Part shown: piece after piece, positions 1-63,119 of the stretch
How positions within the stretch are numbered: the first letter of the stretch is position 1
How the letters are laid out: every line of letters starts with the position of its first letter
Origin: a plasmid
DNA length: 63,119 bases
Assembly: GCF_056746865.1 (NCBI RefSeq)
Contig: NZ_JBWKMP010000006.1
Direction: 5' to 3' (one strand)
The notes under the pieces: generated by a model
Told to the model about the DNA's origin: nothing
What the model saw: only the letters and a program-made list of their open reading frames with translations
Databases searched by the model: none
Position numbers and translations under genes: made by a program

Positions 1-2
1 CC

Positions 3-170
3 GGACTGTCCGGTGCCGCACGGGACGCAGAGAAGATGAAGAAAGGCGATGCGGCTGAACATGCAGAGTTCCATATGAAAGACAACCGCTGGGTGCCTGG
101 CTGGATGTGTGCACCACGTCCACAGACGGATGCCACTGAACGCACCGATAACCTGGCTGATGCCGCCTGA
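3..170 (+). CDS. 3-prime end of an upstream leading-region gene, truncated by the window edge; product unknown
   Basis: Open frame from the window edge to TGA at 168-170, immediately upstream of psiB; no motif recognised. Confidence 0.3.
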
Positions 171-222
171 TGAACAACCACACCGCCCCGCCGGAGACGG
201 GGCGGCAGAGGGAGATACCGTG

Positions 223-657
223 ATGAAAACTGAACTGACACTGAATGCCCTGCAGTCCATGAACGCACAGGAATATGAAGATATCCGTGCTGCGGGAAGC
301 GATATGCGCCGTAATCTCACTCACGAGGTGATGCGTGAAGTGGACGCACCGGCTAACTGGATGATGAACGGAGAGTATGGCAGTGAGTTCGGGGGCTTTT
401 TCCCCGTCCAGGTTCGTTTCACGCCAGCCCACGAACGTTTCCACCTGGCATTATGTTCGCCGGGAGACGTCTCTCAGCTCTGGATGCTGGTTCTGGTGAA
501 TGGTGGTGGACAGCCTTTCGCCGTCGTTCAGGTGCAACATATCTTCACGCCTGTCGCGATCAGTCACACGCTGGCGCTTGCCGCGACACTGGATGCGCAG
601 GGATACAGTGTTAACGACATCATCCATATCCTGATGGCAGAAGGAGGTCAGGCATGA
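223..657 (+). CDS. psiB: PsiB, plasmid SOS-inhibition protein B
   Basis: 144-aa product [25 protein letters not shown]... matches PsiB as recalled; GAGGGA Shine-Dalgarno upstream of ATG 223; the ORF-track start at 109 is an upstream extension. Confidence 0.9.
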
Positions 658-1373
658 GCGCACGTTCACGGGCACTGATCCCCCTCAGCGCAGAACAACA
701 GGCCGCCATGCAGGCGGTGGCTGTCACAGAACAACGTCGTCGTCAGGGACGCACACTTTCAGCATGGCCTTATGCCACCGCTTTCTTTCGCTGCCTGAAT
801 GGCAGTCGCCGGATTTCGCTGACCGATCTCCGCTTTTTTGCCCCTGCGCTGACGAAGGAGGAATTTCATGGCAACCGTCTCCTGTGGCTGGCTGCCGTGG
901 ATAAACTGATTGAAAGTTTTGGGGAAGTCTGTGTTCTTCCCCTGCCATCCGATGCGGGGCACCGTCTGTTCCCGTCCGTGCCTTTTCGTGAAGGTGAGCG
1001 TCGTCGTCAGAAAACCACGCTGACAGAGCAGAAATACAGCCGCCAGCGGGAACGTGAGGCAGAACGACGGGAACTGGAATACCAGACATGTTTTGCTCAG
1101 GCGCAGATTGACCTTGCGTTTCATACTCCCGCCACGGTCGGAAGCTGGTTGTCCCGCTGGTCTGGTGTTGTTGAGGAGCATGATCTGGAAACGATTTTCT
1201 GGGGGTGGTGCGGGCGTTTTCCATCACTGTCATCATTTGACCGGTTTTTCTGGCAGGAGGAACCACTCTGGCGGCTGATTTTTGAAGCCGGTGAGGCCGG
1301 TCGTGGTGCACCGGTACAGGTACGTGCACTTGAGCAGTGGATGATCCCGAACAAGCTGGAGAACGTAATATGA
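654..1373 (+). CDS. psiA: PsiA, plasmid SOS-inhibition protein A
   Basis: 239-aa ORF overlapping the psiB stop (ATGA); psiB-psiA pairing typical of F/IncI leading regions. Confidence 0.85.
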
Positions 1374-1966
1374 TGAAATCAGACGAAAAATACCAGGTTC
1401 CCGCGTGGATGCGACCTCTGTTGCCGTTGCTCTGCAACACCGGGGGGAACGATCCGGAAGAACTGCTGAATGATACAGAAACCACTGCCAGTGCGAATGT
1501 TGTCCGTTATGTACTGATAGTTGCTGTGCGGTCGCAGGTTGATCTGCTGCAGCTTCTGTACAGGAAAGGGCTGTTGCGCACAGAGATACCAGGTGGCTTT
1601 TCACCGGAAGAAGCGCAGGCACTCCTGGATAATCTGGTGCGCAGCCATATCAGCAAGGCGCTGTCGGGCGAGCGAATGGCAGCCCGTGACAGAAATGCCG
1701 ATCTGGCCTGGATTGGACAGCAACTGGTCGATGCCGCCTGGTTTGTCCGTGCCACACTGGAAGCGCATGGGATGAGCGTCGGAAATGAGAGTCCCCCTGC
1801 TCCGCCGGAGACAATGCCGGACATACAGACACGGGAACTGGTGATGTTGATCAAGCGACTGGCATCATCGCTGAAAGCGGTGAAACCGGACAGTTGTGTG
1901 GTGCGTGAAGCGCAGGACTGGCTGCGCGACAGAAAACTTGTGGATATCACAGATATTCTCCGGTGA
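1370..1966 (+). CDS. hypothetical leading-region protein downstream of psiA
   Basis: 198-aa ORF from ATG 1370 overlapping the psiA stop; same strand as the other leading-region genes; no motif recognised. Confidence 0.55.
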   Translation: MMKSDEKYQVPAWMRPLLPLLCNTGGNDPEELLNDTETTASANVVRYVLIVAVRSQVDLLQLLYRKGLLRTEIPGGFSPEEAQALLDNLVRSHISKALSGERMAARDRNADLAWIGQQLVDAAWFVRATLEAHGMSVGNESPPAPPETMPDIQTRELVMLIKRLASSLKAVKPDSCVVREAQDWLRDRKLVDITDILR

Positions 1967-1989
1967 ACCAGGCATGTATATTTTACGCA

Positions 1990-2420
1990 GGGACACGCCG
2001 ATCATGATCGTTTCATATCAGGGGTGGTCTGGAGGTCATGCGGCGTGTCCTCTGCACTCGCCGGAATAAGGAAGTCGCCGGCGGCTCCGCTTTTACCCGG
2101 CCATGCGGGGCATGGCCTTGTGGGTTTTCAGCTCTGTGGCCTCAGCGTCGTGTGCGGGCTGTGCCGTGCCTCCATCTTAGCCGGGCTGGCAGGGATGCAA
2201 GGGTACGCTTCGCCGCTGCGGTCACCCGGTCCCTCCTTCCCGTCTGCCGTGATTTTCCGGTCGTTCACCCGCTCAGATTTCGCGGTCTCACCCTCCAACT
2301 CCCGCCAGCCGTGTGCGTCAGGCTGCGGCTTCCCTTGCGCCCCTGCATCCCCGCCTTATCGCCCGGCTTTTATGGAGGCACGGCACCGCCCGGTGTCGCA
2401 GAACATGTGACTATGGAGGA
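1990..2420 (+). promoter_or_regulatory. GC-rich structured intergenic region upstream of ardA; possible single-strand promoter
   Basis: ~430 bp with no convincing ORF, high GC and many short inverted repeats, directly 5-prime of ardA; its sequence differs from the two Frpo-like copies. Confidence 0.25.
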
Positions 2421-2427
2421 TTCGGGA

Positions 2428-2928
2428 ATGTCTGTTGTTGCACCTGCTGTATACGTTGGAACCTGGCACAAATACAACTGTGGAAGCATCGCCGGACGCT
2501 GGTTTGACCTGACCACGTTTGATGATGAGCGCGACTTTTTCGCCGCCTGCCGTGCTCTTCACCAGGATGAAGCCGATCCTGAACTGATGTTTCAGGATTA
2601 TGAGGGATTCCCGGGGAATATGGCCTCTGAATGCCATATCAACTGGGCCTGGGTTGAAGGCTTCCGCCAGGCACGGGATGAAGGCTGCGAAGAGGCTTAT
2701 CGTCTCTGGGTGGATGATACCGGTGAGACGGATTTTGACACCTTCCGCGATGCCTGGTGGGGCGAGGCTGACAGTGAGGAGGCTTTTGCGGTTGAGTTCG
2801 TCAGTGATACCGGCCTGCTGGCTGACGTGCCGGAGACGGTGGCGCTCTATTTTGACTATGAGGCGTATGCGCGGGATTTATTCCTGGACTCCTTCACCTT
2901 TATTGACGGTCATGTGTTCCGTCGGTGA
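2428..2928 (+). CDS. ardA: ArdA antirestriction protein (anti type I restriction-modification)
   Basis: 166-aa acidic product [62 protein letters not shown]... matches ArdA as recalled; GGAGGA Shine-Dalgarno before ATG 2428. Confidence 0.92.
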
Positions 2929-3294
2929 TTTACTCCCCCGCTCCGGCGGGGGTATGGCCTGCCAGGCCGCCGGAAAACCCTGGCAGGCTTACGCCTGCCT
3001 GAAATGCAGGAGGGCCGCGCCTGCGGCGCTGCCCTTCCTGCCCGTCATGGTGTGAGGCATTTTTCTGTTATGTCGTTTCTGTTGTTCTGATTTCCGGAGG
3101 CGGGGACACCTTCGGCTCCCGGCTGCCTGGCGGCATCCGGTCGTCAGGCCCGACTCCGACAGGCAGCTGCTGGCGCACCCGCCAGTCTCCGCCGAACCCG
3201 CTGGCGCGGTTTCGGGCTGCCGCTACGGTCCGATGTCTGAAAAACCAGGCTTGCAGCGACCGTTCCGGTCGCGCCGCCCCTGTCGCGCCGGAAA

Positions 3295-3640
3295 CGGCGC
3301 TCCCTGCACACCTGACGGTGTGTAAGGCCACTGCGCCTGATGGCGCAGTCAACCCTTCCGCCGCCACCCCTGCGGCCTGTTTCCCGCTGTGGACTTTCCG
3401 GGGGCTGGAGTAACCACATCCCGTTTCAGCAGTCCAGGGGAAGATATACCGTCCACAAAATTTTTAGCCATAAACCCGGCAAAAAATTTTGCGTCCGCCC
3501 CGGACAGCTGCCCCGTGACGTGGTGACGGACGCCCCATCGGAAAGGTCCACTGCGGGGAGAAACCCCGAAGAAGTGGACGGCAGAAGGGGCTTTCGCCCC
3601 TCCGGGGAGCAACCGGTCGGCCCGGCGACCTGATTCAGCA
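3295..3640 (+). repeat. Frpo/ssi-like element, copy 1 (candidate single-stranded-DNA promoter)
   Basis: ~345-bp GC-rich non-coding block, about 80 percent identical over its length to 6172-6520 and beginning with the shared core CGGCGCTCCCTGCACACCT...GTGTAAGGCCACTGCGCCTGATGGCGCAG; ends just before ORF 3656. Confidence 0.5.
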
Positions 3641-3655
3641 GAAGGAGACGTTTTC

Positions 3656-4090
3656 ATGACAGTCAGCAGCACGATTTCCGTTTTTTGCCGCGACGGGGTG
3701 TTCCGTACCGTTTACTGCCACCTGCACGGTGAGCCGACCTGGAACGGTCGCATCCTGCATACCCACTATGCCACCGGTCAGCAGGCCGAAGCCCTGGTTG
3801 AACACGGTGATATCCGTTGCCTCGGTCCCCGTTGCGACAAACCCGCCGGGCATACGCTTCAGAACCCGGTGGACGGTGTGACGGCTTATTACGGACGTGA
3901 CAGTGGTTTCCGGATGGACAGTGAGGCGCGTGAGTACCGTTCTTTCAGGGAGGCTATTGCCACTGAAAGCACTGAAGAGGTGCGCTTCCATTATGTGTTC
4001 ATCGACGGCTACTGGAAGGTGATGTACCGCACGCCGGAAGGCTGGAAGATGAAAGCGCTCGCGCTGGCACTGCGTCGCTGTCCGGAATGA
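3656..4090 (+). CDS. hypothetical Cys/His-containing leading-region protein
   Basis: 144-aa ORF with AGGAGA Shine-Dalgarno, immediately downstream of Frpo-like copy 1; terminator follows. Confidence 0.7.
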   Translation: MTVSSTISVFCRDGVFRTVYCHLHGEPTWNGRILHTHYATGQQAEALVEHGDIRCLGPRCDKPAGHTLQNPVDGVTAYYGRDSGFRMDSEAREYRSFREAIATESTEEVRFHYVFIDGYWKVMYRTPEGWKMKALALALRRCPE

Positions 4091-4120
4091 AAAAAAGCAG
4101 GGCGATAAACCCTGCCTTTC
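4091..4120 (+). terminator. rho-independent terminator
   Basis: Stem GCAGGG / CCCTGC (4097-4115) followed by CTTTC. Confidence 0.5.
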
Positions 4121-4182
4121 TCCGCTGGCGCTTCCCCGTACGGAAGTCCGGCATCTCATTCACTAACTATGGAGATTATGCC

Positions 4183-4449
4183 ATGAGACCATCAATTATC
4201 TTCGCAACCGCCGAGTATGTAAAGCGTCTGCGTGAAGAGTGCCTGCGGGAGAATAAACCCCTGCACCGCCATACCCGCTTCAGACGTCAGGAGCTGGCAC
4301 AGGATGAGATTAACCCGGACGTCCTGGCGATGAGCGGCCATATCGCCAGACGCTGCAGTGAGCAGAAGCGGGTGCGTATCCCCGCCATGAAAGTCAGCGA
4401 ATGGGGCCACCTGCTCCGCGCGCTTGAAATTGAGCGGGTCTGCCACTGA
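4183..4449 (+). CDS. hypothetical small leading-region protein
   Basis: 88-aa ORF from ATG 4183 with GGAG 8 nt upstream; the ORF-track start at 4087 is an upstream extension. Confidence 0.55.
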   Translation: MRPSIIFATAEYVKRLREECLRENKPLHRHTRFRRQELAQDEINPDVLAMSGHIARRCSEQKRVRIPAMKVSEWGHLLRALEIERVCH

Positions 4450-4513
4450 TTAACCCTTGCCGTCTGCCTGTGCAGGCGGCAGGATACGTTCAGACATCTC
4501 ACCAGGAGGAACC

Positions 4514-5428
4514 GTGAGTAAGAAGAAAAACACCACAACGCCCACGCCGCATGATGCCGCGTTCCGGTCGTTCCTGGCGAATCCCGACGTCGCCAGAGAT
4601 TTTCTGGAACTGCATCTTCCGGCGGAGTACCGGCAGTTGTGCGACCTGTCCACGCTGAAGCTGGAACCCGCCACCTTTGTTGAGCCGGACCTGCATCAGT
4701 ACGCCAGCGATATCCTCTGGAGCGTGAAAACCACCGGGGGTGAAGATGGCTATGTTTATACGCTCATCGAGCACCAGAGCACCGAAAATCTGTACATGCC
4801 TTTCCGCATGTTACGTTACAGTGTGGCGGCGATGCAGAGACATCTGGAGCAGCACAAAACGTTGCCACTGGTGATTCCTGTACTGTTCTATCATGGTGAG
4901 CGCAGCCCGTACCCGTACAGCATGAACTGGCTGGACTGTTTTGAGAATCCGGCACTTGCGGCTAAAATATACACAAAGCCGTTTCCGCTGGTTGATATCA
5001 CTGTCGTTGATGACAATGAAATCATGAACCATCGCCGGATGGCCGCACTGACGCTGCTGATGAAGCATATCCGCCATCGTGACATGATGGAGCTGCTGGA
5101 CAAACTCCCGCAGGTCATGGTGGAAATTTCAGACGAGCAGGTGCGTGTTCTGATTCATTACATCGTTAACGCAGGGGACTCTGTATCACCGGAATTTATG
5201 CGGGCGCTGGCTGAGCGTCTGCCGCAGCATGAGGATAAACTGATGACTATCGCAGAACGTCTTGAGCAAAAAGGTCGCCAGGAAGGCAGGATGGAAGGAC
5301 GCATGGAAGGAGCGCTTGAAAAAGCCCTGGCTATTGCGTGCCAGCTTCAGAAAATGGGGATGACGCCGGAGCAGATTAAGCAGGCTACCGGACTTTCCGA
5401 TGACGAACTGAAGAAAATCACTCACTGA
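4514..5428 (+). CDS. Rpn family recombination-promoting nuclease (YhgA-like, PD-(D/E)XK)
   Basis: Product ...PTPHDAAFRSFLANPDVARDFLELHLP...YTLIEHQSTENLYMPFRMLRY...PLVIPVLFYHGERSPYP... closely resembles E. coli YhgA/Rpn proteins as recalled; AGGAGGA Shine-Dalgarno before GTG 4514. Confidence 0.85.
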   Translation: MSKKKNTTTPTPHDAAFRSFLANPDVARDFLELHLPAEYRQLCDLSTLKLEPATFVEPDLHQYASDILWSVKTTGGEDGYVYTLIEHQSTENLYMPFRMLRYSVAAMQRHLEQHKTLPLVIPVLFYHGERSPYPYSMNWLDCFENPALAAKIYTKPFPLVDITVVDDNEIMNHRRMAALTLLMKHIRHRDMMELLDKLPQVMVEISDEQVRVLIHYIVNAGDSVSPEFMRALAERLPQHEDKLMTIAERLEQKGRQEGRMEGRMEGALEKALAIACQLQKMGMTPEQIKQATGLSDDELKKITH

Positions 5429-5440
5429 TGAGAACCACAA

Positions 5441-5467
5441 AGCCCGGCAAAATGCCGGGCTTTTTTG
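5441..5467 (+). terminator. rho-independent terminator after rpn
   Basis: AGCCCGGCA-AAAT-GCCGGGCT stem-loop followed by TTTTTT. Confidence 0.6.
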
Positions 5468-5490
5468 TCAGCAGGAGCAGAGCAAACAGC

Positions 5491-5673
5491 ATGACGATTG
5501 CAGAACGTCTTATACAGAAAGGTTTCGACGAGGGTTTTAAACAAGGGGCTCTTGAAGTGGCGCGGGAAATAGCCTGCCGGCTTCGGGATATAGGCTGGCC
5601 GCCGGAACGGATTCAGGAGGTCACGGGACTTTCCGGTGAAGAACTGAAAAAGCTGTTTCCTGATGAGCAGTAG
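5491..5673 (+). CDS. small stand-alone paralogue of the Rpn C-terminal domain (RpnS-like)
   Basis: 60-aa ORF MTIAERLIQKGFDEGFKQGALEVAREIACRLRDIGWPPERIQEVTGLSGEELKK... with AGGAGCAG Shine-Dalgarno; aligns with the last ~60 aa of the upstream Rpn (MTIAERLEQKG...TGLSDDELKK). Confidence 0.6.
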   Translation: MTIAERLIQKGFDEGFKQGALEVAREIACRLRDIGWPPERIQEVTGLSGEELKKLFPDEQ

Positions 5674-5703
5674 CCTGGCATTCAGCCAGGCTGTGAATCA
5701 CGC

Positions 5704-5955
5704 TCACACATCCTCTGCCGTTTCCCCCAGTTCATTTTCCAGTCGCCTGATGATATCTGCCTTACGCATCCCCTGCATGTGAGGCAGCAGGTCACGGACT
5801 GAAAGTGCCTGGGTGGTCCTCCAGACGGTGACGTCCACCTGTTCCGCATTTTCCCAGGCGTGCCATGTTCTCTGCGTCACGCCAAATTCTCTGGCCGCTT
5901 TTTCGCGTGACCAGAGCATGCTTTTTCGCCAGATTCGCAGTTCCCAGCCGGTCAT
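5704..5955 (-). CDS. small helix-turn-helix DNA-binding regulator (XRE/Cro-like)
   Basis: 83-aa ORF with an HTH-like segment SREKAAREFGVTQRTWHAWE; AAGGTG Shine-Dalgarno; divergent from Frpo-like copy 2. Confidence 0.6.
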   Translation of the reverse strand: MTGWELRIWRKSMLWSREKAAREFGVTQRTWHAWENAEQVDVTVWRTTQALSVRDLLPHMQGMRKADIIRRLENELGETAEDV

Positions 5956-5966
5956 AAAACACCTTT

Positions 5967-6060
5967 GAAAAAGTGAAAAAACTTCACTTTATTTTATCAT
6001 CACAATTGCCAAATCAGCGCGATAAATAAGTGTAAAAAAGTGAAGAAATTTCACTTTTTT
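5967..6060. promoter_or_regulatory. two AGTGAA-N-TTCACT palindromes (candidate operators) in the promoter region of the HTH gene
   Basis: AAAGTGAAAAAACTTCACTTT (5969-5990) and AAAAAGTGAAGAAATTTCACTTTTT (6035-6060), AT-rich, directly upstream of the - strand HTH gene. Confidence 0.4.
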
Positions 6061-6171
6061 TGCTTGTAAATGTCGTGCGGTTTTCTCTGTTTTCACCTGT
6101 GCGGGAGTGGTGTGCCAGTGACCACCACATGCCATTGTTGTGCCGTCGTTTTTCTTCAGTCGCGCCGTATG

Positions 6172-6520
6172 CGGCGCTCCCTGCACACCTTACGGTGTGT
6201 AAGGCCACTGCGCCTGATGGCGCAGCTGTCTCTGCCTGTCTGCCGCCGCACTGCGGCCTGTTCTCCGCAGACGGACTTTCCGGGGGTACATACATGACCA
6301 CATCCCGTTTCAGTCGTCCAGGGGGGAGATGTACCAGCCACAAAACTTTTTGCCGCAGGCGTCAAAAACTTTTGCGTCTGCCCCCGGACAACTGCCCCGT
6401 GACGTGGTGAGCGTCCCCCGTCGGAAAGGTCCACTGCGGGGAAATCCCCGAAGACCCGGACGGCAGAAGGAGCTTCGCTCCTCCGGGAAATGACCTGGCT
6501 GTCCCGGCAGTCGTGACGAT
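6172..6520 (+). repeat. Frpo/ssi-like element, copy 2 (candidate single-stranded-DNA promoter)
   Basis: Homologous to 3295-3640 (same 5-prime core and shared downstream blocks such as CTGCCCCGTGACGTGGTGA and GGAAAGGTCCACTGCGGGGA); ends at the Shine-Dalgarno of ORF 6535. Confidence 0.5.
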
Positions 6521-6534
6521 GAGGAGACAATGTG

Positions 6535-7383
6535 ATGAATCAGACTTTACCCACTGCTGACCTGAATACTGCCGGCACGACAGATGTTATTCCGTCTGTG
6601 GCTATCGACCGCATCATCGCGCAGCGTAACGAAGGTATTGCACTGTTCATGCAGGCGATGGAATGCCTGGCGACAGCGCGCAAGATTCTGCTCGATGCGT
6701 CAGGTGATATTTTTCTTTACGGGTTTGAAGACTGCGTGACTGATTCCGTTCGTCGCATAGATAAACCGGAAGAAGCGAAAAGGAATATCACCCGTCTTGC
6801 CGACCGGAAAATCTGGGACCGCCTGATGACAGATACGGGCATGTACACCTTCATGAGTTCATGCCAGCGTGATGAGTGGAACAGCCAGCTGATGAGCGAC
6901 ACCTGTCCTGAAATCACCCTGGACAATGTACTGGCAACATTCCGCCATCTGAATGCCTGCAAGATGCAGACATTTGAACAGGGACTGATTGATGTCTACC
7001 GGAAATTGTCATGGGATTACAGAACCAATAATCCCTGCCGTCTGGGTAAGAAAATCATTATTGAAAACCTGCTGTACCGCTGGAGTAACGGGCGTGTGAC
7101 GCTGGACTGCAGCGGACGGGAGGCACTGGATGACCTGGTACGTCCGTTTTATCTGCTGGAGGGGCGCAACGTTCCTGACTTCAGGAACAGTATCGGGGCG
7201 CAGTATGGTGAATTTCTCGGGAACGGCGACAATGTCGGTAAGCTGTTAGAAGGGGAATATTTTACGGTGCGTGGCTACCAGAAAGGGACCGTACACATTG
7301 TCTTTAAGCGTTCTGACCTTGTTGAAAAACTGAATGATATTATTGCACGGCATTATCCAGGTGCATTGCCGCCACGAGTCTGA
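6535..7383 (+). CDS. hypothetical leading-region protein (family guess: DUF4942-like)
   Basis: ~282-aa ORF with GAGGAGA Shine-Dalgarno, directly downstream of Frpo-like copy 2; the family assignment is from memory only. Confidence 0.7.
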   Translation: MNQTLPTADLNTAGTTDVIPSVAIDRIIAQRNEGIALFMQAMECLATARKILLDASGDIFLYGFEDCVTDSVRRIDKPEEAKRNITRLADRKIWDRLMTDTGMYTFMSSCQRDEWNSQLMSDTCPEITLDNVLATFRHLNACKMQTFEQGLIDVYRKLSWDYRTNNPCRLGKKIIIENLLYRWSNGRVTLDCSGREALDDLVRPFYLLEGRNVPDFRNSIGAQYGEFLGNGDNVGKLLEGEYFTVRGYQKGTVHIVFKRSDLVEKLNDIIARHYPGALPPRV

Positions 7384-7394
7384 TTAAACAGAAA

Positions 7395-7427
7395 AGCCCT
7401 GGTATTTATGCCGGGGCTTTTTTTTCT
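7395..7427. terminator. bidirectional rho-independent terminator
   Basis: AGCCCTGG...CCGGGGCT hairpin preceded by an A-run and followed by T8; sits between convergent ORFs. Confidence 0.5.
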
Positions 7428-7468
7428 GTAATCATCATAATCTCAGAACACAATGTGACATTGTCACA

Positions 7469-7804
7469 TCAATTGTTGTTCATATCGATGCCATCTTTCC
7501 TGCCTGAATCTGTCTTTTTAGGTGCTGTTTTAGAGGAAGAACGGCGGGATGGTTTTTTCGATTCTGCTTCCCGAATAATGTCACGAAGTGCCTTCTCTCC
7601 TACTTCATACCCTGCATTTTTGAGCGTGTCACGAACATCTGCCAGTGTATAACCCTTTGTCCTTACCAGGACAATAATGTCATCACGAATGGCATCAAGA
7701 AAATCACGCAATGTTTTCCGTTGAGCGGTGAGATCTGGCAATTCCGATAAAGCAGCTTTTGCCAGCTGGATGTCATCATCTGAGTAAAATTTTTTAGAAG
7801 CCAT
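7469..7804 (-). CDS. hypothetical protein with a basic Ser/Lys-rich C-terminal tail
   Basis: 111-aa ORF from ATG (7804) with GGAGA upstream; lies between the leading region and oriT. Confidence 0.5.
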   Translation of the reverse strand: MASKKFYSDDDIQLAKAALSELPDLTAQRKTLRDFLDAIRDDIIVLVRTKGYTLADVRDTLKNAGYEVGEKALRDIIREAESKKPSRRSSSKTAPKKTDSGRKDGIDMNNN

Positions 7805-7859
7805 TGGCACTTTCTCTCCGTTTCATGTTGAAGCCTGATTTTATCATCAAAAACTGACT

Positions 7860-8030
7860 CCTGGCAGGGCTGCGCCCTGCCTCTGCCGTCTGCATAAGAC
7901 TATGATGCACAAAAATAACAGGCTATAATGGCCAAAATCGGGGCAGGATGTGGGAATGTCGGACCGCGCACGCTCGCTCAGACATTCCCCACCTGGTCAG
8001 GGCTGCGCCCCGACACCCCGTAAGGAGCTG
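7860..8030. other. oriT: oriT region (origin of transfer), candidate nic site
   Basis: Directly upstream of nikA; inverted repeat GGCAGGGCTGCGCCCTGCC (7863-7881); 9-bp inverted repeat GGGAATGTC...GACATTCCC (7952-7989); IncP-like ATCCTG motif on the - strand at 7944-7949; second GGTCAGGGCTGCGCCCCGAC copy at 7995-8014. Confidence 0.55.
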
Positions 8031-8032
8031 AA

Positions 8033-8366
8033 GTGAGTGATAGTGCGGAAAAGAAAGAAAAGTGAGGTACGGCAAAAGACAGTTGTCAGGACACTCAGAT
8101 TCTCGGAGGATGAGGATGAAATCATAAGGAAAAAAGCTGAAGATTCCGGACTTACTGTATCTGCTTACATCCGAAATGCAGCACTGAATAAGCGAATTAA
8201 CTCCCGTACAGATGATGCTTTTCTGAAGGAGTTAATGAGACTGGGAAGGATGCAGAAGCATCTGTTTGTTCAGGGAAAAAGAACCGGTGACAAGGAATAC
8301 GCAGAAGTGCTTGTTGCCATAACCGAACTTACAAATACATTGCGTAAACAGTTAATGGAAGGTTGA
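8033..8366 (+). CDS. nikA: NikA relaxosome accessory protein (ribbon-helix-helix); start ambiguous
   Basis: Product ...KKSEVRQKTVVRTLRFSEDEDEIIRKKAEDSGLTVSAYIRNAALNKR... matches NikA as recalled; best Shine-Dalgarno (AAGGAG) serves GTG 8033, but that frame stops after 10 codons and the long frame starts at GTG 8037, implying a 1-nt indel in the GAAAAGAAAGAAAAG run. Confidence 0.8.
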
Positions 8367-8376
8367 GGATTCTCCT

Positions 8377-11078
8377 GTGAATGCAGTCATTCCGAAAAAG
8401 AGAAGGGACGGCAAGTCTTCGTTCGAAGACCTGGTATCCTACGTCTCTGTCCGGGATGACATGACCGATGAGGAACTGAATTTATCTTCTTCTTCGCAGG
8501 CTGAACAACCGCACCGAAGCCGTTTCAGTCGCCTTGTTGATTATGCGACACGCCTTCGAAATGAGTCATTCGTGGCGCTGGTTGATGTCATGAAGGACGG
8601 CTGCGAATGGGTCAACTTTTATGGTGTCACCTGTTTTCATAACTGTACTTCTCTTGAAACTGCTGCTGCAGATATGGAGTACATTGCGGACGGCAGGCAC
8701 ACTATGCAAAAGATGATACTGACCCTGTTTTTCACTACATTCTTTCCTGGCAGTCACATGAAAGCCCGCGTCCGGAACAGATTTATGACAGTGTACGTCA
8801 TACGCTGAAATCACTCGGCCTTGCCGACCATCAGTATGTCTCTGCCGTGCATACTGATACAGATAATCTGCACGTCCATGTGGCTGTTAACCGGGTACAC
8901 CCTGAAACGGGTTATCTGAACCGGTTATCATGGAGTCAGGAAAAACTCAGTCGTGCCTGCCGTGAGCTTGAACTGAAGCATGGTTTTGCTCCGGATAACG
9001 GTTGCTGGGTCCATGCGCCGGGAAATCGTATCGTTCGCAAAACTGCCGTTGAACGTGATCGCCAGAACGCTTGGACACGCGGAAAAAAACAAACTTTTCG
9101 CGAGTATGTTGCGCAGACAGCGGTCGCTGGTTTACGCAGTGAACCTGTACATGACTGGTTATCCCTGCATCGTCGTCTTGCGGAAGATGGTCTGTACCTG
9201 TCTCAGATGGACGGAAAATTTCTGGTGATGGATGGCTGGGATCGCAACAGGGAAGGTGTACAGCTTGACTCGTTTGGTCCCTCCTGGTGTGCAGAAAAAC
9301 TCATGAAAAAAATGGGTGACTACACGCCAGTGCCAAAAGACATTTTCAGCCAGGTGGAAGCACCAGGACGCTATAATCCGGACTTCATTGCAGCTGATGT
9401 TCGCCCGGAAAAAATCGCTGAAACAGAAAGTCTGCAGCAGTATGCCTGTCGTCATCTTGGAGAACGTCTGCCGGAAATGGCACGGGAAGGACGGCTGGAA
9501 AACTGCCAGGCTATTCACCGCACACTGGCTGAAGCGGGATTATGGATGCGTGTTCAGCATGGTCACCTGGTTATCTGTGACGGTTATGATCATAACCAGA
9601 CTCCCGTTCGTGCTGACAGCGTATGGTCACTGCTGACGCTCGACAATGTGAATCAACTCGATGGTGGCTGGCAGCCTGTACCAACAGATATTTTCCGCCA
9701 GGTTACGCCAACAGAACGCTTCCGTGGTCGTCGTATGGAGAGCTGTCCTGCGACCGATAAAGAATGGCACCGTATGCGTACAGGTACGGGGCCGCAGGGG
9801 GCTATCAAACGCGAACTGTTTTCTGACAAAGAAAGTCTGTGGGGATACAGCATCAGCCATTGTAGCCCTCAGATTGAAGAAATGATCACACAGGGTGAGT
9901 TTACCTGGCAGCGTTGTCATGAGTTGTTTGCACAACAGGGACTGATGCTACAGAAACAACATCACGGGCTTGTTGTCGTTGATGCCTTTAATCATGAGCA
10001 AACGCCGGTGAAGGCCAGCAGCATTCATCCTGATCTGACACTGGGGCGTGCGGAGCCACAGGCCGGACCTTTTGTGAGTGCTCCAGCAGATTTGTTTGAC
10101 AGGGTGCAACCTGAAAATCGCTATAACCCGGAGCTGGCTGTCAGTGACAGGTACGGGGTCAGCAGTAAACGTGACCCAATGCTGCGCCGGCAGCGACGTG
10201 AAGCCAGGGCTGAGGCCCGTGCTGACCTGCGTGCCCGCTATCTGGCATGGCGTGAACAATGGCGTAAACCGGATCTGCGTTATGGGGAACGTTGTCGGGA
10301 AATTCATCAGGCATGCCGTCTGCGGAAGTCACACATTCGTGCGCAGTACGATGATCCGGCATTACGTAAGCTGCATTATCACATTGCAGAAGTTCAGCGA
10401 ATGCAGGCATTGATCAGGCTGAAAGAAGACATCAGGGATGAGCGACAGAAACTTATTGCTGACGGGAAGTGGTATCCACCCTCTTACCGTCAGTGGGTCG
10501 AAATTCAGGCTGCTCAGGGAGACAGGGCTGCTGTATCGCAGTTGAGAGGCTGGGATTATCGCGATCGCCGTAAAGACAAGTCACGCACAACGACGACAGA
10601 CCGCTGTGTCGTGCTTTGTGAACCGGGCGGAACGCCGGTATACGGTAATACCGGTGATCTCGAGGCCCGTCTGCAGAAGAACGGGAGTGTTCGTTTCCGT
10701 GACCGTCGGACGGGAGAGTTTGTCTGTACGGATTATGGTGACAGGGTTGTTTTCCGTAATCACCATGACCGCAATGCGCTGGCAGATAAACTGGATTTGA
10801 TTGCACCGGTATTATTCGGGCGTGATCCACGCATGGGGTTTGAACCAGAAGGAAACGACAAACAATTTAACCAGGTCTTTGCTGAAATGGTTGCCTGGCA
10901 TAATGTGACAGGCCGTACCGGTCACGAAGACTACAGGATTACGCGACCGGACGTGGATCATCACCGTGAAGGAAGTGAACGCTACTACCGCGATTATATC
11001 GCGGCGAACAGCAACGATGACGCATCACTGCCTCCGCCGGAGCAGGATAAACGCTGGGAACCGCCTTCTCCAGGTTAA
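8377..11078 (+). pseudogene. nikB: NikB relaxase (MOBP), frameshifted in this sequence around 8698-8708
   Basis: N-terminal 143-aa ORF (8377-8808) and 743-aa ORF (8847-11078) join if one nucleotide is restored; the second frame upstream reads ...DPVFHYILSWQSHESPRPEQIYDSVRHTLKSLGLADHQYVSAVHTDTDNLHVHVAVNRVHPETGY (His-rich relaxase motif); combined ~900 aa. Confidence 0.85.
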
Positions 11079-11109
11079 AAAAAAGGCCGCGCCAGAATCC
11101 GGCGCGGCC
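11077..11109. terminator. terminator between convergent nikB and trbC
   Basis: A7 then GGCCGCGCC-AGAATCC-GGCGCGGCC perfect hairpin; T-run on the - strand. Confidence 0.6.
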
Positions 11110-11114
11110 ACTGT

Positions 11115-13406
11115 TCAGTACATTCCGTCCCAGTCCGGACGGTTGGTTTTTTTATGATGAAACCCGTTTACAGGACGCCCTGTCGGGTGGTTATTGTCCT
11201 GTGGAAGCGTTAACAGGTTTATACCTGCTCTTTCTGCTCTCACTGATATCTGATTTTCCTCTTTTGTTTCAGGTAGTTCTGGTCTGTTCAGCGTGATATA
11301 GCGAATTCGTCGCTCTTCCCGTGTGGTCGTTTTAAGCGTATTCACCGCTGTTTCCCACAAGGCACTTTCACGTGCGTTGATATCTGTGTCGTACTCTTCC
11401 AGCATTGCCATAGCCGCCTGACGTCCTGCAATGCGTTGCTGAAATGTATCCACGATCGTGTGCGGCTCTGTGCGAATTTTTCGTCTTTTTCTGGAGGGTT
11501 TTGCAGTCAGGACGCCAATGATGGCACTGACATTTTCCGGTGACGGTATTCGACGTTGAGTAGTACGGGGAACAAGACGGCGGAGACGGTCCAGGCGTGG
11601 CGCATCCACGCTGATATACCTGTTTATAACAACGGGATCGCTGCTGCAGCTTTTCTCATCGTCAGGGATGAAGAATGATGCTGATGGTACGGTTTCTCCC
11701 CGGAAAATAGAAAAGAACTCGCCAGGATGAAGTTCAATCAACTCCTGAACATTTATCTTGCTTTCCATCAGGATGCTGATTTGTGGGCTGTCAATCCATG
11801 ATTCACCAAATATGCCGTCCTGACGCTGCAGGTTGTTCATTCTCGCCCTGGCTTCTTCACCGGCGGCGCTTTTCAGCGTTCTGGCCGTACTACCCTCGCT
11901 GACAATCCTGCCGGCAAATTTTGTCCCCGTGTTCTGCATCAGTGTTGCAGTATTCGTGGCTGTTGTCTGTCCTTCTATACGTTCCTGGTCCTGTGCCATC
12001 AAAATCAGAGCAAAATCCAGTGAACGCACCTGAGTGGCTTCCACAGCAATACGGTCCGTATAGTATGCCCCTACTTCATCAAGGAAACACAGATAAGGGA
12101 AACGCCCCTTATATTTTTTGACTTCCAGTGCATCGGAATCAGTTCCTTCGAGGCGGTAGCCCAAATCACGGGCGAGAATCATACTTTTCTGGGTGATAAA
12201 CATTCGTCCAAGAGCAGACGTTGTATGCGCTGATGTATCCAGAGCGGGGATCATTACCATCAGAATCCTGTCGCTGTGAATGCTGTCACGGATATCGATA
12301 TCACCGGAATCTTCAGCAAAAATATCCCCGAATGCTTCCGTGAATGTGCTGAAAGTTTCAGAAAACTGCCCGGAGAGATAAGCATGTTGTTTTCTGGGTT
12401 CTTCCGTCCAGGCTGATGGTGTCCTGACCAGCGACAGGTCGAAACCGGGAACGTCCTGAAGGTAGTTACGTAACGGTGCGATAGCTTCTTCCGGCCACTG
12501 ATCATCGAGGCCACGACAGTAAAGTTTGGCCATCCCTTCGAGAGTCATATGTTCACGGAGCATCTGCAGCGACATTGTTTTGCCTTCGCGCACACACCAG
12601 AATTTAGTACCAAATACCAGTGCCTTATTCATGGCAATGGCCCGGGACTGCCACTCGCCCCCCTGGACGTTCTGGGGCAGCATTGACTGCATTGTCTCCG
12701 CTGTGAATGCCTCGGTGCTGTAACAGAAGGGATTCCAGGTATTTGACTGAGGACGCGTTTTTTCACCACTCAGAATGATTTCACTGCGGGATTTTCCTCC
12801 GTTCATGAAGTTAATGACTTCCACATCGTCTTCACGTCCAAAGCGTCTGGCCAGATACCAGATCGTTCTTGCCGTATCATTCTGTGCCTTGCCATCGACA
12901 AGGGTGAATCCTCTTGCCCAGCAAAGTGGGTTAATCGCCCAGGCAAAGATGGTTTCCGTTTTACCGCCACCGGTGGTGGCGAAAAACATTATATGGCGGG
13001 TCAGATCGTCCATACTCAGCCATAACTCCCTGCCAATATCCCTGACGCGTTGATAACCAACATAGAATATGCCGCTGGCCGGTGATTCCAGAATGACCTC
13101 ATACTGGAACAGGGTTGGCCAGAAGCTGAAAAGACTTCTTTTAATCATTCTGTCCTGTGACGGGTCAGCACATTCCAGCGTCATGGGCATACGAAGAGGG
13201 CAGCGCCATCGCTGCAGACTAAATACCAGCATTGTTATCAGTGTGAACAACAGACATGCCGGTAATGCAAGTGGCCAGATAAAACTGGCCACAAGACTTG
13301 CCACCAGGCAAAAGCCATAGATATTGAGACTCTGGAGTGCATTCCAGACAGGATTTCCCCAGGCTGTACGGTGTAAAAGCTCGGGGTTAACGCGATGTTC
13401 ACTCAT
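11115..13406 (-). CDS. trbC: TrbC, DotL/IcmO-like type IV coupling ATPase
   Basis: 763-aa ORF with N-terminal transmembrane segments and Walker A FFATTGGGKTE; size and position match R64 TrbC as recalled. Confidence 0.85.
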   Translation of the reverse strand: MSEHRVNPELLHRTAWGNPVWNALQSLNIYGFCLVASLVASFIWPLALPACLLFTLITMLVFSLQRWRCPLRMPMTLECADPSQDRMIKRSLFSFWPTLFQYEVILESPASGIFYVGYQRVRDIGRELWLSMDDLTRHIMFFATTGGGKTETIFAWAINPLCWARGFTLVDGKAQNDTARTIWYLARRFGREDDVEVINFMNGGKSRSEIILSGEKTRPQSNTWNPFCYSTEAFTAETMQSMLPQNVQGGEWQSRAIAMNKALVFGTKFWCVREGKTMSLQMLREHMTLEGMAKLYCRGLDDQWPEEAIAPLRNYLQDVPGFDLSLVRTPSAWTEEPRKQHAYLSGQFSETFSTFTEAFGDIFAEDSGDIDIRDSIHSDRILMVMIPALDTSAHTTSALGRMFITQKSMILARDLGYRLEGTDSDALEVKKYKGRFPYLCFLDEVGAYYTDRIAVEATQVRSLDFALILMAQDQERIEGQTTATNTATLMQNTGTKFAGRIVSEGSTARTLKSAAGEEARARMNNLQRQDGIFGESWIDSPQISILMESKINVQELIELHPGEFFSIFRGETVPSASFFIPDDEKSCSSDPVVINRYISVDAPRLDRLRRLVPRTTQRRIPSPENVSAIIGVLTAKPSRKRRKIRTEPHTIVDTFQQRIAGRQAAMAMLEEYDTDINARESALWETAVNTLKTTTREERRIRYITLNRPELPETKEENQISVRAERAGINLLTLPQDNNHPTGRPVNGFHHKKTNRPDWDGMY

Positions 13407-14469
13407 GGCCAGACTCGCTGTCGGTGGTTTTCAGGAATAAATTAAGCGTGCCAGTTTCCTGCAGAATTCCTGTAGGCAGATGCCAGCCGGTGTCGGACAG
13501 CACCCATGGGGTACCGGCAAATCCGAACTTACGGAAGGCGACATTGTTAACATCAATCGCAGCTCTGGCTGCTTTCAGGCATGTTTCATCTGCAGGCGTT
13601 GTTTCTTCTGATGGCGTCATCATTCCGTTATCTGCGGAATACAGTCGGTGCCAGCCGGCAGCACGTTTCTGAGCATCTTTTTCACACAGCAGTGGTGCCA
13701 CACGGTCGGTGGATTCCTCTCCACCAATAACTGAAACCGGGTAGATAACGACATTGAAGTCGCTGGCCAGGCGTTTTAAGGCCGGCTCCAGAAGTCTGCA
13801 GTTAGGACAGGCAGGATCGAGAAATGCGAACAGGGTTCGTTCATGACCGGATGACAGGTTGATGGTAAACATGCCCCGATCGGCGTTCCGCTTCAGAACA
13901 GTAGCCAGATTATGTCGCGCAGCTGCGGCTTCCGGATTTTTGCTTGTGATTGTTTTCTCCGGTACCTGGACGTCTTTTTTCGGGGGAACCGGGAGTTGAA
14001 TGCCTTCATTTAATGGCACAGTGTGATTCAGGTGAGGGGGAAGCAGTCGTGGCTCACCTGCTGTCTGTACTGCTTCAGGCGTTGTATCATCCCAGAATAC
14101 ACGATCAACATAGCGGAACAGAGAGAAGCCAATCGTTGCCATTACGAACAGCACAACGCTGGCGATTATGCCACGGAACAAAGGTGTTCTGCTGAAGCGG
14201 CGTTCCATCAGATATTCAAGGCGCAGGCAGGAATCAATAGCTGTAAGTATCTGGTCAGCGTTATGCTCCTGTTTATCAATCAGGACGGTTTCTCTGTTAC
14301 GGGTGCCCATGGCGTCAAAGGCTATATGAATCAGTTGATTATTTCGTGTTACCAGCCCTGACAGGGCATCCCGTGGAAGGACGGCAATAATTTCTGTCCT
14401 GCCATCCGGCCAGATTGCCTGCACGGAAATATGTTTTGCAATGCGTGTTGCAAAGTACTCGATTGTCAT
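13399..14469 (-). CDS. trbB: TrbB, thioredoxin-fold disulfide isomerase-like protein
   Basis: 356-aa ORF with a CPNC motif (FAFLDPACPNCRLLEPALKRL); overlaps the trbC start. Confidence 0.8.
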   Translation of the reverse strand: MTIEYFATRIAKHISVQAIWPDGRTEIIAVLPRDALSGLVTRNNQLIHIAFDAMGTRNRETVLIDKQEHNADQILTAIDSCLRLEYLMERRFSRTPLFRGIIASVVLFVMATIGFSLFRYVDRVFWDDTTPEAVQTAGEPRLLPPHLNHTVPLNEGIQLPVPPKKDVQVPEKTITSKNPEAAAARHNLATVLKRNADRGMFTINLSSGHERTLFAFLDPACPNCRLLEPALKRLASDFNVVIYPVSVIGGEESTDRVAPLLCEKDAQKRAAGWHRLYSADNGMMTPSEETTPADETCLKAARAAIDVNNVAFRKFGFAGTPWVLSDTGWHLPTGILQETGTLNLFLKTTDSESGHE

Positions 14470-14487
14470 TTTCAGTTCTCCGGATAA

Positions 14488-15696
14488 TCAGAATTCGTTG
14501 TCTGTAGCAGGTGTGCGGGGCAGGATGTCGTCGGTGAGGGACCAGTTGGTCAGGATGCGGCGTTTCCGGTCGCGATCTGGTTGTGGTTCATCCCAGATAA
14601 GACCGAGACTGAGCATATCCCGCCGTAAGCCTTCCACCGCTTCATCAACACAGGGTTCAGGGCAGGGAAGACCAAAACGCATGGCTTCGGCCTCTGCACG
14701 TGCAACGGCCACCACGCCAGCGCCTTCAATAAATCCTTTCGTGGTATTGGCGCGGTGTAATGCATAAAACAGCGTCCTGTCCACGCCTTTCAGCCAAATC
14801 CAGTTGGGTGGCGTAAGCCGCAGGTCATGTGCATACAGCCAGACCAGCCCACTGCGGACGTAGCGATGTTGTTTCAGCCATTGCTGTGCTCCGTTGCTTT
14901 TAATCACTCTCTGGAAAGCTGATTTGGCCAGTGAATAAACAGGGGTACAGAATTTCCCACTGTCCCGTTTGCTTTTAATTCTGCATGAGAGGTTCAGTGT
15001 ATCCATGAGCTTTAATGCTGCCTTACGATCATCCAGGAAATACTGAAGACCAAATATGGCAAAGAGCGCTTTTTCATGTGGTGCCATGTCTTTCCAGGAC
15101 GTTAAAGGTTTACCCAACTGGGCCATGAAACATCGTCTTGCAGCTGCAACATCGAGCTGCATATTGGTGATGAGAGTATGCTGCTCGACAAATGCTTCCG
15201 GGGTGAGAGCAACCCGCCGTTCAGGTCGTTTGCCACCATGAAAGAGTTTTTCCGGATCACCATCTGCCAGTACAGGGGCGATAGCCAGGGACAACAAAGC
15301 AAAGATGTGTGGCAGGCGGGTAATATCTACTGGTCTGCGGGTGAAACGACTTTGTCCCGGATGTTGATACCACTCCCACAAACACCAGAGTGTCACAGGT
15401 AAGAGGTACATCCACAGAATACCTATGGTCTGCTCCATGACGTTAACCCACTGGCTATAGCTTATGTTGGCGGCGTTGTTACCGGTCATGGCAAGCAGGT
15501 TGTATCGTGGTGCTGCATAGTTATGAAATGGTCCCCAGTCAACCAGTCCCCATAAGGTATGAAGAATCAGGCAGCTGGCGTAAACCACTTCCGGCAAGAA
15601 TAACCATATAACGAATAGCAGCAGGATAAGAAGGACACCAACAGCGCCCCATATCTGCATAGGATCTTCTGCGACAGGCTGTCGATTGTAAGACAT
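14488..15696 (-). CDS. trbA: TrbA, integral membrane transfer protein
   Basis: 402-aa ORF with a hydrophobic N-terminus, upstream of trbB in the same operon. Confidence 0.75.
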   Translation of the reverse strand: MSYNRQPVAEDPMQIWGAVGVLLILLLFVIWLFLPEVVYASCLILHTLWGLVDWGPFHNYAAPRYNLLAMTGNNAANISYSQWVNVMEQTIGILWMYLLPVTLWCLWEWYQHPGQSRFTRRPVDITRLPHIFALLSLAIAPVLADGDPEKLFHGGKRPERRVALTPEAFVEQHTLITNMQLDVAAARRCFMAQLGKPLTSWKDMAPHEKALFAIFGLQYFLDDRKAALKLMDTLNLSCRIKSKRDSGKFCTPVYSLAKSAFQRVIKSNGAQQWLKQHRYVRSGLVWLYAHDLRLTPPNWIWLKGVDRTLFYALHRANTTKGFIEGAGVVAVARAEAEAMRFGLPCPEPCVDEAVEGLRRDMLSLGLIWDEPQPDRDRKRRILTNWSLTDDILPRTPATDNEF

Positions 15697-15869
15697 GACA
15701 AAGTCTCCATTTCTGGAATTTAAATCAAACGGAAAGGTTAAAAATTTATTTGCAGGCGATAAGAGCTAACCAGAGGAATTAGCCGTGTGATAAAAGGATT
15801 GTTGCAGATACGAAAGTCGTTAGAATAGCTGCGGGCGCTTGAGGCTGTATGCCGAAAGCGTTTTGTGGA

Positions 15870-15935
15870 CGGTATACAGCAGAAAGCCCCAGGCGATTTT
15901 TTTATCAATCAACCAAGGGCTCTACTGTAATGCCT
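15870..15935 (-). ncRNA. pndB: candidate PndB (Sok-like) antisense RNA
   Basis: - strand promoter-like TTGCCT-N17-TACTATAAT (15977-15943) directed across the pndC translation-initiation region; boundaries are approximate. Confidence 0.3.
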
Positions 15936-16133
15936 AGACAACATTATAGTAGCCCGATAACCGCCGTAAGGCAATGGAGGGGCTATGATGCCACAGCGAA
16001 CGTTTTTAATGATGTTAATCGTCGTCTGTGTGACGATTCTGTGTTTTGTCTGGATGGTGAGGGATTCGCTTTGCGGACTCCGGCTCCAGCAGGGAAACAC
16101 AGTGCTTGTGGCAACGTTAGCCTACGAAGTTAA
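15930..16133 (+). CDS. pndC: PndC (Mok-like overlapping reading frame)
   Basis: ATG 15930 frame MPRQHYSSPITAVRQWRGYDATANVF... overlaps pndA in a different frame, as in hok/mok. Confidence 0.5.
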   Translation: MPRQHYSSPITAVRQWRGYDATANVFNDVNRRLCDDSVFCLDGEGFALRTPAPAGKHSACGNVSLRS

Positions 16134-16140
16134 ACGTTAA
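15985..16140 (+). CDS. pndA: PndA, Hok-family type I toxin
   Basis: 51-aa peptide MMPQRTFLMMLIVVCVTILCFVWMVRDSLCGLRLQQGNTVLVATLAYEVKR (Hok/Gef signature); below the 60-aa cutoff of the ORF track. Confidence 0.85.
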   Translation: MMPQRTFLMMLIVVCVTILCFVWMVRDSLCGLRLQQGNTVLVATLAYEVKR

Positions 16141-16150
16141 CGGGCAACAC

Positions 16151-16172
16151 GGCGGCAGGTTTTCTGCCGCCG
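16151..16172 (+). terminator. terminator hairpin downstream of pndA
   Basis: GGCGGCAG-GTTTTC-TGCCGCC followed by a T-rich stretch. Confidence 0.4.
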
Positions 16173-16211
16173 CTTTGTTGCGAAGGCTGACCTCATTGCG
16201 CCCTTTCTTCT

Positions 16212-16463
16212 TCAATGAAGCGTATCCGGTATTGTTTCATTTCCCCTGAAGCCGATTAGCTCCAGCCGAATGCCTTTGCCATCGGGGGCCACGTTCTGCA
16301 TTTCGCAGATACCACGTCGGGTCATGAGTGTGAAGGCTGTCATTGCCAGCATGGCTAACGCGTTTTCCTCGCTTCCGCTGCGTTTCTCGAGAGCATCGGC
16401 AATTTCTTCTATGCTCCCCACCTGAAAGCAAGAGTCGAATTCTTTACTCCACTTTTCTGACAT
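16212..16463 (-). CDS. hypothetical protein
   Basis: 83-aa ORF from ATG (16463), weak Shine-Dalgarno; no motif recognised. Confidence 0.4.
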   Translation of the reverse strand: MSEKWSKEFDSCFQVGSIEEIADALEKRSGSEENALAMLAMTAFTLMTRRGICEMQNVAPDGKGIRLELIGFRGNETIPDTLH

Positions 16464-16614
16464 CGGATTTTCTCTCTGTATTTATGGGTAGTTATCGAAC
16501 TGAATGTGCCAGTTTTTTCAGGAGACGGCAAAGTTGAGATGATTGGTTCTGATTCAGAGCATGAGTTTCCCGGTGTGACGGGCATGTCGGGCGGATTTTG
16601 AGAAACAACAGATG

Positions 16615-16646
16615 TAAAAAAACCGACTGGTGAGGTCGGTTTTTTT
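16615..16646. terminator. bidirectional rho-independent terminator
   Basis: A7-ACCGAC-TGGTGAG-GTCGGT-T6. Confidence 0.55.
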
Positions 16647-16770
16647 ACTGTTCCGTTACAGAGTGGGTGGCTCTGACCGGAGGTCTATAACTGACGCTAA
16701 AAATGATAATTTGTTCTAACTGATTAATGTTCATGCCATAAGTTTACGGGAAAGGCTGACCACCTGATAT

Positions 16771-16801
16771 TTGCAAAATACGCAAGTCCATCCTGTATAA
16801 T
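16771..16801 (+). promoter_or_regulatory. sigma70-like promoter for the DinQ-like locus
   Basis: TTGCAA (16771-16776), 19-bp spacer, TATAAT (16796-16801) preceded by TG. Confidence 0.45.
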
Positions 16802-17028
16802 CCGCAGGTCAACCAAGCTCTGTAATGGCTAGACACATTCTGTAGCCCGCTGATATCCATCGGGACTATGGACAGCTGTGCTATTCAAAGTCCTGGCCGG
16901 ACAAACAGGTGGTGCTGCGTTTGGTGCTCTGGCCGGAGGAAGTCTCTTTTCAACTAACACTGAAAGTGCCGTTGTGACAGGCAATGTAAGAGTAAACAAC
17001 GGTGATTTCTCCAGTGATGGAGAAGCGG

Positions 17029-17142
17029 ATGATTTCCCTGTTAATCATCGTTCTCAGGGCGGTAGTTGCCGTTGCAAACGCGCTGATTGCTGTTCTGGAA
17101 CTGATCCGGGAACTCGTCTTGCTGATAAGCCTGGAAACGTAA
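17029..17142 (+). CDS. small hydrophobic peptide, candidate type I toxin (DinQ-like)
   Basis: 37-aa ORF MISLLIIVLRAVVAVANALIAVLELIRELVLLISLET with GGAG 6 nt upstream; resembles DinQ as recalled (ALIALLELIRFLL); promoter upstream and hairpin downstream. Confidence 0.45.
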   Translation: MISLLIIVLRAVVAVANALIAVLELIRELVLLISLET

Positions 17143-17143
17143 C

Positions 17144-17176
17144 TAAGGGCAGGGATTTACCGCTAACCTGCCCTTT
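17144..17176 (+). terminator. terminator-like hairpin after the DinQ-like ORF
   Basis: AAGGGCAGG...CCTGCCCTT stem followed by TTTAAC. Confidence 0.4.
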
Positions 17177-17191
17177 AACAAAAAAGAGATC

Positions 17192-17368
17192 TCACGTTAA
17201 AAATTTGTACCCTTCTTTAACTTCCAGTGCCTGCTCCTTTGACTCAAACATCAGTCTTGTTTTCCCGGGAACACCCCATGAAATGTATTCAACATCTATC
17301 CACCATTTTCCATATTCTTCATATGGCCCGGATATTACTTTTTTGACAAAGGCGTCTACCAGATTCAT
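17192..17368 (-). CDS. hypothetical small protein
   Basis: 58-aa ORF MNLVDAFVKKVISGPYEEYGKWWIDVEYISWGVPGKTRLMFESKEQALEVKEGYKFLT from ATG 17368; AGGA-type Shine-Dalgarno. Confidence 0.35.
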   Translation of the reverse strand: MNLVDAFVKKVISGPYEEYGKWWIDVEYISWGVPGKTRLMFESKEQALEVKEGYKFLT

Positions 17369-17759
17369 TGTTTTTTCCTTTTTGTGTTGAAAATAATTAA
17401 TGCCAGAGCACAGCGAAAATAATGAATGCGCTGGCTGTGATAATTGCGATTTTCTCCCATATGATATTTTTCTCATGGGGGTTTCTACGGAGATTATTTC
17501 TTCGCATTGAGATACCGGTATTCATGTTTTATCTTGGACTTTTGTTTTGTTGTCTGTCTGGCAGGCTGTTCTGCGCCCGTTTGTGACAAGGTTAGCTTAT
17601 GGGGTTAAATGGTCACGGACATCATGCGGACGGTTCCCTGTCACATGCCATCTGGTTTTTTCATTCAAATTGAGAGATATTGCTAAGTTGAGTCGCTTGC
17701 GATAGTGGACTCCTGTTTGTAAGTGAGTGCCATTGTTTATTTCATGAAGAGGATTGATT

Positions 17760-17969
17760 ATGAGCATGCCTCCTGCGATAGCTAATACTTTCTTGTTTGA
17801 AATGATGAAGAGTAAATCAAAAGACGTTACACTTGCTGCGATCTATGCATTAGGTGAAGGCCGGTGTCAGGCGGAGAACATTACTCGTGAATTACATAGA
17901 TTGAGTCAAAGTGATGATATGGAAATAAAAATTGCTGCGATTAAAGCACTTGGTCGAATTTATCGGTAA
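17760..17969 (+). CDS. hypothetical small protein with HEAT-like repeats
   Basis: 69-aa ORF with GAGGA Shine-Dalgarno; two short repeats (AAIYALGEG / IAAIKALGRI) reminiscent of HEAT/PBS-lyase repeats. Confidence 0.4.
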   Translation: MSMPPAIANTFLFEMMKSKSKDVTLAAIYALGEGRCQAENITRELHRLSQSDDMEIKIAAIKALGRIYR

Positions 17970-18040
17970 CGGCATAAGTTATCTGTTGTAATGAACAAAA
18001 GCCGGCTCATTTGAACCGGCTGTTATGGAGGGAGCTTATC

Positions 18041-18703
18041 TTAAAATACTTCGGCTACAGGCATGCCTGCAATCTGCTCCCACTCCTTACGCTTCTCCTG
18101 AATCAGGCGAGGAAAGTCGACAGGGTAATCATATCCTCGACTTGCCATAGCGTGCATGGTGTTTGATGCGGTTTCTGGATGAGTACACCATGATGGAATA
18201 GGAACCATTGGCAGGTTGATGTATTTCGTATGAATTTCCAGTGTTTTGTCGTCTGTTACAGTACGAGTGAAATTATGAATGTCAAAACCGATAACATCCA
18301 TAATGTTGCCTGGATAGATACGGACATACAACATTGTGCCATTTTTAAGGTCAATACCGAAATAAGCTCCCTGAGTTAAAGATAATCCTTCATACCCCTT
18401 CTCTGGAGAGTAGAAGCCTGACTCTTTTATTGTTTGTACAACTTTTCTTATCTTTTCTCTCCTTGTTTTTGCACGTGAATACATCCATATACCTGGCGCA
18501 AGTAATAAGAACCAACTACCAAAAGTGACAACATAATCTTCAATGTTGTCACCATAATAACGAGAACTAAATAACATCAGTGTAGATGTCAGTGCGCAAA
18601 ATAAAAAGAAAGGTATTCCTAAAAAGAAGTAAGCCTTCCTTAATACATAATATAACAACCACCAAGTTGGAAATCTGTCAGTTGTCTCTTTTTTATCTTT
18701 CAT
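18041..18703 (-). CDS. excA: ExcA entry (surface) exclusion protein
   Basis: 220-aa membrane protein immediately downstream of traY; size and position match R64 ExcA as recalled. Confidence 0.8.
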
Positions 18704-18831
18704 ATAATGCCTCCCCTCGTACTATCTATTATTTTAATGCCGATGGGGAGGTTGTGCAATAGTGTTTTATTATATTATCCTTTTATTCCGTCCTTGTCGT
18801 CACTTCCTATTATCTTTAACACGATCTGTTT

Positions 18832-21008
18832 TCATTCCGAAGGAGTATGTCGGATATTGCGACTTCCTCCAATAAATATTTCTTTAACAGAATTTGCCAT
18901 GCTGCCAAGAGTGTTGGCTCCATCACGTCCCCCAAGGAAATTAATAACATGATCAGGTAGGTAGGCCTGAAGGGCAAATATGGCAGCTACAGAGGTTGTA
19001 CAAATTCTGGCGTATATCAGCAAGAAACCAGCAAGACTGAAAATACCGGTCAGCGAATTGAACTGTACGTTAACCAGGGCAGCGCCAAATAATGCATTCA
19101 GTATTGTGCCTACGGCGATGATGGCGACAGAAGCAAAGAAAAAACCAAAGACCATGAGGGCGGCCTTATCATACTATCAATTAAGTATATATAACCGTAG
19201 GCTGCCCGACTTCCTCTGTCTTCTGATGTTCCGAGATGTGTTGCAGCCCACAGAGGCCCGGCGGTACATCCTATTAATACGCTGACTATCCAGTTCCCGA
19301 TGCCTGTCATCCAGAAAATAAACGGAATAAATGGCAGGTAAATTGATAAGGAAAATCCAGCACAGAACATCAGGAACAGCAAGAAATAAACAGGTGGTGC
19401 AAGTGCTTCAAACAGCGCGGTAAGCATCGAAGCGGCACCTGTTAGTGAGTTAAAGAATTTTACAAGAATTGAGTTTTGCCACTGGCAACGACAACTCTGA
19501 CCGTTGTATATAGTCCAGATTCCTTCTGCACTTACCATTGTTATATCTCCGATATTTTTCATTTTTATCAGATGGATTAATTTGATCGCTGGTTGTTCCT
19601 GTGCCACTTGTTTCTGTTGCAATCCTGTTAGTGAGACTAACAAGGGGGCCCATAATTTCAGACAAGGCAGATTTAGGATCTTGTGCATTTGCCATTCGTT
19701 GTTCAGTTGGATGATAGTACTGTGCCCAGCGGTGGCGTATAGGAGGAATTCTGCAGTTGCGTCCTGGTAGGCACTCATGACCGCACTGAATAAGTCAGTA
19801 TCACCAACTTCTCCCAGTGATGACATTGAAGTTACAGCTGGAGCTCTGTCAGCCAGCTCTGCCAGACGCTGGTTAGCAGTGGCAAAGGTCTGATACCATG
19901 CGCCAAGCGTTACCCACCCGTAGGTTGTGAGATAAGATTTAAGAGCCTCTTTTCTGGATTGCTCTCCGTTATCAGTGGGTAGCGATTTTTGCACAGCACG
20001 TTCATATTCGTCGGCTGCTTTCTGAATCCGTGTCTCGATATCCGGCAATGTTCCGTTGCCAGAATTTCTTTTTTCCAGAAATGTTGTCACAAACTCACTG
20101 GCAGCGTTGTCCATGTCGCTAATCATATTATCCATGGCTGCACGTTGTGCTGAGATAACACCGCTGTATTCGTTTTTACTGAAGGGATTAAAGAATTTTC
20201 CAATCGTCGATTGATCTGTTGTTCCGTTTCCTTCTACTGACAGGCTGGCTGAACCACAGATACCGCTGCCATTGGATACCGTGACAGTGTAATTACCACT
20301 GGCGGTTTTAGCTGATTCTGTCATCAGTGAAGTCGAGGATTTGGCCGTCTGATTAAAATCATTTAGTCCTGCGTTAACCGCATACTTACACAGTTCCATT
20401 TCAAAAATGCCACGCGCTGCTGTTCGTGTGGATGCCTGAACTGGCTGTACAGTCATTGAATAACCATTTGCGATATTATCAGCGGCAAGTTGCACCATCA
20501 CATTGGCGGACCCAACCCCCATTATCGATGCGCCCCATAACATAATGAGCTGAGCGATACTCCAGCCATTTCCGGTTGGAACGATCATCAGAAAACCTGC
20601 AACGACACTCAGTGTGCCGACGATATCGCGTCCGGTGCTGAATACCTGTCCCTGATGCCCCGAACGCACAACATGACGGATACCAATGAACATAAACCAG
20701 ACAACGGCAAGTACGGCGATGATACTGTTGAACGCCCCGAACATGCTTCCGATCAGAGTGGGGGCGCTGGTTGACAGTGGATTGGTGACTACATCACCGA
20801 ATATCGTGACCAGCGCCTGGCGAGACAGATCGTCAGGATTGGTTGCGGCAGACACAATATCCTGATAGGTCACTGAAGCCATTGCCGGCAGTGAGGATAT
20901 AGCAAGGCCTGCACAGAGTGCGCGAAGTAAAATTTTCACAGTAACTCCGGAATAGAATTGCGTATGGGCAAAGGCCACACAGGATTTAATTAAGGGGGAT
21001 GGCGACAT
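18832..21008 (-). pseudogene. traY: TraY (DotA-like polytopic membrane protein), frameshifted near the A6 run at 19139-19144
   Basis: 632-aa ORF (19110-21008) and 107-aa ORF (18832-19155) overlap in different frames; adding one T/A in the homopolymer joins them (...IRPPSWSLVFFFASVAIIAVG...). Confidence 0.8.
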
Positions 21009-21035
21009 GCCAGTGGTACTGGCATCTGGACGTGA

Positions 21036-21620
21036 TCAGTATTGTTTACTGGTTACGGCAATTAACGTGGCATTGCGCCAGCCATTGCGGTCGTTCAGAA
21101 AATCACGGAAAGTCCCCTGCTCGGGTTCGCTGACTTTTCGTTCATGCAACTGCCAGAGGCGGTATGTAACAATCAGTGCTCTGGAAGCACAAAGAGCGAC
21201 GCCTGACAGTATCAGCACAAGAGTGCTGATGGCGCGTACCAGAGTCGTAAGAGGTAATGAAGAGGCGGCAAAGAGCATACCACTGAGAAACAAAGCGATG
21301 GCCAGCAGACTCCAGCAACAGAATCGCCATACTGTTCTGCGCCGGCGGAAACGACGATCCAGATCGTCTACTGACATATGGCTGGCCTGCAGAGCTTCTT
21401 CCCACGTGAGGTGGAGTTGCGCCTTTTTATTATTTACCTGACGAAATCTGTCCAGCCTGCGTTTTTGTTGTTCCAGCATATGCTGTACAGAATTCGTTAT
21501 CAGGCGAGTCTCCATCAGAGGAACAAAAATGTTAATAATCCCCCGGGTGGCTATGCGGGTTATGGATGGTGATTTTTTGACGTTTTTCGTCTGGTCTGAA
21601 TTTTCCGGTAACTTATTCAT
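21036..21620 (-). CDS. traX: TraX
   Basis: 194-aa ORF with transmembrane segments; assigned by synteny. Confidence 0.65.
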   Translation of the reverse strand: MNKLPENSDQTKNVKKSPSITRIATRGIINIFVPLMETRLITNSVQHMLEQQKRRLDRFRQVNNKKAQLHLTWEEALQASHMSVDDLDRRFRRRRTVWRFCCWSLLAIALFLSGMLFAASSLPLTTLVRAISTLVLILSGVALCASRALIVTYRLWQLHERKVSEPEQGTFRDFLNDRNGWRNATLIAVTSKQY

Positions 21621-21648
21621 TTTTTCAGTCCTGTTCTGACGTCAGCTT

Positions 21649-22851
21649 TCAACGTGCGTTTGCCTGATTGATTGTTTTCTCAAGGCTACCGAGTTGTTTT
21701 TCATAATACTGGCGGGCGGTCAGAGCCAGTTGCTGGCCAGAGATAACATTACCCTGGCGGATCTGTTCTTTCAGATCGTTCAGCTGCCAGTTCATTTGCG
21801 CAGTGATTCTTACCAGTTCACGGAGCAGGTTATCCCCCTGCATTTCCTGTAAATCCACCAGGTATGCTGTGTTGGCGTAGCGCCGGCCAGCCTCAAAAGC
21901 TTCAAACTCACGGGTACTCATATATCCCCGTGCTTTTGCTTCTGGTGAAGCCACCTGGTCGAAGTAAGCGGCCGCTGAGTCTGACTGCAGTGTTTCAGCC
22001 AGTGCTTTACGTGTGCTTTCATTAGGCGTGCTGTCAGCAATCAGCGTCAGTTGGGGATTCGACGCAGAATCAATGATGCCGTTGTATTCGTTCTGGAGTC
22101 CGACGTAGGTTCGCCCACTCTGGGTATTCACTTCTCCTTTACCCAGAGCACGACCGGCAGAGGGGCGGGAAGTGTTTTTCATGTAAGCCGTCGCTGCATC
22201 TATTTGCTTCTGATCCCATGTCAGTGCTGCAGGTGTGTCCGCTGTACCTGCGCCGTGGTAAATCGAGCGTACCTGACTGTCTCCACCTGGTATTTCGCCC
22301 ACAGAAGGACAAACGGCGGTTCCTCCAAAACGTGCATATTCTGCTTCTGTACAGTAACTGGCGTGTATGGCCGCGCCATCATAAGCTTCCCGCACGGGAG
22401 AGTTTGCTGCGCTGGCCAGACGGTCGCGGATGCTACGGTTGCTCACACCGCCACCTTTACTGAGTTTTGAGGCTGCGGATGCTGAGGCACTTTTGCTTTC
22501 TGTTGCAATCCCTGATGCGGATTCACTGCAGATGGAGTCTGGCACGGTGAAGCTTTTCCGTGCCTCCTCGAGGCGCTGAGTTTCATTACTGAAAATCATC
22601 TGCTGACGTGTCGCCTGTCCGTTCTGGGCAATGACACTTGCCAGCTTTTCAGAGTTCTGATTGATAGCGGTACCCGTGGCTGTCTGGGTACTCAGTATGT
22701 CACTCAGCACACCTTTGATGGCCTCCATTCTGGGGACGACCTGCTGTTCAACGGGACGGCTGGCGACGACGGTGACTGAATAAGCATGAGCCTGGCATGC
22801 CGTTCCACTCAGGATGGCTATAAGGGCTGCGAGTAATGTTTTTCTTTGCAT
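21649..22851 (-). CDS. traW: TraW
   Basis: 400-aa ORF with a signal peptide; assigned by synteny. Confidence 0.7.
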   Translation of the reverse strand: MQRKTLLAALIAILSGTACQAHAYSVTVVASRPVEQQVVPRMEAIKGVLSDILSTQTATGTAINQNSEKLASVIAQNGQATRQQMIFSNETQRLEEARKSFTVPDSICSESASGIATESKSASASAASKLSKGGGVSNRSIRDRLASAANSPVREAYDGAAIHASYCTEAEYARFGGTAVCPSVGEIPGGDSQVRSIYHGAGTADTPAALTWDQKQIDAATAYMKNTSRPSAGRALGKGEVNTQSGRTYVGLQNEYNGIIDSASNPQLTLIADSTPNESTRKALAETLQSDSAAAYFDQVASPEAKARGYMSTREFEAFEAGRRYANTAYLVDLQEMQGDNLLRELVRITAQMNWQLNDLKEQIRQGNVISGQQLALTARQYYEKQLGSLEKTINQANAR

Positions 22852-23432
22852 TTTATTGTCTCCTGCTCGGGGTGGAGCACAAGGTCAGGAAGGCTGTCGT
22901 ATTTTCTGTCTTCAGGTAGTGGGGCCAGTGGGAAACACTGATATCGCCTGGTGATATAACCTTTCCTGTTCCGGTTATCGATGATGCTGAAAGAACGACG
23001 TCTGACGCGCCGTAAGGTGGAAGGGTCAGTATCCATAACAGGCCAGTCACCGGCACTCAGTGCCGGCGTTCCGGGAACGGATGGCCATAACCAGGTATCA
23101 TCGGACATCAGCGAAGCCAGCGGTGAAGGGAGTATCCACTGGATGACATGCTGAACGTCGAATGGTGCTTCATCCGGGACAGAAACCTGCCATATTGCCG
23201 TTGTTATCAGCTCATCTGTGCTGGACGGCAACAACAGCCGCATGCCTGTAACCTTTCCCTGTGTTCTGGCATCCGAGGCGTATATCACTCTGGGATTGGG
23301 GGCCGGATGTAACCTGAAGACACGTGACGGCAGAGTGAATGAGAAACTGTCACCTTTTACCTCAAGTTTTTTAAGAAATACCTGCCCTCTGGCAGGTCTC
23401 CGGCAGCGTGGGGTGATATGAATTGTACACAT
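22818..23432 (-). CDS. traV: TraV
   Basis: 204-aa ORF; assigned by synteny. Confidence 0.65.
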   Translation of the reverse strand: MCTIHITPRCRRPARGQVFLKKLEVKGDSFSFTLPSRVFRLHPAPNPRVIYASDARTQGKVTGMRLLLPSSTDELITTAIWQVSVPDEAPFDVQHVIQWILPSPLASLMSDDTWLWPSVPGTPALSAGDWPVMDTDPSTLRRVRRRSFSIIDNRNRKGYITRRYQCFPLAPLPEDRKYDSLPDLVLHPEQETIKCKEKHYSQPL

Positions 23433-26400
23433 CAGAGATTGTATCCCTGTTTTCGGATGAGCTCCGAGGCCAGTTCTTCAATAACATTGTCACTGTTATG
23501 TTGGCCCGCCCGGTGCTCAATTAATGACGTTGCAGAACCTCTGGGGAAGTTTTCGGCCAGAATCTTACGTGCCCGAACTGAACCTAACTTATTTGTCAGT
23601 GTTTTACGCAGGGCACTGTCTTTTGGCGATGAGTTCAGCGCCCATAGCTCCAGTGGACCGACGGTAAATTTGAGTATTCTCGCAAGCGTGCCACTTTTTA
23701 CCCTGAATACTCCCAGAACAGGAACACCACTACCATCTGGTGCCGGGCCTTCCGGCATTTTCAGGAAGCGTTTCAGCATAAATTCAGGAACGTTGAAGTT
23801 ATCCCTCAGTACGGGGATATCTTCGGGTTTGTAGCGCAGTAACCAGAGAGTATTTGCTGACTTAAGAACGCTTTCCGGGTAGTCCCTCAGATACTGCGTA
23901 CTCAGAACCGTGCGGATAGCAAACTTGCGTTGCTCACGCTCCTGGGTATCCAGATTTTCCCAGATGAAGTCAATGCCCCGGGCGTTATGCAGTTCATCAT
24001 AAACTTTTGTCTTAACCTCCTGATCAAGTTGGTTAATACGTTTAAGAGCGATTTCATGGTATTCCCGTGGAAGCTGCTTTAACACTTCATCCCTGTATTG
24101 TGGCAGGGTGAAGTCACCACCGGCGATCTGACCTGCAAGCAGGTACATGATGCCGGTTTTAAGCCTGCCTGCAGGCGTTTTGTCACCGGCAACATTATTC
24201 AGATCGACAGCGATGACCCGGGTTTCCGGGTTGATCATAAACCGGGTATACCCGGATATCATGGGGTAGTCGTTATGTCCCTGCTCGAGAGCGCGGCGGA
24301 TGTAGTCCAGCAGAAGTTCGTTTGAACCATCACGCTGAACAGTACCGAAAACATCCCTGAGACTGGTATGGCCCAGCATCGAGGACACTTCGGGAAGCTG
24401 GGGCATTGCCTGATAATGTGCCCGCTGAGCCGCCATGATATACCCGGCATTGTGGAGCATATCCCGGACTTCGAACCAGGTTGATCTGGCCCACCAGGCT
24501 GCATCATGTTTTTCATACAGTCCCGAGTCCTGCAGTGCTGAATCCACCAGTTCTTCCGTTGAGGCGCGATAAAGTCGCGGATTATTTTCACCGTACTCTT
24601 TAAAAGCCAGCTCGATAAGCTGGTTGATAATTTGTCGGGTGTCTCCGGGGTTACAGGGTTGACCGGTACCGGTATCGACACAGAGAGCACACAGCACCGA
24701 TGACATGAAATTCTTTTCCGGCGTAATAGGCTTTTTAGCGCCGTACATCACGTCAAAAAGGTTACGGGTGTATTCCGGATCATTGCTCAGAATAATACCG
24801 ACAGCTTCGTCTTTTCTTTCCGGAGGAAGACTGTCGCGAATAAGCTGAACCAGTCCCTGAGCACTGTATCCCTTATCGATATAGGCAATGAAGGGCAGGT
24901 TTTTCTGAGCAGATGATATCTGTATTTCCGACAATGTATTAATCAGAACTGATTTACCCAGTCCCGGATCGCCTGGTGCGAGTTCTGTATGTTTATTTTG
25001 TTGGGATGACGCCAGACCAACCTCAATTGCGGAACCGTCTTCTGTATGTAACATCAGATTCCCTTTGCCTCGCCAGACAGAGCCTGCCCTGTTAAGCGGG
25101 AAAAGCGAGATGGCATGTGACAACGGGGGATACAGGGGAACCGGGCCGGAGCCTCCGGATGCCGCGAGAATGGTATTCACCCAGGCGCGTCGGGGATCGC
25201 CAAATGTTGTCGTGGTGCCACATACGCCCCAGCCTTCAATGGCTGATTTCAGAATGGCCTGGTTTCGTGTGCATATTTCACGTGTTTTTCCCCACGTGGA
25301 GGCCATGATGGTCATTATGCAGACAGGTTCTTTTTCATCCGTTGCCGCCAGGGCCATAACGGATTCATACATTGGACGAACGGCAGAAATGAAGCTGCTG
25401 TAAGTCAGAAGCGTTTTCTTCAGATTAAGAGCCTTCATCCCGCCGGGCATCAGATCCATTCTGATGCGCCAGGGGACTGCGCGGGGGACGGCACGGACCA
25501 GTTCGTTAAACGTCTGCAGATTTTGCGGAGGTAAAGTAATCGATACCATTCCGTGCCAGAGTCCGCCCGCCTGAACCAGGTTGCCCTGTGTGGTCACCTG
25601 AGTGTTGAATAACTGCAAATGCAATGAAGGAGCATGTAGTACGGATTCATCGTCAGTCCAGCGATATCCCGCTGGCTGGGCATCTTCAGGCAGGTGGGGT
25701 TGCCAGTTACGCGGTGTGCTGTGCCGTTCTGTCTGACGACGTATTTCACGCCCGACCTCGTGTATATCCAGTAGCCGGAGAATCAGGCCATCAGATGAAT
25801 GTCTCAGTGCCTGTTCCACATTATCAAGAAAAGCTTCGTGGCGGATTTTCAGTGCAGATAAGGTCCACTGCCAGGGGGACTGGGCAAAGCGTGCTTTCGG
25901 TACCCGTTCAGCCAGTCTTCTGACAAGCTCATCATGGGCGGTGCGATCGCTGTTGCTGATAAGGTCGGGTCCACTCCAGATCGCCAGCCAGCAACGCTCC
26001 CGGACCAGCCATGGGGACAGTGTTGTGACTTTCTCATCGACCACATCCTGTAACTGGATACCTGTATTAGCCAGTGAGCGCTTTTGTGGGGCGACCATGT
26101 CTTCGATTTCTTCTTTCCCCATGTCAGGATCACGCTCAAAAACGAAGCTGATTTTATGACCGCTGTTTTTATATGCCGTATTCAGGCTGTCACTCATGCT
26201 GGTGATCAGCGATTCCAGTGAACCTGGGCCAGTCTGGTCGGATGCTTCATCCATTTCCCTGAAAGCACCGCTGACTTCAAAGACAGAGAGATATTCTCCA
26301 CGCTTTGTGGCTGCAATATAGGGCGAATTCAGCCATGGGCGACGTTCACGATCCTGTCTGTCCAGACCAATTACAGTACGTAAATCGCAATACTCAACAA

Positions 26401-26476
26401 AACTGCTTGCGACAGAGAAACGGGATAGCGTGTTCAGACAGTCTTCGATAGTGAAGATTAAACGGTTTATGTTCAT
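23432..26476 (-). CDS. traU: TraU (DotO/IcmB-like ATPase)
   Basis: 1014 aa from ATG (26476, MNINRLIFTIEDCL...), matching the recalled size of R64 TraU; the ORF-track start at 26569 is an upstream extension. Confidence 0.8.
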   Translation of the reverse strand: MNINRLIFTIEDCLNTLSRFSVASSFVEYCDLRTVIGLDRQDRERRPWLNSPYIAATKRGEYLSVFEVSGAFREMDEASDQTGPGSLESLITSMSDSLNTAYKNSGHKISFVFERDPDMGKEEIEDMVAPQKRSLANTGIQLQDVVDEKVTTLSPWLVRERCWLAIWSGPDLISNSDRTAHDELVRRLAERVPKARFAQSPWQWTLSALKIRHEAFLDNVEQALRHSSDGLILRLLDIHEVGREIRRQTERHSTPRNWQPHLPEDAQPAGYRWTDDESVLHAPSLHLQLFNTQVTTQGNLVQAGGLWHGMVSITLPPQNLQTFNELVRAVPRAVPWRIRMDLMPGGMKALNLKKTLLTYSSFISAVRPMYESVMALAATDEKEPVCIMTIMASTWGKTREICTRNQAILKSAIEGWGVCGTTTTFGDPRRAWVNTILAASGGSGPVPLYPPLSHAISLFPLNRAGSVWRGKGNLMLHTEDGSAIEVGLASSQQNKHTELAPGDPGLGKSVLINTLSEIQISSAQKNLPFIAYIDKGYSAQGLVQLIRDSLPPERKDEAVGIILSNDPEYTRNLFDVMYGAKKPITPEKNFMSSVLCALCVDTGTGQPCNPGDTRQIINQLIELAFKEYGENNPRLYRASTEELVDSALQDSGLYEKHDAAWWARSTWFEVRDMLHNAGYIMAAQRAHYQAMPQLPEVSSMLGHTSLRDVFGTVQRDGSNELLLDYIRRALEQGHNDYPMISGYTRFMINPETRVIAVDLNNVAGDKTPAGRLKTGIMYLLAGQIAGGDFTLPQYRDEVLKQLPREYHEIALKRINQLDQEVKTKVYDELHNARGIDFIWENLDTQEREQRKFAIRTVLSTQYLRDYPESVLKSANTLWLLRYKPEDIPVLRDNFNVPEFMLKRFLKMPEGPAPDGSGVPVLGVFRVKSGTLARILKFTVGPLELWALNSSPKDSALRKTLTNKLGSVRARKILAENFPRGSATSLIEHRAGQHNSDNVIEELASELIRKQGYNL

Positions 26477-26565
26477 AGGTGAGGGAACTCCGGACTTACA
26501 GGAGGGAGGTTTGTGCAGTTTGATTTTTTTAATGCCACCCCGCGCTGGAGTGGCATGAAGAAAAA

Positions 26566-27366
26566 TCAATCAACGTATTCTTTTTTGATGAATGAATCTG
26601 GTGTCAGAATCAGGGCAATCCCGTTCATTTTTTCACGCAGGGGCGAACGACCGGAAGGTGGATAGCGACGAAAAACGTCAGCGAAATCGGCCGGGCGGAA
26701 ACTGCGGAATTTATCCTCAACCGCCAGTCTGTTTTGCATCAGTGCAGAGAGCGCTTCCCGTCCCCGCCGGACCCGGAACTTATCATTACTGAAAACTTCC
26801 TGTAATGAACGACGGTTAAGGGCCACGACCGTGGATGGATGAAGGTCGGGTAGCCACACCATAACGCCCTGTGCTGCGGCATAACCATTCAGTGAATGCC
26901 AGGCGTGGCAGAAAGCACATAAGCTGTAAGGCGGGCCGTCTTCATGAAACAGTTCCTGCTCTTTCTCTGACAACGACTCTGTACTGGTGATTTCAGCTTT
27001 CTGTACATGGCGGAGTGAAAGACGTCTGGCAGACAGACGGGCCTGCTCAAGCGCCCGTTCAGCGGCTTTTACTGCCGTGTTGTACTTTTCCTTTTCGCCG
27101 GTTGCGACTGGTTCACCACGCTTTTTTAACTTATCCAGATGTTCTGTGGCCTTATTAAGACGAACTCGTGTGTCACTGATTGTGTCGGTAAGCTGTCTGA
27201 GTGGCCATGAGTCATCCAGTCTGAAACGGTGCCTGACGTTTTGCCGGCAGCAGATACATCGACCGGGCGTTGTTAATTCCGGTTCCGGTAACAGTGGCTC
27301 CTGTGTATGAACCACATCAATTTCTGGAAAGGGATACAACCACAAGTCTTTAATGCTGTGTTGCAT
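26566..27366 (-). CDS. traT: TraT
   Basis: 266-aa ORF; assigned by synteny. Confidence 0.65.
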   Translation of the reverse strand: MQHSIKDLWLYPFPEIDVVHTQEPLLPEPELTTPGRCICCRQNVRHRFRLDDSWPLRQLTDTISDTRVRLNKATEHLDKLKKRGEPVATGEKEKYNTAVKAAERALEQARLSARRLSLRHVQKAEITSTESLSEKEQELFHEDGPPYSLCAFCHAWHSLNGYAAAQGVMVWLPDLHPSTVVALNRRSLQEVFSNDKFRVRRGREALSALMQNRLAVEDKFRSFRPADFADVFRRYPPSGRSPLREKMNGIALILTPDSFIKKEYVD

Positions 27367-27538
27367 GAGCAGGCTCCGTACTGGTGTAACGTTTCACGGC
27401 TTCCAGAATGATGTTTGCGATTTCATCGGAACAGCATTCTGCAAAAATGAATTCCTGATCGTCCCGACTGTCGTGGGCAATCACATTGCCGTTTTCTGTT
27501 CGTCGTAACGTTATGTGCTCCGGGCTCCAGGCAGACAT
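27350..27538 (-). CDS. traS: TraS
   Basis: 62-aa ORF overlapping the traT start; assigned by synteny. Confidence 0.5.
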   Translation of the reverse strand: MSAWSPEHITLRRTENGNVIAHDSRDDQEFIFAECCSDEIANIILEAVKRYTSTEPAHATQH

Positions 27539-27601
27539 ATGTGCCTCCTTGTATTGCCGAACAGGAAGGGCACCGGATAAATGCCAGTGCCCTGGACAAG
27601 A

Positions 27602-28006
27602 TTAGCCAATGGAAATTGAGGAAATCCCCAACTGTTTCTGGCTGCGACTCATCATTTCAGGTCCGGCGACAAGTACCGCCCCAATGACGATAGATACAAT
27701 GCAACTAGCCAGTCCCATCCCCCCTTGTTTCCCAACTTTTTTCAGGCCAATCAGGCCCCCGAGAAACAGAATTACGCCGATGAACTGCGCAATAGTCAGT
27801 GATGATGACTGTGCTGTTTTGGCACCTTGTTCGACATTGCGAACCATATCGGCAAGATCTCCATCGGCAAGAACGGCTTTGGGCAGCAACATCATGGGAA
27901 TGAGCAGCAGGAACTTAGTCAGTTTGCTCCGGCATGACATTACAAACAGTTGTGCGTGGATAAATGCGGCGTACAGACGGGCCGCTACGACACGAATACG
28001 TGACAT
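27602..28006 (-). CDS. traR: TraR (small membrane protein)
   Basis: 134-aa hydrophobic ORF; assigned by synteny. Confidence 0.6.
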   Translation of the reverse strand: MSRIRVVAARLYAAFIHAQLFVMSCRSKLTKFLLLIPMMLLPKAVLADGDLADMVRNVEQGAKTAQSSSLTIAQFIGVILFLGGLIGLKKVGKQGGMGLASCIVSIVIGAVLVAGPEMMSRSQKQLGISSISIG

Positions 28007-28056
28007 AGTTTCTCCTTAAATGGATATATCAGTGGTTTATATGAAGGTGAAAAAAA

Positions 28057-28584
28057 TCAGAAGACGATTCCAATGCTTGCCAGCAGGGCATTGAGGACAC
28101 GATCGATAAAGACCAGCAGGACGCCGGCAATAAATTTGACGTTTCCCTTACTGACGGATTCACTGGCACTCAGTGCGGTATGTCCATCGAGTCCGGCCTT
28201 GCGCCAGATGGATATCCCGTTCATTACAAATCCAACACCGGCCAGCTTGGCCAGCGACAGAACTGCATTTGCTGCGCCAGCAGCAGCGCCAAACGTCTGA
28301 GGTTGTACATATGCAATCGGGCCAAATGAGTCAGCCCTGAATCCCATTTGTACGCCTCCGGCGTTAATCATTGCCGGGAGTGATACGAGCATGCAGCTGG
28401 TTAACATCCCCGCAATAAATTTTCCGGGAGACATTTTTACCGGACCGGCTGAACGGGCGCGGGCAAACAGGGTAATCATGCTGATCACCCCGATGAATTC
28501 TCCCCAGGTAAACAGGAAATCCATTCCGGCACTGAAAATACTGCTGGCAAAGTTCTCAATGGCGGTCAGGGCATCCATGTTCAT
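28057..28584 (-). CDS. traQ: TraQ (membrane protein)
   Basis: 175-aa hydrophobic ORF; assigned by synteny. Confidence 0.65.
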   Translation of the reverse strand: MNMDALTAIENFASSIFSAGMDFLFTWGEFIGVISMITLFARARSAGPVKMSPGKFIAGMLTSCMLVSLPAMINAGGVQMGFRADSFGPIAYVQPQTFGAAAGAANAVLSLAKLAGVGFVMNGISIWRKAGLDGHTALSASESVSKGNVKFIAGVLLVFIDRVLNALLASIGIVF

Positions 28585-29288
28585 CAGCGTAACGTCCCTG
28601 CACTGGTGATGATGGTCCGGGTAGTCGGATCAATCCGCTGGATCACCACATTGCCCAGCGTCTGACCTTCTCTGACAGCCCAGGTACTACCCTGCCAGCG
28701 AATCCAGGCCATACCAGTTTCCATCGACATGATTTTCATTCCGTTAAGTACAGACGACGTTTTTTTCTTTGCTGGATGCGGTGTGGAAGAGGATTCAGTG
28801 ACGCTTTTCTGTGTCATTATTCCGTTCAGGCGGCTCCGGATATCATCCAGCTGACGGCGTGTTTCCTGTGCGTATTCTTCATCCTTTTTTATAGCTTCGC
28901 CCAGCTTGTTAATGCTGTCGTGAAGCATATTCAGTGTTGCCTGAATTTTTTCATCGCGGTTATCCAGCTCTGTTTTTACATCCCGGGCAAGCTGGCTCAT
29001 ATCTTCTCCTGTCCGGACAGTCATAGTCTCAGTGGACTGAACGGAAGGTGATGATTCTTGTGTGGTTTGCCAGGTCTGTACGCCAGCATCCGCATCATTA
29101 AACGGAGGCATGCCTGTTTCCGATGGCGCTCTCAGGAACAGATACCATATGGCTGCGAGCAACACGACTGCACATAGCCCCCATGTTGCTACAGATATCC
29201 CCCAGACGGAACGTTTCCAGAAGGGGGCGGGTTTCTCTTCGGGTTCACCGAAGCTGCCGGTTTCATCTATTTCTGTTTCAGGTTTCAT
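28584..29288 (-). CDS. traP: TraP
   Basis: 234-aa ORF with one transmembrane segment and a coiled-coil-like region; assigned by synteny. Confidence 0.65.
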   Translation of the reverse strand: MKPETEIDETGSFGEPEEKPAPFWKRSVWGISVATWGLCAVVLLAAIWYLFLRAPSETGMPPFNDADAGVQTWQTTQESSPSVQSTETMTVRTGEDMSQLARDVKTELDNRDEKIQATLNMLHDSINKLGEAIKKDEEYAQETRRQLDDIRSRLNGIMTQKSVTESSSTPHPAKKKTSSVLNGMKIMSMETGMAWIRWQGSTWAVREGQTLGNVVIQRIDPTTRTIITSAGTLR

Positions 29289-30577
29289 TATGGTGTCTCC
29301 GGTTGTTCATCATACCGACGTTGCATCACAGCTTTTCTTTGCTCCATGGCTGTCTGCATTCGTGCCTGCGAGCGTTGTTCCGCCTGTGATGTACGATTAA
29401 CTGAAGGGGAAATGCCACTGGAAAGGGAAGATGACCTGGCGTCGTTTGTCATTACCGGGTCAACAAACAGAATTGATACGACTTCATGCTGATACACTTC
29501 TACCTGTTTATAGGGCTCACTTTCTGCCTGGCGGGTTAATATCTGACTTCCTCTTTCCGCCATACCACCGGCAATAACGCCCGCAACAGCTTCACCACTG
29601 GGCATTCCCACGCGTCCGGTAACCGTGCCATAGTTACCCTGAATAACCTGCGTGTTGGCATCTTTATAAAGTGTGCCAATACTGCCCACACCTCCTAACA
29701 CTGACGGCAGAATGATATGTTTAAACCAGCGTGTATTCACATTGCTGGCCACGGATGACATCAGGTTGTCTTCCCGTTGAGCATATGCATTGACCTTAAG
29801 GTCCATGCCGTTCCAGCTCATCCGGTCGAAATGGATCTCCACGCCGTTACCCACCAGTTTGACTCCCGGACTGAACAGCGTTGCCCCTGCCCAGGGGCCA
29901 GCGGGAATGGTTGCGATAACCTTGGATGACGGGTTATCAGAATCCACTGCAGTATCAATATATGCCGGTATACGGGTCAGGGCAGGTATCAGTTGTATCC
30001 CTTTTTCTGCTACAGGCGTGGACAGGCTGGCATTCTGTAATGCGAATTGCTGCGTACCATTCTGCCCTGTTGTTTCTGCCGGAGATTTATTCCACATAGT
30101 CGTTGCTATGGTTGGTGTACTACCGGCAGGATGCTGATCTTTTATTCTTACAATCAGCTTTTGCAGCCGTTCCATACGCTTTTCACTGGCTGCTCGATCC
30201 TCCTGTGGTGTGCCGGAAGCCTGGCGATAAGCATAGTTTTCCGGTTTTGCTGCAGGCTGTTGTTGCTTTTCCGGAGTGTCCGGAATATCAAGCCCCTGCG
30301 GAAGACTGGCAATGAACGTCTGATTATTGCGGGCTGCCGCTGCAGCCCCTCGTTCATTATCCGCTCTTAACAGTTCACGATAGTGAGGCGTTTCGGTAAC
30401 GCTGCGCGTACCGCCGCTTGCTGCACTGTTTATGTTCACGGCTGACTGCATATCGCTGTTACTCCCTGATAGTTTGGAAAACGCGATATAGCCGCCGCCA
30501 AATAAGATGATGCTGCCCAGCCCAAGCAGGGCAGCCAGTTTCTTTCCGGATTTACCGGCATCCTGTTCAGCACTCAT
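29288..30577 (-). CDS. traO: TraO
   Basis: 429-aa ORF; assigned by synteny. Confidence 0.7.
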   Translation of the reverse strand: MSAEQDAGKSGKKLAALLGLGSIILFGGGYIAFSKLSGSNSDMQSAVNINSAASGGTRSVTETPHYRELLRADNERGAAAAARNNQTFIASLPQGLDIPDTPEKQQQPAAKPENYAYRQASGTPQEDRAASEKRMERLQKLIVRIKDQHPAGSTPTIATTMWNKSPAETTGQNGTQQFALQNASLSTPVAEKGIQLIPALTRIPAYIDTAVDSDNPSSKVIATIPAGPWAGATLFSPGVKLVGNGVEIHFDRMSWNGMDLKVNAYAQREDNLMSSVASNVNTRWFKHIILPSVLGGVGSIGTLYKDANTQVIQGNYGTVTGRVGMPSGEAVAGVIAGGMAERGSQILTRQAESEPYKQVEVYQHEVVSILFVDPVMTNDARSSSLSSGISPSVNRTSQAEQRSQARMQTAMEQRKAVMQRRYDEQPETP

Positions 30578-30579
30578 GA

Positions 30580-31563
30580 TTACTCCAGTTCTGGTGTCAC
30601 GTGAACGGACTGGCCATTCACAGAGAAAGTCAGTAGTGGGGTGACGGGAAGTTTCCAGAGATGAGTTCCGTCGGCAGAGGACAAGGTCTGTTCAAATTCA
30701 TCGCGCAACATCGCCCGGGAACGAACCAGAAGGTCATCGCCGTGTTGCCAGATCGTTGTATCCGGGACATTACCTGTGAATTTCAGCCTCTTAACTGAAG
30801 GGTCCCGGGGAGGAATACCATCCAGAAATGCCTGTAATGTTGCATCATGCAGGGCGATTTTATCCGTCGGGATGGAGACAACCGGGCTGGTTGGTCCCTG
30901 CCGTGGTATTCGCAGATCCAGACGACTGTCCATTTCCTGACTGGATGACGGCGTATCTGTTTCGCCACTGGTTACGTTCAGGATGACCGGTACCGACAGA
31001 CCTTTCAGGTAGACAGAAATATTTCCGGATGCCCATGGCCGCAATGGTGTGATTGTCACCATGTTCTCGTTGTACTGCACATCAAAGAGTTTTGGTGCCG
31101 CGTTATAAGGAGGATCGGATTGTGGCCATGGTGAACCGTTGATATCGGTAAATGTCACCACGCTCAGGTTGTTCATGGCTGTGCGAACAAGAGGAAGGCT
31201 GGCACCGGGGGACAGATTAACTGTCAGAGAGCTGATACGGGGTACAACACTGGTGATGGGCGCATTGATGGCCCGCTCGTTATCCGCCATGAGACTGCGT
31301 AGTGAGCGAATCTCATCGGCGGAGAGCTCAGAATCAAGCCTTGCCGCATCCTGTACCAGCGGGCTGGCCTGCCCGGGGGCAGGCAGCTCACCTTTTACCA
31401 GTGTTGCCGGAACACCTCCGGTGTTTTGGGAGGCGTTCTGAACGTGATCGCTGGCAGAATTTGTCGTTTGTGGTGTGCGTGCGTTCTGCCATCCTGCGTT
31501 ATCTGCAGACGTGGCGGCGCTGCACACCAGGAGCAGTGTGCTCAGTAAATAACGTGATTGCAT
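30580..31563 (-). CDS. traN: TraN (secreted/periplasmic)
   Basis: 327-aa ORF with a signal peptide; assigned by synteny. Confidence 0.7.
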   Translation of the reverse strand: MQSRYLLSTLLLVCSAATSADNAGWQNARTPQTTNSASDHVQNASQNTGGVPATLVKGELPAPGQASPLVQDAARLDSELSADEIRSLRSLMADNERAINAPITSVVPRISSLTVNLSPGASLPLVRTAMNNLSVVTFTDINGSPWPQSDPPYNAAPKLFDVQYNENMVTITPLRPWASGNISVYLKGLSVPVILNVTSGETDTPSSSQEMDSRLDLRIPRQGPTSPVVSIPTDKIALHDATLQAFLDGIPPRDPSVKRLKFTGNVPDTTIWQHGDDLLVRSRAMLRDEFEQTLSSADGTHLWKLPVTPLLTFSVNGQSVHVTPELE

Positions 31564-31573
31564 ATTACTTATC

Positions 31574-32266
31574 TCAGGAGTTCGGTCCGGCGTTACGGGA
31601 GATCATCTGCCGGATTTCCATACCGGATGGTTTCAGTCTGGGGTCAACACGCTGGATGGTGATTTCGAAAACAAAAGACTGTTCTGGCTTGCTGGTTGTC
31701 TGGCCGACCAGACGCATACGGACAGGATACTGGAATGTCCAGAACCATACGCCGTCGGACATTTGTCCCTGTCGTACCAGAACGCCAGCACCTGTCGTGG
31801 CGGTCAGATTCATCTTCTCTTTCTTGATCGTCTCCAGAATGTTAGATGCCTGTAATGCATTCACATATCCGACAAAACCTTCGTCAGAAAAACGCGGAGA
31901 CAGGGAGGAGATCTGTGAACGATAGTGCACAAAATCCAGGTTGAATGCGGTCGCCAGTGCCTGGCTGCCAAAGGCCATTGCATCATTCTGACTCCATGCT
32001 GGCTGACTTGTTGGTGCCAGCCTGACCAGACGACCATTGTCTGTAGCGAAATATTCGCGCTCCACATTCGTTGAGTGCCAGTACTGAATGGCGTTACCAG
32101 TAATACTGATAAGAAGACATGTGCCCGTACATAAAAGCGCTTTTATCAGCGCAGGGACATTATTTGCCCGCTGTTCTGACTGCTTCATAGCCCTGATTGT
32201 GCTCTTCAGTATTTCCGGGTCAGGTGCCGGATGTGATGGCGAGGATGGCTCGGTATTTTCGGTCAT
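31574..32266 (-). CDS. traM: TraM
   Basis: 230-aa ORF; assigned by synteny. Confidence 0.65.
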   Translation of the reverse strand: MTENTEPSSPSHPAPDPEILKSTIRAMKQSEQRANNVPALIKALLCTGTCLLISITGNAIQYWHSTNVEREYFATDNGRLVRLAPTSQPAWSQNDAMAFGSQALATAFNLDFVHYRSQISSLSPRFSDEGFVGYVNALQASNILETIKKEKMNLTATTGAGVLVRQGQMSDGVWFWTFQYPVRMRLVGQTTSKPEQSFVFEITIQRVDPRLKPSGMEIRQMISRNAGPNS

Positions 32267-32610
32267 AGGTTGTAGTCCTTCCAGGGATCAATATTCCCCG
32301 GCAGCTTTTCATTCACCTTGTCCACGACCGCGTCGCAGACCTGGTTTTCCAGCTGCGACAGAATGTCGTCAAGGCTGGGGAACTGGGGGAGGTTTATGCT
32401 GATTTTTTTGATTCGTGACAGACAGGACTGCAGGGATGAGGAAACATCGTTTTCACGTTGTGACCATGCATCCGCAGCTGCACGTGCTCGCTCATATCCT
32501 GTATTACTACCGGCCTGTGCCGCGCTACCCGCACGACAGGTTGCAGCACTTGCCGTGGATGAAATCAGGATAAGGCCGAGCACGGCAACCAGAGACTTAT
32601 GCATGTTCAT
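32263..32610 (-). CDS. traL: TraL
   Basis: 115-aa ORF with a signal peptide; assigned by synteny. Confidence 0.6.
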   Translation of the reverse strand: MNMHKSLVAVLGLILISSTASAATCRAGSAAQAGSNTGYERARAAADAWSQRENDVSSSLQSCLSRIKKISINLPQFPSLDDILSQLENQVCDAVVDKVNEKLPGNIDPWKDYNL

Positions 32611-32627
32611 ATGGCTTCCTTACCGGC

Positions 32628-35600
32628 TCATCGGCCGGGGCTGTGGGAGAGATCCTGATGCAGAGTTTTTTCCTGCCTGTCCTCCGGCTTTTGGCTGTTG
32701 GACCACTGCTGCCATGACTGCTCGAAGCCCAGGTTCCGGTACAACGCATCAGGTTGTTTTTCCGGCGTGTAGACAGCAGCAAAAAGCGGTTCTTCCCGGG
32801 TTTTCAGATGAAACTGCATAAGCTCCGGTGCGGGGCGATTCGTGCTGTCAGCATCGTGGTTTACCGCTTCACCATAACCTGCAAAGCGTAAACCTTTGTC
32901 GGTCAGCGCATTGATAACCAGCTGACTGTTGTCGGCTGATGGGGTGGCCAGTGCCGGATACAATGTGCCGTTCAGCCGGACCACACCCTGCAGATGTTCA
33001 TCGGCACTCTGGACAAGTAGCAGGTTGAGTTCACGCGTATCCTTATCCACTGATCCCAGAACAGGTGTCAGCTTGTCAGGGGCTGCGCTGGTTATTTCTG
33101 TTACCTGATTTGCGTTCTGTGGCGCGGAGACCGGATGTCGGTCTTCACCGATAAACAGATGTGAGCCGACGTTTTCTGGCATACGTAACGCTTTCATCTC
33201 TTCGGGCCACCCCTGGCTGATTTGCGCAGCCACTTTCATAAAGGTTTCGACCGGAATCGCCTGAATACGCTGACCTTTATCCGGATTATCATGTGATACC
33301 GAGATCCCGTTGGTAACTGACTCCATGGACCACTTATTCCGGAAACGTGCTTTTTGCTCTCCCGGGAGGATGAATTGTTCGCGGTTCTGAAGTGTCAGTG
33401 TCACCACGTCACCTTTCTGATGGTTTTTGACCAGACTTTCCAGTTGTTCCCCCCAGTAGAGTTTGCTGCCACTGCGGTTTTTAAGCTCAACAAAGAAACT
33501 CTCTCCTTTGCCGGGTGCATATTCAGCACGACCAAAATTGTGCAGTACGGCAGTCACGCTCTCTCCCGGGCGAAGTTTTCCTGGTGGTTCTTCACCTTGT
33601 GCCGCATCTGCCGTTTTGCCAGGTTCAGCCGGTGATGATGCAGGGACGGTGCTGACGGTTGATGCTTCAGGGGCAACTGGGGACGCCGGGGATTGTGTGG
33701 CTTCTTTTTCCTGAACGGGGTCAGGGACAGCCGGTTGTTCAGGGGTATTCCGGTTAAGTTCCGGTGTTGGCTGATGGGTGACAACAGCATCCTTACCGAC
33801 AGCCATTTCCTTGCGTAATTTTTCGAGCTCCAGACGCTGATCAGGCAATTTCATGCGCACATTGATGTTGTGCTCGATAATCAACTGCATCGCTTTTTGC
33901 TTAAAGGCATCACTGCCCGTCAGCTCAATGACGCCACCATAAAAATTAGTGGCCACAGCAAGTGCGGCCAGAACACTGCGATCGTCATTGCTGGCACCGT
34001 TGACCATTTCCAGCCGGTTTACCCGGTCAATGAAGGCAGGTTTGCCATCCAGTTTGTACAGGACGGTTCTGTCTGCTCGTTTTTCCCCTTCAGTGATTTA
34101 ATGATTTCGTCCAGATTGAGCGATATCGGTGCATCAGGACGTTCCGGGGCGTAGACAATACTGTCAGGTGTCGGTGTGGTCGTCGTGGTTTCCGGTGAGG
34201 GCGTGGGATCACTGTTCTCATGTGCCTGTGAATCCGTTTTTTTACGCGTAAAAAAGCCACGCGCTTTGTCGAGAAACGATGAAGTATTATCAGAAGGTGA
34301 TGTGCTCTGAACAGGTTGCTGTGGATTGGGTTCATCCCGGACAGCCGGTTCTGCAGTATCTGTTGTGGCCTGAAGTTCTGACTCATCTGCCTGAACGTGG
34401 TCTGTGTCCGGTTGCGACGGCATATCACTGTTTTCCTGCAGATGCTCAGGATTTTCATTGTTCATCAGCTCCTGATATGCGCTGTAGTTTTCGTATTCTT
34501 CGGGGCCATCTGACTCAGGAAGGAACGGCTCTGGCTGAAGGGGAATGTCTTCAGTTACATGGCTGACCGCCTCTTCCCGGGGAGTATCCGGGGATATTCC
34601 GGTGCTTTGTTTGTCATCAGGCTCCGTCATCACGGTCATTTCCTCTTTGACTGCATCAGGGGAAGGTGATGGCTCGGCTGATTCATTCATGGTTTCAGAT
34701 GAGGGACTGTCTTCAGGGGATGCGGGGGCGGCAGCAGGGGCCGGTATTTCAGGTGAAGTGCCGGATTCCTGTTGTGACTCGTTTTTTTCCGGTTGTGACA
34801 GTTCGGCTTCAAATTCACGCCAGTCTTTATCTGTGGCCACCGAGACAACTTTTTCCGGAGGTTCCGCCGGATGAGCGGGTTCATCAGGGGCAGATGCCGT
34901 TGTACTTTCCGGGGACGCCGGTGATTCTGCAGGGGAGTCCTGAACTACAGAGCTTTCCGTTTGCGCCTGAACGTTATCAGCGTGCCGCTCATCTTTGCCG
35001 TTATTTTCAGTGGCGTGACTGGTAAATGACTGTGTTTCATCAGCAATGTTACTGCTGGAAGCAGCTGGTTGTTCCTGCTGCGTGGCGGACGGCAGAGAAG
35101 GTCCCTGGTCATGGCTGTGCCCTGTATCGGGTGATGTTTCAGGATATTCTGTCGGAGTCATGGTTTTTTCCTCAGTGTGGACCGGTGTAAAAACGAGGTT
35201 GCCGATCACCAGTGCCTCGCGGATTTCCGGGGTGTTACTGTTGGGGGTGGAAACCCCGATGTGTTCTAACTGGGCGTTGATGACATGCTGAAAAGCGGCC
35301 CGTCCCCGGCTTGCGTCCAGGTCATTGAAATCGGTCAGCCCCTGCGCTTTTTCGGCATCGGTGAACGCAGGAAAGATGACCGTTCCTCCTGTCAGTTCTG
35401 CGGCTTTTGTTGCACTGACGATACCTTTGTTAACCCGGATTGCATGATCGTTGTCGGCACAGAAGATAAAGGGGCTTTGCGTCCACTTTTGCCGGGCATT
35501 TTCGGCAACGGCAATCATGTTGCCTCCATCCACCGTCATCAGTACCGGAAGGCCCGTGGCTTCGTGCAGGGAGGCCGCAGTGGCATAGCCCTCGGCAAAC

Positions 35601-36394
35601 AGTACCGGCTGACCGTTGCGCGGTGTGCCCAGCGCAAACCAGTTACCGGTTTTCTCTGAATCTTTCAGGATGCGGGCATCCTTCCCCCCGGTGACCGGAA
35701 TACGCTGGTAAGAGCGTATCGCGCCGTTACGGTTACTGAAGGGAATAACCAGTTCATTTTTGTTGTTTACCCGCACCCCCGGTGCAGCCTGAATGCCTTT
35801 CCGGGTCAGGTATTCATGTGCTGTGGCCTGCGGCCATTTGTTGACATAGCGGCGGGCATACGCGGCCTGTCGGTTGTACTGTGCTTTCAGTTCCCGCTCC
35901 GCGTCCTCCCTGCGTTGCATTGAATGCGCTTTCAGGTGGAGTCTTGCGCGGGGATCTGTCTGTTCTCCGCCGGAGAAGGTCCAGGTGATCGGCGAATCAT
36001 CCGCGCTGCGATAATCCCTGTACCAGCCGGCAGGTCTGCCGTCCAGGAATCCGCGATATGCGCCACTTTTTTGTCCTTTTTTGTCATCGGCGGTCGGGAC
36101 ACGGTGGATTTTCCCGTCCATGACCGGCAGTTCTTTCAGAACCAGTCCGGCATTCTCCAGAACCTGGGCAAACTCGGTGACCGGATCACTGCCGTTCATG
36201 GAGACGTCCTGTGGCCGGGGCAGCCAGCGGTCCAGCCTGGACAGGTCCGCCCCCGGGCGGGCGAACCAGAGTTTGTGCTCCTTGTCCCAGATGACGGGCG
36301 TGTGCCCGTTCATCGGGGGATGTGCTTTTTTGAGATCTTCTATTTCATCTGCAGGCACGGCAAGCCAGGTGCGGTAGCGGGATACAGACGGCAT
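32628..36394 (-). pseudogene. sogL: Sog DNA primase (SogL/SogS), frameshifted between 34022 and 34098
   Basis: N-terminal primase part (ORF ending 34019, start ATG 36394 with AGGAGA) and 459-aa C-terminal ORF (32628-34007) are in different frames; a G4A5 run at 34081-34089 is the likely indel site; Asp/Glu/Pro-rich linker is typical of Sog. Confidence 0.85.
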
Positions 36395-36483
36395 GAGTGC
36401 TTCTCCTGAAAAAAGACGGAAAAAAACCACCGCCGGAAGCCGGGGGTGGCTGGGGGGATAGAAAATCGGGGGAGAAATGTTTG

Positions 36484-37035
36484 TCAGGGTCTCCAGTCTG
36501 TACCCTTATTCCAGCGATCCTGCCAGTGTTCAAGATATTGTGCGGCTACATCCGGCATATTCTTGAGCACAACGACATTCTCTGAATTCTTGCGTGCAGC
36601 AGCACGAGAGAAGTTATAGGAGCCAGTTTCAACCGTGTTTCCGTCAACAATGATGACTTTGTCGTGATGGATGGGGAAGGCATCTACAGTCCGGAGAGGA
36701 ATGTCCAGCAGGTTGATATATTTCATCGCTTCCTGACTTGCCCGGTTCGTATTCCCCTTGTCATCAACAACAATACGGACGTCCACTCCGCGTTTTTTCG
36801 CTTTTGCCAGCGCATGCATTACATCCGGGTCGGTGAAGGAATATGCCATCATCCTGATGGAGCTTTCCGCACTGTTGATTGTGTCAAGCACCAGAGCGGA
36901 TGCGCTTCCTTCAGGAGAAAAGCCGACCTTCACGGATGGCGTGTCGATCATTGCAAACGATGGTGTCGTGAACAGTAACGGGCATGCCAGTAGCGATACC
37001 CGGAGCAGAGTAACGATAGTTTTTTTACCTGACAT
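36484..37035 (-). CDS. nuc: Nuc endonuclease (phospholipase D family)
   Basis: 183-aa product from ATG 37035 (MSGKKTIVTLL..., GGAG upstream) with signal peptide and HxK(x)4D motif (HHDKVIIVD). Confidence 0.8.
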   Translation of the reverse strand: MSGKKTIVTLLRVSLLACPLLFTTPSFAMIDTPSVKVGFSPEGSASALVLDTINSAESSIRMMAYSFTDPDVMHALAKAKKRGVDVRIVVDDKGNTNRASQEAMKYINLLDIPLRTVDAFPIHHDKVIIVDGNTVETGSYNFSRAAARKNSENVVVLKNMPDVAAQYLEHWQDRWNKGTDWRP

Positions 37036-37049
37036 AAAGACTCCAGAAT

Positions 37050-37340
37050 TTAATCGAGGCCAGTCCAGTCTCGTGGTGATTCCGTATGGTGGCGATACCA
37101 CCATGGACGACCGGAGGCGATGGCCCCTCTCAGAATGCTGAAAATGCGTGTACAGATAGTCCTGACAGTCCAGCCTGAACGGTCGAGAATAACGAAAAAT
37201 AAAATGATGCCGGTGCAAATCCAGAAGGTTGTTTTGGAGGGAAAGGGGCATATAAACAGATAAATCATGGTGAACGGCAGAGGTACGCCCTGGATGTTGA
37301 CTGGCGGTGTTGCATATCGCCAGAAACCTTCTCTTTTCAT
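37050..37340 (-). CDS. traK: TraK (small membrane protein)
   Basis: 96-aa hydrophobic ORF between traJ and nuc; assigned by synteny. Confidence 0.55.
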   Translation of the reverse strand: MKREGFWRYATPPVNIQGVPLPFTMIYLFICPFPSKTTFWICTGIILFFVILDRSGWTVRTICTRIFSILRGAIASGRPWWYRHHTESPRDWTGLD

Positions 37341-38485
37341 GACCGTAACTCCCCTGGCGGGATAAAAAGAATCGCTTCTCTTCGGTCAACTTCATTCCGG
37401 ATATACATTTCCAGAATCTGGTCCCGGATACGGCGCTTCTCCTGCCGGATTATGGCATCAATGTGATGCCCCCACTCTGCATGCGGCATTCCGGAAAGAT
37501 TGTCGCGAAGCTCATCGTTAATGACGATATATTCCCGGACGGCTTTACGACCACCGTCATTTGTTCTGACCAGAACCTGAACCAGAATGAACTGCAACAG
37601 TGACAGGACAGCCCAGGCCATCGAATCCCTGATGACAGGGGGAAACAGCCCAAGAAGACGTGCCAGCGTTTCACCAGGAGATTTCGTATGCATGGTGCTC
37701 AGGCAGTAATGCCCGGTGTTGCCTGCCTGTACCGCTGCGTCGGCGGTTTCGTTATCCCTGATCTCACCAACACCGATAATTTCGGGATTACGTCGTACAG
37801 CAGAACGCAGTCCGGCAGCAAAACTGACCACATCACGCCCGATTTCTGCCTGATGCGGTGGGAGCAGATCGTTTTCATTTCCCAGGATATATTCCACCGG
37901 GTCTTCATATGTCACGATTTTGGCGTCGGGGAAATTGTCCATAATGTAACGGTACAGTGCTGAACACAGCGTTGATTTTCCTGACCCGGTTTCACCACAT
38001 ACAAATCCCAGACCGCTTTTGCAGACCATTGCTTCAAGCAGGTCTGGTTCAATGTTCATGGAGAGAATGTCCGGTATTTCTGTCGGGATGACACGCATGG
38101 TTATTGAGATTGCTTTCTCCTCCGCACCAGATGTGCCCTGAATGAGGTGAGAGCGTAACCGGATGCGTTCTCCGCGTTTAAGACCATAGCGCCCGGATGC
38201 ATCCCCGTTAATCTGTATCGTCCTGTCAACCGGATTGCCTGCCAGAACGCGGGGAATGACTTCCCGACCGAACAGTTCATCAATCAGGGAGGACATGAGT
38301 GTGGTTGGTAACGTTGCACTGGAACAACGCACCCGTCGGCCAAAGCGACTGACAGATACAGGTGACCCGCCGGTCAGATCCACATCACTGACTTTATGTG
38401 CGGCACACCAGACAAAGAAATGCCGTAGTTCATCTGCAGTGAAACGCTGAAACGGAAAAAGACCAAACTCATCAGGAATATTCAT
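37337..38485 (-). CDS. traJ: TraJ (DotB/PilT-like secretion ATPase)
   Basis: 382-aa ORF with Walker A GETGSGKST. Confidence 0.85.
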   Translation of the reverse strand: MNIPDEFGLFPFQRFTADELRHFFVWCAAHKVSDVDLTGGSPVSVSRFGRRVRCSSATLPTTLMSSLIDELFGREVIPRVLAGNPVDRTIQINGDASGRYGLKRGERIRLRSHLIQGTSGAEEKAISITMRVIPTEIPDILSMNIEPDLLEAMVCKSGLGFVCGETGSGKSTLCSALYRYIMDNFPDAKIVTYEDPVEYILGNENDLLPPHQAEIGRDVVSFAAGLRSAVRRNPEIIGVGEIRDNETADAAVQAGNTGHYCLSTMHTKSPGETLARLLGLFPPVIRDSMAWAVLSLLQFILVQVLVRTNDGGRKAVREYIVINDELRDNLSGMPHAEWGHHIDAIIRQEKRRIRDQILEMYIRNEVDRREAILFIPPGELRS

Positions 38486-39300
38486 CGGGAGCCTCCTTCA
38501 GTGCCTATAAGCGGACGCCAGTGAGATTTCTGAAGATTGAATTCCGCATGATTTTTAAGGCGACGAACACGATCTCCAGTGACCAGTTTTTTCCCGTCAC
38601 CTGTAACGGTTTGCATTTGATCAGAAACATCCGGACGGGTGATCATGCCCTGACGCCAGAGAAGTGAGTACAGCATCATGCCCCGGTAATCACGGGTGAG
38701 GGTTTTCTGGTTGGCTTCAAGCGTCAGGTCGGCGTTTTGTCTTCCTTCCTGCCATCCCTGCCGTAATGCGGTTTCCCACACTTTTCGTTGCACGCTGTCT
38801 TCTGGAACGACGCTGCCTTCTGTACCCGGAGTGGCTGTTGTTGAAAGCCCCCGGAGAAGCCAGTCACGCCAGCCCGGTGGATTGCTGACAAAGCGTTCAG
38901 GGCGAATGATGGTCCAGACCCGGGAAGAGGTCCGGATTTGATCTGGCGTGATATGAGCAACGTCCTGTGCTTCATCAATAACCGGTGGTAGCCAGCCTTC
39001 CGGGCTAATCAGTGGCCGGAAATCGTATAAGGCATTAAGTGTGCTTTCCCGGGCGTTGAGTGCCTGAATCAGCTCCCATGAACGCTGAGCCTTGCCACCA
39101 CGAAATCCAAGCGTTTTACCTGCGTCGGTCAGCATTTTCCAGCGGGTTTCTGACAGACTATCCGGCTTTTCACTTCGTGGTTTAAGCCATGCATTAATGT
39201 CAGGTGGTGGCGTATTGACACCACCTGGCGAGATGGTGGGGGAAGAAGAACAACCAGTAAGCAGTATTACTGGCAAAATGAGAGAGGTGAGTGCTTTCAT
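38482..39300 (-). CDS. traI: TraI (lipoprotein)
   Basis: 272-aa ORF with lipoprotein signal (LLTGCSS). Confidence 0.7.
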   Translation of the reverse strand: MKALTSLILPVILLTGCSSSPTISPGGVNTPPPDINAWLKPRSEKPDSLSETRWKMLTDAGKTLGFRGGKAQRSWELIQALNARESTLNALYDFRPLISPEGWLPPVIDEAQDVAHITPDQIRTSSRVWTIIRPERFVSNPPGWRDWLLRGLSTTATPGTEGSVVPEDSVQRKVWETALRQGWQEGRQNADLTLEANQKTLTRDYRGMMLYSLLWRQGMITRPDVSDQMQTVTGDGKKLVTGDRVRRLKNHAEFNLQKSHWRPLIGTEGGSR

Positions 39301-39755
39301 TTTTTCCGGTTCTCCGGCTGCATGAAGCTGACCTGTAACAAGCCCGGATATTGATGGATTGTTGCTCTCCAGGCTGTCTGGGCTTCAATAAGTCTCAACG
39401 TATTGGAAAACGTCATATCCCGGACGTGAAGGTTGACTGGTAACGGCAGGCGGACACCATTGTAGTTAAACTGCATCCCCCTGACTCTGGCCAGTTCGTT
39501 CAGTAATTCAATTGCATCACCTTCCCAGTCAAAGGAAAGGCGATCGCTGTTAGCTGTCAGAAGATGAGACCCCGTTGAAACCGGAAGTTGGCCGGAAAAC
39601 ACACCTTTGTCCCATAATGTGTACTGAGTGTGCCGGGTAACCGCCACATCAGAGGCAGCACCGTAGTTACGCGGAACAGGAGTATGCTGAGAAGGGGAGT
39701 TGCAGCCAGCCAGAAAAAGGGCGGCAAGACACCCCGCAGGTATAATACGGTTCAT
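39297..39755 (-). CDS. traH: TraH (lipoprotein)
   Basis: 152-aa ORF with lipoprotein signal (FLAGCNS). Confidence 0.7.
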   Translation of the reverse strand: MNRIIPAGCLAALFLAGCNSPSQHTPVPRNYGAASDVAVTRHTQYTLWDKGVFSGQLPVSTGSHLLTANSDRLSFDWEGDAIELLNELARVRGMQFNYNGVRLPLPVNLHVRDMTFSNTLRLIEAQTAWRATIHQYPGLLQVSFMQPENRKK

Positions 39756-39962
39756 AATAATTCCTGAGCAGTTAAATCAGAATGGGATATACCGGTGCTC
39801 CGGTACAGACAGGATGATGTTTGTTTCCGGCTATACTTGCGTTACCGGAAATAAATGCCAGTGTGGCCAGGTAAATAGCCTCATAGTTTACTGAAGGTGA
39901 TTATTCCTGATACTGGCTGGTTGATGTGTCGTCAGACATAAAACGAATATGAGCGTAATCTT

Positions 39963-40110
39963 TAACGCTCCGCGCCGAATCGATCCATGATGGATGACTC
40001 GACGATTTATGAATCGAACGTACCGGCGCTTGTCCCTGAAACAGTTCCCGGCCCTCGTCCGGATAACCTGCAATTCAGACAGGCACATGTGCCCGTACAC
40101 TCTTGTATCT
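39963..40110 (-). repeat. conserved leader module E1 (family of three) upstream of traH
   Basis: ~150 nt with conserved ends shared with 59013-59165 and 60075-60230 (5-prime TAACGCTCCGCGCCGAATCGATCCATGATGGA, 3-prime CCTCGTCCGGATAACCTGCAATTCAGACAGGCACATG) and a divergent middle. Confidence 0.5.
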
Positions 40111-40149
40111 TACTGAGTATATCAGAATTTATGTAAATTCAAATATCCT

Positions 40150-40734
40150 CTATGCCTCTTTGTTGTATTTTCCGTCAAGTATGAGCCGGGTACCATCGTA
40201 ATGCATGATCAGGGCATCAAGGTACGCCGGTTTGAATTTCTTGCCGAGCCTATCTCTGGCCAGAAATGATAAACAATGATTATGTGTCATTATTACTATG
40301 TTCCTTTTATGAGATTCTCTTGCGATTGATTCAAGCGTCTTATAAAGATCATTATTGCAGTCTGATAAACTGTCCATAACGACGGGTTCTTTACCGGAGA
40401 AGAATTTTGCAGTTTGTATGGTTCTTACCGCATTGCTGGAGTAAATATCATATTCACTGAAGATTGTTGCGAACTTAATACCTTCCTGCTGTGCTTTCTC
40501 TGTACCGGTAATAGTGATTCCGCTTTTATCCGAATAGCATGGCATATCTGAACGGTCGCAACGTTCTCCATGGCGGAAAAGGAAAATAACGGTGTTATCA
40601 GCATTAATTTCTTTTGCCTGTTCCAGGGTGATATCGGGAAGCGAGCTTTTTGCTTTTGTCACTGCCGCTACCAGGAAAACAGAAAATAAAAGAATGAATG
40701 CTGTTTTTGAATAAGAAGAACGTGGTTTCATCAT
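40150..40734 (-). CDS. traG: TraG-position protein with a histidine-phosphatase (PGAM-like) signature
   Basis: 194-aa secreted protein with an RHGE motif (VIFLFRHGERCDRSD); symbol assigned by size and synteny only. Confidence 0.5.
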   Translation of the reverse strand: MMKPRSSYSKTAFILLFSVFLVAAVTKAKSSLPDITLEQAKEINADNTVIFLFRHGERCDRSDMPCYSDKSGITITGTEKAQQEGIKFATIFSEYDIYSSNAVRTIQTAKFFSGKEPVVMDSLSDCNNDLYKTLESIARESHKRNIVIMTHNHCLSFLARDRLGKKFKPAYLDALIMHYDGTRLILDGKYNKEA

Positions 40735-40793
40735 GTTATTTAAACTGAATATAAAAATACCCCCGGGTTTAGTGCCGGGGGCGGGGACAGTAA

Positions 40794-41996
40794 TCAGAAA
40801 GTGAACTGAAGTTGTGCCATTGCACCGTAATCGTGGTCAGTTCCTACCAGGCCGGAAACATCGATATGTACGACGTCAAATGGAGAGATACCAACGCCAG
40901 CGGTGAAGGCGCTTCCGGAGTTTGATGCCATGTTCTGACGATAACCGGCACGCAATTGCGCCCATTTCCATGCGTTAAATTCAGCACCAACACTTGCAAA
41001 CTGACGTTTGCTGTCAGAAGTGAAGCCACTGGCAGGAGTCAGATCAATGTCAAGAGCAGTGGTAAACAGGTCATTATGCCAGGATACACCGGCGGTTGCC
41101 TGCGGACGAACTTTGAAGGTTTCTTTAAAGCCATTGACGACTTTAGTATCAATACTGCGTGGAATGATGTTCTGGGCAACAAGACCGACAGTCCAGTTGT
41201 CATTCAGGTCTGTATAAGCACCAATATCGGCGTTGAATCCGTTTTTCGTGTTGTGGTACTTGTCACCGTCAAAATCGTCTTTGTCGTAATCACGAACCGT
41301 TACGTTGTAGTTAAACAGGTCCACACGCTGATATTTTGGTGTGACGCCAAGAGACCATTTTTGTCCGGCCGTTTCCAGTTCTTTGGCAAATGAAATTCCG
41401 ACGTCGGTAATTACAGCTGCACGCCCGAATGCGCGTGAGGTCAGGGCATTCTTATCGACGTCGGTAATTGTTCCATTGGCAACTTTGTCCAGATAATCCA
41501 GGTCTGCATCGTTTACTTTTCCGTTTACGCTGACAGTTCCGTAAGACTTGACCATAAGGGCAAACGGCAGAGTGTCATTTGCCATGGCTGCTACAGCTGA
41601 TACACCTACCTGAGCATCTGCATTGATATTGCGGAATTCCTGCAGACGATGTTTAAGATTTGCCGCTGCCTGTTGTACGCCATGCTGGTTATCTACAGCA
41701 CTGTCAAACAAATCCCAGTCATCTTTAACATCATCAGCTTTATTTGATACATCATCAGGATCAGCAACTTGTGCCCCAACAGACGGCAGAAGAAGGCTGA
41801 AATCATCATTGCTGTTGTGCTTTGTCAGTAAAGCCGGGTTTGCCAGAGGTGCCACACCATAATGGGAAGATGCTACCCCGGTACCACCCATTGCATCGTT
41901 ACGCGCTTCAAAATATGACGTCGCTGCTGCAGCGTTAAAGGAAAATAATACAGCAGATGCAATGATGGTGCGGGTAATATGATTTTTCTTCATCAT
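40794..41996 (-). CDS. traF: TraF-position outer-membrane beta-barrel protein
   Basis: 400-aa ORF with a signal peptide and a C-terminal aromatic beta-signal (...AQLQFTF); symbol by synteny. Confidence 0.55.
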   Translation of the reverse strand: MMKKNHITRTIIASAVLFSFNAAAATSYFEARNDAMGGTGVASSHYGVAPLANPALLTKHNSNDDFSLLLPSVGAQVADPDDVSNKADDVKDDWDLFDSAVDNQHGVQQAAANLKHRLQEFRNINADAQVGVSAVAAMANDTLPFALMVKSYGTVSVNGKVNDADLDYLDKVANGTITDVDKNALTSRAFGRAAVITDVGISFAKELETAGQKWSLGVTPKYQRVDLFNYNVTVRDYDKDDFDGDKYHNTKNGFNADIGAYTDLNDNWTVGLVAQNIIPRSIDTKVVNGFKETFKVRPQATAGVSWHNDLFTTALDIDLTPASGFTSDSKRQFASVGAEFNAWKWAQLRAGYRQNMASNSGSAFTAGVGISPFDVVHIDVSGLVGTDHDYGAMAQLQFTF

Positions 41997-42080
41997 TTAA
42001 TTTCCTGTTTATCAGAATTTAGACAAAACAACGCTATGACACGGATGTGCCGTAATTTTTACTTTGGTACTATCTGGTAT

Positions 42081-42905
42081 TTACCAGGGTAATAAAGACG
42101 TATTAAATAAGCTAACAGGTAGTATTTGCCCTGTAATAAGGTTCCCGGCAAGGCCAGGTCTCAACGTGACGCGTCGCAAAGACATTGTTGTATTCTGCCT
42201 GGTTGTATATTCAGTTAACCATTTTCTTTTTTCATCGTTCAGAAGTGTTGGTGATAATGATAGTGCCGGATATATTACAGAGCCATTTATTTCTTTTTTC
42301 TGTCTCAATATTACCCCGCAATATTCTCTTTTCGTATTTCCTGCGAAGGGGAAACTATGCCAGAAAATAACTTCAGTGTTGCTGCTATCACTAATAAGCA
42401 TTCTGAAATTATCAGCAGTATCTGGCCATTCACCGGACAACGCTATCGGATAGTTTTCATGGCCATTCAGCCAGTCCGGATTGAGATTAAAACATTCAGC
42501 AAGATGTTCGAGAGCGTCAGCTGAAAGATAGTCTGCAAGTCTGGCCGGGTCCTGTATAACCGTGGAGCGGATATTCCATGGCGACAGCAATGTTGCCAGT
42601 AATGGCGCATTTATATCATGCGACAGCATGATGTATTCAATTCTGCTTATTATGTTTCCTGTGGTGTTATCCGCAGGCATAAACATATTATGAAGAGCAT
42701 CCTCAAGCAGGATTCGGGTTAAATCAGCGGTGGATATGGCTAATTGTTCGCTCATTATCCCCAGAACTTCTCTTACCCCTTGGGGGTAACGGACCTGCAG
42801 AGGTGTCGGGTTTATCTGACGACCGTTGATGAGTTTTTCGCCGATTGCTTTTTTGTCCAGCGAGAGCATCATTCGGGCCGCAATACCGGTCGTATTCAGT
42901 CTCAT
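42081..42905 (-). CDS. traE: TraE-position protein
   Basis: 274-aa ORF between rci and traF; symbol by synteny. Confidence 0.45.
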   Translation of the reverse strand: MRLNTTGIAARMMLSLDKKAIGEKLINGRQINPTPLQVRYPQGVREVLGIMSEQLAISTADLTRILLEDALHNMFMPADNTTGNIISRIEYIMLSHDINAPLLATLLSPWNIRSTVIQDPARLADYLSADALEHLAECFNLNPDWLNGHENYPIALSGEWPDTADNFRMLISDSSNTEVIFWHSFPFAGNTKREYCGVILRQKKEINGSVIYPALSLSPTLLNDEKRKWLTEYTTRQNTTMSLRRVTLRPGLAGNLITGQILPVSLFNTSLLPW

Positions 42906-43055
42906 TGTTCCTCCGACTGAAAAAGTCTTTTCAGCTCATGTGGTTATTGTATCTTCGGTGTTTTTTCTGGTGAAACGAATAATTTCGATCATGCAGATCG
43001 AATGTGTTTGGCGAGTTGTTGCAACTCGCCTTTCTGTATGTGTTTTGAATGATGT

Positions 43056-44210
43056 TTACAGCGGGGTGCTGCCCGGGTTCAGAGGGCAAATCATAATGTA
43101 GTCAGGGTCGTTAACAGGTAACGCTCCGGGAGATGGGACACGTTCGCCTTTCTGTGCTGCAATGGCCAGTGTACGCAACAAAACCTCACTGGCGCGGTGA
43201 ACTGCTTCCTCTTTCGTTGTGGCAGTGACGTGAAGGTTATCAAAATCACCGATCTCAATACGATGCGCTTTCTGCCCATTTTCTTCATCGATGGTCGTGA
43301 TATGGGCAGGATACGGCACAAACCATGCTGCCACTTTTTGTGTCTGCCGCCGGCGGGCATCAAGCTTACTGACCAGTTGCCATGCACGAAGATGAGTATA
43401 CCGTTTCAGCATATTCATGGAACGATGTCCTGATATTGCAGCAATCTCCATTACATTCAGGCTACCCAGTTCGAAGAAGCGGCTTATTGCTTCATGCCGT
43501 AGATCGTGAAAATGCAGGTCCTCGATGCGAAGTCGTTGTGTGGCTATTCTCCAGGCATTTTTAAAGCCGGATGCGGTGTAATCAAAAACATTGCCGTGGA
43601 GATTAACGGGCATCATCTGAAGAAAGTTACGGGCACGTCTGGACAGAGGAACATCCCGTGAGTGACCGTTTTTGGTTTCAGGTAAATGAGCCACACCGTG
43701 GCGCAAATCAATGTGCTCCCAACGTAAGGCCAGTATTTCGCCCTGCCGCATGGCTGTCTCAAGGGCAAGATGGAAAATGACATACAACATCAGATTTTTT
43801 TCGCGGAAATAGCGAGAAAGGCGACGTTCTTCTGAAGACGTTAGCCGGCGATCTCGTCCCGAGGATACTTTCGGCTTGCGAACCAGTTCAACCGGGTTAG
43901 TACGACAGGTTCCCCATTCAACACGAGCAATATTGAACAGAGATGACAGAAGGGCGAGTTCAAGACGTACAGTATTACCTGTAATGGGTTTACCCGTTCG
44001 GGGGTTGATTTCTGCTAAACGAACGTCTCTGTATGTAGCAATATCAACGGTTGTTATTTCGTCCATATTCCGAAGGGCAATGGGATATCGCTTGATAACA
44101 TTGCTCCGGTAAAACTCCTGTTGATGCCCTTTCTTGTGAACAGAAACTGTTTTCAGGTACTTATCCAGTGCGCGTGACAGGGACATTTTACGGATGCGTG
44201 GAGACGGCAT
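43056..44210 (-). CDS. rci: Rci shufflon-specific tyrosine recombinase
   Basis: 384 aa from ATG 44210 ([19 protein letters not shown]...) with tyrosine-recombinase motifs ([14 protein letters not shown]); adjacent to the shufflon repeats. Confidence 0.9.
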
Positions 44211-44261
44211 GCTAACCTCAAAAGAGGCAAAAAATAATGCCAACAATCATTCTCTGCAAGC

Positions 44262-44274
44262 GTGCCAATCCGGT
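44262..44274 (+). repeat. shufflon repeat r1 (core)
   Basis: GTGCCAATCCGGT. Confidence 0.8.
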
Positions 44275-44741
44275 CGGTGGTCTGGAGGCAATAAAGTGAA
44301 CTACTCCGCCTGTAAGTGGTATCAATCATCTGTAGCAATGAATCACTTCATTGGCGGGAAAAGTGGAGGATCTATCTACTACAAACCCATTCAATGCCCG
44401 ACCGGATTTATCATGACAGGTACACGCATGTATGGCATTGGTGATGGCGTTGATGAGGAACACGTTGATGCTTATTGTTGCCCCTTCGGTTAAATCCCAG
44501 CACCAGGAAGATTCAGGCATGTAACAGTAATTGTGCCGCCGGACTCATAATTTCCCCACGCATAATTATTCACATACCAAACCTTGTTTTGGTCGGAGTA
44601 TACCTGCTGAAACCCACCAAAAGGTGCACCATTAAGGTATGTCCACGAACAGTACGCATGTACGCCAATGCTCAGATTTCGGGTGTTTTTCCCGATATTG
44701 TACGTACTGGTAGTGAAGTTCACTTTTGCCGTTGTCCAGAT

Positions 44742-44754
44742 ACCGGATTGGCAC
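44742..44754 (-). repeat. shufflon repeat r2 (core)
   Basis: ACCGGATTGGCAC on + strand. Confidence 0.8.
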
Positions 44755-45132
44755 GGAGGCCAGCAGCGCCAGCAATTTAATCTCAGTTCTGACACGCGAC
44801 GACATAACTACATTTTCCGGTTAAATCAGCTCTAAATGTCCCTTTATGGAAATTGTATTCGTCATAGAAGCCGCATTTCACAATTCGATTGGCATCATAG
44901 GTTGCAACTGACCCCGCAAAATAATTCGGCTTCCACCCGTGCGGATTTTCTGCATTACTGACACTCCATGAGTCAGGCATGTCAATAGGAACGACTTCTG
45001 TTTCTGCCATTTCACGCCCGTCAATACGATAGGTGTTAATACACAGTTTAAACCTCCCTAAGACCTGTGTGTTTTTGGGATATAACGTAAATGTTTTTAT
45101 ATTGTGTCCATATCGACGCTGATTACGCCAGG

Positions 45133-45145
45133 TACCGGATTGGCA
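45133..45145 (-). repeat. shufflon repeat r3 (core)
   Basis: ACCGGATTGGCAC on + strand. Confidence 0.8.
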
Positions 45146-45153
45146 CGTAGGCC

Positions 45154-45166
45154 AGTGCCAATCCGG
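45154..45166 (+). repeat. shufflon repeat r4 (core)
   Basis: GTGCCAATCCGGT, 8 bp from r3 in opposite orientation. Confidence 0.8.
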
Positions 45167-45621
45167 TACGTGGGGGACAAGACTTGGCAAGCCGTTACTC
45201 ACAGTATTCGTCCTACTTTCTGACAGATTACTTGCTTGAAATAGCTTATTGCCAGAATGGTTCACATAGAGGATGCATTCACTACTGCCGGTAGTTGAGA
45301 GCCCAGCAGGGGGCAGTACATTGTTTATTTATGCATCTGGTAAGGTCAATTAAGGATCTGCCGGAGGTGCAAATACCGCCGCCAATACATCCCGTTTTGC
45401 AGTTGGATATGTTGCTCCAGGAAAGCGCCAAGTAGCCTGCAATGTACAGCAAAGCTGATAAAGGCTGTTTTTCCTGCATATGGAAAAACAGCCTTTATCA
45501 GCTTTCCACCACTGTACCTGGGGCAGGTACTTCCTATCAGATGGGCAAACATCCTATCCAACAGAAAATACATCATGTGGTGCCGGGGTTGTTTGCGTCG
45601 TATTTGGATATCAAATTAAGT

Positions 45622-46926
45622 TTAATTGAGAGTTACACAGGACGCAATACAACCTGTCTTGTGCTCGTATTTGTACCATTTTCGTGAACCAGATGGACTC
45701 TCGACTACCTGGCAGTAATGAGAATCCTCAGCATTTCCCATTCTGGCAATGGCACAAAAGTCAAATTGCCCCAAGTAACCAGTGCTGGAAAGTTGAGTAA
45801 CCTTGAGCTTTCCACCTAATGCCCTCCACACACCGGATTGGCACGAAAGTATCGCCCCTGTACTGTCGCGGCCTACAAGCCCGTTAGGGGAGCAGGAAGT
45901 GCCAGCAACGGCAGTTCTTTCCAGTTGTAAGTATTCACCAGTATAAAGGCGACCATCAGCACGAACAGTACCGCCTTTCACCTGACCGCCGGTATAGATG
46001 CCCTTGTTGTTTACACTTCGAACCCATGATCCATCGGACATATAAAATCCGCCACCGTGAGTTTCATTGAGCCAGCCTTTACTGTTACGAGTAATTAACC
46101 AACCATTATTACTTCTGATATCACCGCCAGCGGTGACATTTACGTCAAAGTTTCCGCTATTGCCTTTTACCTGACCGCTGAAAGTGCCATTTACACCATT
46201 CACATTGCCGCTGAAATTACCAGTCTGGGCATTTACTGCCCCAACGTTATTCAGGTTATTTGATCCCATATCAATGGCCGTGTGCATTTTGTTTAAGTCA
46301 GGGCGACCATTGACCTGGAATCTGTAAAGACGATCAGTGTCCTCAGCTGCACCACTAAGTTCATCTGTCGATAACAATACGGCAATATGCCCGTTACCGC
46401 TTTTGGCACCATAATTACTTAAAGCTACTGACCAGGAACGTAATGCACCTGTGGCTGTTTTGCCGTCCTGGATATATCCACCAAGACCAGTGGTAATATC
46501 CTTAGCCATCTGGATAAGTGCTTTCACTGGATAAGGTGTGCCACCACTGGATACAACCATTGCCTGTAGTAATTCCGGGTTTTGGGCGTTTCGAACCACA
46601 TATGCCTGTAACCGCTGCCCCTCGCTGTTTGTCTCAGTAAACCCGCTGGACAAAAAGCCGGTATTTTTCAGCATGGTTGTCGTGATAACGGCAGGAGTTG
46701 TTGTGGTACTACTGCCCTGGAGAGTTGTGTAGTTTTTCCCTATATAAGAGCGGGCCGCACTGGTCCAGTTGCTGACAAGACGTGCTTCAGTTTGCCATCC
46801 TTTTGTTTGAATATAGTCCTGCCATATGCCTGCTCCCCAGGCAACTATGATCATAACAATCAGTAAAGCCGCGCCAGTTTCCAGCGATGCCCAGCCTCGG
46901 TCATATTTTTTCATCAGATTACCCAT
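45622..46926 (-). CDS. pilV: PilV thin-pilus tip adhesin (constant region plus the currently joined shufflon C-terminus)
   Basis: 434-aa ORF with prepilin-like N-terminus; crosses repeat r5 into the shufflon. Confidence 0.85.
45832..45844 (-). repeat. shufflon repeat r5 (core), junction with the pilV constant region
   Basis: ACCGGATTGGCAC on + strand, inside the pilV ORF at ...[14 protein letters not shown]. Confidence 0.8.
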
Positions 46927-47597
46927 AGTGGTTGATAAAGATTATCCAGCAGCAAAAGGACATGGCCAAAACATAGCCATGGACCCAGAGGGCCTTCTTT
47001 ATGCCCTTTTATGCACCATGTTGAATGCCATAAGACAAATCCTCCTGTGCCCAGCAACACACACCATATGGCGTTATATAGCCCTGACCATGCGGTAATA
47101 CCTGCAATAAGCCACAGGTCTCCTGTGCCAATATTAAGACGATGGCGGTTAACCAGTTTATGCAGACAGAATAAGACAATTGCGGCAGAGACAATTTCTG
47201 TTGCACGGAGCCACCATATATCAGTCGTGATTTGTGATAGCATTCCTGCAATTAAAAAACGTCGGGTGAATGTTCCTGGTAATAAACCTGTCAGTGCATC
47301 CGTTACCGCCATTTGCAGTATGAACGAAAGAATAAGGACAGCATGAATACGGTAGAGCAGTGGTGATGATGATAAAATAATTAACGCCACAGCTATACTG
47401 TATAGCCATATTCCTGACAGAACAGCAGGGTGTGTCTTATACCAGAGATGTCCCGTATCAGATAAAAAATAACGAACTCTGAATAGCAGAGTTCGTCCAA
47501 TAATGGAAAATGTGAACATCAATGGCAGTATATAAACAGGGGATAGACTTATGCCTACGATTGTCTGCATTGCCTGCCTCCCTGTCCGGGAAGACAT
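46914..47597 (-). CDS. pilU: PilU prepilin peptidase
   Basis: 227-aa polytopic membrane protein with peptidase-A24-like motifs. Confidence 0.8.
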
Positions 47598-48115
47598 ATC
47601 CCTTTCATGTCACGATAAATTCTCCATATTTTATTGGCATATTGCTCTCTTGTTTCATGTCTGTCCTTACGGAATCCGGCATTGTATGACCCAAGGCAAT
47701 TCCAGCTGACGCCACATATCTGAAAATGTCTTGCCAGTATCCAGCTTCCTATATGGATATTAAGGCATGGTTTGGTAATTAAATCCTCAGACTTTTTTAT
47801 TACGCCCATATTTATCAGCTTTGGAATATGGGTTGAGTTTATTTGCATCAACCCATAATCCGTGCTACTGGCTTTACCTGTTTTTTTGTCCTTATTTATA
47901 TTAATTGCGCCCGGCCTCAACGAAGATTCCCCGGCAGAAATAGCCTTCAATAATAATGGTTCAATTTGATAGCGCGCGCCGGCAGCGGCAAAGCAATTGT
48001 CCCACTTGTTGGTCCAGATCTGTTTGGGAGCTACGTATGAAGCTCGGGCGGGTGGAATAAGAGAAAAAAGCAGGATTAATGAAATAAGTCTGAGGGGTAC
48101 TGTACCCCCTGACAT
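47555..48115 (-). CDS. pilT: PilT lytic transglycosylase
   Basis: 186-aa ORF with signal peptide and SLT-domain motifs (ES...GLMQIN). Confidence 0.8.
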   Translation of the reverse strand: MSGGTVPLRLISLILLFSLIPPARASYVAPKQIWTNKWDNCFAAAGARYQIEPLLLKAISAGESSLRPGAININKDKKTGKASSTDYGLMQINSTHIPKLINMGVIKKSEDLITKPCLNIHIGSWILARHFQICGVSWNCLGSYNAGFRKDRHETREQYANKIWRIYRDMKGICLPGQGGRQCRQS

Positions 48116-48124
48116 TAAAACTCC

Positions 48125-48739
48125 TTAACCATTGATGGTGAAGATAAGTTTGTTTGTACCAGTGCTGCCATTATCTGCCTTGCATTGCGTACTGGCTTCT
48201 TCAGTAGTGACTTTTCCATCACTGTGAGCAGTACTGTTCAGGGTAATGCCGTTAGTTAAACCAGTTTTACTGATTCGTGTGGCAATCTGGATACAGGCAT
48301 CCTGTGGGACTTTATCATAGGTAACGGTAAAACCGTTGTTGAACCCTGATGTTGAAGCCGGGGCAACAGTTACAGCACCGCCCCATGCGTTATAGAGCGT
48401 TGCTGTACCAGATGTTTTGTCGCCCTGTACGGTCATCCCAGAGGGAATGACACCCATCTGAATGAGGGCACCTGTCATTTTGGCACTGCTGGTAAATGTA
48501 TATCCATCGCTACCTTTTAGCAGGCTCTGGGCACTTGTGATAATTGTTTGTATATTTGCGGTTTCAGTTGCCACATTGGCTCTTGTACGCAACGCATACA
48601 AACTACCCAGAACAACGACTATAACAAAAAGAACAACGAGCGCTATTGTTCCCTGCTCCAAAATTGCCCATCCTTTATCATGAGGCTCATTCTTCTTATT
48701 ATTTCCAGTTAAAGTGGTATTAATATTTTCTACTAACAT
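48125..48739 (-). CDS. pilS: PilS type IVb prepilin (major pilin)
   Basis: 204-aa ORF with a long leader then WAILEQGTIALVVLFVIVVV pilin N-terminal helix. Confidence 0.8.
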   Translation of the reverse strand: MLVENINTTLTGNNKKNEPHDKGWAILEQGTIALVVLFVIVVVLGSLYALRTRANVATETANIQTIITSAQSLLKGSDGYTFTSSAKMTGALIQMGVIPSGMTVQGDKTSGTATLYNAWGGAVTVAPASTSGFNNGFTVTYDKVPQDACIQIATRISKTGLTNGITLNSTAHSDGKVTTEEASTQCKADNGSTGTNKLIFTING

Positions 48740-48756
48740 AAATATCCTCGTTTTGT

Positions 48757-49854
48757 TTAAAAGTTACCCATGCTGTTGTCACTAATAGACTGAATATCCA
48801 TAATGGCAAAAACCAGTAACATGAGAGACATGACAAGAAATATCAGCATAATTAAACGAATCACGTTTGCCCGTTTCTTTACACGTTGAAGTGTTTGACT
48901 AAGCCATCGTTGACCATAATTGCTGATTAGCTCTGTTGCGCCATCTCCCTGTAATAAAGACAGGAAGTTGGCTGCTTCCCTGGATGGGAACTGATAACCG
49001 CACTGACGCAAAGCCAGTCCAAGATGATCCCCCTGGCGGACGCGGTAAATAATGCTGTCAAGACGTGTGCTTAACCATGGTGATGCAAACTCCTGAAGAA
49101 TGTTTAGCGAGTTGAGCGTCGTCATTTTGGCTTTCAGAAGTGCAGCCATATTCAGGAGAAATGTTGCTCCCTGTATATCCTGATAAATACTCCATGGCAT
49201 TATCTTGTCGGCAAAAGTACGAACACTGTCAGGGCTTTTCCAGTTTGGCAGAGACCATGATATTAAACCTGTGATCACTGCAAAAAGAACGGCACATATA
49301 GCGCCGTAATTATCGACAAAAACAGATAATCCATAAAGAAAACCAAGAGCACCACTCCATGAATCAGGGGAGCTTATTTTGCTCAGTTCAGGTATTAGCT
49401 CTGTATTCAGAACATATAATGTCCCCGTCATCATGATTAACAATCCCACCGGATAAATAGCCATTTGCCATATAGCCTGATGGATTTGTTCTTTTGCATC
49501 TGTAAGAGTGGTGGCGAATTGCAGTGCATCCACAATTGAACCACTTCTTATCCCGGCGCTGATTACTGCGGCCTCTTCCTGAGGAACCCATAAACTAAGA
49601 GTATATTCCAGAGAGTTTTCGCCACTGTTTTCACGAAGAGACTCAATACAGTCTGTGGCCAGTTCAGCAAAGGGATGCCATTTTCGTCCAAAGTCTGTCC
49701 AGGCATCCCGCATCTGTTCCAGTGCGGTCTTTAATGGCTGTTTATTTTCCAGCAGAAAACGCAGAGCTTCGTAAAACTGCACCCTGTAGGGGGCGCTGAA
49801 CGTTTTTCTGACAATGAAACGTCTCAGCCGTTGACTGAAATTCATTTCACGCAT
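48757..49854 (-). CDS. pilR: PilR inner-membrane platform protein (GspF-like)
   Basis: 365-aa polytopic membrane ORF; position in the pil operon. Confidence 0.8.
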   Translation of the reverse strand: MREMNFSQRLRRFIVRKTFSAPYRVQFYEALRFLLENKQPLKTALEQMRDAWTDFGRKWHPFAELATDCIESLRENSGENSLEYTLSLWVPQEEAAVISAGIRSGSIVDALQFATTLTDAKEQIHQAIWQMAIYPVGLLIMMTGTLYVLNTELIPELSKISSPDSWSGALGFLYGLSVFVDNYGAICAVLFAVITGLISWSLPNWKSPDSVRTFADKIMPWSIYQDIQGATFLLNMAALLKAKMTTLNSLNILQEFASPWLSTRLDSIIYRVRQGDHLGLALRQCGYQFPSREAANFLSLLQGDGATELISNYGQRWLSQTLQRVKKRANVIRLIMLIFLVMSLMLLVFAIMDIQSISDNSMGNF

Positions 49855-49866
49855 GTTGTTCTCCTG

Positions 49867-51421
49867 TTAGGCATCATCGATGCTGAGGCGTTCGTCTTCG
49901 TCCAGAGGGATGATTCTGTCGGCTTCAAGAGGGTCCACCAGGCCTTCATTGATACGGCGAAGAAGATGCTCTACACGACTGATGCCATGCATGTTTTCAA
50001 GCCAGTATTTACGTGCTGCAACTTTGCCGCGTGTTTTCAGAATCTGAAATAAGCGATTATCAGGTTCTATCACTTCAGCAATTACGGTCCTGCCGGTGAG
50101 GCCTTTACCTATTTCACCGCGCTTTCTGCCGTTAATAATTACGTCGTGATTACAGTCGGAGCATCCGTGAGGATTTCGGAACCAGATATTATCTGTACTG
50201 CAGAGTGAATCTTTATTGCAGTGCCGCTCAAGGTAAGCGCGGTCGTCTTCGCTAAGTTCAGGTACTCGCTTTTCCCATGGAATACGGCAGGAGGGACACA
50301 GAGTTGGTACAAGGCGCTGGCTGATCATCCCAATCAGTAATTGCGCATCGCAAATAAGATCGGCATTCATACCCATCGTAATCATTCGCTCCGGTATACC
50401 CAGAGCTGAGTTTGTATGTAATGTCGTCAGAACGATGTGACCGGTCTGAGCCGCGTAGGTGGTTGACATCATCGAGACAAGATCGCGCATTTCCCCTTCC
50501 ATGATGGCATCGGGGTCAAGTCGCATTGCCGATGAAATAGCACGACTCCATGCCAGTTTGACGGCCTCTTCGTCGGATTTGTCACAGATAATCGGGGTTT
50601 GTGTTGCCCCCAGTATCTGTCCTTCCAGCGGATCTTCGATCGTCAGCAGGTGTCGCCCCTGATTATCGTCAAGATATACACGGCAGGCACTGCGTAACGT
50701 TGTTGATTTACCGGAACCTGTTGGACCAGACAGAACTATTTTCCCTTCCGGGCGGCGCAGCATGACGTTCAGCAACCGGATTTGCTCCGGTATAAAGCCC
50801 AGTTGCTTAAACGTGGGAACTTTGTCTCCGTCATCGGGTATCAGGCGCATAACTGCAATCAGACCATCTCCCGTAGGTCTGTGACTGTATCGTGCACCAA
50901 ATATTCCTATTTTTCGCATTAATTGTGGGGACAGGCGCGCATCCTGTTCCCTTTGAGGGAAGAAACTGGTTTCAGTGACATCAGCCATTGACAGAATGGC
51001 TGTTGCGCAAAGTGAATAACCCAGTGCAGGTTGATCTTCATCTACAGTCTGCAGTTCACCGAATATTCTCATGCGAACTTTGAAAATAGACTCTGAAATT
51101 AAAAAATGAATATCTGAAGCACCAAGTTTTCTGGCCGTTTCAAAATAAGAGAGAACTTTCTTCTCACTTTCACTGACATCTGCAAGATCTTTCAGATGAA
51201 TAATCCGTTCTTTCGGACCTTTATTTTTCATCATCCTGACCGGCTTCCTGTAACTCAGACAGCGAGACTACTTTTGGGTTGATGTCAGGGTATAATTTTA
51301 GCAGTTCCTGGAGATTACTCTGTACGTCAGGTCTTGTTCGCTGATTTGTTTCGATGAGAATTTCATGGGTGTCTCCCCGGGATATAAAAAGGAGAGCATC
51401 CTTCAGATTATATTTGTCCAT
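49867..51421 (-). pseudogene. pilQ: PilQ pilus assembly ATPase (GspE-like), frameshifted at the A5 run 51225-51229
   Basis: 66-aa ORF (51221-51421) and 455-aa ORF (49867-51234, Walker A GPTGSGKST) join into ~517 aa if one A is removed. Confidence 0.85.
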
Positions 51422-51431
51422 ATCACATCAC

Positions 51432-51884
51432 TCAGAAAGTAAGGGTGGTGCCATCACTTAACGTGACGCCAGACAATGAGATCGACTTCACCGTGACGGA
51501 TGTACCCGGAAGCTGGCTACCAGTGGTGACGCTTGTCTGACGTCCATCAGCCATGCGAAGAACGGCATGAAGACGTTTATCTTTGCCGTTTATTTCCATA
51601 ATAACGGGCAATTCCTTTCTGTTTTTAGATGTCGGCTGCTCTGAAACTGATGGCAAAGAGGCAGTCACACCAGAGAAACCTGAAACAGTTTCAGATGACA
51701 GATTAACATCTGATTCTTCGAGTTGTTTCTGTAGCTGTGCGCCCTGAACTTTTGCCTGTAAAAGAATATTCCGGTTTTGTTGTGCTTCAAGTTCTCCTAT
51801 TGTGACAAGAGGTTGTGTTGTTGCAAATGAAAAACCGGAGAAGAAAAATATGGATGGAATAATGAGTAATTTACCTGGACGCAT
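51432..51884 (-). CDS. pilP: PilP
   Basis: 150-aa ORF with signal peptide; synteny. Confidence 0.7.
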   Translation of the reverse strand: MRPGKLLIIPSIFFFSGFSFATTQPLVTIGELEAQQNRNILLQAKVQGAQLQKQLEESDVNLSSETVSGFSGVTASLPSVSEQPTSKNRKELPVIMEINGKDKRLHAVLRMADGRQTSVTTGSQLPGTSVTVKSISLSGVTLSDGTTLTF

Positions 51885-53166
51885 AAATATGACCTTCTGA
51901 GGAATAACTGAAAGTACCGCCGTTTAATTCAAAATGGATATTGCTCAGACGAACGCCGGTATCCTGAAATAAAGGGAACAACTCATCAGGATTTACAGGC
52001 GTTGATAAACTGAACTGATATTCTTTCCATTTCTGAACAGGGGCTGGTTCACCATCGTTACCTGGTAATGGTTCCGGTATGGCTATTTCATTAATGGCCG
52101 GCGTTAACTGTTTTTTCTGAAACCACGTGAACACCCGCATCAGTTGTTCTGAGGGGGCAGGGACTGCCTCATCCCTGCGGGGCAGGGAAGGCAGTGGCCG
52201 GGTTACAGAAGCCAGGCGTGCACCATCTTTAAGGTTAAAGTCAGGAATAACATTAAAGATTTCTTTGCTTCTTGCCAGAAAGCCTTCAATAGTTCCTCCT
52301 GGCTGTCGTTCGTAAATCAGTGTGAATGTCTCGGGAGTACATGTTCCACCGGTAAGTTTCCAGCCTTCTAGCGCGACCGGTGATGGTTTTCGAAGGTCCG
52401 CGCAGGCTTTCAGAAAATCACTGATTACAGGTTGTGACGCCCATGGATGCGGGAGCTCCGGTGGTGGTTCGGGCTTTTTAAACTGTAATCTTGCCCGTGC
52501 AGCTATCTCCTCGGCGGTCGGTCCGACATCAGGCTCTGGCTGAGTCATCCAGAATACTGTGCCTGCGCCGGCTGCTACTAAAAACAGTACGGCAGGCAGT
52601 GTGAATTTGCTGCGATTGCCGACAGTAAGTTTGCAACGGCGGAGGTCTGCTGATGATAACCGGGTAATAATACTTTCCCAGTTATCAGGATGTTCCAGAG
52701 ACGATACAACCTGCCATTTTTCGGGGGGCTCTTCGTTCATCGCCAGAAAAAGGCTGACCTTTTGGGCAACATCGGCATCATTTCCTGATAAGTCAGCCAT
52801 AACGGCAGGCTGGCCATTAATGGAAGCAAGGAATAAGAGCTCCTTATCGCTGTACCGGAAGACACCGTATCCATTTCTGACCCATGAGCAGAAAGCCAGT
52901 GCCAGGGAAAAATAATGATTGCGTTCTGGCCTGGTCAGTATTCCTGTGCCGGTAAGGCGGCTGATCTTTCCACGGGAATTTCTGCTGCCTACAGTCACTT
53001 TCAGGGAGGTAAGCCGTCTGGGTTTTACATGATACTTGTGTTTATGATGTGAGGGGACGCGCTGTTTTTTTACGACAGGAGTCCATTTAAGACAGGCAGC
53101 CCACACGCGATGATTTACTTTAGGATCTGCGAGAAGCACTACCGGGTTGATATCTTCATCAGCCAT
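51871..53166 (-). CDS. pilO: PilO
   Basis: 431-aa ORF; synteny. Confidence 0.7.
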   Translation of the reverse strand: MADEDINPVVLLADPKVNHRVWAACLKWTPVVKKQRVPSHHKHKYHVKPRRLTSLKVTVGSRNSRGKISRLTGTGILTRPERNHYFSLALAFCSWVRNGYGVFRYSDKELLFLASINGQPAVMADLSGNDADVAQKVSLFLAMNEEPPEKWQVVSSLEHPDNWESIITRLSSADLRRCKLTVGNRSKFTLPAVLFLVAAGAGTVFWMTQPEPDVGPTAEEIAARARLQFKKPEPPPELPHPWASQPVISDFLKACADLRKPSPVALEGWKLTGGTCTPETFTLIYERQPGGTIEGFLARSKEIFNVIPDFNLKDGARLASVTRPLPSLPRRDEAVPAPSEQLMRVFTWFQKKQLTPAINEIAIPEPLPGNDGEPAPVQKWKEYQFSLSTPVNPDELFPLFQDTGVRLSNIHFELNGGTFSYSSEGHIYASR

Positions 53167-54841
53167 TATTGCCTCCTGACGGGAAAGTCGGGGTAATGAT
53201 GATCACAAGCGTGCTGCGTTCATTTTTCCCGGTTTGTGAACCACCAAATAATGGATTTGCTGGCGTAAACGTACCGGCTTTACTTGTCGTCGTATTGTTC
53301 TGATCGAAACCAGTAACGACAAGTGATTGCCCTTCTTTCAGATTGACCTTCTGGCTCAGTGAACGCAGTTTGGTATATGGCATTTCGATGTAACTGTTTC
53401 CGTCTTTTGACGTAAAGCTACGGATAGTTGGGGGATCAGACAGATTAAAGTTCATCTGCAACTGGAGATTGCCTGTTTTCTGAATTAAAGGCAGCAGGGT
53501 CATATTGAATCCAGTGGTGATCATGCCCGGTGTTAATGTTGTTGTTGCTCCTACATCCGTAGTCGTAGTTGTTGCTGACTGGGCGACGTAAACTGTCTGA
53601 TCTGCCATCTGGATAGGTACCGGCGTCAGGTTTGTGACAGTGCTTTCTTGTGAAGTTACAACGCTGACATCGCCTTGTTCACTCAGTGCTTTAATCAGAA
53701 GGCTGGAACCGCTGAATTTGGCGGCATTCCCTGTTGCCGTATCCAGAATTGATACGCCTGCAGATGTAGCGCCTGTAAAATCTCCGCTTGCATTGTTCAA
53801 CGTTGCTCCGGCGGAATGTAGCGATTTATAAACAAGGTTCCAGTCCAGACCGAACTGTTCGTTTCTGGTATTGCTGACGCTCAGAACCTGTACGTTCAGG
53901 GCTACCTGGCGGTTCATAATACTGTTTTGTTCGTCCACATATCGTGCGACGGCTTCCTGGACAGCTGGAGTATCAGTGACTGTCAGCGTTGAGCTCGATG
54001 CAGATAACCAGTAACGGCCTTTTTCTGGTGTCAGCATTGCTTCAATAGTTTTCCGGATATCTTCATACAGATCGTATTCCTGACCAACGGTTGTGCTCTG
54101 AGAGGACGTTGCATCACCGGATGCTGAGTTATCCTGGCCTCCTGTTGCCCCCATTGTGCTTGTTGAGCCAGAGCTGACACTGGAACTGCTGCTGGTTTTG
54201 GTGTTCAGCATATGAAGTGGATACGTTCTGGTTTCAGTCAGATAGAATACAATCCGACCATTATCCATGCGCCAGTACAGACCACTCCGGCTGGCCATCA
54301 GATCCAGAAGACCATTGATATCTCCCTGCCACATGAGGTTATTCAGCGTTAATGGCTGAGTGGAGGTAGTCATTGTTGTGCTGCCCAGGCTGCTTAACGG
54401 TAGACGTCCATTTTCATCTGGTGCTGGTAGTGTTCCTGTCATCTGGCGGGTAGCGCCTCCTTCAAGAGTTGAATTGGCTGCGTCAGGCGTGATGATCACA
54501 GGGATGCCGCATACGGCAGTAATACGTTGCCCCAGTTCCTGCAGAGTGATCTCTCCTTTTCTTGCCTGCGTGATGTAGCAGGCCGGAGCTGTTTGTTTTT
54601 TCTCTCTTGATACCTGAGCGACCGGAACAGGGTTTATCCATTGATTATCGAGCCAGGTAAGAGCCTGCGATTTACGGGCCGAAAGGGCTGATACCTTTTC
54701 CCGTGCATGTGCTGAGTCTTCCTGTGCTTTTTTCTGCATTTTGTTGATTTCGCTGAAAGTACATCCGGAGATGGAAAGAGCGACGGCGATCATGCAGGGG
54801 AGCACCGCCAGCTTCATTGAACGCTGGTGTGATTTTTTCAT
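53159..54841 (-). CDS. pilN: PilN secretin-like outer-membrane lipoprotein
   Basis: 560-aa ORF with lipoprotein signal (ALSISGCTF) and a Ser/Thr-rich secretin-like C-terminal half. Confidence 0.8.
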   Translation of the reverse strand: MKKSHQRSMKLAVLPCMIAVALSISGCTFSEINKMQKKAQEDSAHAREKVSALSARKSQALTWLDNQWINPVPVAQVSREKKQTAPACYITQARKGEITLQELGQRITAVCGIPVIITPDAANSTLEGGATRQMTGTLPAPDENGRLPLSSLGSTTMTTSTQPLTLNNLMWQGDINGLLDLMASRSGLYWRMDNGRIVFYLTETRTYPLHMLNTKTSSSSSVSSGSTSTMGATGGQDNSASGDATSSQSTTVGQEYDLYEDIRKTIEAMLTPEKGRYWLSASSSTLTVTDTPAVQEAVARYVDEQNSIMNRQVALNVQVLSVSNTRNEQFGLDWNLVYKSLHSAGATLNNASGDFTGATSAGVSILDTATGNAAKFSGSSLLIKALSEQGDVSVVTSQESTVTNLTPVPIQMADQTVYVAQSATTTTTDVGATTTLTPGMITTGFNMTLLPLIQKTGNLQLQMNFNLSDPPTIRSFTSKDGNSYIEMPYTKLRSLSQKVNLKEGQSLVVTGFDQNNTTTSKAGTFTPANPLFGGSQTGKNERSTLVIIITPTFPSGGNNG

Positions 54842-54854
54842 GAATATATCCAGA

Positions 54855-55292
54855 TTAGTTAACGTAGACGACAGAACCAGCAGTAATGCCTGCCGGGGGT
54901 GTCAGACCGGTTGCAGTTCCTGATAGCCAGGTGAGTTGCCCGTTTTGGAAGATCCCTATTAGTGCAGAACCACGACTTTTTGAACGCAAAGTTTCAACAA
55001 GTCCTGGTTGTTCAGGCATCCATACCCACAGACGCCCCTGTTGTAACTGATGTTTAATTCGGGAGTCCGGAGTGACAGGGAGAGCCAGTTTATCTGAGGA
55101 AATTACTCCGTCCTGCTGGCCTGATACGTATCTGATATCATTGATTCTGTTAGCAATCATTAGTATCTGACTTGCCCATACAGACGCACTTGCATATTGC
55201 TGGGCGTTTGTGGTTTCAGACATCTTCTGATTCTGGTAGCTACCAGTGATAATCAGAATGGTCAGGCCGACGGCCATGACCAGCCATCCCAT
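54855..55292 (-). CDS. pilM: PilM
   Basis: 145-aa ORF with N-terminal transmembrane segment; synteny. Confidence 0.7.
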   Translation of the reverse strand: MGWLVMAVGLTILIITGSYQNQKMSETTNAQQYASASVWASQILMIANRINDIRYVSGQQDGVISSDKLALPVTPDSRIKHQLQQGRLWVWMPEQPGLVETLRSKSRGSALIGIFQNGQLTWLSGTATGLTPPAGITAGSVVYVN

Positions 55293-56359
55293 TAGCGACC
55301 ATCCCTTGTATCAGAAACTGTAATGATGCACTGCATGCGAGAAGCCTGTGCGTATAAAGGTTTTTGCGCAGTCCGATATAACTCAAATACCTGCTCCATG
55401 GCTGATTCAAATGATCCCCGGAACATCAAAGGCGCATCAAGACGGTAATCGGTTACAGAAAGTGGCCATATGACCATCCAGTGCGTTGATGCCATGCTTT
55501 CGCATTTTGTTTCTTCTGCCCACTTAATAATGTTTTCCCTTAATGTAGTGCCTGCCGGCGCACGCCACTCTTTACCCTGAGATACCGGTTTGACAGGTGT
55601 CCCGGTCATGAGTGGGATAGACTTGACTGTGGAGCCGGTCGGAGTCGGGATTGCAGCGGGCGTAGACGGAGATACGCTGTTTCCCCTGAATGGGTTTCGT
55701 GGTTTGTTCTGGCTATTTGCTGTCGTTGAAGACTCCGGGGAAGTGGATGTGGTTACCATGGCTGCTGGCGAGATAGTGGTTGCCGTGTCCTGTGCCGGTG
55801 CAGTAGCCGATGTTGTGACGGTCAACGTTTTATTATCCCAGTCCAGATGGCCCCAGAGGTGTTGTTCTTCCAGCAACCGGTTCAGAGAACGGGTCCACTG
55901 ATCATTGGCAGACCATGAAACCAGTTTGGTATTCAGTTTGGGCGTGGCTGCATTCTCTTGTCTGAATTTCCATCCTTCCGGTAGTAATGTTTTTATCCAC
56001 TGACTGACGGTCCGGTTACGGGCCGTCGGCGATAGTGTTACAGGGGCGCTACCAGGCTTGCCTGTAATGATTAACCGGGAGAAATTCTGACTTATTGTTG
56101 GTGAAGGTAACGGTCGGGATTCGCTTACTGGCTGTGCTGTTTTTACTGTCTCTGGCACGCTGACTCTCGGGGGCGGAGTTATTTTAGGTGGAGAAAGTCG
56201 TTGTTGCGTAAGTGCCAGGACGCCAGCACTCTCACTGATTTGTCCGTCAACAAAAACCAGAGCAGGCGTATCTGATGGTGCCACGTTATTGCCGCCGGAA
56301 ATTCCGGCACAGCCGGACAATAATGACGGCAGTATAAGTGTCAGACAGTTTTTTTTCAT
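55292..56359 (-). CDS. pilL: PilL lipoprotein
   Basis: 355-aa ORF with lipoprotein signal (LLSGCAG). Confidence 0.75.
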   Translation of the reverse strand: MKKNCLTLILPSLLSGCAGISGGNNVAPSDTPALVFVDGQISESAGVLALTQQRLSPPKITPPPRVSVPETVKTAQPVSESRPLPSPTISQNFSRLIITGKPGSAPVTLSPTARNRTVSQWIKTLLPEGWKFRQENAATPKLNTKLVSWSANDQWTRSLNRLLEEQHLWGHLDWDNKTLTVTTSATAPAQDTATTISPAAMVTTSTSPESSTTANSQNKPRNPFRGNSVSPSTPAAIPTPTGSTVKSIPLMTGTPVKPVSQGKEWRAPAGTTLRENIIKWAEETKCESMASTHWMVIWPLSVTDYRLDAPLMFRGSFESAMEQVFELYRTAQKPLYAQASRMQCIITVSDTRDGR

Positions 56360-56392
56360 AACGGAGACTCCGTGTTCGTATATACGAGTTTG

Positions 56393-56686
56393 TTAATTGA
56401 TGTGAGGCGGCTGGAGAGGACGAATGACGACTGTCATTCCGTCCGAATGCAAATGCGGGAAAGACCACTGAAATAAGAGATATATAAAAGGAATTGATAA
56501 TTTTTCGTACAGACTTGTTTTCCGTGGGTATGTAATAACTGAAAAACTCAAATCATAAGATTTCAGTCTCTTTATAAGTTTATTTATTCTTGCTGGAGTA
56601 AAGAGATGTGAATGCATGACAATGATTTCATCATTATTAATTGCTTTTGATATCAGAGAAAGCAATACATCCCAGTGTTTCCTCAT
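56393..56686 (-). CDS. hypothetical protein in an AT-rich island (pilK position)
   Basis: 97-aa ORF, ATGA-coupled to the upstream ORF; GC content well below the backbone. Confidence 0.4.
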   Translation of the reverse strand: MRKHWDVLLSLISKAINNDEIIVMHSHLFTPARINKLIKRLKSYDLSFSVITYPRKTSLYEKLSIPFIYLLFQWSFPHLHSDGMTVVIRPLQPPHIN

Positions 56687-56985
56687 TGACTTCGGGCAAC
56701 GTGTGTCAGCATAGGGGCTAAGATGTATAGTTGATTTCTTGCTTCCCTTTTCTTCTTCACAAAGAATGTGAAGTCGTATTTAGATGCAGACCTTACAATA
56801 AGAAGTACACATCTGAAAAGTAGTGGGAAAATGCAAATCACAACCACCACACAGAAATATAACATATAAGGCAATGATAAGTTGTCAGTGTATGGATAAC
56901 GTAAGTATTGCCATGGGGTAGTGATGTACAGACAAAGCGTACACCAAAGCAACCAGAGATATAATGGTACGTTATTATTTTTCAT
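56683..56985 (-). CDS. hypothetical small membrane protein in an AT-rich island (pilJ position)
   Basis: 100-aa ORF with two or three transmembrane segments; AT-rich. Confidence 0.4.
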   Translation of the reverse strand: MKNNNVPLYLWLLWCTLCLYITTPWQYLRYPYTDNLSLPYMLYFCVVVVICIFPLLFRCVLLIVRSASKYDFTFFVKKKREARNQLYILAPMLTHVARSQ

Positions 56986-57109
56986 GTTGGCTGAGGCAGG
57001 CGACTAAAATAACAGACTAAGGAGGATTAACTGTTTAATTCTTTGGAACAAAAAAATGCAGTTCCTGATCATCACACACCATTGAATAAACATTTTGCTT
57101 CGGTTGCGT

Positions 57110-57364
57110 TCATGATAGCCAGTCCTGTAGATGCTGATGGCGGGAGCTGCTGCCCTTGTGCCAGCGGCAGTGGCTGCCGGGAGCACGCTCCAGTCGGAAC
57201 AGAAATCGGTTGTCGCGTAGTACCACCACGAGACAGTTATCCGGCGTGCAGAAACGTCGGGCAAGCTCATCGGGGTCTGTCGGTGTTTTCGTTGAAAACA
57301 GCCTGCGTTTGCAGTGTGCGTCGACGACCAGTATTTGCAGTCGTCCGGGATGTTGCTGTGGCAT
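57110..57364 (-). CDS. small protein, candidate PilI
   Basis: 84-aa ORF from ATG 57364 with strong AAGGAG Shine-Dalgarno at 6-nt spacing; overlapping ORFs on other frames rejected. Confidence 0.4.
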   Translation of the reverse strand: MPQQHPGRLQILVVDAHCKRRLFSTKTPTDPDELARRFCTPDNCLVVVLRDNRFLFRLERAPGSHCRWHKGSSSRHQHLQDWLS

Positions 57365-57535
57365 CAAAGACTCCTTCCGGAACGGGAAAAGAAGCAGCTG
57401 TACCGTCATAACTGCACGTACCGGTTGCGAAAAAACGGCACAAGCGAGTAGTGACAGAAAGAATGTCGGAAACGGCAGGAAGGGCGGTACAGGCTGCGAA
57501 GACTGGAAACGGGGTATGCCGGGGATTACACATCC

Positions 57536-58219
57536 TCAGTGTAATGTGATAGTCGTCTGCTCCTGTGTTGCACCCCAGACATCTTCTGGCAAGCTGGGCA
57601 GCCCGATAAATAGGGTGTGAAAGAGGGTTTCTCTGCGTTCGATCCCGAATTGATGTTCGTATCCTCTCACCACCTGAAATCCTTCGTCGGAGAATATTAA
57701 CTCTGCCGTTTCCAGAAGCTGCATAGTTTTGCGGTGTAGTGGAGTGATCAGCTGCAACGTAACTGGTGCCCTCATATCGCCTGTCGGTAGAAAACACTCT
57801 TCGGTGCGACTTAGTTGTAGCAGATGGCGTTTCCCGGAACAGGCCCGTTCAATGGATTCATTGAACACCCTCTCAGGCCATGGGCAGACATAAGTGCGCC
57901 AGCCTGCTTTCTGTAATTTACCCAGCGCAGCCCGAAAACGAAACAACGGACATTCCCCGACAGTGGCAGAGCTGAGAAAGAGCGTATTCAGCGTTCCGAT
58001 GATGGGAATATTGCGATCTTTTTCGGTCAATGCTTTTAACGCCATGATTTCGCCAGGGAGACTACTGAACTCAGGATGTCTGCTGGCACCAGAAAGCCAT
58101 TCAAGCAGGTAATGCCGTAATCCGGTTTCACTGGTTATATTGTGGTTTTCCTGTGCCGTTTTCAGGGCATTCAGTGCACACCAGAGCAACTGGCGCACGG
58201 GATGTTCTGTCGTGGTCAT
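57536..58219 (-). CDS. traC: TraC-position regulatory protein
   Basis: 227-aa ORF immediately downstream of traB; symbol by synteny. Confidence 0.6.
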   Translation of the reverse strand: MTTTEHPVRQLLWCALNALKTAQENHNITSETGLRHYLLEWLSGASRHPEFSSLPGEIMALKALTEKDRNIPIIGTLNTLFLSSATVGECPLFRFRAALGKLQKAGWRTYVCPWPERVFNESIERACSGKRHLLQLSRTEECFLPTGDMRAPVTLQLITPLHRKTMQLLETAELIFSDEGFQVVRGYEHQFGIERRETLFHTLFIGLPSLPEDVWGATQEQTTITLH

Positions 58220-58472
58220 GCGAATGTCCTACTGTGAGATGAAAAGAAGACCGGTATCCGTTCTCTCCGCCACACGTGATGGCACGGGCCGGCCTTTGAT
58301 AAAACGAATCAATACTCTGGGGTGAAGCCTTTTATTTCTTTCGCCATTAAGAAATACACGGTTCCATCAAAAGACAGGGGGAGTCCATGGTGGGGATGGC
58401 TTCGTGCAGGCTTCACTCCGGAATATTCTCTTGAATTGAAAAAAGCCCGGCCCGAAGGCCGGGAAATACTGG

Positions 58473-59006
58473 CTATGGGATGTTTACAAGGCGCTCCATA
58501 AAGCCGTGATGTTCGGCATTTGATACCAGTTCCAGGAGCAGGGATATCCTCGACTCAGGCTGGAGAGTATTTTCCATTCTGAGGAGATACTGATATTGTG
58601 CTTTTGTCAGCCATATGCTGGAAGCCGCATTCAGCTCTTCCCTGGCTCCCGGATTTAGCACAGGGTCCGGGTAAATCTTCATTAATCCATCAACAATATC
58701 TTTATTGACGGGTTTTATTTCACCGCCAAACTTCACGAAATCAATGAAGGCGCTATGGCGACGTAATGCCGATACTGGTTGAATGTCAAAATTAGCCAGA
58801 ATAAAAAAGTACCCTGGAAAAATAGCGAATATTCTTTCACGGTAACAGCACCTGGAGTCTGCCCGTCTTATCTTTCTTGTTATTAATGGAGTCCATGGTA
58901 CGACGTTTTGCTCATTCAGCCATGAGAATAAAGATTCTCTGTTTTTGCCGGCTGTATTATATTGCGCAAGATACCAGTTCCGGTTATTCAGGTGTTCTAT
59001 ATTCAC
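58473..59006 (-). CDS. traB: TraB, NusG/RfaH-like transcription antiterminator paralogue
   Basis: ~177-aa ORF with NusG-N-like motifs (NWYLAQY..., FPGYFFILANFD, FVKFGG); no ATG, likely GTG 59006 (TTG 59027 is the alternative). Confidence 0.65.
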   Translation of the reverse strand: MNIEHLNNRNWYLAQYNTAGKNRESLFSWLNEQNVVPWTPLITRKIRRADSRCCYRERIFAIFPGYFFILANFDIQPVSALRRHSAFIDFVKFGGEIKPVNKDIVDGLMKIYPDPVLNPGAREELNAASSIWLTKAQYQYLLRMENTLQPESRISLLLELVSNAEHHGFMERLVNIP

Positions 59007-59012
59007 GAAGTT

Positions 59013-59165
59013 CAACGCTCCGCGCAAAACCGATCCATGATGGACGATTTTGCGATGTCAGGCGAATATGCTAAATCATATGTCTGAAGCAGTGTCCAGC
59101 CCATATCTGGATAAACTGCAGTTCTGACAGGCATATAACCAGCAGACTCTAGTACGTTCTGTATC
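59013..59165 (-). repeat. conserved leader module E2 upstream of and abutting the traB start
   Basis: Same conserved ends as E1 and E3; the - strand end GCGCGGAGCGTTGAA runs into the traB initiation region. Confidence 0.5.
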
Positions 59166-59407
59166 GGTGATTTGGCGAACTCACAGATAAAGAACGGCTA
59201 AGCACTAATATCAGCAATACAGTGGCACAGTATTGTGATACGCGAAATAAAACATCAGCACGTCAGTTCAGAGTAAGGTCGCCATATATCGGGCATGAGC
59301 CAGATACAAATAATTGGGACACCGTCTGAAGTGATTTGCTTTATTAAAGTAACTTGTGCTTGGTGTTTATGTTTATCAATTTGGGATCGCCTGTAAAGTG
59401 CAAAATG

Positions 59408-59440
59408 CAATTTCCATGAAAGTGTCCCCTTTAATGGGGA
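59408..59440. terminator. terminator-like hairpin downstream of traA
   Basis: GTGTCCCC-TTTAAT-GGGGACAC perfect hairpin. Confidence 0.4.
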
Positions 59441-59447
59441 CACCTGT

Positions 59448-59735
59448 TCACATTTTTTCGTTTTCTTTAGCTGTATTGCTAATCATGAAAACGAACGTTC
59501 GCATCAGCACAGCAGAGCGAAGTGCATCATATCCTTCCAGATTTAAGTTCTTCAGGCTTCGCTTCAGGTAGGTTCGTACCGTTTCGGGAGAAAGCCGACA
59601 GTTCTGAGCAATGGCGTCGTAAGGAACACCCATTGCGTAAAAAACGCAGACTTTAAGCTGGTTTGTTGATAGCTCGGGAAACATGCCTTCCAACAGAGTG
59701 ATGGCCGGGAGTTTCTGTATCAGTTGAGGTGACAT
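59448..59735 (-). CDS. traA: TraA, small LuxR/GerE-family HTH regulator
   Basis: 95 aa from ATG 59735 (GGAGA upstream) with GerE-type HTH (LSTNQLKVCVFYAMGVPYDAIAQNCRLSPETVRTYLKRSLKNL). Confidence 0.65.
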   Translation of the reverse strand: MSPQLIQKLPAITLLEGMFPELSTNQLKVCVFYAMGVPYDAIAQNCRLSPETVRTYLKRSLKNLNLEGYDALRSAVLMRTFVFMISNTAKENEKM

Positions 59736-60074
59736 AGCAAAGGTCTCCGATGACAACTAAAAACGCTATCACTGAGTTCCTACGCTCATTGGTGATAGCC
59801 CAGACGGGGGTAGGAATACCGGCGTCATCGGAAACCGGCCAGGCTAATGCCTGCCCCGCCTGAGCTACCATAGATGACGACAAGAAATACAAGTTCCTGT
59901 CTTTATGGTATGGCAAAAAACGACGCCAAATGAAGAAATTAACTTCTGCGCCGACGATGACTACGCGGGTTCCTACGCCCGATCACAGTTTTGCCTGTGA
60001 CCAGTAAAGGGTACTTAGTATAACGCACCGAGTCAACTAACAGCTTAAAAAACATACAAAAAAGCGTCAAAACT

Positions 60075-60230
60075 TAACGCTCCGCGCCGAAGCGATCCAG
60101 GCGTGATGCTTCTGCTTTGTGGCGTTCGAACATGCTGGTCCATATGCACGAAACGGTGTCTGACCCTCGTCCAGACAATCCGCAGTTCTGACGAACATAT
60201 GAACAAATATGCTCTTGTAGAGGCTGTTGT
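60075..60230 (-). repeat. conserved leader module E3 upstream of traA
   Basis: Same conserved ends as E1 and E2 (TAACGCTCCGCGCCGAAGCGATCCAGG...CCTCGTCCAGACAATCCGCAGTTCTGACGAACATATG). Confidence 0.5.
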
Positions 60231-60279
60231 TACACAATTGGCGGGTTGTGTAACAAATGGTTTTATCATCTAAGAATTA

Positions 60280-60560
60280 TTCTATTTACGATCGAATGAT
60301 CTACAAAATGATTTTTTAAAGGTTTTTTAGATCGTTTAATTGCATTAAAACAGAATATTATTCTGTTAGGTGGATCGGTTGTAAGATAAATGATCGTGAG
60401 TAGGACAAAAGTCGATCTTTTAATCCAAAAGAAAGATCTAAAGCAGAAAAATCTGCTTTTAAAAATAGATTTTATTTTTTTGACGCAGGTCAAGATTAAC
60501 TTATTAGAGGTATTAGTGAGGAGGCACTGGAAGAGAAGAGATCGTTGTAATGCTTTTCAA
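60280..60560. promoter_or_regulatory. AT-rich GATC-dense intergenic region
   Basis: Eight GATC sites in ~270 bp, several palindromic (AGATCTAAAGCAGAAAAATCTGCTTT); no credible ORF. Confidence 0.35.
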
Positions 60561-60721
60561 ATTAACGTAAAGCGGGTATATTTCGGCTGTTATTAGCTGT
60601 GCAGAGGGTGGCACTCTGTGGAGCAAAGCGGCGAAAGTCGGACGGCAGAATGCGCCATAAGGCATTCAGGAGAGATGGCATGTACGGGCAGTAAGTCAGA
60701 AGACTGAAGATGTTCCGGAAG

Positions 60722-60797
60722 CCATAAAAGGAAAACCCCCACTATCTTTCTTACGAACTTGGCGGAACGACGAAAGATAGTGGGGGCCTCACAGAAT
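60722..60797 (-). ncRNA. inc: Inc antisense RNA (copy-number control of repZ)
   Basis: Perfect 15-bp stem (60736-60750 / 60772-60786) with loop containing TTGGCG (60759-60764); - strand promoter TTGAAT-N17-TATACT (60832-60806) and T-rich tail after the stem. Confidence 0.55.
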
Positions 60798-60811
60798 ACG
60801 GGTAAAGTATA

Positions 60812-60901
60812 ATGAAACCGTACCAGAGATTCAACCCTGTGCAGTGTATAAATACACGGCACAATCGCTCCGCCATAAGCGACAGCTTGTGGCAGGTCTG
60901 A
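60812..60901 (+). CDS. repY: RepY leader peptide
   Basis: 29-codon ORF MKPYQRFNPVQCINTRHNRSAISDSLWQV ending at TGA 60899-60901, overlapping the repZ start. Confidence 0.65.
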   Translation: MKPYQRFNPVQCINTRHNRSAISDSLWQV

Positions 60902-61920
60902 AGAATACTCCATATAACGCAGTACACTGGAGTCAGTTAGCACCCGAAGAGCAGATCCGTTTCTGGGAAGACTATGAAGCGGGAAGGGCGACCACTTTCC
61001 TGGTTGAACCGGAAAGGAAGCGCACGAAGCGTCGTCGTGGTGAGCACTCCACCAAACCCAAATGCGAAAATCCGTCCTGGTATCGTCCTGAGCGCTATAA
61101 GGCGCTGAGCGGGCAGCTCGGGCACGCCTACAACCGTCTGGTGAAAAAGGACCCGGTGACCGGCGAGCAGAGCCTGCGCATGCACATGTCTCTGCATCCT
61201 TTTTACGTGCAGAAACGAACGTATGTCGGTCGCAAATATGCTTTCCGTCCGGAAAAACAACGCCTCCTCGATGCCGTCTGGCCGGTTCTGGTCAGCTTCA
61301 GTGATGCGGGCACACATACCGTAGGCATGAGTGTTTCCCGTCTGGCCAGAGAAATCAGCCCGAAAGACAGCAAGGGGAAGGTTATTCCGGAACTGGAAGT
61401 GACGGTCTCCCGCCTTTCCCGTTTGCTGGCCGAACAGGTACGTTTTGGTGTGCTGGGTGTTTCAGAGGAAACCCTGTGGGACCGTGAAACCCGCCAGCGT
61501 CTGCCACGTTACGTCTGGATAACACCGGCAGGCTGGCAGATGCTGGGCGTCGACATGGTAAAACTTCACGAACAGCAGCAGAAACGACTGCGTGAAAGTG
61601 AAATCCGCCAGCAGCTCATTCGGGAAGGTGTTCTGCGTGAGGATGAAGATATCTCCGTACATGCGGCCAGAAAACGCTGGTATCTGCAGCGCAGCCAGGA
61701 TGCACTGAAACACCGTCGTGCAAAAGCGGCAGCCAGTAAGCGCGCCAGACGCCTGAAGAAACTGCCTGCCGACCAGCAGATTCATGAGATGGCAGAGTAT
61801 CTCAGGAAGCGTCTGCCGCCGGATGAAGCCTATTTTTGTTCCGATGACCATCTGAAGCGACTGGCCATCAGGGAGTTGCGTCAGCTTGAACTGACGCTGG
61901 CTGCGCCACCGCCGCACTAG
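60889..61920 (+). CDS. repZ: RepZ replication initiator (IncFII-RepA-family)
   Basis: 343 aa from GTG 60889 (no in-frame ATG available); preceded by repY and the Inc hairpin, followed by a DnaA box; the ORF-track start at 60844 is an upstream extension. Confidence 0.75.
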   Translation: MAGLKNTPYNAVHWSQLAPEEQIRFWEDYEAGRATTFLVEPERKRTKRRRGEHSTKPKCENPSWYRPERYKALSGQLGHAYNRLVKKDPVTGEQSLRMHMSLHPFYVQKRTYVGRKYAFRPEKQRLLDAVWPVLVSFSDAGTHTVGMSVSRLAREISPKDSKGKVIPELEVTVSRLSRLLAEQVRFGVLGVSEETLWDRETRQRLPRYVWITPAGWQMLGVDMVKLHEQQQKRLRESEIRQQLIREGVLREDEDISVHAARKRWYLQRSQDALKHRRAKAAASKRARRLKKLPADQQIHEMAEYLRKRLPPDEAYFCSDDHLKRLAIRELRQLELTLAAPPPH

Positions 61921-61952
61921 ACAGCACCATTCCTTCAGCACTGAATCATCGC

Positions 61953-61975
61953 CAGCCCCTCCGGGGCTTTCGGCG
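61953..61975 (+). terminator. hairpin immediately downstream of repZ (CIS-like)
   Basis: CAGCCCC-TCC-GGGGCTT stem-loop. Confidence 0.35.
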
Positions 61976-62086
61976 CTGATTCCGCTCAGCCCAAAATCTG
62001 CAGTAATCACCTTAAATCCCCTCAGAGGGGCATATCTGCCCATAAAACCACGTATCAGTCATCAGAACATGGCCACGTTGTTTCAG

Positions 62087-62095
62087 TTATCCACA
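62087..62095 (+). promoter_or_regulatory. DnaA box in the putative oriV
   Basis: Perfect TTATCCACA ~170 bp downstream of repZ. Confidence 0.4.
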
Positions 62096-62762
62096 TAAAT
62101 CCGCAAACAAAGAACTTTAAAAAGCTGCAAACCTGAAACAGCAAACCTGCAATATAGTCCTAACCCCATTATTTAATCCCCTGCGTTGCTTCGCCGCAGG
62201 GAAAGTCTTTATCTCTGAAACCACTGTGAACAAATTAAGAGGCCTTCGCTTGCAGCGGCCAAGGCCTCGCCGCTCAGAATCAAGAAGCCTCCACGCTAAC
62301 GCGCGGGCCCCGAACCTGATTTCAGCGCAAACCTCAATGCAACCACCCACACAAACACGACGCCGCTGACCCCTCATAACTGAAAAGCAGAGAAGCCGCC
62401 CGCCCGAAGAGGACGGCGTCAGCTTGACGCTTGATATTTAATCTCCTGCCATCATTCATCTCTCAATAATGTAAAGATCACATCATCACCGACCATAACC
62501 GTTAACGCAGAGATCGCCCGACTTAATCCCATATAGCGACCACTCAACCACACCGCACAGAAGCTATTTCATGGCTGAAAGCGGGTATGGCTTCCAGACT
62601 GGCGGCGATCGTTAGCGCTAATATGATCGGTAAAGCGTACCATTTAAGCGGTTTGTTGCTGTGTAACAACGGGGTCCGGCACCTTATCCTGACGCGCATT
62701 ATTTGCCTTGTTTCGTCTGAAAGTAATCACTATGATTAAATATGATTAACAGCTAATCGGAT

Positions 62763-63047
62763 ATGCAAATGAAAAACAATACCGCACAGGCAACAAAAGT
62801 AATTACCGCGCATGTGCCATTACCTATGGCTGATAAAGTCGACCAGATGGCCGCCAGACTGGAACGCTCCCGGGGCTGGATTATCAAACAGGCGCTTTCT
62901 GCATGGCTTGCCCAGGAGGAGGAGCGTAATCGCCTGACGCTGGAAGCCCTGGACGATGTGACATCCGGACAGGTTATCGACCATCAGGCTGTACAGGCCT
63001 GGGCGGACAGCCTCAGTACTGACAATCCGTTACCGGTGCCACGCTGA
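62763..63047 (+). CDS. RelB/ParD-family antitoxin (ribbon-helix-helix)
   Basis: 94-aa ORF overlapping the start of a downstream toxin-like ORF (TGATG). Confidence 0.65.
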   Translation: MQMKNNTAQATKVITAHVPLPMADKVDQMAARLERSRGWIIKQALSAWLAQEEERNRLTLEALDDVTSGQVIDHQAVQAWADSLSTDNPLPVPR

Positions 63048-63119
63048 TGGAACTGAAGTGGACCAGTAAGGCGCTTTCTGATTTGGCGCGGTTATATGAT
63101 TTTCTGGTGCTGGCCAGTA
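63047..63119 (+). CDS. ParE/RelE-family toxin, 5-prime part only (truncated by the window edge)
   Basis: Begins MELKWTSKALSDLARLYDFLVLAS... coupled to the antitoxin stop. Confidence 0.55.
   Translation, partial: MELKWTSKALSDLARLYDFLVLAS

Follow-up and report, generated by a model that had tools for sequence, protein, structure and literature searches.

The traY gene of an IncI1-type plasmid sequence is broken by clustered private indels, and its A6 run has the wild-type length

Introduction

Within the transfer region of a plasmid sequence (63,119 nt in length, NCBI RefSeq assembly GCF_056746865.1, contig NZ_JBWKMP010000006.1; the whole stretch is called the window below), two open reading frames of the minus strand, ORF1 (632 aa) and ORF2 (107 aa), overlap by 46 nt in different frames, and the plus strand carries the homopolymer AAAAAA at 19139-19144, inside this overlap. 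The original prediction, which described this arrangement correctly, held that the pair is one DotA-like traY gene split by a frameshift at the A6 run, that one added base would fuse the two frames into a protein of about 725 residues, and that pilQ and sogL show the same homopolymer pattern. Where the frame of this gene is really broken, and whether the break belongs to the plasmid or to its recorded sequence, are the questions addressed here. TraY is a polytopic inner-membrane protein of the DotA family that forms part of the type IVB machine for conjugation, and it is the protein on which ExcA acts in the donor to bring about entry exclusion; that ExcA targets TraY is stated in PMC11493245, which cites Sakuma et al. 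2013. Six ExcA and nine TraY variants have been described in IncI plasmids, in which excA and traY form a mosaic, multi-allelic region (PMC8004404).

Results

Two pieces of one IncI1 traY gene

ORF1 and ORF2 are two pieces of a single IncI1 traY gene (Table 1), as had been proposed. In a profile search, ORF1 matched positions 1-578 of the NCBIfam family TIGR04346 (DotA_TraY; E=1.5e-124, 417.1 bits, above the curated cut-off of 100 bits), and ORF2, which alone scores 72.4 bits (E=3e-20), matched positions 580-656, contiguous with the first match. Since consecutive parts of the same profile are matched, the pair is not a chance association, and the window holds no single uninterrupted ORF over the full profile, which is broken at position 578/580. 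Likewise, the R64 TraY protein aligned by tblastn to 20939-19158 in frame -1 and to 19167-18778 in frame -3, and the ATG of ORF2 is the native internal Met619 codon of TraY. The nucleotide identity of traY is 98.1% (2.4-kb region) with more than 1000 IncI-type plasmids from Escherichia, Salmonella, Shigella and Klebsiella hosts, and in IncI-type relatives the gene is annotated as one 2169-nt CDS between traX and excA. The same traX-traY-excA synteny is found in the window, at the position expected of an IncI1-type plasmid within a collinear tra/trb/pil/nik backbone. The gene order is thus that of ColIb-P9 and of R64, whose TraY (WP_000698354.1) counts 722 aa in PGAP and 745 aa from the first ATG, but eight private indels set the final 1 kb of the window copy apart from these two, as do 26 sites at which it is not in the R64 state. 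Its likeness to Legionella DotA, of the Dot/Icm type IVB secretion system, is a family-level homology, carried by the 417 bits to TIGR04346; against NF033886 (T4SS_DotA) it reaches 108 bits for an equivalog cut-off of 500, which places it in the plasmid TraY subfamily and not with DotA itself. As written, the window sequence cannot encode a full-length TraY.

Table 1. Coordinates in the window of the traY locus, of its private changes and of other features
Feature	Position	Strand	Remarks
Whole traY footprint	18775..21008	-	First ATG 21008; PGAP-type GTG start 20939
Native traY TAA stop position	18777-18775	-	
ORF1, 632 aa, TraY N-terminal part	19110..21008	-	Residues out of frame: about 415-478 and 502-512; tail 618-632 also out of frame
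ORF2, 107 aa	18832..19155	-	TraY residues 619-723, then foreign SE and premature TGA
Private +1	19767/19766	-	traY variable middle part
Private +1	19706	-	traY
Private +1	19573	-	traY
First out-of-frame stretch	19573..19767	-	Flanked by three private +1 insertions, net +3, about 65 codons
Private -2 in (TA)4 repeat	just 3' of 19512, coding direction	-	traY
Private -1	just 3' of 19474, coding direction	-	traY
Second out-of-frame stretch	19474..19512	-	-2 and -1, net -3, about 11 codons
Private 1-nt deletion parting ORF1 from ORF2	19157..19158	-	Window CCGCCC^TCATGG, references CCGCCCATCATGG
A6 (+ strand) / T6 (coding strand) run	19139..19144	.	Wild-type length, not the mutation site
Private +2	18840-18839	-	Makes TGA at 18834-18832, last 22 residues lost
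Private deletion	18808/18809	-	5 nt relative to R64, ColIb-P9, pSC138
C-terminal tail lesions of traY	18808..18840	-	
excA, intact, 220 aa	18041..18703	-	NF033891, E=5.5e-89
nikB relaxase, private complex change, net +2	8688-8690	+	Window TTGCGGACGGCAGG, all references TTGCCCGGCAGG
sogL, private -1	about 34085-34095 (near 34091)	-	
pilQ, private +1	51230	-	
sok antitoxin RNA (pnd/hok locus)	15833-15990		Rfam gathering score
AgrB antisense RNA beside dinQ-like toxin region	16614-16694		Rfam gathering score
C4 antisense RNA	59788-59875		Rfam gathering score
PK-repZ pseudoknot (IncI-type replicon control)	60728-60876		Rfam gathering score

The frame breaks beside the homopolymer run

The frame is lost at 19157/19158. 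Alignments to pSC138, R64, ColIb-P9, p399-2, p64.1 and pECO-93a, as well as to metagenome contigs, show a 1-nt gap at this point, where the references encode Pro-Ile-Met and where the window lacks an A of the coding strand (a T of the plus strand). This A, missing at CCC^TCA, stands outside any run of three or more identical bases and 13 nt upstream of the T6 run in the coding direction. The run itself has the length found in intact genes: the 30-mer that contains it (CATGGTCTTYGGTTTTTTCTTTGCTTCTGT, 19127-19156, present once in the window, with Y covering a single T/C difference in p399-2) is identical in 23/23 fetched loci carrying this part of traY, among which are the annotated intact traY genes of R64, ColIb-P9, pSC138, p64.1, pECO-93a and p399-2. 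Comparison with IncI1 traY thus returns A6 as the wild-type state, and the attribution of the frameshift to the homopolymer did not hold. A change in the length of the run at 19139-19144, by slippage or by a homopolymer sequencing error, the repair of which would yield an intact protein of about 725 aa, is hardly credible. Although the run lies within the overlap and a base added there, as at any other point of the overlap, does join the two frames arithmetically, not one intact relative carries A7/T7, every alignment gap falls 13 nt away, and after a repair made at the run about 5 codons would be read wrongly, with the seven other indels still unrepaired. The predicted fusion is therefore sound as a count (725 codons) but it is not the intact TraY of 745 aa, because of these seven further private indels in the gene. 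Indeed, one base is an insufficient repair, since the native frame is lost over about 76 internal codons through the five indels at 19767-19474, and the last 22 residues are missing owing to the 2-nt insertion at 18839-18840.

A consensus scan of the minus strand placed a terminator-like hairpin at 19148-19167 within traY, with the T6 run behind it and the 1-nt deletion in its loop. Since intact genes contain this sequence too, with the additional A, the hairpin is probably without function, but a base could plausibly be miscalled in such a context.

Eight private indels in the last kilobase of traY

The traY CDS contains eight private indel events, among them the deletion between the two ORFs, vs five private substitutions; all eight lie in its last 1 kb, and private here means absent from a panel of nine distinct traY alleles. 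A ninth private indel lies at 18769 in the traY-excA spacer, and about 18 private events were counted between 18762 and 19767. The first 1.24 kb of traY holds no private change, and none was found at 20-33 kb against a panel of three plasmids; outside the four frameshifted genes of the window (see below), private calls refer to three reference plasmids only. Just one of the eight indels falls in a repeat, (TA)4, and the other seven are outside any repeat. ORF1 stays open because the net change is +3 over the first three indels and -3 over the two that follow, and the native reading of the out-of-frame stretch persists as an 81-aa ORF in another frame. That the five upstream indels leave the frame open is no surprise, for 10% of random placements in a simulation did so as well.

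When the eight indels are removed, an uninterrupted ORF of 745 aa without a stop codon is obtained. The repaired protein is identical to R64 TraY at 737/745 residues, the 8 replacements being conservative, and the repaired gene differs from that of R64 by 23 synonymous and 8 non-synonymous nucleotides. This open frame, together with the conservative nature of the replacements and the excess of synonymous differences, points to purifying selection until the indels arose. In coding sequence, 8 of about 11 private indels fall within ~1 kb of ~50 kb (binomial about 4e-12), a clustering so extreme that independent neutral decay does not fit. In a three-taxon view, 5 substitutions and 8 indels map to the window branch, vs 26 and 0 to the R64 branch (Fisher p=2e-5). 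In E. coli, spontaneous indels are about ten-fold rarer than substitutions and are concentrated in runs. The non-synonymous fraction, 3/5 for private and 5/26 for shared changes, points to unselected private changes, at a difference that is not significant (p=0.09).

Allelic background of traY and excA

Of the traY sites that differ from R64, 26 hold the state of the IncI-gamma/K-type plasmids (p64.1-type). Underneath the indels, which appear as a recent overlay, the window traY is a normal, selected allele and, in the three-taxon view, a sister of the R64-type allele. Next to it, excA has no private change and is, with 1 nt of difference, the allele of the IncI-gamma/K1-typed plasmid p64.1. 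The window substitutions follow the same mosaic as the known excA/traY variants (PMC8004404), with excA of p64.1 type and the 3' half of traY of R64-sister type; in contrast to the known TraY variants, which keep an open reading frame, the window TraY does not. We also observed that excA (18041-18703) is of p64.1 type and the variable middle segment of traY (18775-19800) of R64-sister type. These different allele types indicate that the ExcA/TraY pair is itself mosaic and that a boundary made by recombination lies close to the 3' end of traY.

Search for the same allele elsewhere

The closest match to the 3' half of traY among 967 PLSDB records has 96.1% identity, a value that drops to 93.6% once the comparison extends into the start of excA, and no closer traY allele was found among 789 RefSeq E. 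coli matches. Exact scans of three collections (viral, genome and metagenome) did not find the 30-mer spanning the deletion junction (GATAAGGCCGCCCTCATGGTCTTTGGTTTT), and the intact junction, scanned as a control, was present in 16 metagenome contigs. At the protein level, neither ORF1, ORF2 and ExcA nor four repaired versions of TraY had an exact match among 15 billion proteins. The (TA)4 to (TA)3 deletion is also carried by one of 574 R64-type PLSDB records, CP082504.1 (1776-1795 of the fetched locus), which is the Salmonella Heidelberg plasmid pF18S007-1. This plasmid shares the TA deletion 3' of 19512 and lists no CDS under traY, and it is without the other seven indels, including the deletion at 19157/19158. 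The repeat at 19505-19512 may be a traY site that is truly prone to slippage. In four PLSDB records (CP082504.1, CP148871.1, NZ_CP148845.1 and NZ_CP024230.1), the stretch that matches traY has no annotated CDS, so that other deposited IncI plasmids seem to contain traY pseudogenes, or copies left unannotated. In the literature, our search for IncI1 traY frameshifts yielded no more than one study, on a synthetic plasmid of a related system.

Other transfer genes and features of the window

A tblastn search with 63 R64 proteins revealed a collinear and otherwise intact tra/trb/pil/nik backbone (96-100% identity), with clear frameshifts in four genes: traY, nikB, sogL and pilQ. In nikB, the frame is lost near codon 100 through a change that none of 1514 PLSDB matches has. 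The indels of nikB, sogL and pilQ are private when compared with 1300-1500 PLSDB records and have private substitutions adjacent to them, and none of the three frameshifts is a change in homopolymer length. The announced parallel of traY with pilQ and sogL fails on this last point, at 51230 and at about 34091. No nonsense mutation or IS insertion was found in the tra genes. Three private deletions (3502, 4098 and 19157) and the complex change at 8688 lie in or beside GC-rich hairpin-forming sequence. Sequence of this kind is a classic context for miscalled bases.

Several other regions of the window vary. The pilK gene (about 56748) is matched in two different frames, and the stretch concerned differs among the reference plasmids. 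The pnd-excA spacer (16680-17180) and an Rpn-like gene (5300-5545) show many length differences vs R64, p64.1 and ColIb-P9, the latter region with an 11-nt insertion at 5526 and variation in the repeat number of CGCATGGAAGGA near 5309; both are probably natural variable regions. An ORF of 94 aa at 17192-17476 corresponds, by its length (285 nt) and its relative position, to an annotated CDS of ColIb-P9.

Discussion

The present analysis agrees with the original prediction that the gene is traY and that it is frameshifted, and departs from it as to the homopolymer cause and the repair by one base. We consider it rather probable that the indels of traY are local errors of sequence determination or assembly in the source record and not mutations of the plasmid, in other words that an ordinary IncI1-type traY allele has been overlaid by recent indels which would most likely be miscalled or misassembled bases. 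Several observations favor this interpretation: indels outnumber substitutions, almost none of them lies in a repeat, they are confined to a patch of 1 kb with clean flanks, and the gene is open once they are repaired; neutral decay or slippage would give a different picture. Moreover, the allele is unique, and its junction is absent from three collections in spite of the recovery of the intact junction in the control scan. The private frameshifts of nikB, sogL and pilQ, outside homopolymers and with private substitutions nearby, and the several private deletions located at GC-rich hairpins point in the same direction. Nevertheless, it is in the middle and C-terminal segments of traY that the private changes concentrate, and as these segments vary naturally, some real divergence is to be expected there; in addition, the five upstream indels form two frame-restoring sets (+1+1+1 and -2-1) that make no stop codon. 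Such sets could hint at selection, although, as noted above, a tenth of random placements do the same. The TA deletion, at least, may be a real slippage mutation, since it recurs in CP082504.1. We also asked whether the indels could stem from a chimeric consensus in which R64-type and p64.1-type alleles were mixed; three of the five upstream ones lie at most two columns from a site in the p64.1 state (permutation p=0.02). This candidate was set aside as weakly suggestive, because the proximity to any polymorphism gives p=0.27 and the deletion at 19157/19158 is at least 32 nt from any polymorphism.

It is possible, if on balance unlikely, that the indels are real, and that traY, along with nikB, sogL and pilQ, is a genuine and very recently inactivated pseudogene on a plasmid no longer capable of self-transfer. 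The product would then be a protein of 632 aa with two scrambled stretches (about 76 residues) and without the conserved C-terminal membrane segments. Four transfer genes are indeed frameshifted in the same window, the TA-repeat deletion exists in another PLSDB record, and some records have no CDS under traY. In a related MPF_I plasmid, traY frameshifts arose repeatedly on cloning, and frameshifts of traV and traY together abolished conjugation (PMC10729033). However, eight indels vs five substitutions, with 7/8 of the indels outside repeats, within 1 kb and between clean flanks, are not what neutral decay produces. A single frameshift already kills traY, so that the other seven indels would need a separate cause. 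In addition, the other ~45 tra/pil/trb genes, which are 96-100% identical to the R64 proteins, are free of nonsense mutations, IS insertions and deletions. A variant of this interpretation, in which real indels have been partly selected, seems to us quite improbable. The frame-restoring sets and the truncation of the tail would recode the TraY segments that ExcA reportedly recognises (the internal variable segment and the C-terminal tail) and change the specificity of exclusion, with TraY made as two polypeptides split at Met619. A functional split of the gene is very improbable, whether the frames are rejoined on the T6 run by a -1 slip in translation or transcription, or TraY works as two polypeptides with ORF2 translated from Met619. 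A -1 shift anywhere in 19157-19113 would restore the native frame, a P-site tRNA-Phe could re-pair on the T6 run, and a weak AAGG stands 9-12 nt upstream of the ATG of ORF2. However, the codons across the run read TTG GTT TTT TCT, with no X XXY YYZ heptamer in the zero frame, and the run and its flanks are the same in plasmids with an uninterrupted traY, so that no frameshift signal has been selected; on these two grounds programmed -1 frameshifting on T6 was rejected. Furthermore, the split architecture is found in no relative, the annotated records list a single DotA/TraY CDS, and the scrambled upstream stretches and the truncated tail would remain in any case.

The traY and excA genes and their allelic mosaicism are already well described in IncI plasmids, and the window shows no departure from the known biology of IncI1 plasmids. 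For annotation, our results argue for a frameshifted traY with multiple indels, or for a low-quality flag at 18.76-19.77 kb, and not for one homopolymer error: a one-base correction at the A6 run would give a wrong protein. Should the indels nevertheless be real, we would predict a plasmid incapable of self-transfer, as both traY and the relaxase gene nikB would be broken, and such a loss of self-transfer would matter for judging the spread of the other cargo of this plasmid.

Follow-up and report, generated by a model that had tools for sequence, protein, structure and literature searches.

The sog gene in the analysed stretch of plasmid DNA (63,119 nt, called the window throughout) is split by a one-nucleotide frameshift, which we attribute, with moderate confidence, to the private, non-programmed loss of a single T in the codon for Gly770, most likely introduced by base-calling or assembly. 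If this is correct, the real plasmid would encode a normal SogL (1255 aa, with DUF5710, Toprim and LPD7 domains) and a normal SogS (844 aa, starting at Met412).

The window covers the leading region together with the transfer and pilus region of a conjugative plasmid of the IncI1 type. With increasing coordinates, the order is psiB-psiA, ardA, oriT-nikA-nikB, trbCBA, excA, traY to traE, rci with the shufflon, pilV to pilI, traCBA and repA. At 57364-57539 traD is absent between traC and pilI, unlike in R64 and pWI2, and the same was seen in the Shigella sonnei contigs L007-L012; a tblastn search of the window with the traD query of pWI2 gave only a weak match of 30%. The sog gene is flanked by nuc, which is a phospholipase D family gene, and by traL. 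The tblastn analysis with the pWI2 proteins placed nuc at 37035-36487, sog at 36394-32631 and traL at 32610-32266, and the annotated IncI1 relatives have the nuc-sog-traL order as well. Over its full length sog is 99.4% identical to annotated 3768-nt genes of IncI1 plasmids, which are listed as 'DNA primase / LPD7 domain-containing protein'. The following features of the locus are relevant for the reading frames:

32628..36394, minus strand: complete sog locus, interrupted by the 1-nt deletion (3767 nt in the window versus 3768 nt in the intact gene)
34019..36394, minus strand: upstream ORF of 791 codons (770 native and 21 out-of-frame residues), followed by TAA (ORF listing, translation)
32628..34007, minus strand: downstream ORF of 459 aa plus stop, from ATG 34007, the native Met797 (ORF listing)
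34022..34097, minus strand: stretch in which the upstream frame and the native -1 frame are both open (three-frame translation)
between 34086 and 34085, minus strand: deletion point, a T of the coding strand (A on the plus strand) is missing (pairwise and multiple alignments, probe searches)
34080..34088, minus strand: GGGGAAAAA run, product of the deletion (relatives have GGGTGAAAAA)

A single sog frame of 1255 codons is absent in the window, and codon 770 is the last one before the break. The upstream ORF can start at ATG 36394 or at GTG 36430, it ends at TAA 34021-34019, and the C-terminal end of its product reads IIKSLKGKNEQTEPSCTNWMANLPSLTG. The native continuation, beginning with EKRADRTVLYKLDGKPAFIDRVNRLEMVNGASN, is read in the -1 frame up to the normal stop at 32630-32628. 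ORF listing, three-frame translation and alignment agree with the preliminary description of this DNA, which had located a frameshift in sog at this place and had assigned the primase part and the 459-aa C-terminal part to different frames; the 459-aa ORF is indeed in the -1 frame. It had further proposed that both frames are open only across 34022-34098. The overlap is the sole one of its kind, but it extends from 34097 to 34022, bounded by TAA 34100-34098 in the -1 frame and by the TAA of the upstream ORF in the 0 frame.

The alignment with the SogL of ColIb-P9, which had been suggested as a check, showed that the lesion is the lack of a single T in the codon for Gly770, which is GGT in the relatives. 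At the deletion site the relatives have CTGAAGGGTGAAAAACG, while the window has CTGAAGGGGAAAAACG. Written in codons, CTG AAG GGT GAA AAA CGA of the relatives is replaced by CTGAAGGGGAAAAACGA, and thus the third base of the Gly770 codon is gone. The alignment with the intact 3768-nt genes of pFORC44_1, pWI2-incI1, ColIb-P9 and R64 revealed one length difference, i.e., GGGTG versus GGGG, and when the T was put back in silico, a 1255-aa ORF with a lone terminal stop was obtained. The frameshift had been described as lying near a G4A5 run at 34081-34089. The nonamer GGGGAAAAA is present on the coding strand, one base away from that position, at 34088-34080, and it is close to the frameshift, but it did not exist beforehand, because the deletion itself generated it from GGGTGAAAAA. 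Thus, the run does not go back to an older homopolymer or slippery tract, and it is no evidence for slippage or recoding. The frequency of the nonamer in the window is unremarkable, it occurs 3 times versus 0.69 times expected, and 3 occurrences were reached in 5 of 100 shuffles.

The sog allele is a fine mosaic, in which the base at nearly every variable site is of the ColIb type or of the pWI2 type. At most of the variable sites, including those downstream of the shift, the variable base is the third of a codon in the native frame, and the downstream part therefore evolved as a coding region read in this frame. At 33800-34120 the SNPs are densely clustered, and this patch has at most 97.0% identity to any PLSDB record. 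The alternation of ColIb-type and pWI2-type bases in this patch points to a fine-scale recombinant allele. In-register recombination of pWI2-type and R64-type alleles was also considered as the origin of the GGGGAAAAA run and was rejected, as both parental types have equal lengths at the site.

Two proteins are encoded by sog, SogL (1255 aa) and SogS (844 aa), of which the latter begins at an internal start in the same frame, and both are transported to the recipient (PMC6112013). The following features of the two proteins were found in the window:

36218..36373, minus strand: DUF5710 at the N-terminus of Sog, residues 8-59 (Pfam PF18974, i-E 2.3e-8)
35300..35599, minus strand: Toprim/primase core (Toprim_3), residues 266-365 (Pfam PF13362, i-E 1.7e-4)
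35159..35161, minus strand: in-frame ATG of Met412, the expected start of SogS (1255-844+1 = 412, and residue 412 is Met)
33828..34070, minus strand: LPD7 domain in the C-terminal part of Sog (Pfam PF18821, i-E 8.7e-13)

The EGYATA primase motif is located at residue 268 (35593-35576). The sequence GAGGA is present 7 nt upstream of the ATG of Met412, and this combination fits a putative start of SogS. The LPD7 match comprises residues 10-90 of the -1-frame translation from 34097 and model positions 11-85 of 92, and it begins about 5 codons (15 nt) past the frameshift. In the window the LPD7-containing C-terminal part is not joined to the primase, as LPD7 is in the -1 frame. Taken literally, the sequence would encode a 791-aa SogL' with an intact primase, which would be devoid of LPD7 and the C-terminal part, and in addition a SogS' of about 380 aa. 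A 459-aa fragment from Met797 could be added if ribosomes reinitiated 11 nt past the stop, and in this product roughly the first 20 residues of the match to LPD7 would be missing (10-30 of 10-90).

Such a reinitiation at ATG 34007 might represent a functional split into two genes, one for a 459-aa C-terminal Sog and one for a free 791-aa primase. The stop codon TAA 34021-34019 and the ATG are on one mRNA, their spacing suits termination-reinitiation, and reinitiation within sog has been described as the origin of SogS itself (PMC6112013). However, ATG 34007 lies inside LPD7, so that part of the domain match is lost, and it is not preceded by a good Shine-Dalgarno sequence (CCGGCTGGAA ATG). In addition, the split was not seen in any other plasmid examined, and the exact 459-aa and 791-aa products were not found in a collection of 15 billion proteins. 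A functional two-gene split is thus regarded as very improbable.

The occurrence of the deletion in public sequences was analyzed with a 46-nt probe across the site (34054-34099), which had matches in 1330 PLSDB plasmid records and in 718 E. coli RefSeq records. The best-ranked matches from both collections were all 47-nt alignments with one gap, in which the T was kept; a copy with the same deletion and a nearby SNP would rank lower and lie outside these best-ranked matches. A full-length exact match to the probe with the deletion was not found in PLSDB and E. coli RefSeq. Similarly, a 501-nt query yielded 502-nt matches throughout the matches listed. Further copies from 10 genome assemblies and 14 metagenomes were read directly, and all 24 carry the extra base. 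An IUPAC motif of the deleted form had 0 matches in the genome and metagenome contig collections, in contrast to the motif of the intact form, which had 14 metagenome matches.

The search was extended to the protein level. In the collection of 15 billion proteins exact matches were found neither for the fragments of 791 aa, 803 aa and 459 aa nor for the repaired Sog of 1255 aa, and the exact TrbA and ExcA of the window were also without a match in the protein collection. The results for NikA and PilV are not counted here, as the start of NikA and the C-terminus of PilV, which depends on the shufflon, are uncertain. An identical Nuc is encoded on a very large number of contigs, each of which has an intact sog of 1254/1255 aa that belongs to other alleles. 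The Shigella sonnei contigs with the exact PilO have about 96.5-98.9% identity to the window and end at the shufflon. The best PLSDB match to the window has 99.7% identity over 24 kb, and ColIb-P9 is 95.3% identical to the window in the nikA-nikB region. The plasmid is neither ColIb-P9 nor R64 nor R621a, which are separate PLSDB records, and it is not pRK1 of E. coli W either, as rci and the shufflon are absent from pRK1 and rci is present in the window. Among the copies compared, the sog deletion is thus private to this record. For most of the window, changes were called private on the basis of a panel of 3-9 references, and only at the sog site on the basis of more than 2000 records.

As a mechanism that would restore full-length Sog from the two frames, a programmed -1 ribosomal frameshift or transcriptional slippage at G GGG AAA AAC was considered. 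The shift required from the upstream to the downstream frame is -1, perfect re-pairing of tRNA-Gly on GGG would be possible after such a slip, and the 76-nt overlap gives room for the shift. However, the zero-frame codons are AAG GGG AAA AAC and do not form a canonical X XXY YYZ heptamer, as G GGG AAA violates the YYZ rule and G AAA AAC violates the X rule. The 90 nt downstream of the site have a minimum free energy of -26.7 kcal/mol versus a shuffle mean of -24.1 (z = -0.82), and 45 of 200 shuffles were as good. Transcriptional-slippage sites consist of a homopolymeric A or T run of typically 8 or more, and the A5 tract is far shorter than the known tracts. Moreover, the two-frame arrangement was found in no homologue examined, neither among the best-ranked matches nor among the 24 assembly and metagenome copies, which are all single-frame, and the deletion itself made the run. 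The probability of programmed recoding is therefore regarded as almost negligible.

A further variant is that the deletion is real and useful Sog is nevertheless still made, either via low-level -1 slippage on G GGG AAA A or via reinitiation at ATG 34007. The slippage route would give near-native SogL and SogS, while the reinitiation route would give the free primase and a separate C-terminal fragment. There is only a slim chance that this is the case, but if it were true, the production of Sog from a broken gene would be a natural experiment that parts the priming module from the transported module.

The preferred reading, i.e., a base-calling or assembly error, was evaluated by inspecting the other genes of the window. 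A tblastn analysis of 66 pWI2 proteins versus the window was performed, and the clear full-length matches were assessed for their frame. All of them are single-frame with the exception of six, i.e., sog, traY, nikB, nikA (N-terminus), pilQ and pilK. The indels were compared with a panel of pWI2, ColIb-P9, R64, pSCU-484-1, pSJC33-3 and S. sonnei contigs. Each of the following indels is private to the window, and the references agree with one another:

8688-8689, plus strand: nikB, +GG, relaxase frame broken at about residue 105
about 8049: nikA, +A, GGTAAG changed to GGAAAAG just past the usual GTG start
after 19157, minus strand: traY, -T
19474-19767, minus strand: traY, five more indels of 1-2 nt, about 90 residues scrambled, DNA about 95% identical
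about 51228: pilQ, T4 to T5, frameshift, S. sonnei, ColIb-P9 and other copies otherwise locally identical
about 56751: pilK, T5 to T4, frameshift, S. sonnei, ColIb-P9 and other copies otherwise locally identical

The first example is nikB, which is the relaxase gene. At the site of its insertion the window has TTGCGGACGGCAGG, while all references have TTGC--CCGGCAGG or TTGC--ACAGCAGG. The next example, nikA, could be rescued by an in-frame GTG at 8037, and the predicted protein would have a different N-terminus (MIVRKRKK...). In the start region of nikA (window about 8028-8052) a -1 change in the spacer between the Shine-Dalgarno sequence and the start was also observed. Upstream of nikA, in the oriT region at 7933-7992, the inverted repeat differs from that of ColIb-P9, R64 and pWI2 in both arms together, it is GGGAATGTC...GACATTCCC in the window versus GCAATTGTAAT... 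in the references, and the CATCCTG core of the nick region is kept. The best PLSDB identity for the window region 7900-8800 is only 95.4%. The oriT of the window may be a distinct oriT/NikA specificity variant. The third example is traY, a DotA/TraY-family gene, which is split by six indels of -1, -1, -2, +1, +1 and +1, at a place where ColIb-P9, R64 and pSCU-484-1 are mutually identical. This pattern looks like low-quality sequence.

In addition, intergenic single-base deletions compared to pWI2 were detected at 2343, 3501, 4097, 6061 and 16571. They mostly affect short homopolymers (C5 to C4, GG to G, T8 to T7, C4 to C3), and the deletions at 2343, 3501 and 4097 are also private with respect to the wider panel. 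The private indels are inferred to be errors rather than mutations.

The private substitutions have different characteristics. In genes, 51 private SNPs are synonymous and 23 are non-synonymous. Downstream of its own frameshift, nikB has 8 synonymous private SNPs and 1 non-synonymous one, and in the tra block at 20000-44300 all five private SNPs are synonymous. Nonsense mutations, IS insertions and larger deletions were absent in the 55 other genes, and the private SNPs did not have a signature of relaxed selection, i.e., an excess of non-synonymous or nonsense changes. The private substitutions thus look like selected variation, not like decay. The excess of private frame-breaking indels together with the missing signal of relaxed selection suggests either problems with the sequence quality or extremely recent events. 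The same applies to the break in sog, which is artefactual or very recent because other private indels are present and the private substitutions are mostly synonymous.

The second possibility, a genuine and very recent inactivating mutation that turned sog into a pseudogene, is a serious alternative, although it is held to be less probable than an error. SogL would then be truncated to 791 aa and SogS to about 380 aa, and the delivery of primase to recipients would be lost. This could belong to a wider loss of conjugation, as nikB, traY, pilQ and pilK are broken, too. The lesion is present in the sequence as given, and it is the sole indel in an otherwise clean stretch of 24 kb (20000-44300). 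The parental sequence is GGGTG, so that the length of a homopolymer is not changed, and the loss does not have the classic form of a 454 or nanopore error. Furthermore, the deletion of sog in R64 lowers the transfer only from 10^-2 to 10^-3 (PMC6112013), and with this about 10-fold cost the gene is dispensable enough for a natural loss. If the break of nikB at about aa 105 is real, mobilisation by the plasmid's own relaxase is impossible, and selection would then no longer keep the other transfer genes from decaying.

The private SNPs argue against this alternative, because with ratios of 51:23 in genes and 5:0 in the tra block they do not have the signature of relaxed selection, and the 55 other genes are free of nonsense mutations, IS insertions and larger deletions. 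Six nearly compensating indels within about 610 bp of traY are hard to explain naturally in the absence of accompanying private substitutions. Moreover, the deletion in sog was seen in no other public copy examined. An error in the record is thus still preferred, and the call of the preliminary description for resequencing was right and is reinforced by the other private frame-breaking indels in the window.

The frequency of frameshifted sog genes in public records was determined as well. In a spread sample of full-length sog copies from PLSDB, the net length of 4 of 43 (about 9%) was not divisible by 3, and these four had no CDS (CP083890, CP042631, CP148857 and CP121424). The affected gene is the same as in the window, but the indels are elsewhere (A7 to A6, several A-runs, near CCAGG/CCTGG), and none of the four copies has the deletion of the window, as the base is kept at that site. 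The indels in A-runs and adjacent to CCAGG/CCTGG presumably resemble long-read errors, and the frameshifted fraction of about 9% is likely to be a long-read error signature in public plasmid records. This base rate of 4 in 43 points toward an error also for the window.

Frameshifted sog copies have thus already been present in public records, and the split does not represent a new type of element. As sog is a long-studied, semi-dispensable conjugation gene, the biological weight of a private 1-nt frameshift in it is small, whether this is an error or a trivial knockout. The results are of use for annotation and quality control, because sog, nikB, traY, pilQ and pilK, i.e., at least five transfer genes, contain frame-breaking indels, and a further one is located near the start of nikA. 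Inferring the transfer ability from this record or counting its pseudogenes should await verification at the level of the reads.

The split sog was also compared with known systems. The -1 frameshift sites of dnaX and of IS elements are similar to the site in the window with respect to the -1 direction and the G/A-rich tract. In contrast to them, neither an X XXY YYZ heptamer nor a stimulatory structure is present at the site in the window, the site is not conserved, and its homologues are all in frame. With the exception of the continuous frame, the gene in the window agrees in all tested respects with the sog genes of ColIb-P9 (NC_002122) and R64 (NC_005014). These genes are also located between nuc and traL, they have 96-99.4% nucleotide identity to the gene in the window, and the proteins share DUF5710, Toprim with EGYATA, Met412 and the C-terminal LPD7 domain. 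The difference is the missing T of the Gly770 codon, which splits the 1255-aa frame of these plasmids into the ORFs of 791 aa and 459 aa found in the window.

Follow-up and report, generated by a model that had tools for sequence, protein, structure and literature searches.

Three paralogous modules of an IncI1 plasmid, best explained as copies of a cis-acting structured traB leader element

Why would a conjugative plasmid carry three related stretches of about 150 nt before different groups of its transfer genes, and what could such stretches do? The DNA analysed here, which we call the window (63,119 nt, plasmid contig NZ_JBWKMP010000006.1 of assembly GCF_056746865.1), is an IncI1 plasmid of the ColIb-P9/R64 type. 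A sequence-only reading had described its blocks 39963-40110, 59013-59165 and 60075-60230 as a family with conserved ends, placed before the traH, traB and traA units, and all three were found at these coordinates. The 25-nt pattern TAACGCTCCGCGCCGAANCGATCCA, taken from the common end and searched with up to 3 mismatches, matched at exactly 39963, 59013 and 60075 and nowhere in 100 shuffles, and an nhmmer profile of the three blocks recovered each copy (E ~1e-50). Block 1 is 100% identical to ColIb-P9 (NC_002122), as is the traA-traB segment to many IncI1 records. Since the transfer genes from traB (58473-59006) down to ~11115 all lie on the minus strand, the modules are to be read as reverse complements. 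The homologous units proved longer than the blocks as first read:

39945-40142, minus strand: module b1, covariance model match of 154.5 bits, MFE z = -2.4
58995-59195, minus strand: module b2, covariance model match of 137 bits, MFE -62.8 kcal/mol, z = -3.9
60056-60256, minus strand: module b3, covariance model match of 157 bits, MFE -62.2 kcal/mol, z = -3.1

Over the window, the covariance model gave these three modules at 137-157 bits and its next match at 11.8 bits. With the filters off it detected no fourth or degenerate copy in the window, whether before the pil genes, traE or other operons; co-regulation of the tra/pil regulon by the modules, as the sequence-only reading had supposed, is nonetheless plausible. 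The 12-mer motif of the module end, with up to 2 mismatches, matches 7 times in the window against 4.2 expected; one of these matches, at 43120 inside rci, was considered as an extra copy and ruled out, as it has neither the hairpin nor the GGATC context.

In a three-way alignment the homology runs along the whole module, beyond the conserved ends, with a pairwise identity of 66-69% between b1, b2 and b3 over the whole core. The IncI1 copies are 59-62% identical to the IncK ortholog, which points to old duplications within the IncI1 lineage. The middle of the blocks, first read as non-conserved, is indeed divergent in sequence; it is not unconstrained, since this identity and the same base-pairing scheme are kept throughout. 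Even the CATATG spotted in the first reading is one arm of a helix (CAURUG/CAYAUG, in domain I). We therefore regard the modules as best explained by three paralogous copies of a cis-acting structured leader element on the minus strand, for which we use the name traB leader module.

For the analysis of the fold, orthologs were gathered from PLSDB and from GTDB genomes, with TraB protein and DNA as queries, giving a MAFFT alignment of 17 distinct sequences from about 11 lineages and, after refitting with the covariance model, an alignment of 21 distinct sequences. The modules share a conserved fold made up of domain I, a linker, a hairpin P3 and an optional upstream hairpin P0. Domain I is an irregular hairpin of 87 nt with a 23-pair stem, closed by AAGAGYRY/RYRUUCG and with a lineage-variable apex. 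On its 3' side follows a C/A-rich linker and then P3, whose 3' arm contains an invariant GGAUC, and the module ends with the invariant GCGCGGAGCGUU, which can form a CGC-GGA-GCG mini-hairpin, with UU directly after the CGC-GGA-GCG. P0 is predicted upstream in all lineages but b1, its stems being wholly different while a YCCGCC-type loop is kept. The parts of the three copies are as follows:

59156-59195, minus strand: P0 hairpin of b2, loop UCGCCAA at 59172-59178
59147-59153, minus strand: ACUAGAG box of b2
59064-59149, minus strand: domain I, the long hairpin of b2
59023-59054, minus strand: P3 hairpin of b2
59014-59025, minus strand: invariant GCGCGGAGCGTT of b2
60227-60256, minus strand: P0 hairpin of b3, 11-bp stem, loop CCGCCAA at 60238-60244
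60212-60218, minus strand: ACAAGAG box of b3
60128-60214, minus strand: domain I of b3
60086-60115, minus strand: P3 of b3
60076-60087, minus strand: GCGCGGAGCGTT of b3
~60052-60083, minus strand: terminator-like hairpin and T run after the b3 motif, 10-pair stem, TTTTTTG
40100-40106, minus strand: ACAAGAG box of b1
40016-40102, minus strand: domain I of b1
39973-40004, minus strand: P3 of b1
39964-39975, minus strand: GCGCGGAGCGTT of b1
39951-39970, minus strand: terminator-like hairpin of b1, GAGCGTTAAAGATTACGCTC, 6-bp stem, interrupted T run

Copy b2 is of the ancestral type, with its 3' end at the traB start codon. Copy b1 is truncated at its 5' end, lacks P0, and lies 25 nt past the stop of a PmrG-like gene and 209 nt ahead of the traH ATG (39755). 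In both b3 and b1 the motif overlaps the terminator-like hairpin and forms its 5' arm. Judged as intrinsic terminators (a G+C-rich hairpin and a U run), these hairpins are weak or have an interrupted T run, the b3 stem having only 3 G-C among its 10 pairs, and b2 has none. The gene beside b1 (40150-40734, minus strand, between traF and b1) encodes a PmrG/Ais-like LPS core heptose(II)-phosphate phosphatase (NCBIfam PRK15416, 295 bits) and is missing from the IncK2/Z plasmid L002, where the traF-traH gap is 104 nt.

Several measures support the fold. Independent MFE folds of 11 lineage representatives gave the same architecture, and their pairs, when mapped to the alignment, fell in the same columns in 8-10 of the 11 lineages. 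In the MAFFT alignment 83.6% of the cells are paired in the proposed structure against 30-44% when the partners are slid, 20 pairs are changed on both sides against 7-15, and the covariation score is 0.375 against at most 0.137; none of 500 shuffles attained the observed values of pairing and covariation. These figures are to be read with the caveat that the structure was derived from the same sequences on which it was scored, the double changes and the slid-partner controls being the sturdier measures. The refitted alignment of 21 sequences gave the same pairing picture. Moreover, G.U pairs outnumber A.C combinations by 75 to 19, pointing to the tra-sense strand as the one that folds. If only the three paralogs are compared, 5 pairs show compensatory changes and 14 are invariant, with the b1 fold the least well defined of the three (z = -2.4), and orthologs only 44-62% identical to the IncI1 copies still keep the fold. 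The sequence-only reading had suggested a structured RNA or leader element as one option and a covariance analysis as a means of checking it: the compensatory changes found across about 11 plasmid lineages, the G.U excess and the MFE z-scores bear the suggestion out. Compensatory changes and a strand-specific G.U excess are the generic marks of a structured cis-regulatory RNA, here with a structure drawn from the sequences themselves. By inspection, no complementarity consistent across lineages was seen for a pseudoknot of the P0-loop CCGCC with the motif or with the domain I loop.

The position of the element is as constant as its fold. In every I-complex-like plasmid examined (IncI1, IncK2/Z, and plasmids of S. 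diarizonae, Citrobacter, Enterobacter, Klebsiella and the Plautia stali symbiont) one module ends 1-8 nt before the traB start, and every plasmid found with a TraB homologue of 47-65% identity has one module before traB. The spacing from GGAG to the traB start is 11-12 nt in most lineages; in the Citrobacter/Enterobacter lineage GAAG replaces GGAG (GCGCGAAGCGTT). Of the PLSDB records, 1409 matched b1, 1482 the traA-traB region and 1997 the b2 copy together with the 5' end of traB. The triple-copy state is confined to IncI1/I-gamma. IncK has neither the PmrG-like gene nor b1. In IncK and S. diarizonae plasmids the flank of the single traB module is homologous to the upstream flank of b3, and this homology supports a duplication around an insertion. 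When GTDB genomes were scanned with TraB, only 7 loci emerged, all in Enterobacteriaceae. In a metagenome scan with GGATC-N6-7-CGCGRAGCGTT only 4 of 80 loci among the matches listed were real modules, so that the motif alone is not diagnostic. Thus, the family appears narrow and confined to enterobacterial I-complex-like plasmids. As regards annotation, the RefSeq/PGAP TraB of IncK/B/O/Z plasmids has 213 aa and begins at an ATG inside the module (L002 12606-13247; also L013, L014 and L015). The conserved TraB protein in L002 begins ~45 codons later (TTG, 12741), and the 213-aa annotation is probably a mis-start.

A promoter shared by the three modules had also been proposed, and this part of the first reading did not hold. 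No sigma-70-like -35/-10 site was detected within b1, b2 or b3. Published traB::lacZ fusions with all of b2 were inactive without a distal 54-bp segment, which was needed for the response to TraA as well (PMC5801416). We mapped the primers oYo454, oYo461, oYo456 and oYo455 of Poidevin et al. (PMC5801416 supplement) onto the window: the fusions end at 59000 and start at 59346, 59393 or 59447, and the two inactive ones (starts 59346 and 59393) comprise the whole of b2 and up to 215 bp upstream. All the published traB::lacZ constructs, active or not, thus include b2. By the same mapping the 54-bp segment lies more than 200 nt upstream of b2:

59394-59447, minus strand: published '54 bp' segment

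Copy b2 is therefore a transcribed 5' UTR without a promoter of its own, a conclusion that holds at least in a plasmid-free host. The 54-bp segment itself contains a hairpin with an 8-bp stem, GTGTCCCC-ATTAAA-GGGGACAC, directly after the traA stop codon, and looks more like a terminator or operator than a classical promoter.

Upstream of b3, a promoter-like site could drive transcription into the module. It was seen by eye in the aligned conserved flank and is a prediction only, falling under the threshold of the promoter scan used:

60279-60306, minus strand: promoter-like TTGTAG-16 nt-TAGAAT

At the place of its -10, IncK has TAATAT and the S. diarizonae plasmid TAGTAT. The surrounding region (60260-60560, minus strand; L002 12300-12550) is conserved and GATC-rich, with the palindrome ACAGAATATTATTCTGT at 60341-60357. 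Two GATC lie in the spacer of the promoter-like site and an invariant GATC in the module as well; a Dam methylation-sensitive control of the b3 region or of the module is conceivable.

The description of the third block as standing before the traA unit needs qualification. Copy b3 does lie upstream of the Hft region, where insertions change the transfer of pESBL (Yamaichi et al., PMC4288162), and is just outside this interval; the active traA::lacZ fragment (60027 to 59729), on the other side, excludes b3.

59758-60027, minus strand: Hft region between b3 and traA (pESBL 35394-35663, PMC4288162; offset +24364)

This 'superspreader' region coincides with an antisense cassette like the immI of phage P1. 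Rfam gave a C4 match at 59788-59875 (77.5 bits, above gathering), a c4-a1b1 target-like match at 59962-60014 (32.9 bits, below gathering) and an isrK-like match at 59916-60001. The ORFs hp1 and traA come after the C4 cassette, and in phage P1 it is icd and ant that come after c4. A C4-like cassette could account for the derepression of traA by insertions at both ends of Hft; no link between Hft and C4 was found in the searchable papers. A 43-aa ORF (59939-60070, minus strand, TTG start at 60070) with a very basic C-terminus overlaps the upstream end of Hft and starts 9 nt after the GGAG of b3; the distance from the b2 GGAG to the GTG of traB is 11 nt. Other Rfam matches above gathering in the window are the sok antitoxin RNA (15833-15990, plus strand), the AgrB antisense RNA (16614-16694, minus strand) and the repZ regulatory pseudoknot (60728-60876, plus strand).

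What, then, might the element do? The gene that it precedes everywhere offers a clue:

58473-59006, minus strand: traB, GTG start at 59006, annotated TraB / NusG family in plasmid records

Sequence and model comparisons agree that TraB is an RfaH-type NusG paralog. It matches NCBIfam RfaH over its full length (42 bits), and its best sequence match in PDB is 9ik0, the PrfaH of IncX3. The best structure matches of its AF2 model are RfaH bound to ops and autoinhibited RfaH; the NGN domain is confidently modelled, and the helical C-terminal domain, of low confidence (pLDDT 40-70), superposes on autoinhibited RfaH. In TraB the RfaH contact residues K10, Q13 and H20 are replaced by N, G and W, so that recognition, if there is any, must take another form. 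TraC, encoded next to traB (57536-58219, minus strand), has no Pfam or NCBIfam match. It is an essential co-regulator. Both pil transcription and conjugation require TraB (PMC5013300).

Our main reading is that the module is an ops-like pause and loading site for TraB, and that the extra copies of IncI1 followed cassette insertions. It is drawn from sequence comparison and analogy, and we put its probability at about 47%. In this mechanism the 3' end of the module would be an ops-like element, equivalent to the ops core GCGGTAGCGT without its T6. The motif GCGCGGAGCGTT keeps the G at -10 and the U at -1 of the consensus pause. With its end 10-13 nt ahead of the UU, P3 is spaced as a pause-stabilising hairpin is, and this is the role proposed for it: as a hairpin of the nascent RNA it would stabilise the pause. 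TraB would be the trans-acting partner loading at the module, and the polymerase so modified would pass terminators and Rho sites throughout the co-oriented traC-pil-tra-trb array of ~48 kb. The module of IncI1 would have been duplicated upon the insertion of foreign cassettes, c4-hp1-traA having entered between b3 and b2, and the PmrG-like gene ahead of b1, so that polymerases from new internal promoters would still pass a loading site. A motif within a terminator-like hairpin is a classic arrangement for regulated read-through, and in b3 and b1, where the motif is the 5' arm, the hairpin may act as a TraB-dependent attenuator. When treated as ssDNA, the module end, ops and the PrfaH site are all predicted to fold into small hairpins with G+C stems and loops that begin with GG; the stem of the module end is CGC/GCG and its loop GGA, and in the Citrobacter-group module end the loop begins with GA.

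How far does the likeness to known systems go? RfaH is recruited to polymerase paused at ops (GGCGGTAGCGTG) via a mini-hairpin of the non-template strand. Like the ops/JUMPStart of E. coli and Salmonella (F tra, waa, hly, cps), the module end is short, G+C-rich and located in the transcribed leader of very long operons; its core GCGG(T)AGCGT is nearly identical, a non-template mini-hairpin is predicted, G at -10 and a pyrimidine at -1 are present, and the candidate partner is an RfaH homologue. As for position, b2 does lie in a leader, between 59394-59447 and traB, the genes co-oriented with it running from 59006 down to ~11115; for b1 and b3 a leader position is only inferred. The differences are equally clear. 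The motif GCGCGGAGCGTT departs from the 12-nt ops consensus of the non-template strand, GGCGGTAGnnTG: 9 positions match if a 1-nt deletion of T6 is allowed and 7 of 12 without a gap, with G12 replaced. TraB lacks the contact residues of RfaH, and the motif is part of a conserved RNA fold of ~150-200 nt, 1-8 nt from the regulator's own start codon. Neither JUMPstart nor any other Rfam 15 family matched any module, in the gathering scan or at E up to 10.

A second parallel is the PrfaH/ActX of IncX plasmids, in which the recruitment site is in the 5' UTR of the paralog's own gene, within ~45 nt of the start, as the module is. To our knowledge, the IncX3 site, published in 2025, is the only one mapped so far for a plasmid paralog. 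Located at -42 to -25 of the PrfaH gene itself, the site forms an ops-like mini-hairpin of the non-template strand (PMC11880322), and the IncX3 leader record confirms its sequence as TCGGGGTCATCCGAGTCG. Both hairpins are small, of the non-template strand and with a loop that starts with GG; both proteins are essential for conjugation, and 9ik0 is the closest solved relative of TraB. In contrast, TCGGGGTCATCCGAGTCG is unrelated in sequence to the module motif, 62 nt of UTR suffice in IncX3, where no large structured domain or multiple copies are described (PMC11880322), and the module covariance model found no match on the IncX3 PrfaH leader (best 8.6 bits, on the wrong strand).

The hairpin in LoaP leaders and the lambda nut and HK022 put sites are likewise structured leader RNAs upstream of terminators in long operons and needed for antitermination; they have no sequence or structural similarity to the module, in which the ligand may as well be the DNA as the RNA. 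The his-type pause has, as the module does, a stable hairpin ending 10-13 nt upstream of G-10 ... U-1; in the module the +1 base is not conserved and the pause is putative. Taken together, these comparisons lead us to infer that the element works like ops or the PrfaH site and is a member of neither family. The only use of the motif string in the searchable literature is as a cloning primer, although an early report of the repeats is possible (Kim et al. 1993, R64 traABCD), and the element is described in no Rfam family or searchable paper.

Several findings weigh against TraB loading. The likeness to ops was noticed post hoc, and the missing T6 is a key contact of RfaH in ops. An ops-type model needs ~12-18 nt and leaves ~150 further conserved, structured nucleotides over. 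The invariant GGAG could be a weak Shine-Dalgarno of traB, and the RNA often pairs the GGAG segment with the linker, which suggests control at the RNA level. In addition, b3 is outside both the transfer-altering Hft interval and the active traA::lacZ fragment, its promoter is a prediction only, the b1 fold is the weakest, and the C-terminal domain of the AF2 model is of low confidence.

The main rival is thus regulation of traB at the RNA level, and it is a serious one, even if we consider it doubtful as the explanation of the family. Here it would be the folded leader that governs the translation of traB or the stability of its mRNA, either by masking and presenting the GGAG region (as a thermosensor-like, protein-responsive or sRNA-responsive switch) or as a platform for Hfq or another RNA-binding protein; the extra copies would serve as decoys or control small ORFs downstream. 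Predicted pairing of GGAGCGUU with the linker 3' of domain I is found in several lineages in differing registers (AACGC/GCGUU in b3, CCUCC/GGAG in S. diarizonae, UGAAC/GUUCA in the Citrobacter group), and in b2 the predicted partner of this segment is the traB start region. The motif is always near the traB start, and the TTG of the 43-aa ORF follows b3 at a similar spacing (9 vs 11 nt). Effects of hfq on traA and traBC have been mentioned as unpublished (PMC5801416), and with pESI, pil expression and transfer are switched on at 37-41 C but shut off at 27 C (PMC5013300). Nonetheless, b1 and b3 keep the whole fold, and b1 has no plausible start codon adjoining it. The distance of mostly 11-12 nt from GGAG to the start is too long for an efficient Shine-Dalgarno, the 12 invariant nucleotides exceed what a Shine-Dalgarno requires, and the GAAG of Citrobacter/Enterobacter removes both this reading and that of a CsrA-type GGA site. 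A CsrA-type site or a Shine-Dalgarno as the sole explanation is weakened accordingly, by the GAA variant and the long spacing. On an antisense RNA or a FinO/FopA target, nothing was found for these sites in the searchable RIP-seq papers.

In an unlikely composite reading, the folded leader RNA (P0, domain I and P3) would itself be required for RfaH-like antitermination alongside the ops-like DNA motif, the RNA serving as a ligand of TraB/TraC or acting put-like on RNA polymerase, and the three IncI1 copies would form a feed-forward circuit that sets the rate of conjugation for I-complex resistance plasmids.

It is rather improbable that b3, and perhaps b1, is a separate sRNA gene, of ~210 nt from the predicted promoter at 60279-60306 to the hairpin at ~60052-60083, whose product acts in trans, for instance by titrating TraB or a factor of the b2 leader. 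The conserved order of a promoter-like site, a structured RNA and a hairpin with a T run would fit such a gene, and in pESBL a signal was obtained from RT-qPCR amplicons lying between Hft and repZ (PMC4288162). Yet in all other lineages the module is a 5' UTR fused to traB, without a terminator; b1 has no promoter-like site, the stem of the b3 terminator is weak (10 pairs, 3 G-C), and no sRNA at the b3 locus was found in the searchable papers.

There is very little to recommend the modules as duplicated promoter or operator DNA recognised by TraA, TraC or RNA polymerase. They do lie upstream of genes, their ACAAGAG and GGATC boxes are conserved, and TraA is a LuxR/sigma region-4-type helix-turn-helix protein; against this, the absence of an internal -35/-10, the inactive b2 fusions and the failure of TraA to activate them without the distal 54 bp are joined by the role of the ACAAGAG box as one arm of a covarying helix and by the G.U bias, which indicates that the functional form is single-stranded. 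Promoters of the Frpo type have a long hairpin with -35/-10 in the stem and are found in the leading region ahead of ssb/psiB/ardA. A promoter of this kind working on ssDNA was considered and rejected, the domain I stem having no hexamer pair and the modules lying in tra regions, which enter the recipient last.

The sequence-only reading rightly argued against protein coding, as the frames differ between copies, indel lengths are not divisible by three and, in IncI1, the traB frame closes 21 nt before the GTG. Small protein genes on either strand (40 aa in b2; 49 aa on the plus strand in b1) were rejected, their frames and ends disagreeing between copies. Least credible of all is that the modules are functionless repeat or mobile-element remnants or wrongly called coding sequence, say an N-terminal extension of TraB, for although the 213-aa IncK/Z TraB of PGAP begins in the module and the copies flank inserted cassettes, paralogs diverged by 31-34% keep the fold with compensatory changes, orthologs at 44-62% identity keep it too, the frames are inconsistent and closed before traB in IncI1, and terminal repeats or a transposase context are lacking.

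Among the major carriers of ESBL and AmpC genes are IncI1 and other I-complex plasmids, which cannot be transferred without TraB. In reviews, the recruitment of plasmid-borne NusG paralogs has been called unresolved (PMC7593976); the module is a concrete, mutable candidate for the site at which TraB would be recruited. With it come an invariant motif of 12 nt, defined helices and three natural copies in differing contexts. Moreover, it accounts for the long 5' UTR of traB, places the 'superspreader' Hft region between two copies and adds a well-supported new structured RNA family to plasmid biology. If the ops-like reading is true, the traB leader module may be a missing control site for the spread of these plasmids.

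Follow-up and report, generated by a model that had tools for sequence, protein, structure and literature searches.

Genetic context of traG

The window, that is, the whole 63,119-nucleotide stretch of plasmid DNA analysed here, carries on its minus strand a 194-aa open reading frame at 40150–40734, which the ORF listing starts at an ATG (sequence ATGATG). Its DNA is 100% identical to positions 99096–99680 of R64 (NC_005014.1), and sequence identity makes it traG of IncI1 plasmids such as R64. The original prediction, made from the letters alone, had seen a 194-aa ORF at the traG position, and the ORF is indeed found there, in the IncI1 transfer region and flanked by traF and traH. The delineation of this coding sequence draws on the ORF itself, the R64 DNA identity, Pfam and NCBIfam matches, a structure model and fold searches. 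Against R64 the window is 97.7–99.1% identical in blocks and differs in shufflon arrangement, and on these comparisons it is a close R64 relative, not R64 itself. An IncI1 repZ pseudoknot is also present, as matched by Rfam.

The minus-strand gene order is traE, traF, traG, a 394-bp spacer, traH, traI, traJ, traK, nuc and the sog primase gene. The first gene of the traE-traF-traG group, traE (42081–42905, minus strand; 274 aa), has no family match in Pfam or NCBIfam, and traF (40794–41996, minus strand), the upstream neighbour of traG, encodes an outer-membrane beta-barrel-type protein (Pfam TraF_2, E 4.5e-73). On the other side, the spacer between traG and traH (39756–40149, minus strand) holds no annotated gene and no Rfam family at gathering score; traH belongs to the DotD family, traI matches T4SS_TraI and traJ matches the plasmid transfer ATPase family TIGR02525. 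With a GC content of 40.3%, traG is the lowest of the region (traH-J, 51–53%).

Public records already name the traG product a histidine phosphatase or LPS core phosphatase; GenBank LC567085, for instance, labels the same gene ‘traG: histidine phosphatase domain protein’. The family assignment is thus already public in RefSeq, in GenBank and in a table of a 2014 paper, the pESBL Tn-seq study (PMC4288162) lists the gene under such an annotation, and the dispensability of the gene for laboratory transfer is likewise known. Our literature search on the function of the traG protein found no study, and searches for papers linking IncI or IncI1 traG with histidine phosphatase found none.

Other features of the window were recorded alongside. 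Four Rfam matches above the gathering score (15833–15990, 16614–16694, 59788–59875 and 60728–60876) comprise a sok antitoxin RNA, an AgrB antisense RNA, a C4 antisense RNA and the IncI1 repZ regulatory pseudoknot; the sok RNA adjoins a Hok/Gef gene, and the AgrB RNA lies near a DinQ-like toxin gene. By BLAST, the shufflon segments at 44270–45850 form inverted and rearranged blocks relative to the R64 reference, as expected for an active Rci shufflon.

Upstream signals and expression

A sigma-70-like promoter consensus upstream of traE (42946–42974, minus strand; 9/12 matches in a consensus scan) is a candidate promoter for traE-traF(-traG). It sits just downstream of two adjacent hairpins at 42984–43030, between rci and traE, one of which is palindromic and terminator-like on both strands. 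Closer to traG, the consensus scan and the sequence itself reveal a strong G+C-rich terminator-like hairpin followed by a T-run (40759–40782, minus strand; GCCCCCGG...CCGGGGGT) in the gap that separates the traF stop from the traG ATG, which begins 25 nt further on. A hairpin also occurs in the two divergent alleles described below, at ~73% (where it is without the T-run) and 87% identity. The same scan and inspection found no Shine-Dalgarno sequence before the traG ATG. Given the hairpin and the missing Shine-Dalgarno sequence, traG expression may be low.

On the IncI1 plasmid pTF2, a traF::lacZ fusion is expressed and inducible (PMC6768964). The same paper prompted a search near traE-G for the RfaH ops element (GGCGGTAGNNTG), which returned two one-mismatch matches, at chance level and none of them upstream of traE. 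No Rfam family matched at gathering thresholds between 39.7 and 40.9 kb. Transcript or protein evidence for traG was not found, and in the main texts of the papers on pTF2 (proteomics and follow-up) the gene goes unmentioned.

Fold, active site and predicted export

The FLFRHGER motif, residues 51–58 of TraG, had been read in the original prediction as an RHGE motif typical of the phosphoglycerate-mutase/histidine-phosphatase superfamily, and Pfam, NCBIfam, PDB-profile and AlphaFold2 results all support that reading. Pfam His_Phos_1 (PF00300) matches at 35.1 bits (gathering score 21.7; E 1.4e-8), and this match spans residues 50–123, the N-terminal half of the protein only. A single-sequence phmmer search of TraG against PDB sequences gave no match and a profile search was needed; the profile of 72 homologues matched fructose-2,6-bisphosphatases, PGAM5, Sts, PhoE and SixA-like chains. 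Built on the 72-sequence alignment, the AlphaFold2 model has a mean pLDDT of 94.7 and the alpha/beta fold of the superfamily, and its fold matches include RosC, phosphoserine phosphatase, SixA and PhoE. PDB searches found no solved structure among members of the Ais/PmrG subfamily, to which TraG is assigned below.

Structure prediction and active-site comparison had been proposed as the check, and besides the confident model they place the catalytic residues where SixA has them. In the R-H-G-E-R stretch (codons 54–58; 40561–40575, minus strand), the predicted catalytic Arg54 and nucleophile His55, invariant with Arg58 in the Ais family alignment, correspond by hhalign to R7 and H8 of E. coli SixA. 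The R-T-I-Q-T-A stretch (codons 104–109; 40408–40425, minus strand) supplies the second putative phosphate-binding arginine, R104, which aligns with the KRTIQTA of fructose-2,6-bisphosphatase and with R55 of SixA, and T-H-N-H (codons 150–153; 40276–40287, minus strand) the second putative catalytic histidine, H151, which aligns with H108. Across the 72 homologues H55, R104, C59, C66 and C126 never vary, and at least 90% keep R54, E57, R58, T150, H151 and C154; in a ten-member family alignment all four cysteines (C59, C66, C126 and C154) are invariant. As regards the acid/base (proton donor) residue, all ten aligned members have an acidic residue at position 121 or 122, near the column that the profile alignment pairs with the region around the catalytic Glu in fructose-2,6-bisphosphatase. 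The alternative that the motif is fortuitous, with no conserved catalytic residues behind it, is ruled out by the SixA alignment together with the 72-homologue conservation.

The N-terminus also bears out the signal peptide of the original prediction, as far as a heuristic reading of hydropathy and sequence can. The predicted Sec signal peptide (codons 1–28; 40651–40734, minus strand) has a positively charged n-region (K3, R5 and K10), a 15-residue hydrophobic core (residues 11–25, Kyte-Doolittle up to 3.06) and a candidate cleavage site T-K-A|K, probably after A28, with small residues at -3 and -1; the AlphaFold2 model shows a helix at residues 10–27. A lipobox cysteine was looked for in the N-terminal sequence and none was seen. 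A comparable hydrophobic N-terminus is present in all Ais-family members aligned. From this segment we infer that TraG is located in the periplasm. Fold, active site and signal-like N-terminus together support TraG as an exported enzyme of the histidine-phosphatase superfamily, branch 1 (PF00300).

Membership of the Ais/PmrG subfamily

The reading as a histidine phosphatase can be sharpened. NCBIfam PRK15416 (NF011945, ‘LPS core heptose(II)-phosphate phosphatase’) matches residues 1–192 of the 194 with 295.1 bits against a cut-off of 142 (E 2e-88); among the proteins scored TraG ranks second to E. coli K-12 Ais (391.9), and other paralogues score 168–257. TraG and K-12 Ais are 43% identical over 164 aa (E 2e-51). 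For the PmrG equivalog NF052369 TraG stays below the cut-off (123.7 against 170 bits), a failure that is weakly informative because K-12 Ais falls below it too (145.8). In a neighbour-joining tree built without bootstrap, TraG alleles are sister to an E. coli/Citrobacter Ais clade, and both clades sit, in the same tree without support values, within a radiation of paralogues from enterobacterial plasmids and islands. K-12 ais adjoins arnB; traG instead lies between plasmid traF and traH. By its sequence relationships TraG is a member of the Ais/PmrG subfamily of LPS-core heptose(II)-phosphate phosphatases, and a paralogue, not an orthologue, of PmrG. That it is an active exported histidine phosphatase of this family appears very probable.

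According to PMC8129183, which cites Nishino 2006, Salmonella PmrG removes the phosphate from heptose II of the LPS core; enzymology for TraG or E. coli Ais was not found in the literature searched. Carried over from PmrG at ~43–45% identity, the substrate of TraG would be heptose II phosphate, a proposal that is slightly more likely right than wrong. It is rather unlikely that TraG is an active periplasmic histidine phosphatase with another substrate, for which the candidates are heptose I phosphate or pyrophosphoethanolamine, lipid A 1-diphosphate, undecaprenyl phosphates, a phosphorylated pilin or envelope protein, or a small phospho-metabolite. Such a divergence would fit an identity to Ais of just 43–45% and a score under the PmrG equivalog cut-off, and the histidine-phosphatase fold takes very different substrates (RosC, phosphoserine phosphatase, SixA and PhoE); the many divergent paralogues on E. 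coli plasmids and islands may likewise have diversified in specificity. However, the full-length PRK15416 match is well over its cut-off and above that of every other paralogue tested, the family-specific motifs (ERCDRS...C...GIT and THNHC) are kept along with all four cysteines, and no positive pointer to a different substrate emerged.

The more distant paralogues adjoin a SPATE autotransporter or AraC-type regulators. E. coli has several further plasmid-borne paralogues of the Ais family. One of them (L004–L007, 8001–8582; 44% identity to TraG) is flanked by an EAL-domain gene and hydrolases, with a SPATE autotransporter downstream, and another (L008, 732–1307; 60%) stands beside AraC and GrlA/CaiF-type regulators.

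Role in conjugation

An enzyme fold of this type had been noted in the original prediction as no obvious part of a type IV secretion machine, and TraG indeed corresponds to no recognised T4SS component. In the Tn-seq screen of the IncI1 plasmid pESBL, TraG scored 0.00 for required for transfer, 0.79 for non-essential and 0.21 for essential for maintenance, and the non-essential scores of TraF and TraE were 1.00 and 0.93 (PMC4288162). The original prediction had named dispensability of the gene as an outcome that would count against it; traG is dispensable for transfer in this screen, which leaves the enzyme assignment unrefuted. Matings in the screen were on solid medium with a single K-12 recipient (PMC4288162), so that its result leaves room for a conditional role of traG in transfer.

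The gene name and the position between traF and traH, in an annotated transfer region, would suit a role for TraG in the structure or assembly of the IncI type IVB secretion system or thin pilus. We hold this to be exceedingly improbable, in view of a required-for-transfer probability of 0.00, of a complete enzyme active site, and of the general conjugation cluster of R64, which PMC4288162 defines as traH-trbC, leaving out traEFG. Components of the IncI (MPF_I) type IVB machinery would occur only with other machine genes, and the traG family does not: the 87% allele and more distant paralogues are found without any T4SS genes. The type IVB secretion machine thus neither includes TraG as a structural element nor requires it, and traG is an accessory gene in the dispensable traE-traF-traG group. 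Nevertheless, ~1,370 IncI-type plasmids conserve its placement, in the same orientation as the tra genes; this hints at a connection with mating, for which a reading as pure ‘cargo’ does not account.

Distribution, allelic turnover and selection

The gene occurs in ~1,370 PLSDB plasmids and in 780 of 5426 complete E. coli RefSeq genomes, about one in seven. Amino-acid identity is at least 99% in 1240 of the 1441 matching PLSDB records, and by far most of the ~1,400 plasmids have an uninterrupted reading frame; frameshifted and truncated copies also exist.

A related IncI contig, L010, departs from this uniformity at traG. Its traE, traF, traI and traJ products are 98.5–100% identical to those of the window (dS 0.005–0.025), whereas its traG is ~72–73% identical, with a dS of 1.05 and a dN/dS of 0.153. 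Sliding identity between the two places the divergent block from just past the traF stop (~40800) to the traH start (~39740), with near-identical flanks; within it (window 39740–40800; L010 7940–9050) identity is ~75%, and the backbone is otherwise 99–100% identical. The traG-traH spacer diverges together with traG as one block, and in the 5' part of traH dS is only 0.18. On these alignments, traG together with the spacer that follows it acts as a cassette that can be exchanged, and its alleles are much older than the backbone around them.

A second contig, L013, carries dispersin, Aat-type ABC transporter and T2SS genes of virulence-plasmid type, and its homology to the window is confined to traG and the 125 nt at the 3' end of traF (L013 7817–8587). 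The traF remnant contains stop codons and indels; the adjoining traG, an 87% allele with a dN/dS of 0.171, is intact. This survival, the settings of the more distant paralogues and the low GC content of traG speak for its autonomy from the tra genes. The cassette-like turnover of traG, and this intact 87% allele beside a decayed traF on a virulence-type plasmid, are what is new here.

Two apparent signs of inactivation were followed up. The 90%-cluster representative P0001 carries an R54H change, and 81-nt exact-match probes found the H variant in 1 of 1370 plasmids, so that widespread inactivation by this route was rejected. The allele P0002, whose cluster size made it look common, has a 6-aa deletion that loses Cys66; tblastn with P0002 gave no full-length match better than that to the undeleted gene (96.9%), and the deletion allele is therefore, as far as these matches indicate, rare among complete plasmids.

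These observations bear on the idea that traG has fallen silent or is decaying, in which case a once captured ais-like gene, poorly expressed behind a terminator, would serve no function at present and would be carried along by a successful and very clonal plasmid backbone. The terminator-like hairpin just upstream, the missing Shine-Dalgarno sequence, the dispensability for transfer, a GC content low relative to the core tra genes and the existence of frameshifted or truncated copies would all agree with decay. It nonetheless looks very improbable, since dN/dS is 0.15–0.17 across alleles with dS up to 1.05, the catalytic residues and cysteines are invariant among alleles, the frame is intact in the great majority of ~1,400 plasmids, and traG is intact where the adjacent traF has decayed. 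As measured by these substitution rates, traG is shown to be under purifying selection.

Proposed function

By analogy with its relatives, TraG is probably a small Sec-exported periplasmic histidine phosphatase of Ais/PmrG type that most likely acts on the inner core of host LPS. The protein would be exported via Sec to the periplasm, where two disulfides probably form from the four invariant cysteines. His55 would then attack a phosphomonoester held by Arg54, Arg58, Arg104 and His151; by homology this would be the phosphate that the LPS inner core bears on heptose II, and TraG would act on it from the periplasmic side while the LPS is still on its way to the outer membrane. The outcome would be a less negative inner core on every plasmid-bearing cell, independent of the PmrAB signal that controls the chromosomal gene, and traG would serve as an accessory envelope-remodelling gene at the edge of the transfer region.

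The gene may benefit the plasmid or its host. Its intactness beside a decayed traF, together with the paralogues on virulence plasmids, favours a benefit to the host envelope that is independent of transfer. Among the major vehicles of ESBL and AmpC genes in E. coli and Salmonella are the IncI1 plasmids. If TraG strips LPS-core phosphate without the PmrAB signal, every IncI1 host would have a slightly altered outer membrane, and this could affect tolerance to metals and cationic peptides, phage receptors and the recognition of mating partners.

A possible link to mating-partner recognition and PilV

The last of these effects has been considered separately. Defined structures of the LPS core are the ligands of the PilV adhesins that R64 and the IncI2 plasmid TP114 encode, and TP114 PilVA' binds Hep-alpha(1-3)-Hep-4-phosphate of the inner core (PMC10654706). 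Because PilV adhesins read the LPS core, a core phosphatase encoded by the donor could alter self-recognition: altered inner-core phosphate would change the binding of the IncI thin-pilus PilV to plasmid-bearing cells, giving fewer donor-donor aggregates or unproductive matings, a surface-exclusion-like complement to ExcA, or adjusted mating in liquid. Location and history offer this idea some encouragement, as pilV, the shufflon and rci lie within ~5 kb of traG and in the same orientation, nearly all IncI1-type plasmids conserve the gene, and its alleles are far older than the backbone (dS 1.05 against 0.005–0.18), as in recognition and exclusion determinants.

We nevertheless regard such tuning as unlikely. 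TP114 PilVA' still recognises delta-waaY recipients, which are without heptose II phosphate, and it is the WaaP heptose I phosphate that matters (PMC10654706); because these recipients are still recognised, removal of heptose II phosphate alone should not mask the PilVA' receptor. Moreover, pESBL Tn-seq gave no transfer phenotype (PMC4288162), and traG survives outside any conjugation context. Co-variation of traG and PilV alleles found no support either: in L010, the plasmid with the ~73% traG allele, PilV is 97% identical to that of the window despite the divergent traG, a comparison whose sample is one lineage. The available data do not favour the mating-recognition idea.

A broader form of it would make traG a plasmid-encoded editor of the cell's own LPS inner core whose purpose is tied to IncI mating and changes the surface read by PilV or by LPS-core-specific phages. 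This would amount to a previously unrecognised, enzyme-based surface exclusion or partner discrimination, with the ancient cassette-like alleles reflecting diversifying selection on that recognition; this proposal as a whole strikes us as improbable.

The pilV neighbourhood of L010 differs from that of the window in further respects. Its pilV (430 aa; window pilV, 45625–46914) is followed 560 bp further on by traE, rci and the whole shufflon having been lost in that IncI lineage (L010 3979–5831), and only the last 243 bp of the 560-bp gap match the window.

Comparison with known systems

TraG closely resembles Ais (E. coli b2252) and PmrG (Salmonella). It has 194 aa against 200 and a hydrophobic N-terminal export segment like theirs, and it shares with them the motifs RH(G/A)ERCDRS, GIT, SSNxVRTIQ(T/S)A and THNHC as well as the four cysteines; like K-12 Ais, it passes NCBIfam PRK15416. 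Unlike Ais/PmrG, TraG is plasmid-borne in the IncI transfer region and does not lie beside the arn (pmrHFIJKLM) operon, and its alleles make up a clade of their own. The chromosomal Ais/PmrG gene is PmrA-regulated; because traG is plasmid-borne and not next to the arn operon, it is presumably outside PmrA/BasR control.

Small histidine phosphatases of the SixA/PhoE type, in branch 1 of the superfamily, are more remote. They work in the cytoplasm, on phosphohistidine proteins or small metabolites, whereas TraG has a predicted signal peptide and conserved cysteines and is only 13–21% identical to them. Nearer to it are the Ais paralogues of E. coli and Salmonella plasmids and islands (P0033, P0020, P0040, P0041 and P0048), which are borne on mobile elements as TraG is, contain the same motifs, all pass PRK15416 with 168–212 bits and are 37–60% identical to TraG; they differ in residing in virulence-plasmid contexts with no transfer region. 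TraG is, in sum, a plasmid paralogue of a known LPS-modifying enzyme and not a new kind of system.

Follow-up and report, generated by a model that had tools for sequence, protein, structure and literature searches.

At the distal end of its pil operon, the plasmid analysed here carries what is best explained, with high confidence, as a Rci/sfx multiple-inversion switch (shufflon) on an IncI1-type conjugative plasmid, in a form that looks recombinant between IncI1 and IncI2. The shufflon is long understood: it lets IncI plasmids, which rank as major carriers of the resistance genes ESBL and mcr-1, mate with a wider range of recipients. The type of switch and its mechanism are known, and the mechanism gains nothing from the present copy; what is new, judged by sequence comparison, is the combination of an IncI1 backbone and rci with IncI2 alleles of C, C', A' and the end of the pilV constant region. 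The present copy is an unusual instance of a known system, a cut-down patchwork with cassettes from two plasmid families. Below, the window is the whole 63,119-bp stretch of DNA that was analysed, the R64 reference is NC_005014 and the IncI2 reference is pMRY16-002_4 (six sfx). The locus consists of the following elements.

43056-44210, minus strand: rci, shufflon-specific tyrosine recombinase (384 aa from ATG; the mechanical ORF extends to 44246 from TTG)
44262-44280, plus strand: sfx w1, GTGCCAATCCGGTCGGTGG, triplet CGG; opens the C' tail (76 aa, ending at 44493)
44281-44735, no single strand: interior of the C segment, with convergent C' (plus) and C (minus) frames; IncI2 allele
44736-44754, minus strand: sfx w2, GTGCCAATCCGGTATCTGG, triplet ATC; opens the C tail (87 aa, ending at 44490)
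44783-45127, minus strand: body of the single-ended hybrid segment, with the N-terminal part of B (45127 to ~44970) and the C-terminal part of D' (~44970 to 44783)
45128-45146, minus strand: sfx w3, GTGCCAATCCGGTACCTGG, opening the B::D' hybrid tail; its triplet ACC is that of R64 B, B' and C
45147-45154, no strand: 8-bp spacer between the back-to-back w3 and w4, GTAGGCCA
45155-45173, plus strand: sfx w4, GTGCCAATCCGGTACGTGG, opening a 27-aa ORF that ends at 45238; its triplet ACG is that of R64 A and A'
45174-45621, no strand: scrambled w4-w5 interior with remnants of A', the B 3' end, B' and A, none with its own sfx
45622-45825, minus strand: A' tail body, IncI2 allele, now fused to pilV as the currently expressed C-terminus
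45826-45844, minus strand: sfx w5, GTGCCAATCCGGTGTGTGG, triplet GTG; expression junction with the pilV constant region
45845-46914, minus strand: pilV constant region, 357 aa, from MKKYDRGW up to CQSG

The sites and frames can be read directly in the window. An exact-match search for the 19-bp sfx, GTGCCAATCCGGTNNNTGG, returned exactly five matches, spanning 44262-45844, and still five when two mismatches were allowed; the mean expectation in shuffled sequence was 0.06 matches, and none of 100 shuffles reached five. The sites stand in the orientations + - - + -, precisely as the first-pass annotation had described them, and the 8 bp that it gave between the third and fourth are the spacer at 45147-45154. 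Its CQSG-x-W junction was likewise recovered at every repeat, all five reading into open frames as TGC CAA TCC GGT NNN TGG (C-Q-S-G-x-W, with x being R, I, T, T and V). The left arms of all five differ, that of w1, CATTCTCTGCAAGC, being the IncI1 rci-proximal slot and identical to R64's. [quoted passage not shown] The 8-bp pair and the direct repeat pair had been taken for oddities, a view that we rejected, both being canonical features of R64: back-to-back pairs 8 bp apart occur twice in R64 (2733/2742 and 3234/3243 of the stretch compared) and twice in pMRY16-002_4 (3140/3149 and 3641/3650 of the stretch compared), and R64 D is flanked by direct sfx.

The recombinase, the adhesin gene and their surroundings bear out the shufflon call. 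Rci matches exactly a cluster with RCI1_ECOLX ('Shufflon-specific DNA recombinase'), is 100% identical to R64 Rci over 384 aa (tblastn) and is recognized by Pfam as Phage_integrase (E = 6e-24); its gene lies 52 bp from the first sfx and is 99.93% identical to that of R64 in DNA and only 72% to the IncI2 gene. Inactivity of rci, which the first-pass annotation had named as a point that would count against its reading, is very unlikely, because all 384 aa are identical to those of the experimentally characterised R64 enzyme. The pilV constant region belongs to Shufflon_N (Pfam, E = 9e-187) and is 98.4% identical to R64 overall, with its last ~55 nt (45845 to ~45900) IncI2-identical. In an exact-protein look-up against a collection of 15 billion sequences, Rci and the 99-aa C' ORF were the only matches, and PilV, the hybrid ORF and the C ORF had none. 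The locus forms the distal end of the pil operon, with homologues of R64 pilL to pilU directly upstream, of which pilS, pilT and pilU are the neighbours of pilV (PilS and a PilU-type peptidase by profile search); NCBIfam gave no useful names for PilV, PilS and TraE. The replicon (PK-repZ/repZ) and the transfer genes are IncI1. An adjacent rci, asymmetric sfx that include inverted pairs, and a Shufflon_N pilV with alternative C-termini at the end of a pil operon place the locus among the shufflons, and 'compact', as it had been called, is apt, with five sfx and three segments over 1,583 bp compared with seven and four over 1,937 bp in R64. Read in the direction of pilV, the constant region is followed by w5 opening onto A', by scrambled remnants, by w4 facing back towards pilV and, after 8 bp, by w3 opening onto the B::D' hybrid; w2 then opens onto C, C' is read back from w1, and rci closes the array.

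Counted from the Cys of CQSG, the tails opened by w1 to w5 measure 76, 87, 120, 27 and 73 aa. The range of 27 to 116 aa given earlier holds in substance, but its counting is inconsistent, '116' being the 120-aa tail after CQSG and '27' being counted from the Cys. Similarly, the five alternative PilV C-termini stand as five open frames, but only four look functional, because the 27-aa tail is a remnant and not a credible adhesin: its first 26 nt (45155-45180) match the start of R64 A' exactly, it then runs out of frame into the 3' end of R64 B, and it has no Cys except that of CQSG. The set is likely to comprise four plausible adhesins and one likely dud, the Cys-free 27-aa remnant probably being a non-adhesive null. 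The comparison with R64 segments that the first-pass annotation had proposed identified A', C and C' as alleles of named R64/IncI2 tails (names as in PMC5430464). The whole stretch 44262-44754 is 99.6% identical to pMRY16-002_4 (3641-3149 of the stretch compared) and 81% to R64, and k-mer painting agrees. At the protein level, the C' tail is identical to IncI2 C' in 76/76 positions and to R64 C' in 71/76, the C tail to IncI2 C in 87/87 and to R64 C in 72/87, and the A' tail to IncI2 A' in 73/73 and to R64 A' in 66/73. More than 400 PLSDB records contain the A' tail body at 100% identity; the 30 that were listed all have a size of 57-95 kb, and the single record inspected was typed as IncI2. 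That the receptor of each tail is not evident from sequence needs qualifying, since the tails are alleles of named ones and LPS ligands have been published for R64 C and C' (PMC5430464), within a set of published ligands that covers R64 PilVA, B', C and C' (PMC5430464, PMC9045228); C and C' here share 83% and 93% protein identity with the R64 alleles whose ligands are published. Beyond the first-pass annotation, the analysis adds the B::D' hybrid, the reading of the 27-aa tail as a remnant, the IncI1/IncI2 mosaic and the risk of misassembly.

In the known mechanism of such switches, Rci, encoded just downstream, binds the 7-bp core (GTGCCAA) and the conserved 12-bp right arm of sfx and exchanges strands in the core, between inverted sites only, so that the intervening DNA flips; the tail then placed behind the last constant codons of pilV forms the C-terminal, receptor-binding end of the thin-pilus tip adhesin, and the choice of tail determines which recipients are open to mating in liquid. 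The first-pass annotation held that the permitted inversions are not evident from the orientation pattern, but they can be enumerated from the published rule that Rci recombines inverted sfx only, with crossover in the 7-bp core and the right arm conserved (PMC11852207, PMC9045228). Five single inversions are allowed from the present state.

w5 x w4: 690 bp, placing the 27-aa tail onto PilV
w5 x w1: 1,583 bp, the whole region, placing C' onto PilV
w2 x w1: 493 bp, the C segment
w3 x w1: 885 bp
w4 x w2: ~400 bp, the hybrid segment

C and the B::D' hybrid would each need two inversion steps to reach pilV. In the model, 32 of the 48 conceivable arrangements of the segments, by order and orientation, can be attained, and no tail is barred from pilV, with the constraint that the single-ended hybrid segment points away from pilV when first and towards rci when last. 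The predicted PilV isoforms are 430 aa with A', 433 with C', 444 with C, 477 with B::D' and 384 with the remnant. In a three-segment IncI2 shufflon, all 48 isoforms have been seen by long-read sequencing (PMC5430464). The window is a single consensus sequence, and inversion in the present plasmid stays predicted; a comparison of plasmids lends it indirect support, the tails occurring in another order and behind other left arms in related plasmids. The left arm CATTCTCTGCAAGC carries B in R64 and C' in pRHB17-C10_3 and the window, and a related draft contig, AARTTZ010000018.1, which ends inside the shufflon, places the window's C and A' tails in a back-to-back pair with 8 bp between them. The same tail and right arm behind different left arms is the footprint expected of core exchange.

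The B::D' fusion is in frame and, with its sfx, makes a 120-aa tail. The stretch 44970-45147 is 95.6% identical to the 5' part of R64 B, including a 134-nt exact block, and 44741-44972 is 92.7% identical to the 3' part of R64 D', the two joining at a shared CTCA. The D' part is itself a patchwork, IncI2-identical at 44853-44968 and R64-identical at 44757-44860. Canonical B/D' forms were found in more than 1,400 records in the PLSDB search; none of the 72,556 PLSDB records covers at least 80% of the 91-nt B::D' junction, 44760-45320 gave just multi-piece matches of at most 89% in 5,426 complete E. coli genomes, the exact 28-nt junction had no match in JGI metagenomes and GTDB species genomes, and a search of the 120-aa tail against 5.8 billion protein clusters yielded no full-length hybrid. 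Cluster matches with '100% coverage, 58% identity' were rejected as hybrids, being ordinary D' aligned with gaps. Also rejected was an ancestral B::D' ORF from which R64 B and D' derive, the B side being R64-identical, the D' side an IncI2/IncI1 patchwork and the junction unique among the collections searched. Two further hybrids in the protein database, one from Salmonella Saintpaul that combines C' with D' (C'::D') and one in which a foreign C-terminus follows the N-terminus of B, hint at recurrent shuffling. The receptor specificity of the B::D' tail, if any exists, would be new.

The mosaic itself is observed as sharp, long exact IncI1 and IncI2 blocks. The present copy looks like a recombinant of IncI1 and IncI2 shufflons in which illegitimate joins would later have fused B to D' and destroyed A and B'. 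We lean slightly towards the view that this mosaic is real, that is, that a co-resident IncI2 plasmid was the source from which an IncI1 plasmid acquired C/C' and A' together with a portion of D' and the terminal stretch of the pilV constant region, with one crossover inside a shared sfx, and that an illegitimate in-frame join then created the new 120-aa tail. The switch from IncI1 to IncI2 in pilV occurs at a shared GCTGGCG plus one unique base; joins with only 7-8 shared bases, as in pilV and D', are unusual for homologous recombination and count against this view. Pure Rci-mediated cassette exchange as the source of the whole mosaic was rejected, only the w1 switch coinciding with an sfx and the pilV-side switch lying ~55 nt outside. 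For the rci/C' join, searches of PLSDB, E. coli genomes and GTDB genomes gave a best full-length match of 90.9% or no match, and for the pilV/A' switch region the best in PLSDB was 92.5%; the chimeric joins tested (B::D', rci/C' and pilV/A') occur in no complete plasmid searched. If the mosaic is real, inversion would not be the only way in which tails evolve, with cassettes also passing between incompatibility groups and domains being shuffled within cassettes, and the presence of IncI1 and IncI2 cassettes on one plasmid suggests that adhesin repertoires can move between plasmid families.

A rather unlikely alternative is that the shufflon exists but that its interior as given here, and possibly the mosaic and the hybrid too, corresponds to no real molecule, being a consensus or graph path of mixed isomers, perhaps with a co-resident IncI2 plasmid, and the true structure containing more canonical intact segments. 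The stretch 45174-45620 speaks for this: it matches R64 only in exact blocks of 12-42 nt in alternating orientations, from A' (plus), A (minus), B and B', with 16 gap openings in 539 aligned nt, has a best PLSDB match of ~79%, and contains a perfect 24-nt palindrome (45451-45474 / 45482-45505). Absence of the hybrid, rci/C' and pilV/A' joins from the 72,556 plasmids and 5,426 complete E. coli genomes points the same way, as do frameshifts relative to R64 in three other genes of the window, the documented misassembly of shufflons, including segments replaced by unrelated sequence (PMC5430464), and the co-residence of IncI1 and IncI2 plasmids in single isolates (PMC8025056). Outside the scrambled stretch, however, there are long, clean blocks of 104, 116, 134 and 493 nt, and the switches fall on 4-8 shared bases; a k-mer graph chimera would need a longer overlap, and a mixed consensus would not be as clean. 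Moreover, an independent draft, GCA_012150715.1, with 34 backbone differences from the window, joins an IncI1 rci to an IncI2-allele C segment and then an IncI2-like A, and the hybrid ORF is kept open across a compensated -4/+1 indel pair and the in-frame junction. The w4-w5 interior may reflect either genuine decay or an assembly artefact; because shufflons are notoriously misassembled and 45174-45620 is scrambled, its content, and hence the 27-aa tail, may not be real. The locus is a cautionary example of how badly annotation pipelines and assemblers handle shufflons, and isoform counts and 'novel' tails taken from one consensus therefore need read-level confirmation.

Least probable, and in our judgement improbable, is a decaying relic with intact sites, an intact Rci and DNA that may still flip, the mating role having been lost with a pilQ frameshift that leaves no thin pilus and the cassette set eroding (A and B' lost, one stub, one hybrid): pilQ, the pilus ATPase gene, does have its frame broken at codon 65, around 51228, relative to R64; sogL and traY are interrupted as well, around 34088 and 19160; searches with the R64 proteins do not detect pilJ or traD; and, of the seven R64 tails, two survive as debris lacking an sfx, with one sfx opening onto the 27-aa Cys-free stub. 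Against the relic, four tails are intact, three of them identical to alleles of hundreds of circulating IncI2 plasmids, Rci is identical to an active enzyme, pilQ retains a 455-aa ORF with its own ATG, the frameshifts, lying in patches of local divergence, could come from allelic variation or sequencing error, and segment loss is common in fully transmissible IncI plasmids, with three segments in ColIb-P9 and one or two in many IncI2 plasmids (PMC5430464). The pilQ frameshift weighs on the preferred reading too: should it be genuine, the pilus may go unassembled, and the switch would then be without phenotype.

The preferred reading, a recombinant shufflon on an IncI1 plasmid, is best seen against known systems. 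The R64 (IncI1) shufflon was reportedly described by Komano et al. in 1987 with segments A, B, C and D, seven sfx and seven PilV tails. The present copy shares with R64 an identical Rci protein, 98-99.9% identity over rci, the left arm next to rci and the greater part of the pilV constant region, the sfx core and right-arm consensus, the 8-bp back-to-back pairs, a near-identical N-terminal part of B, and a single-ended segment flanked by direct sfx, as D is in R64. Unlike R64, with its four segments and seven sfx, it is built from three segments with five sfx, retains B' and A as debris with neither sfx nor open frame, and carries B and D' as one 120-aa ORF; against the R64 alleles, its C, C' and A' reach only 81% identity in DNA and 83-93% in protein, and the triplets ATC and GTG are absent from R64. 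The locus falls outside the R64-type class of four segments and seven tails, each with its own sfx.

The IncI2 shufflon of R721/pMRY16-002_4 has segments A, BD (B' and D') and C and six sfx (PMC5430464). Here the C segment matches it at 99.6% identity between the bounding sfx, both included; the A' tail and, in the pilV constant region, the last ~55 nt match it at 100%, and the D' part at 44853-44968 is likewise identical. The triplets ATC and GTG recur, and there are again three segments, one a fusion involving D'. In contrast to the IncI2 plasmids, the backbone, replicon, transfer genes and rci here are IncI1 and the A tail is destroyed; moreover, the IncI2 fusion sets D' and B' on opposite ends, with two ORFs and two sfx, whereas D' here shares one frame, one ORF and one sfx with B. 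The R721-type class (IncI2 rci and backbone, double-ended BD) does not accommodate the locus, although its C, C' and A' alleles do match IncI2.

TP114 (IncI2) has four double-ended segments and eight functional PilV variants; its tails have been shown experimentally to set the recipient range, and PilV without a variable domain fails in liquid mating (PMC9045228). By description, it shares with the present copy the kind of switch, the sfx architecture and the variable triplet at right-arm positions 7-9, and has C, C', A, A', B', D' and an R64-like B; it differs in having eight intact tails compared with four or five here, and no in-frame B::D' hybrid is described for it. ColIb-P9 is a naturally reduced three-segment IncI1 shufflon with A, B and C only (PMC5430464), so that segment loss is ordinary. 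By description, however, ColIb-P9 is simply without D, whereas the present copy keeps parts of D' and B as a fusion and has partly IncI2 alleles.

The window is an IncI1-type conjugative plasmid, with 98.3% identity to plasmids of that type over its first 25 kb and an IncI1 replication control element, and its five sfx sites are flanked by two minus-strand genes, pilV and rci. Upstream of pilV lie pilU, pilT, pilS and the remaining pil operon, and downstream of rci lie traE, traF and IncI1 transfer genes. The Rci protein exactly matches the cluster holding RCI1_ECOLX and is 100% identical to R64 Rci (384 aa). The sfx pattern, GTGCCAATCCGGTNNNTGG, has exactly five matches in the 63,119-bp window, and still five when two mismatches are permitted; dinucleotide-preserving shuffles gave a mean of 0.06 matches by chance, and 0 of 100 reached five. 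The features are as follows.

43056-44210, minus strand: rci, Pfam Phage_integrase
44262-44280, plus strand: sfx site w1, exact pattern match
44736-44754, minus strand: sfx site w2, exact pattern match
45128-45146, minus strand: sfx site w3, exact pattern match
45155-45173, plus strand: sfx site w4, exact pattern match
45826-45844, minus strand: sfx site w5, exact pattern match
45622-46914, minus strand: pilV, Pfam Shufflon_N, E = 9e-187
60728-60876, plus strand: PK-repZ (IncI1 replication control), Rfam match above the gathering score, adjoining the repZ ORF at 60844-61920

Other Rfam matches above the gathering score were a C4 antisense RNA (59788-59875, minus strand), the sok antitoxin RNA (15833-15990, plus strand) and AgrB (16614-16694, minus strand).

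The first-pass annotation had read the repeats and PilV tails as a shufflon, and this reading stands on the Shufflon_N pilV, the R64-identical Rci and the five in-frame sfx sites. The pattern search of the window bore out the orientation + - - + - that it proposed, and the site coordinates confirmed the 8-bp spacing of w3 and w4. As it had also claimed, each site encodes a C-Q-S-G-x-W junction, from which the reading frame stays open into a separate tail. Counted from the Cys, the tails from w1 to w5 measure 76, 87, 120, 27 and 73 aa; the earlier range of 27 to 116 aa was right in substance but mixed two counting conventions. With segment names after Sekizuka et al. (PMC5430464), the layout in the direction of pilV is the constant region, w5 opening A' (73 aa), which is the tail expressed in the present arrangement, remnant sequence, and w4 facing back with 27 aa; then, after the 8 bp, w3 opening a hybrid B::D' tail (120 aa), w2 opening C (87 aa), C' (76 aa) read back from w1, and rci. 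The shufflon thus comprises five sfx sites and three segments, with four tails that look credible and one stub.

Rci recombines facing sites only, and the asymmetry of sfx is thought to block deletion between direct repeats (PMC11852207; PMC9045228). Across plasmids, the right arm of the site travels with each tail and left arms remain with the slot, consistent with these published rules. We modeled inversion with cuts at the core, leaving out the back-to-back 8-bp pair. In the model, five inversions are allowed from the present state (w5 x w4, w5 x w1, w4 x w2, w3 x w1 and w2 x w1), and a breadth-first search reached 32 of 48 possible arrangements of segment order and orientation; treating the two orientations of the 8-bp spacer as distinct raises this to 64 states. 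Each of the five tails could reach pilV, C' and the stub in one step and C and B::D' in two. Inversion in this plasmid is predicted from the sites and Rci, the window being a single consensus. Long-read sequencing of a three-segment IncI2 shufflon detected all 48 isomers, at uneven abundances for which a link to variation among sfx sequences was reported (PMC5430464).

The B::D' tail joins parts of two known tails at a CTCA common to both. Its residues 1-59 align with the N-terminal part of R64 B, including a 134-nt exact block, with a -4/+1 indel pair near the start that recodes about nine residues and restores the frame. Residues 60-120 align with the C-terminal part of D' and are identical to R64 at 60 of 61 positions. 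At the nucleotide level this part is itself a patchwork, in which 44853-44968 has the IncI2 allele exactly and 44757-44860 that of R64. Besides the CQSG Cys, the tail has four Cys, the same as D'. The junction had no match in PLSDB, 5,426 complete E. coli genomes, 5.8 billion protein clusters, JGI metagenomes or GTDB species genomes. Other natural hybrid tails were found: a 'Shufflon protein D' of Salmonella Saintpaul (P0003) with the C' N-terminus joined to D', and an E. coli protein (P0037) with the B N-terminus and an unrelated C-terminus.

The cassettes combine IncI1 and IncI2 alleles. Sequence from rci up to w1 shows 99.93% identity to R64. Between w1 and w2, precisely the extent of the C segment, identity is 99.6% to the IncI2 plasmid pMRY16-002_4 and just 81% to R64. 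More than 400 PLSDB records match the A' tail at 100%; among the matches listed, 30 of 30 are 57-95 kb, and the one examined was typed IncI2. The triplets of w2 (ATC) and w5 (GTG) are absent from R64 and correspond to the 'f' and 'e' sfx types known from R721 and TP114 (PMC9045228). At w1, the switch falls within 21 nt common to both types around the sfx, compatible with Rci-mediated exchange. Rci alone is nevertheless rejected as the source of the mosaic, because the pilV-side switch lies away from any sfx: IncI2 identity of A' continues through about 55 nt of the pilV constant region, then gives way to IncI1 sequence at a common GCTGGCG, where the join has one unique base. The rci/C' and pilV/A' joins were absent from all complete plasmids and complete E. 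coli genomes searched. An independent E. coli draft contig, AARTTZ010000018.1 (GCA_012150715.1), shares part of the mosaic. Its backbone is IncI1, with 99.5% identity to the window, and at 6069-7121 it has the same IncI2-allele C segment, 8 bp, the same A' and, beyond that, an A region with about 80% identity to R64, as for the IncI2 allele. Its shufflon order is unlike that of the window, and the contig stops inside the shufflon. IncI1 and IncI2 plasmids co-reside in single isolates (PMC8025056). Exchange of cassettes between IncI1 and IncI2, together with domain shuffling of adhesin repertoires, is a candidate reading and the sole mildly novel thread here.

The segment between w4 and w5 is scrambled. 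Site w4 and the following 7 nt are identical to the R64 A' start, after which the sequence tracks the R64 B 3' end and then A' again. The resulting 27-aa ORF is short and hydrophobic with no further Cys, whereas genuine tails all have two or four; a null PilV variant is expected, by analogy with TP114, where swapping the variable domain for a FLAG tag abolished liquid mating (PMC9045228). The interior (45174-45621) is built of exact blocks of 12-42 nt that match R64 A', A, B and B' and alternate in orientation, with 16 gap openings against R64, and PLSDB offers nothing above about 79% for it. Since only such short remnants persist, A and B' lack both an sfx and an open frame in the window. A perfect 24-nt inverted repeat (45451-45474 and 45482-45505, 7-nt loop) inside the A remnant codes GKTAFISF on both strands, and is either a scar left by fold-back or template switching or an artefact of the consensus. 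Shufflons are often misassembled, with segments sometimes replaced by unrelated sequence (PMC5430464), and the scrambled interior may be of this kind. Against a wholesale artefact, however, the sequence outside 45174-45620 falls into long, clean blocks with switches at 4-8 common bases, and the sister contig supports IncI2 cassettes on an IncI1 backbone.

Other pilus and transfer genes have frame breaks or divergence relative to R64. The thin-pilus ATPase gene pilQ (49870-51421, minus strand) reads in two frames against R64 PilQ (residues 1-65 and 65-517), broken near 51228 at codon 65 by one inserted nucleotide in a locally divergent patch; an ORF of 455 aa that has its own ATG persists, and the break reflects either a true pseudogene or an error in the sequence. 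Two frames against R64 are also found in sogL (about 34085-34091, in a locally divergent patch) and traY (about 19160, a single-base deletion within an otherwise 99% identical stretch). If these breaks are real, the thin pilus may not form and the switch would be phenotypically silent. R64 PilJ and TraD had no tblastn match in the window; PilK matched at only 73-86%, split over two frames (56396-57400), and this end of the pil operon is either a divergent allele or rearranged.

[quoted passage not shown] Identity to the R64 alleles is 83% for the window C and 93% for its C', and both have 100% identity to the IncI2 alleles; their specificities are probably similar to those of R64 C and C'.

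We extracted sfx sites and tails from R64 (IncI1), which has seven sites and tails of 85, 87, 76, 87, 99, 73 and 117 aa, and from the IncI2 plasmid pMRY16-002_4, which has six sites. R64 carries segments A, B, C and D, ColIb-P9 carries A, B and C, and the IncI2 plasmid R721 carries A, BD (with B' and D') and C (PMC5430464). At its 3' end, the R64 B ORF is paralogous, out of frame, to the 5' part of A' (2401-2480 versus 3598-3680 of the R64 record, L003), so that the canonical B tail already looks like an old fusion. Neither the 8-bp pair nor the direct repeat pair is an oddity, as both are canonical in the references: back-to-back sites 8 bp apart, like w3 and w4, occur as two pairs in R64 and two in the IncI2 plasmid, and the single-ended D segment of R64 is likewise bracketed by a direct pair. 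The locus is a genuine, well-understood switch system and not a new kind; as an instance it is unusual in its reduced set, its B::D' fusion and its combination of IncI1 and IncI2 alleles.
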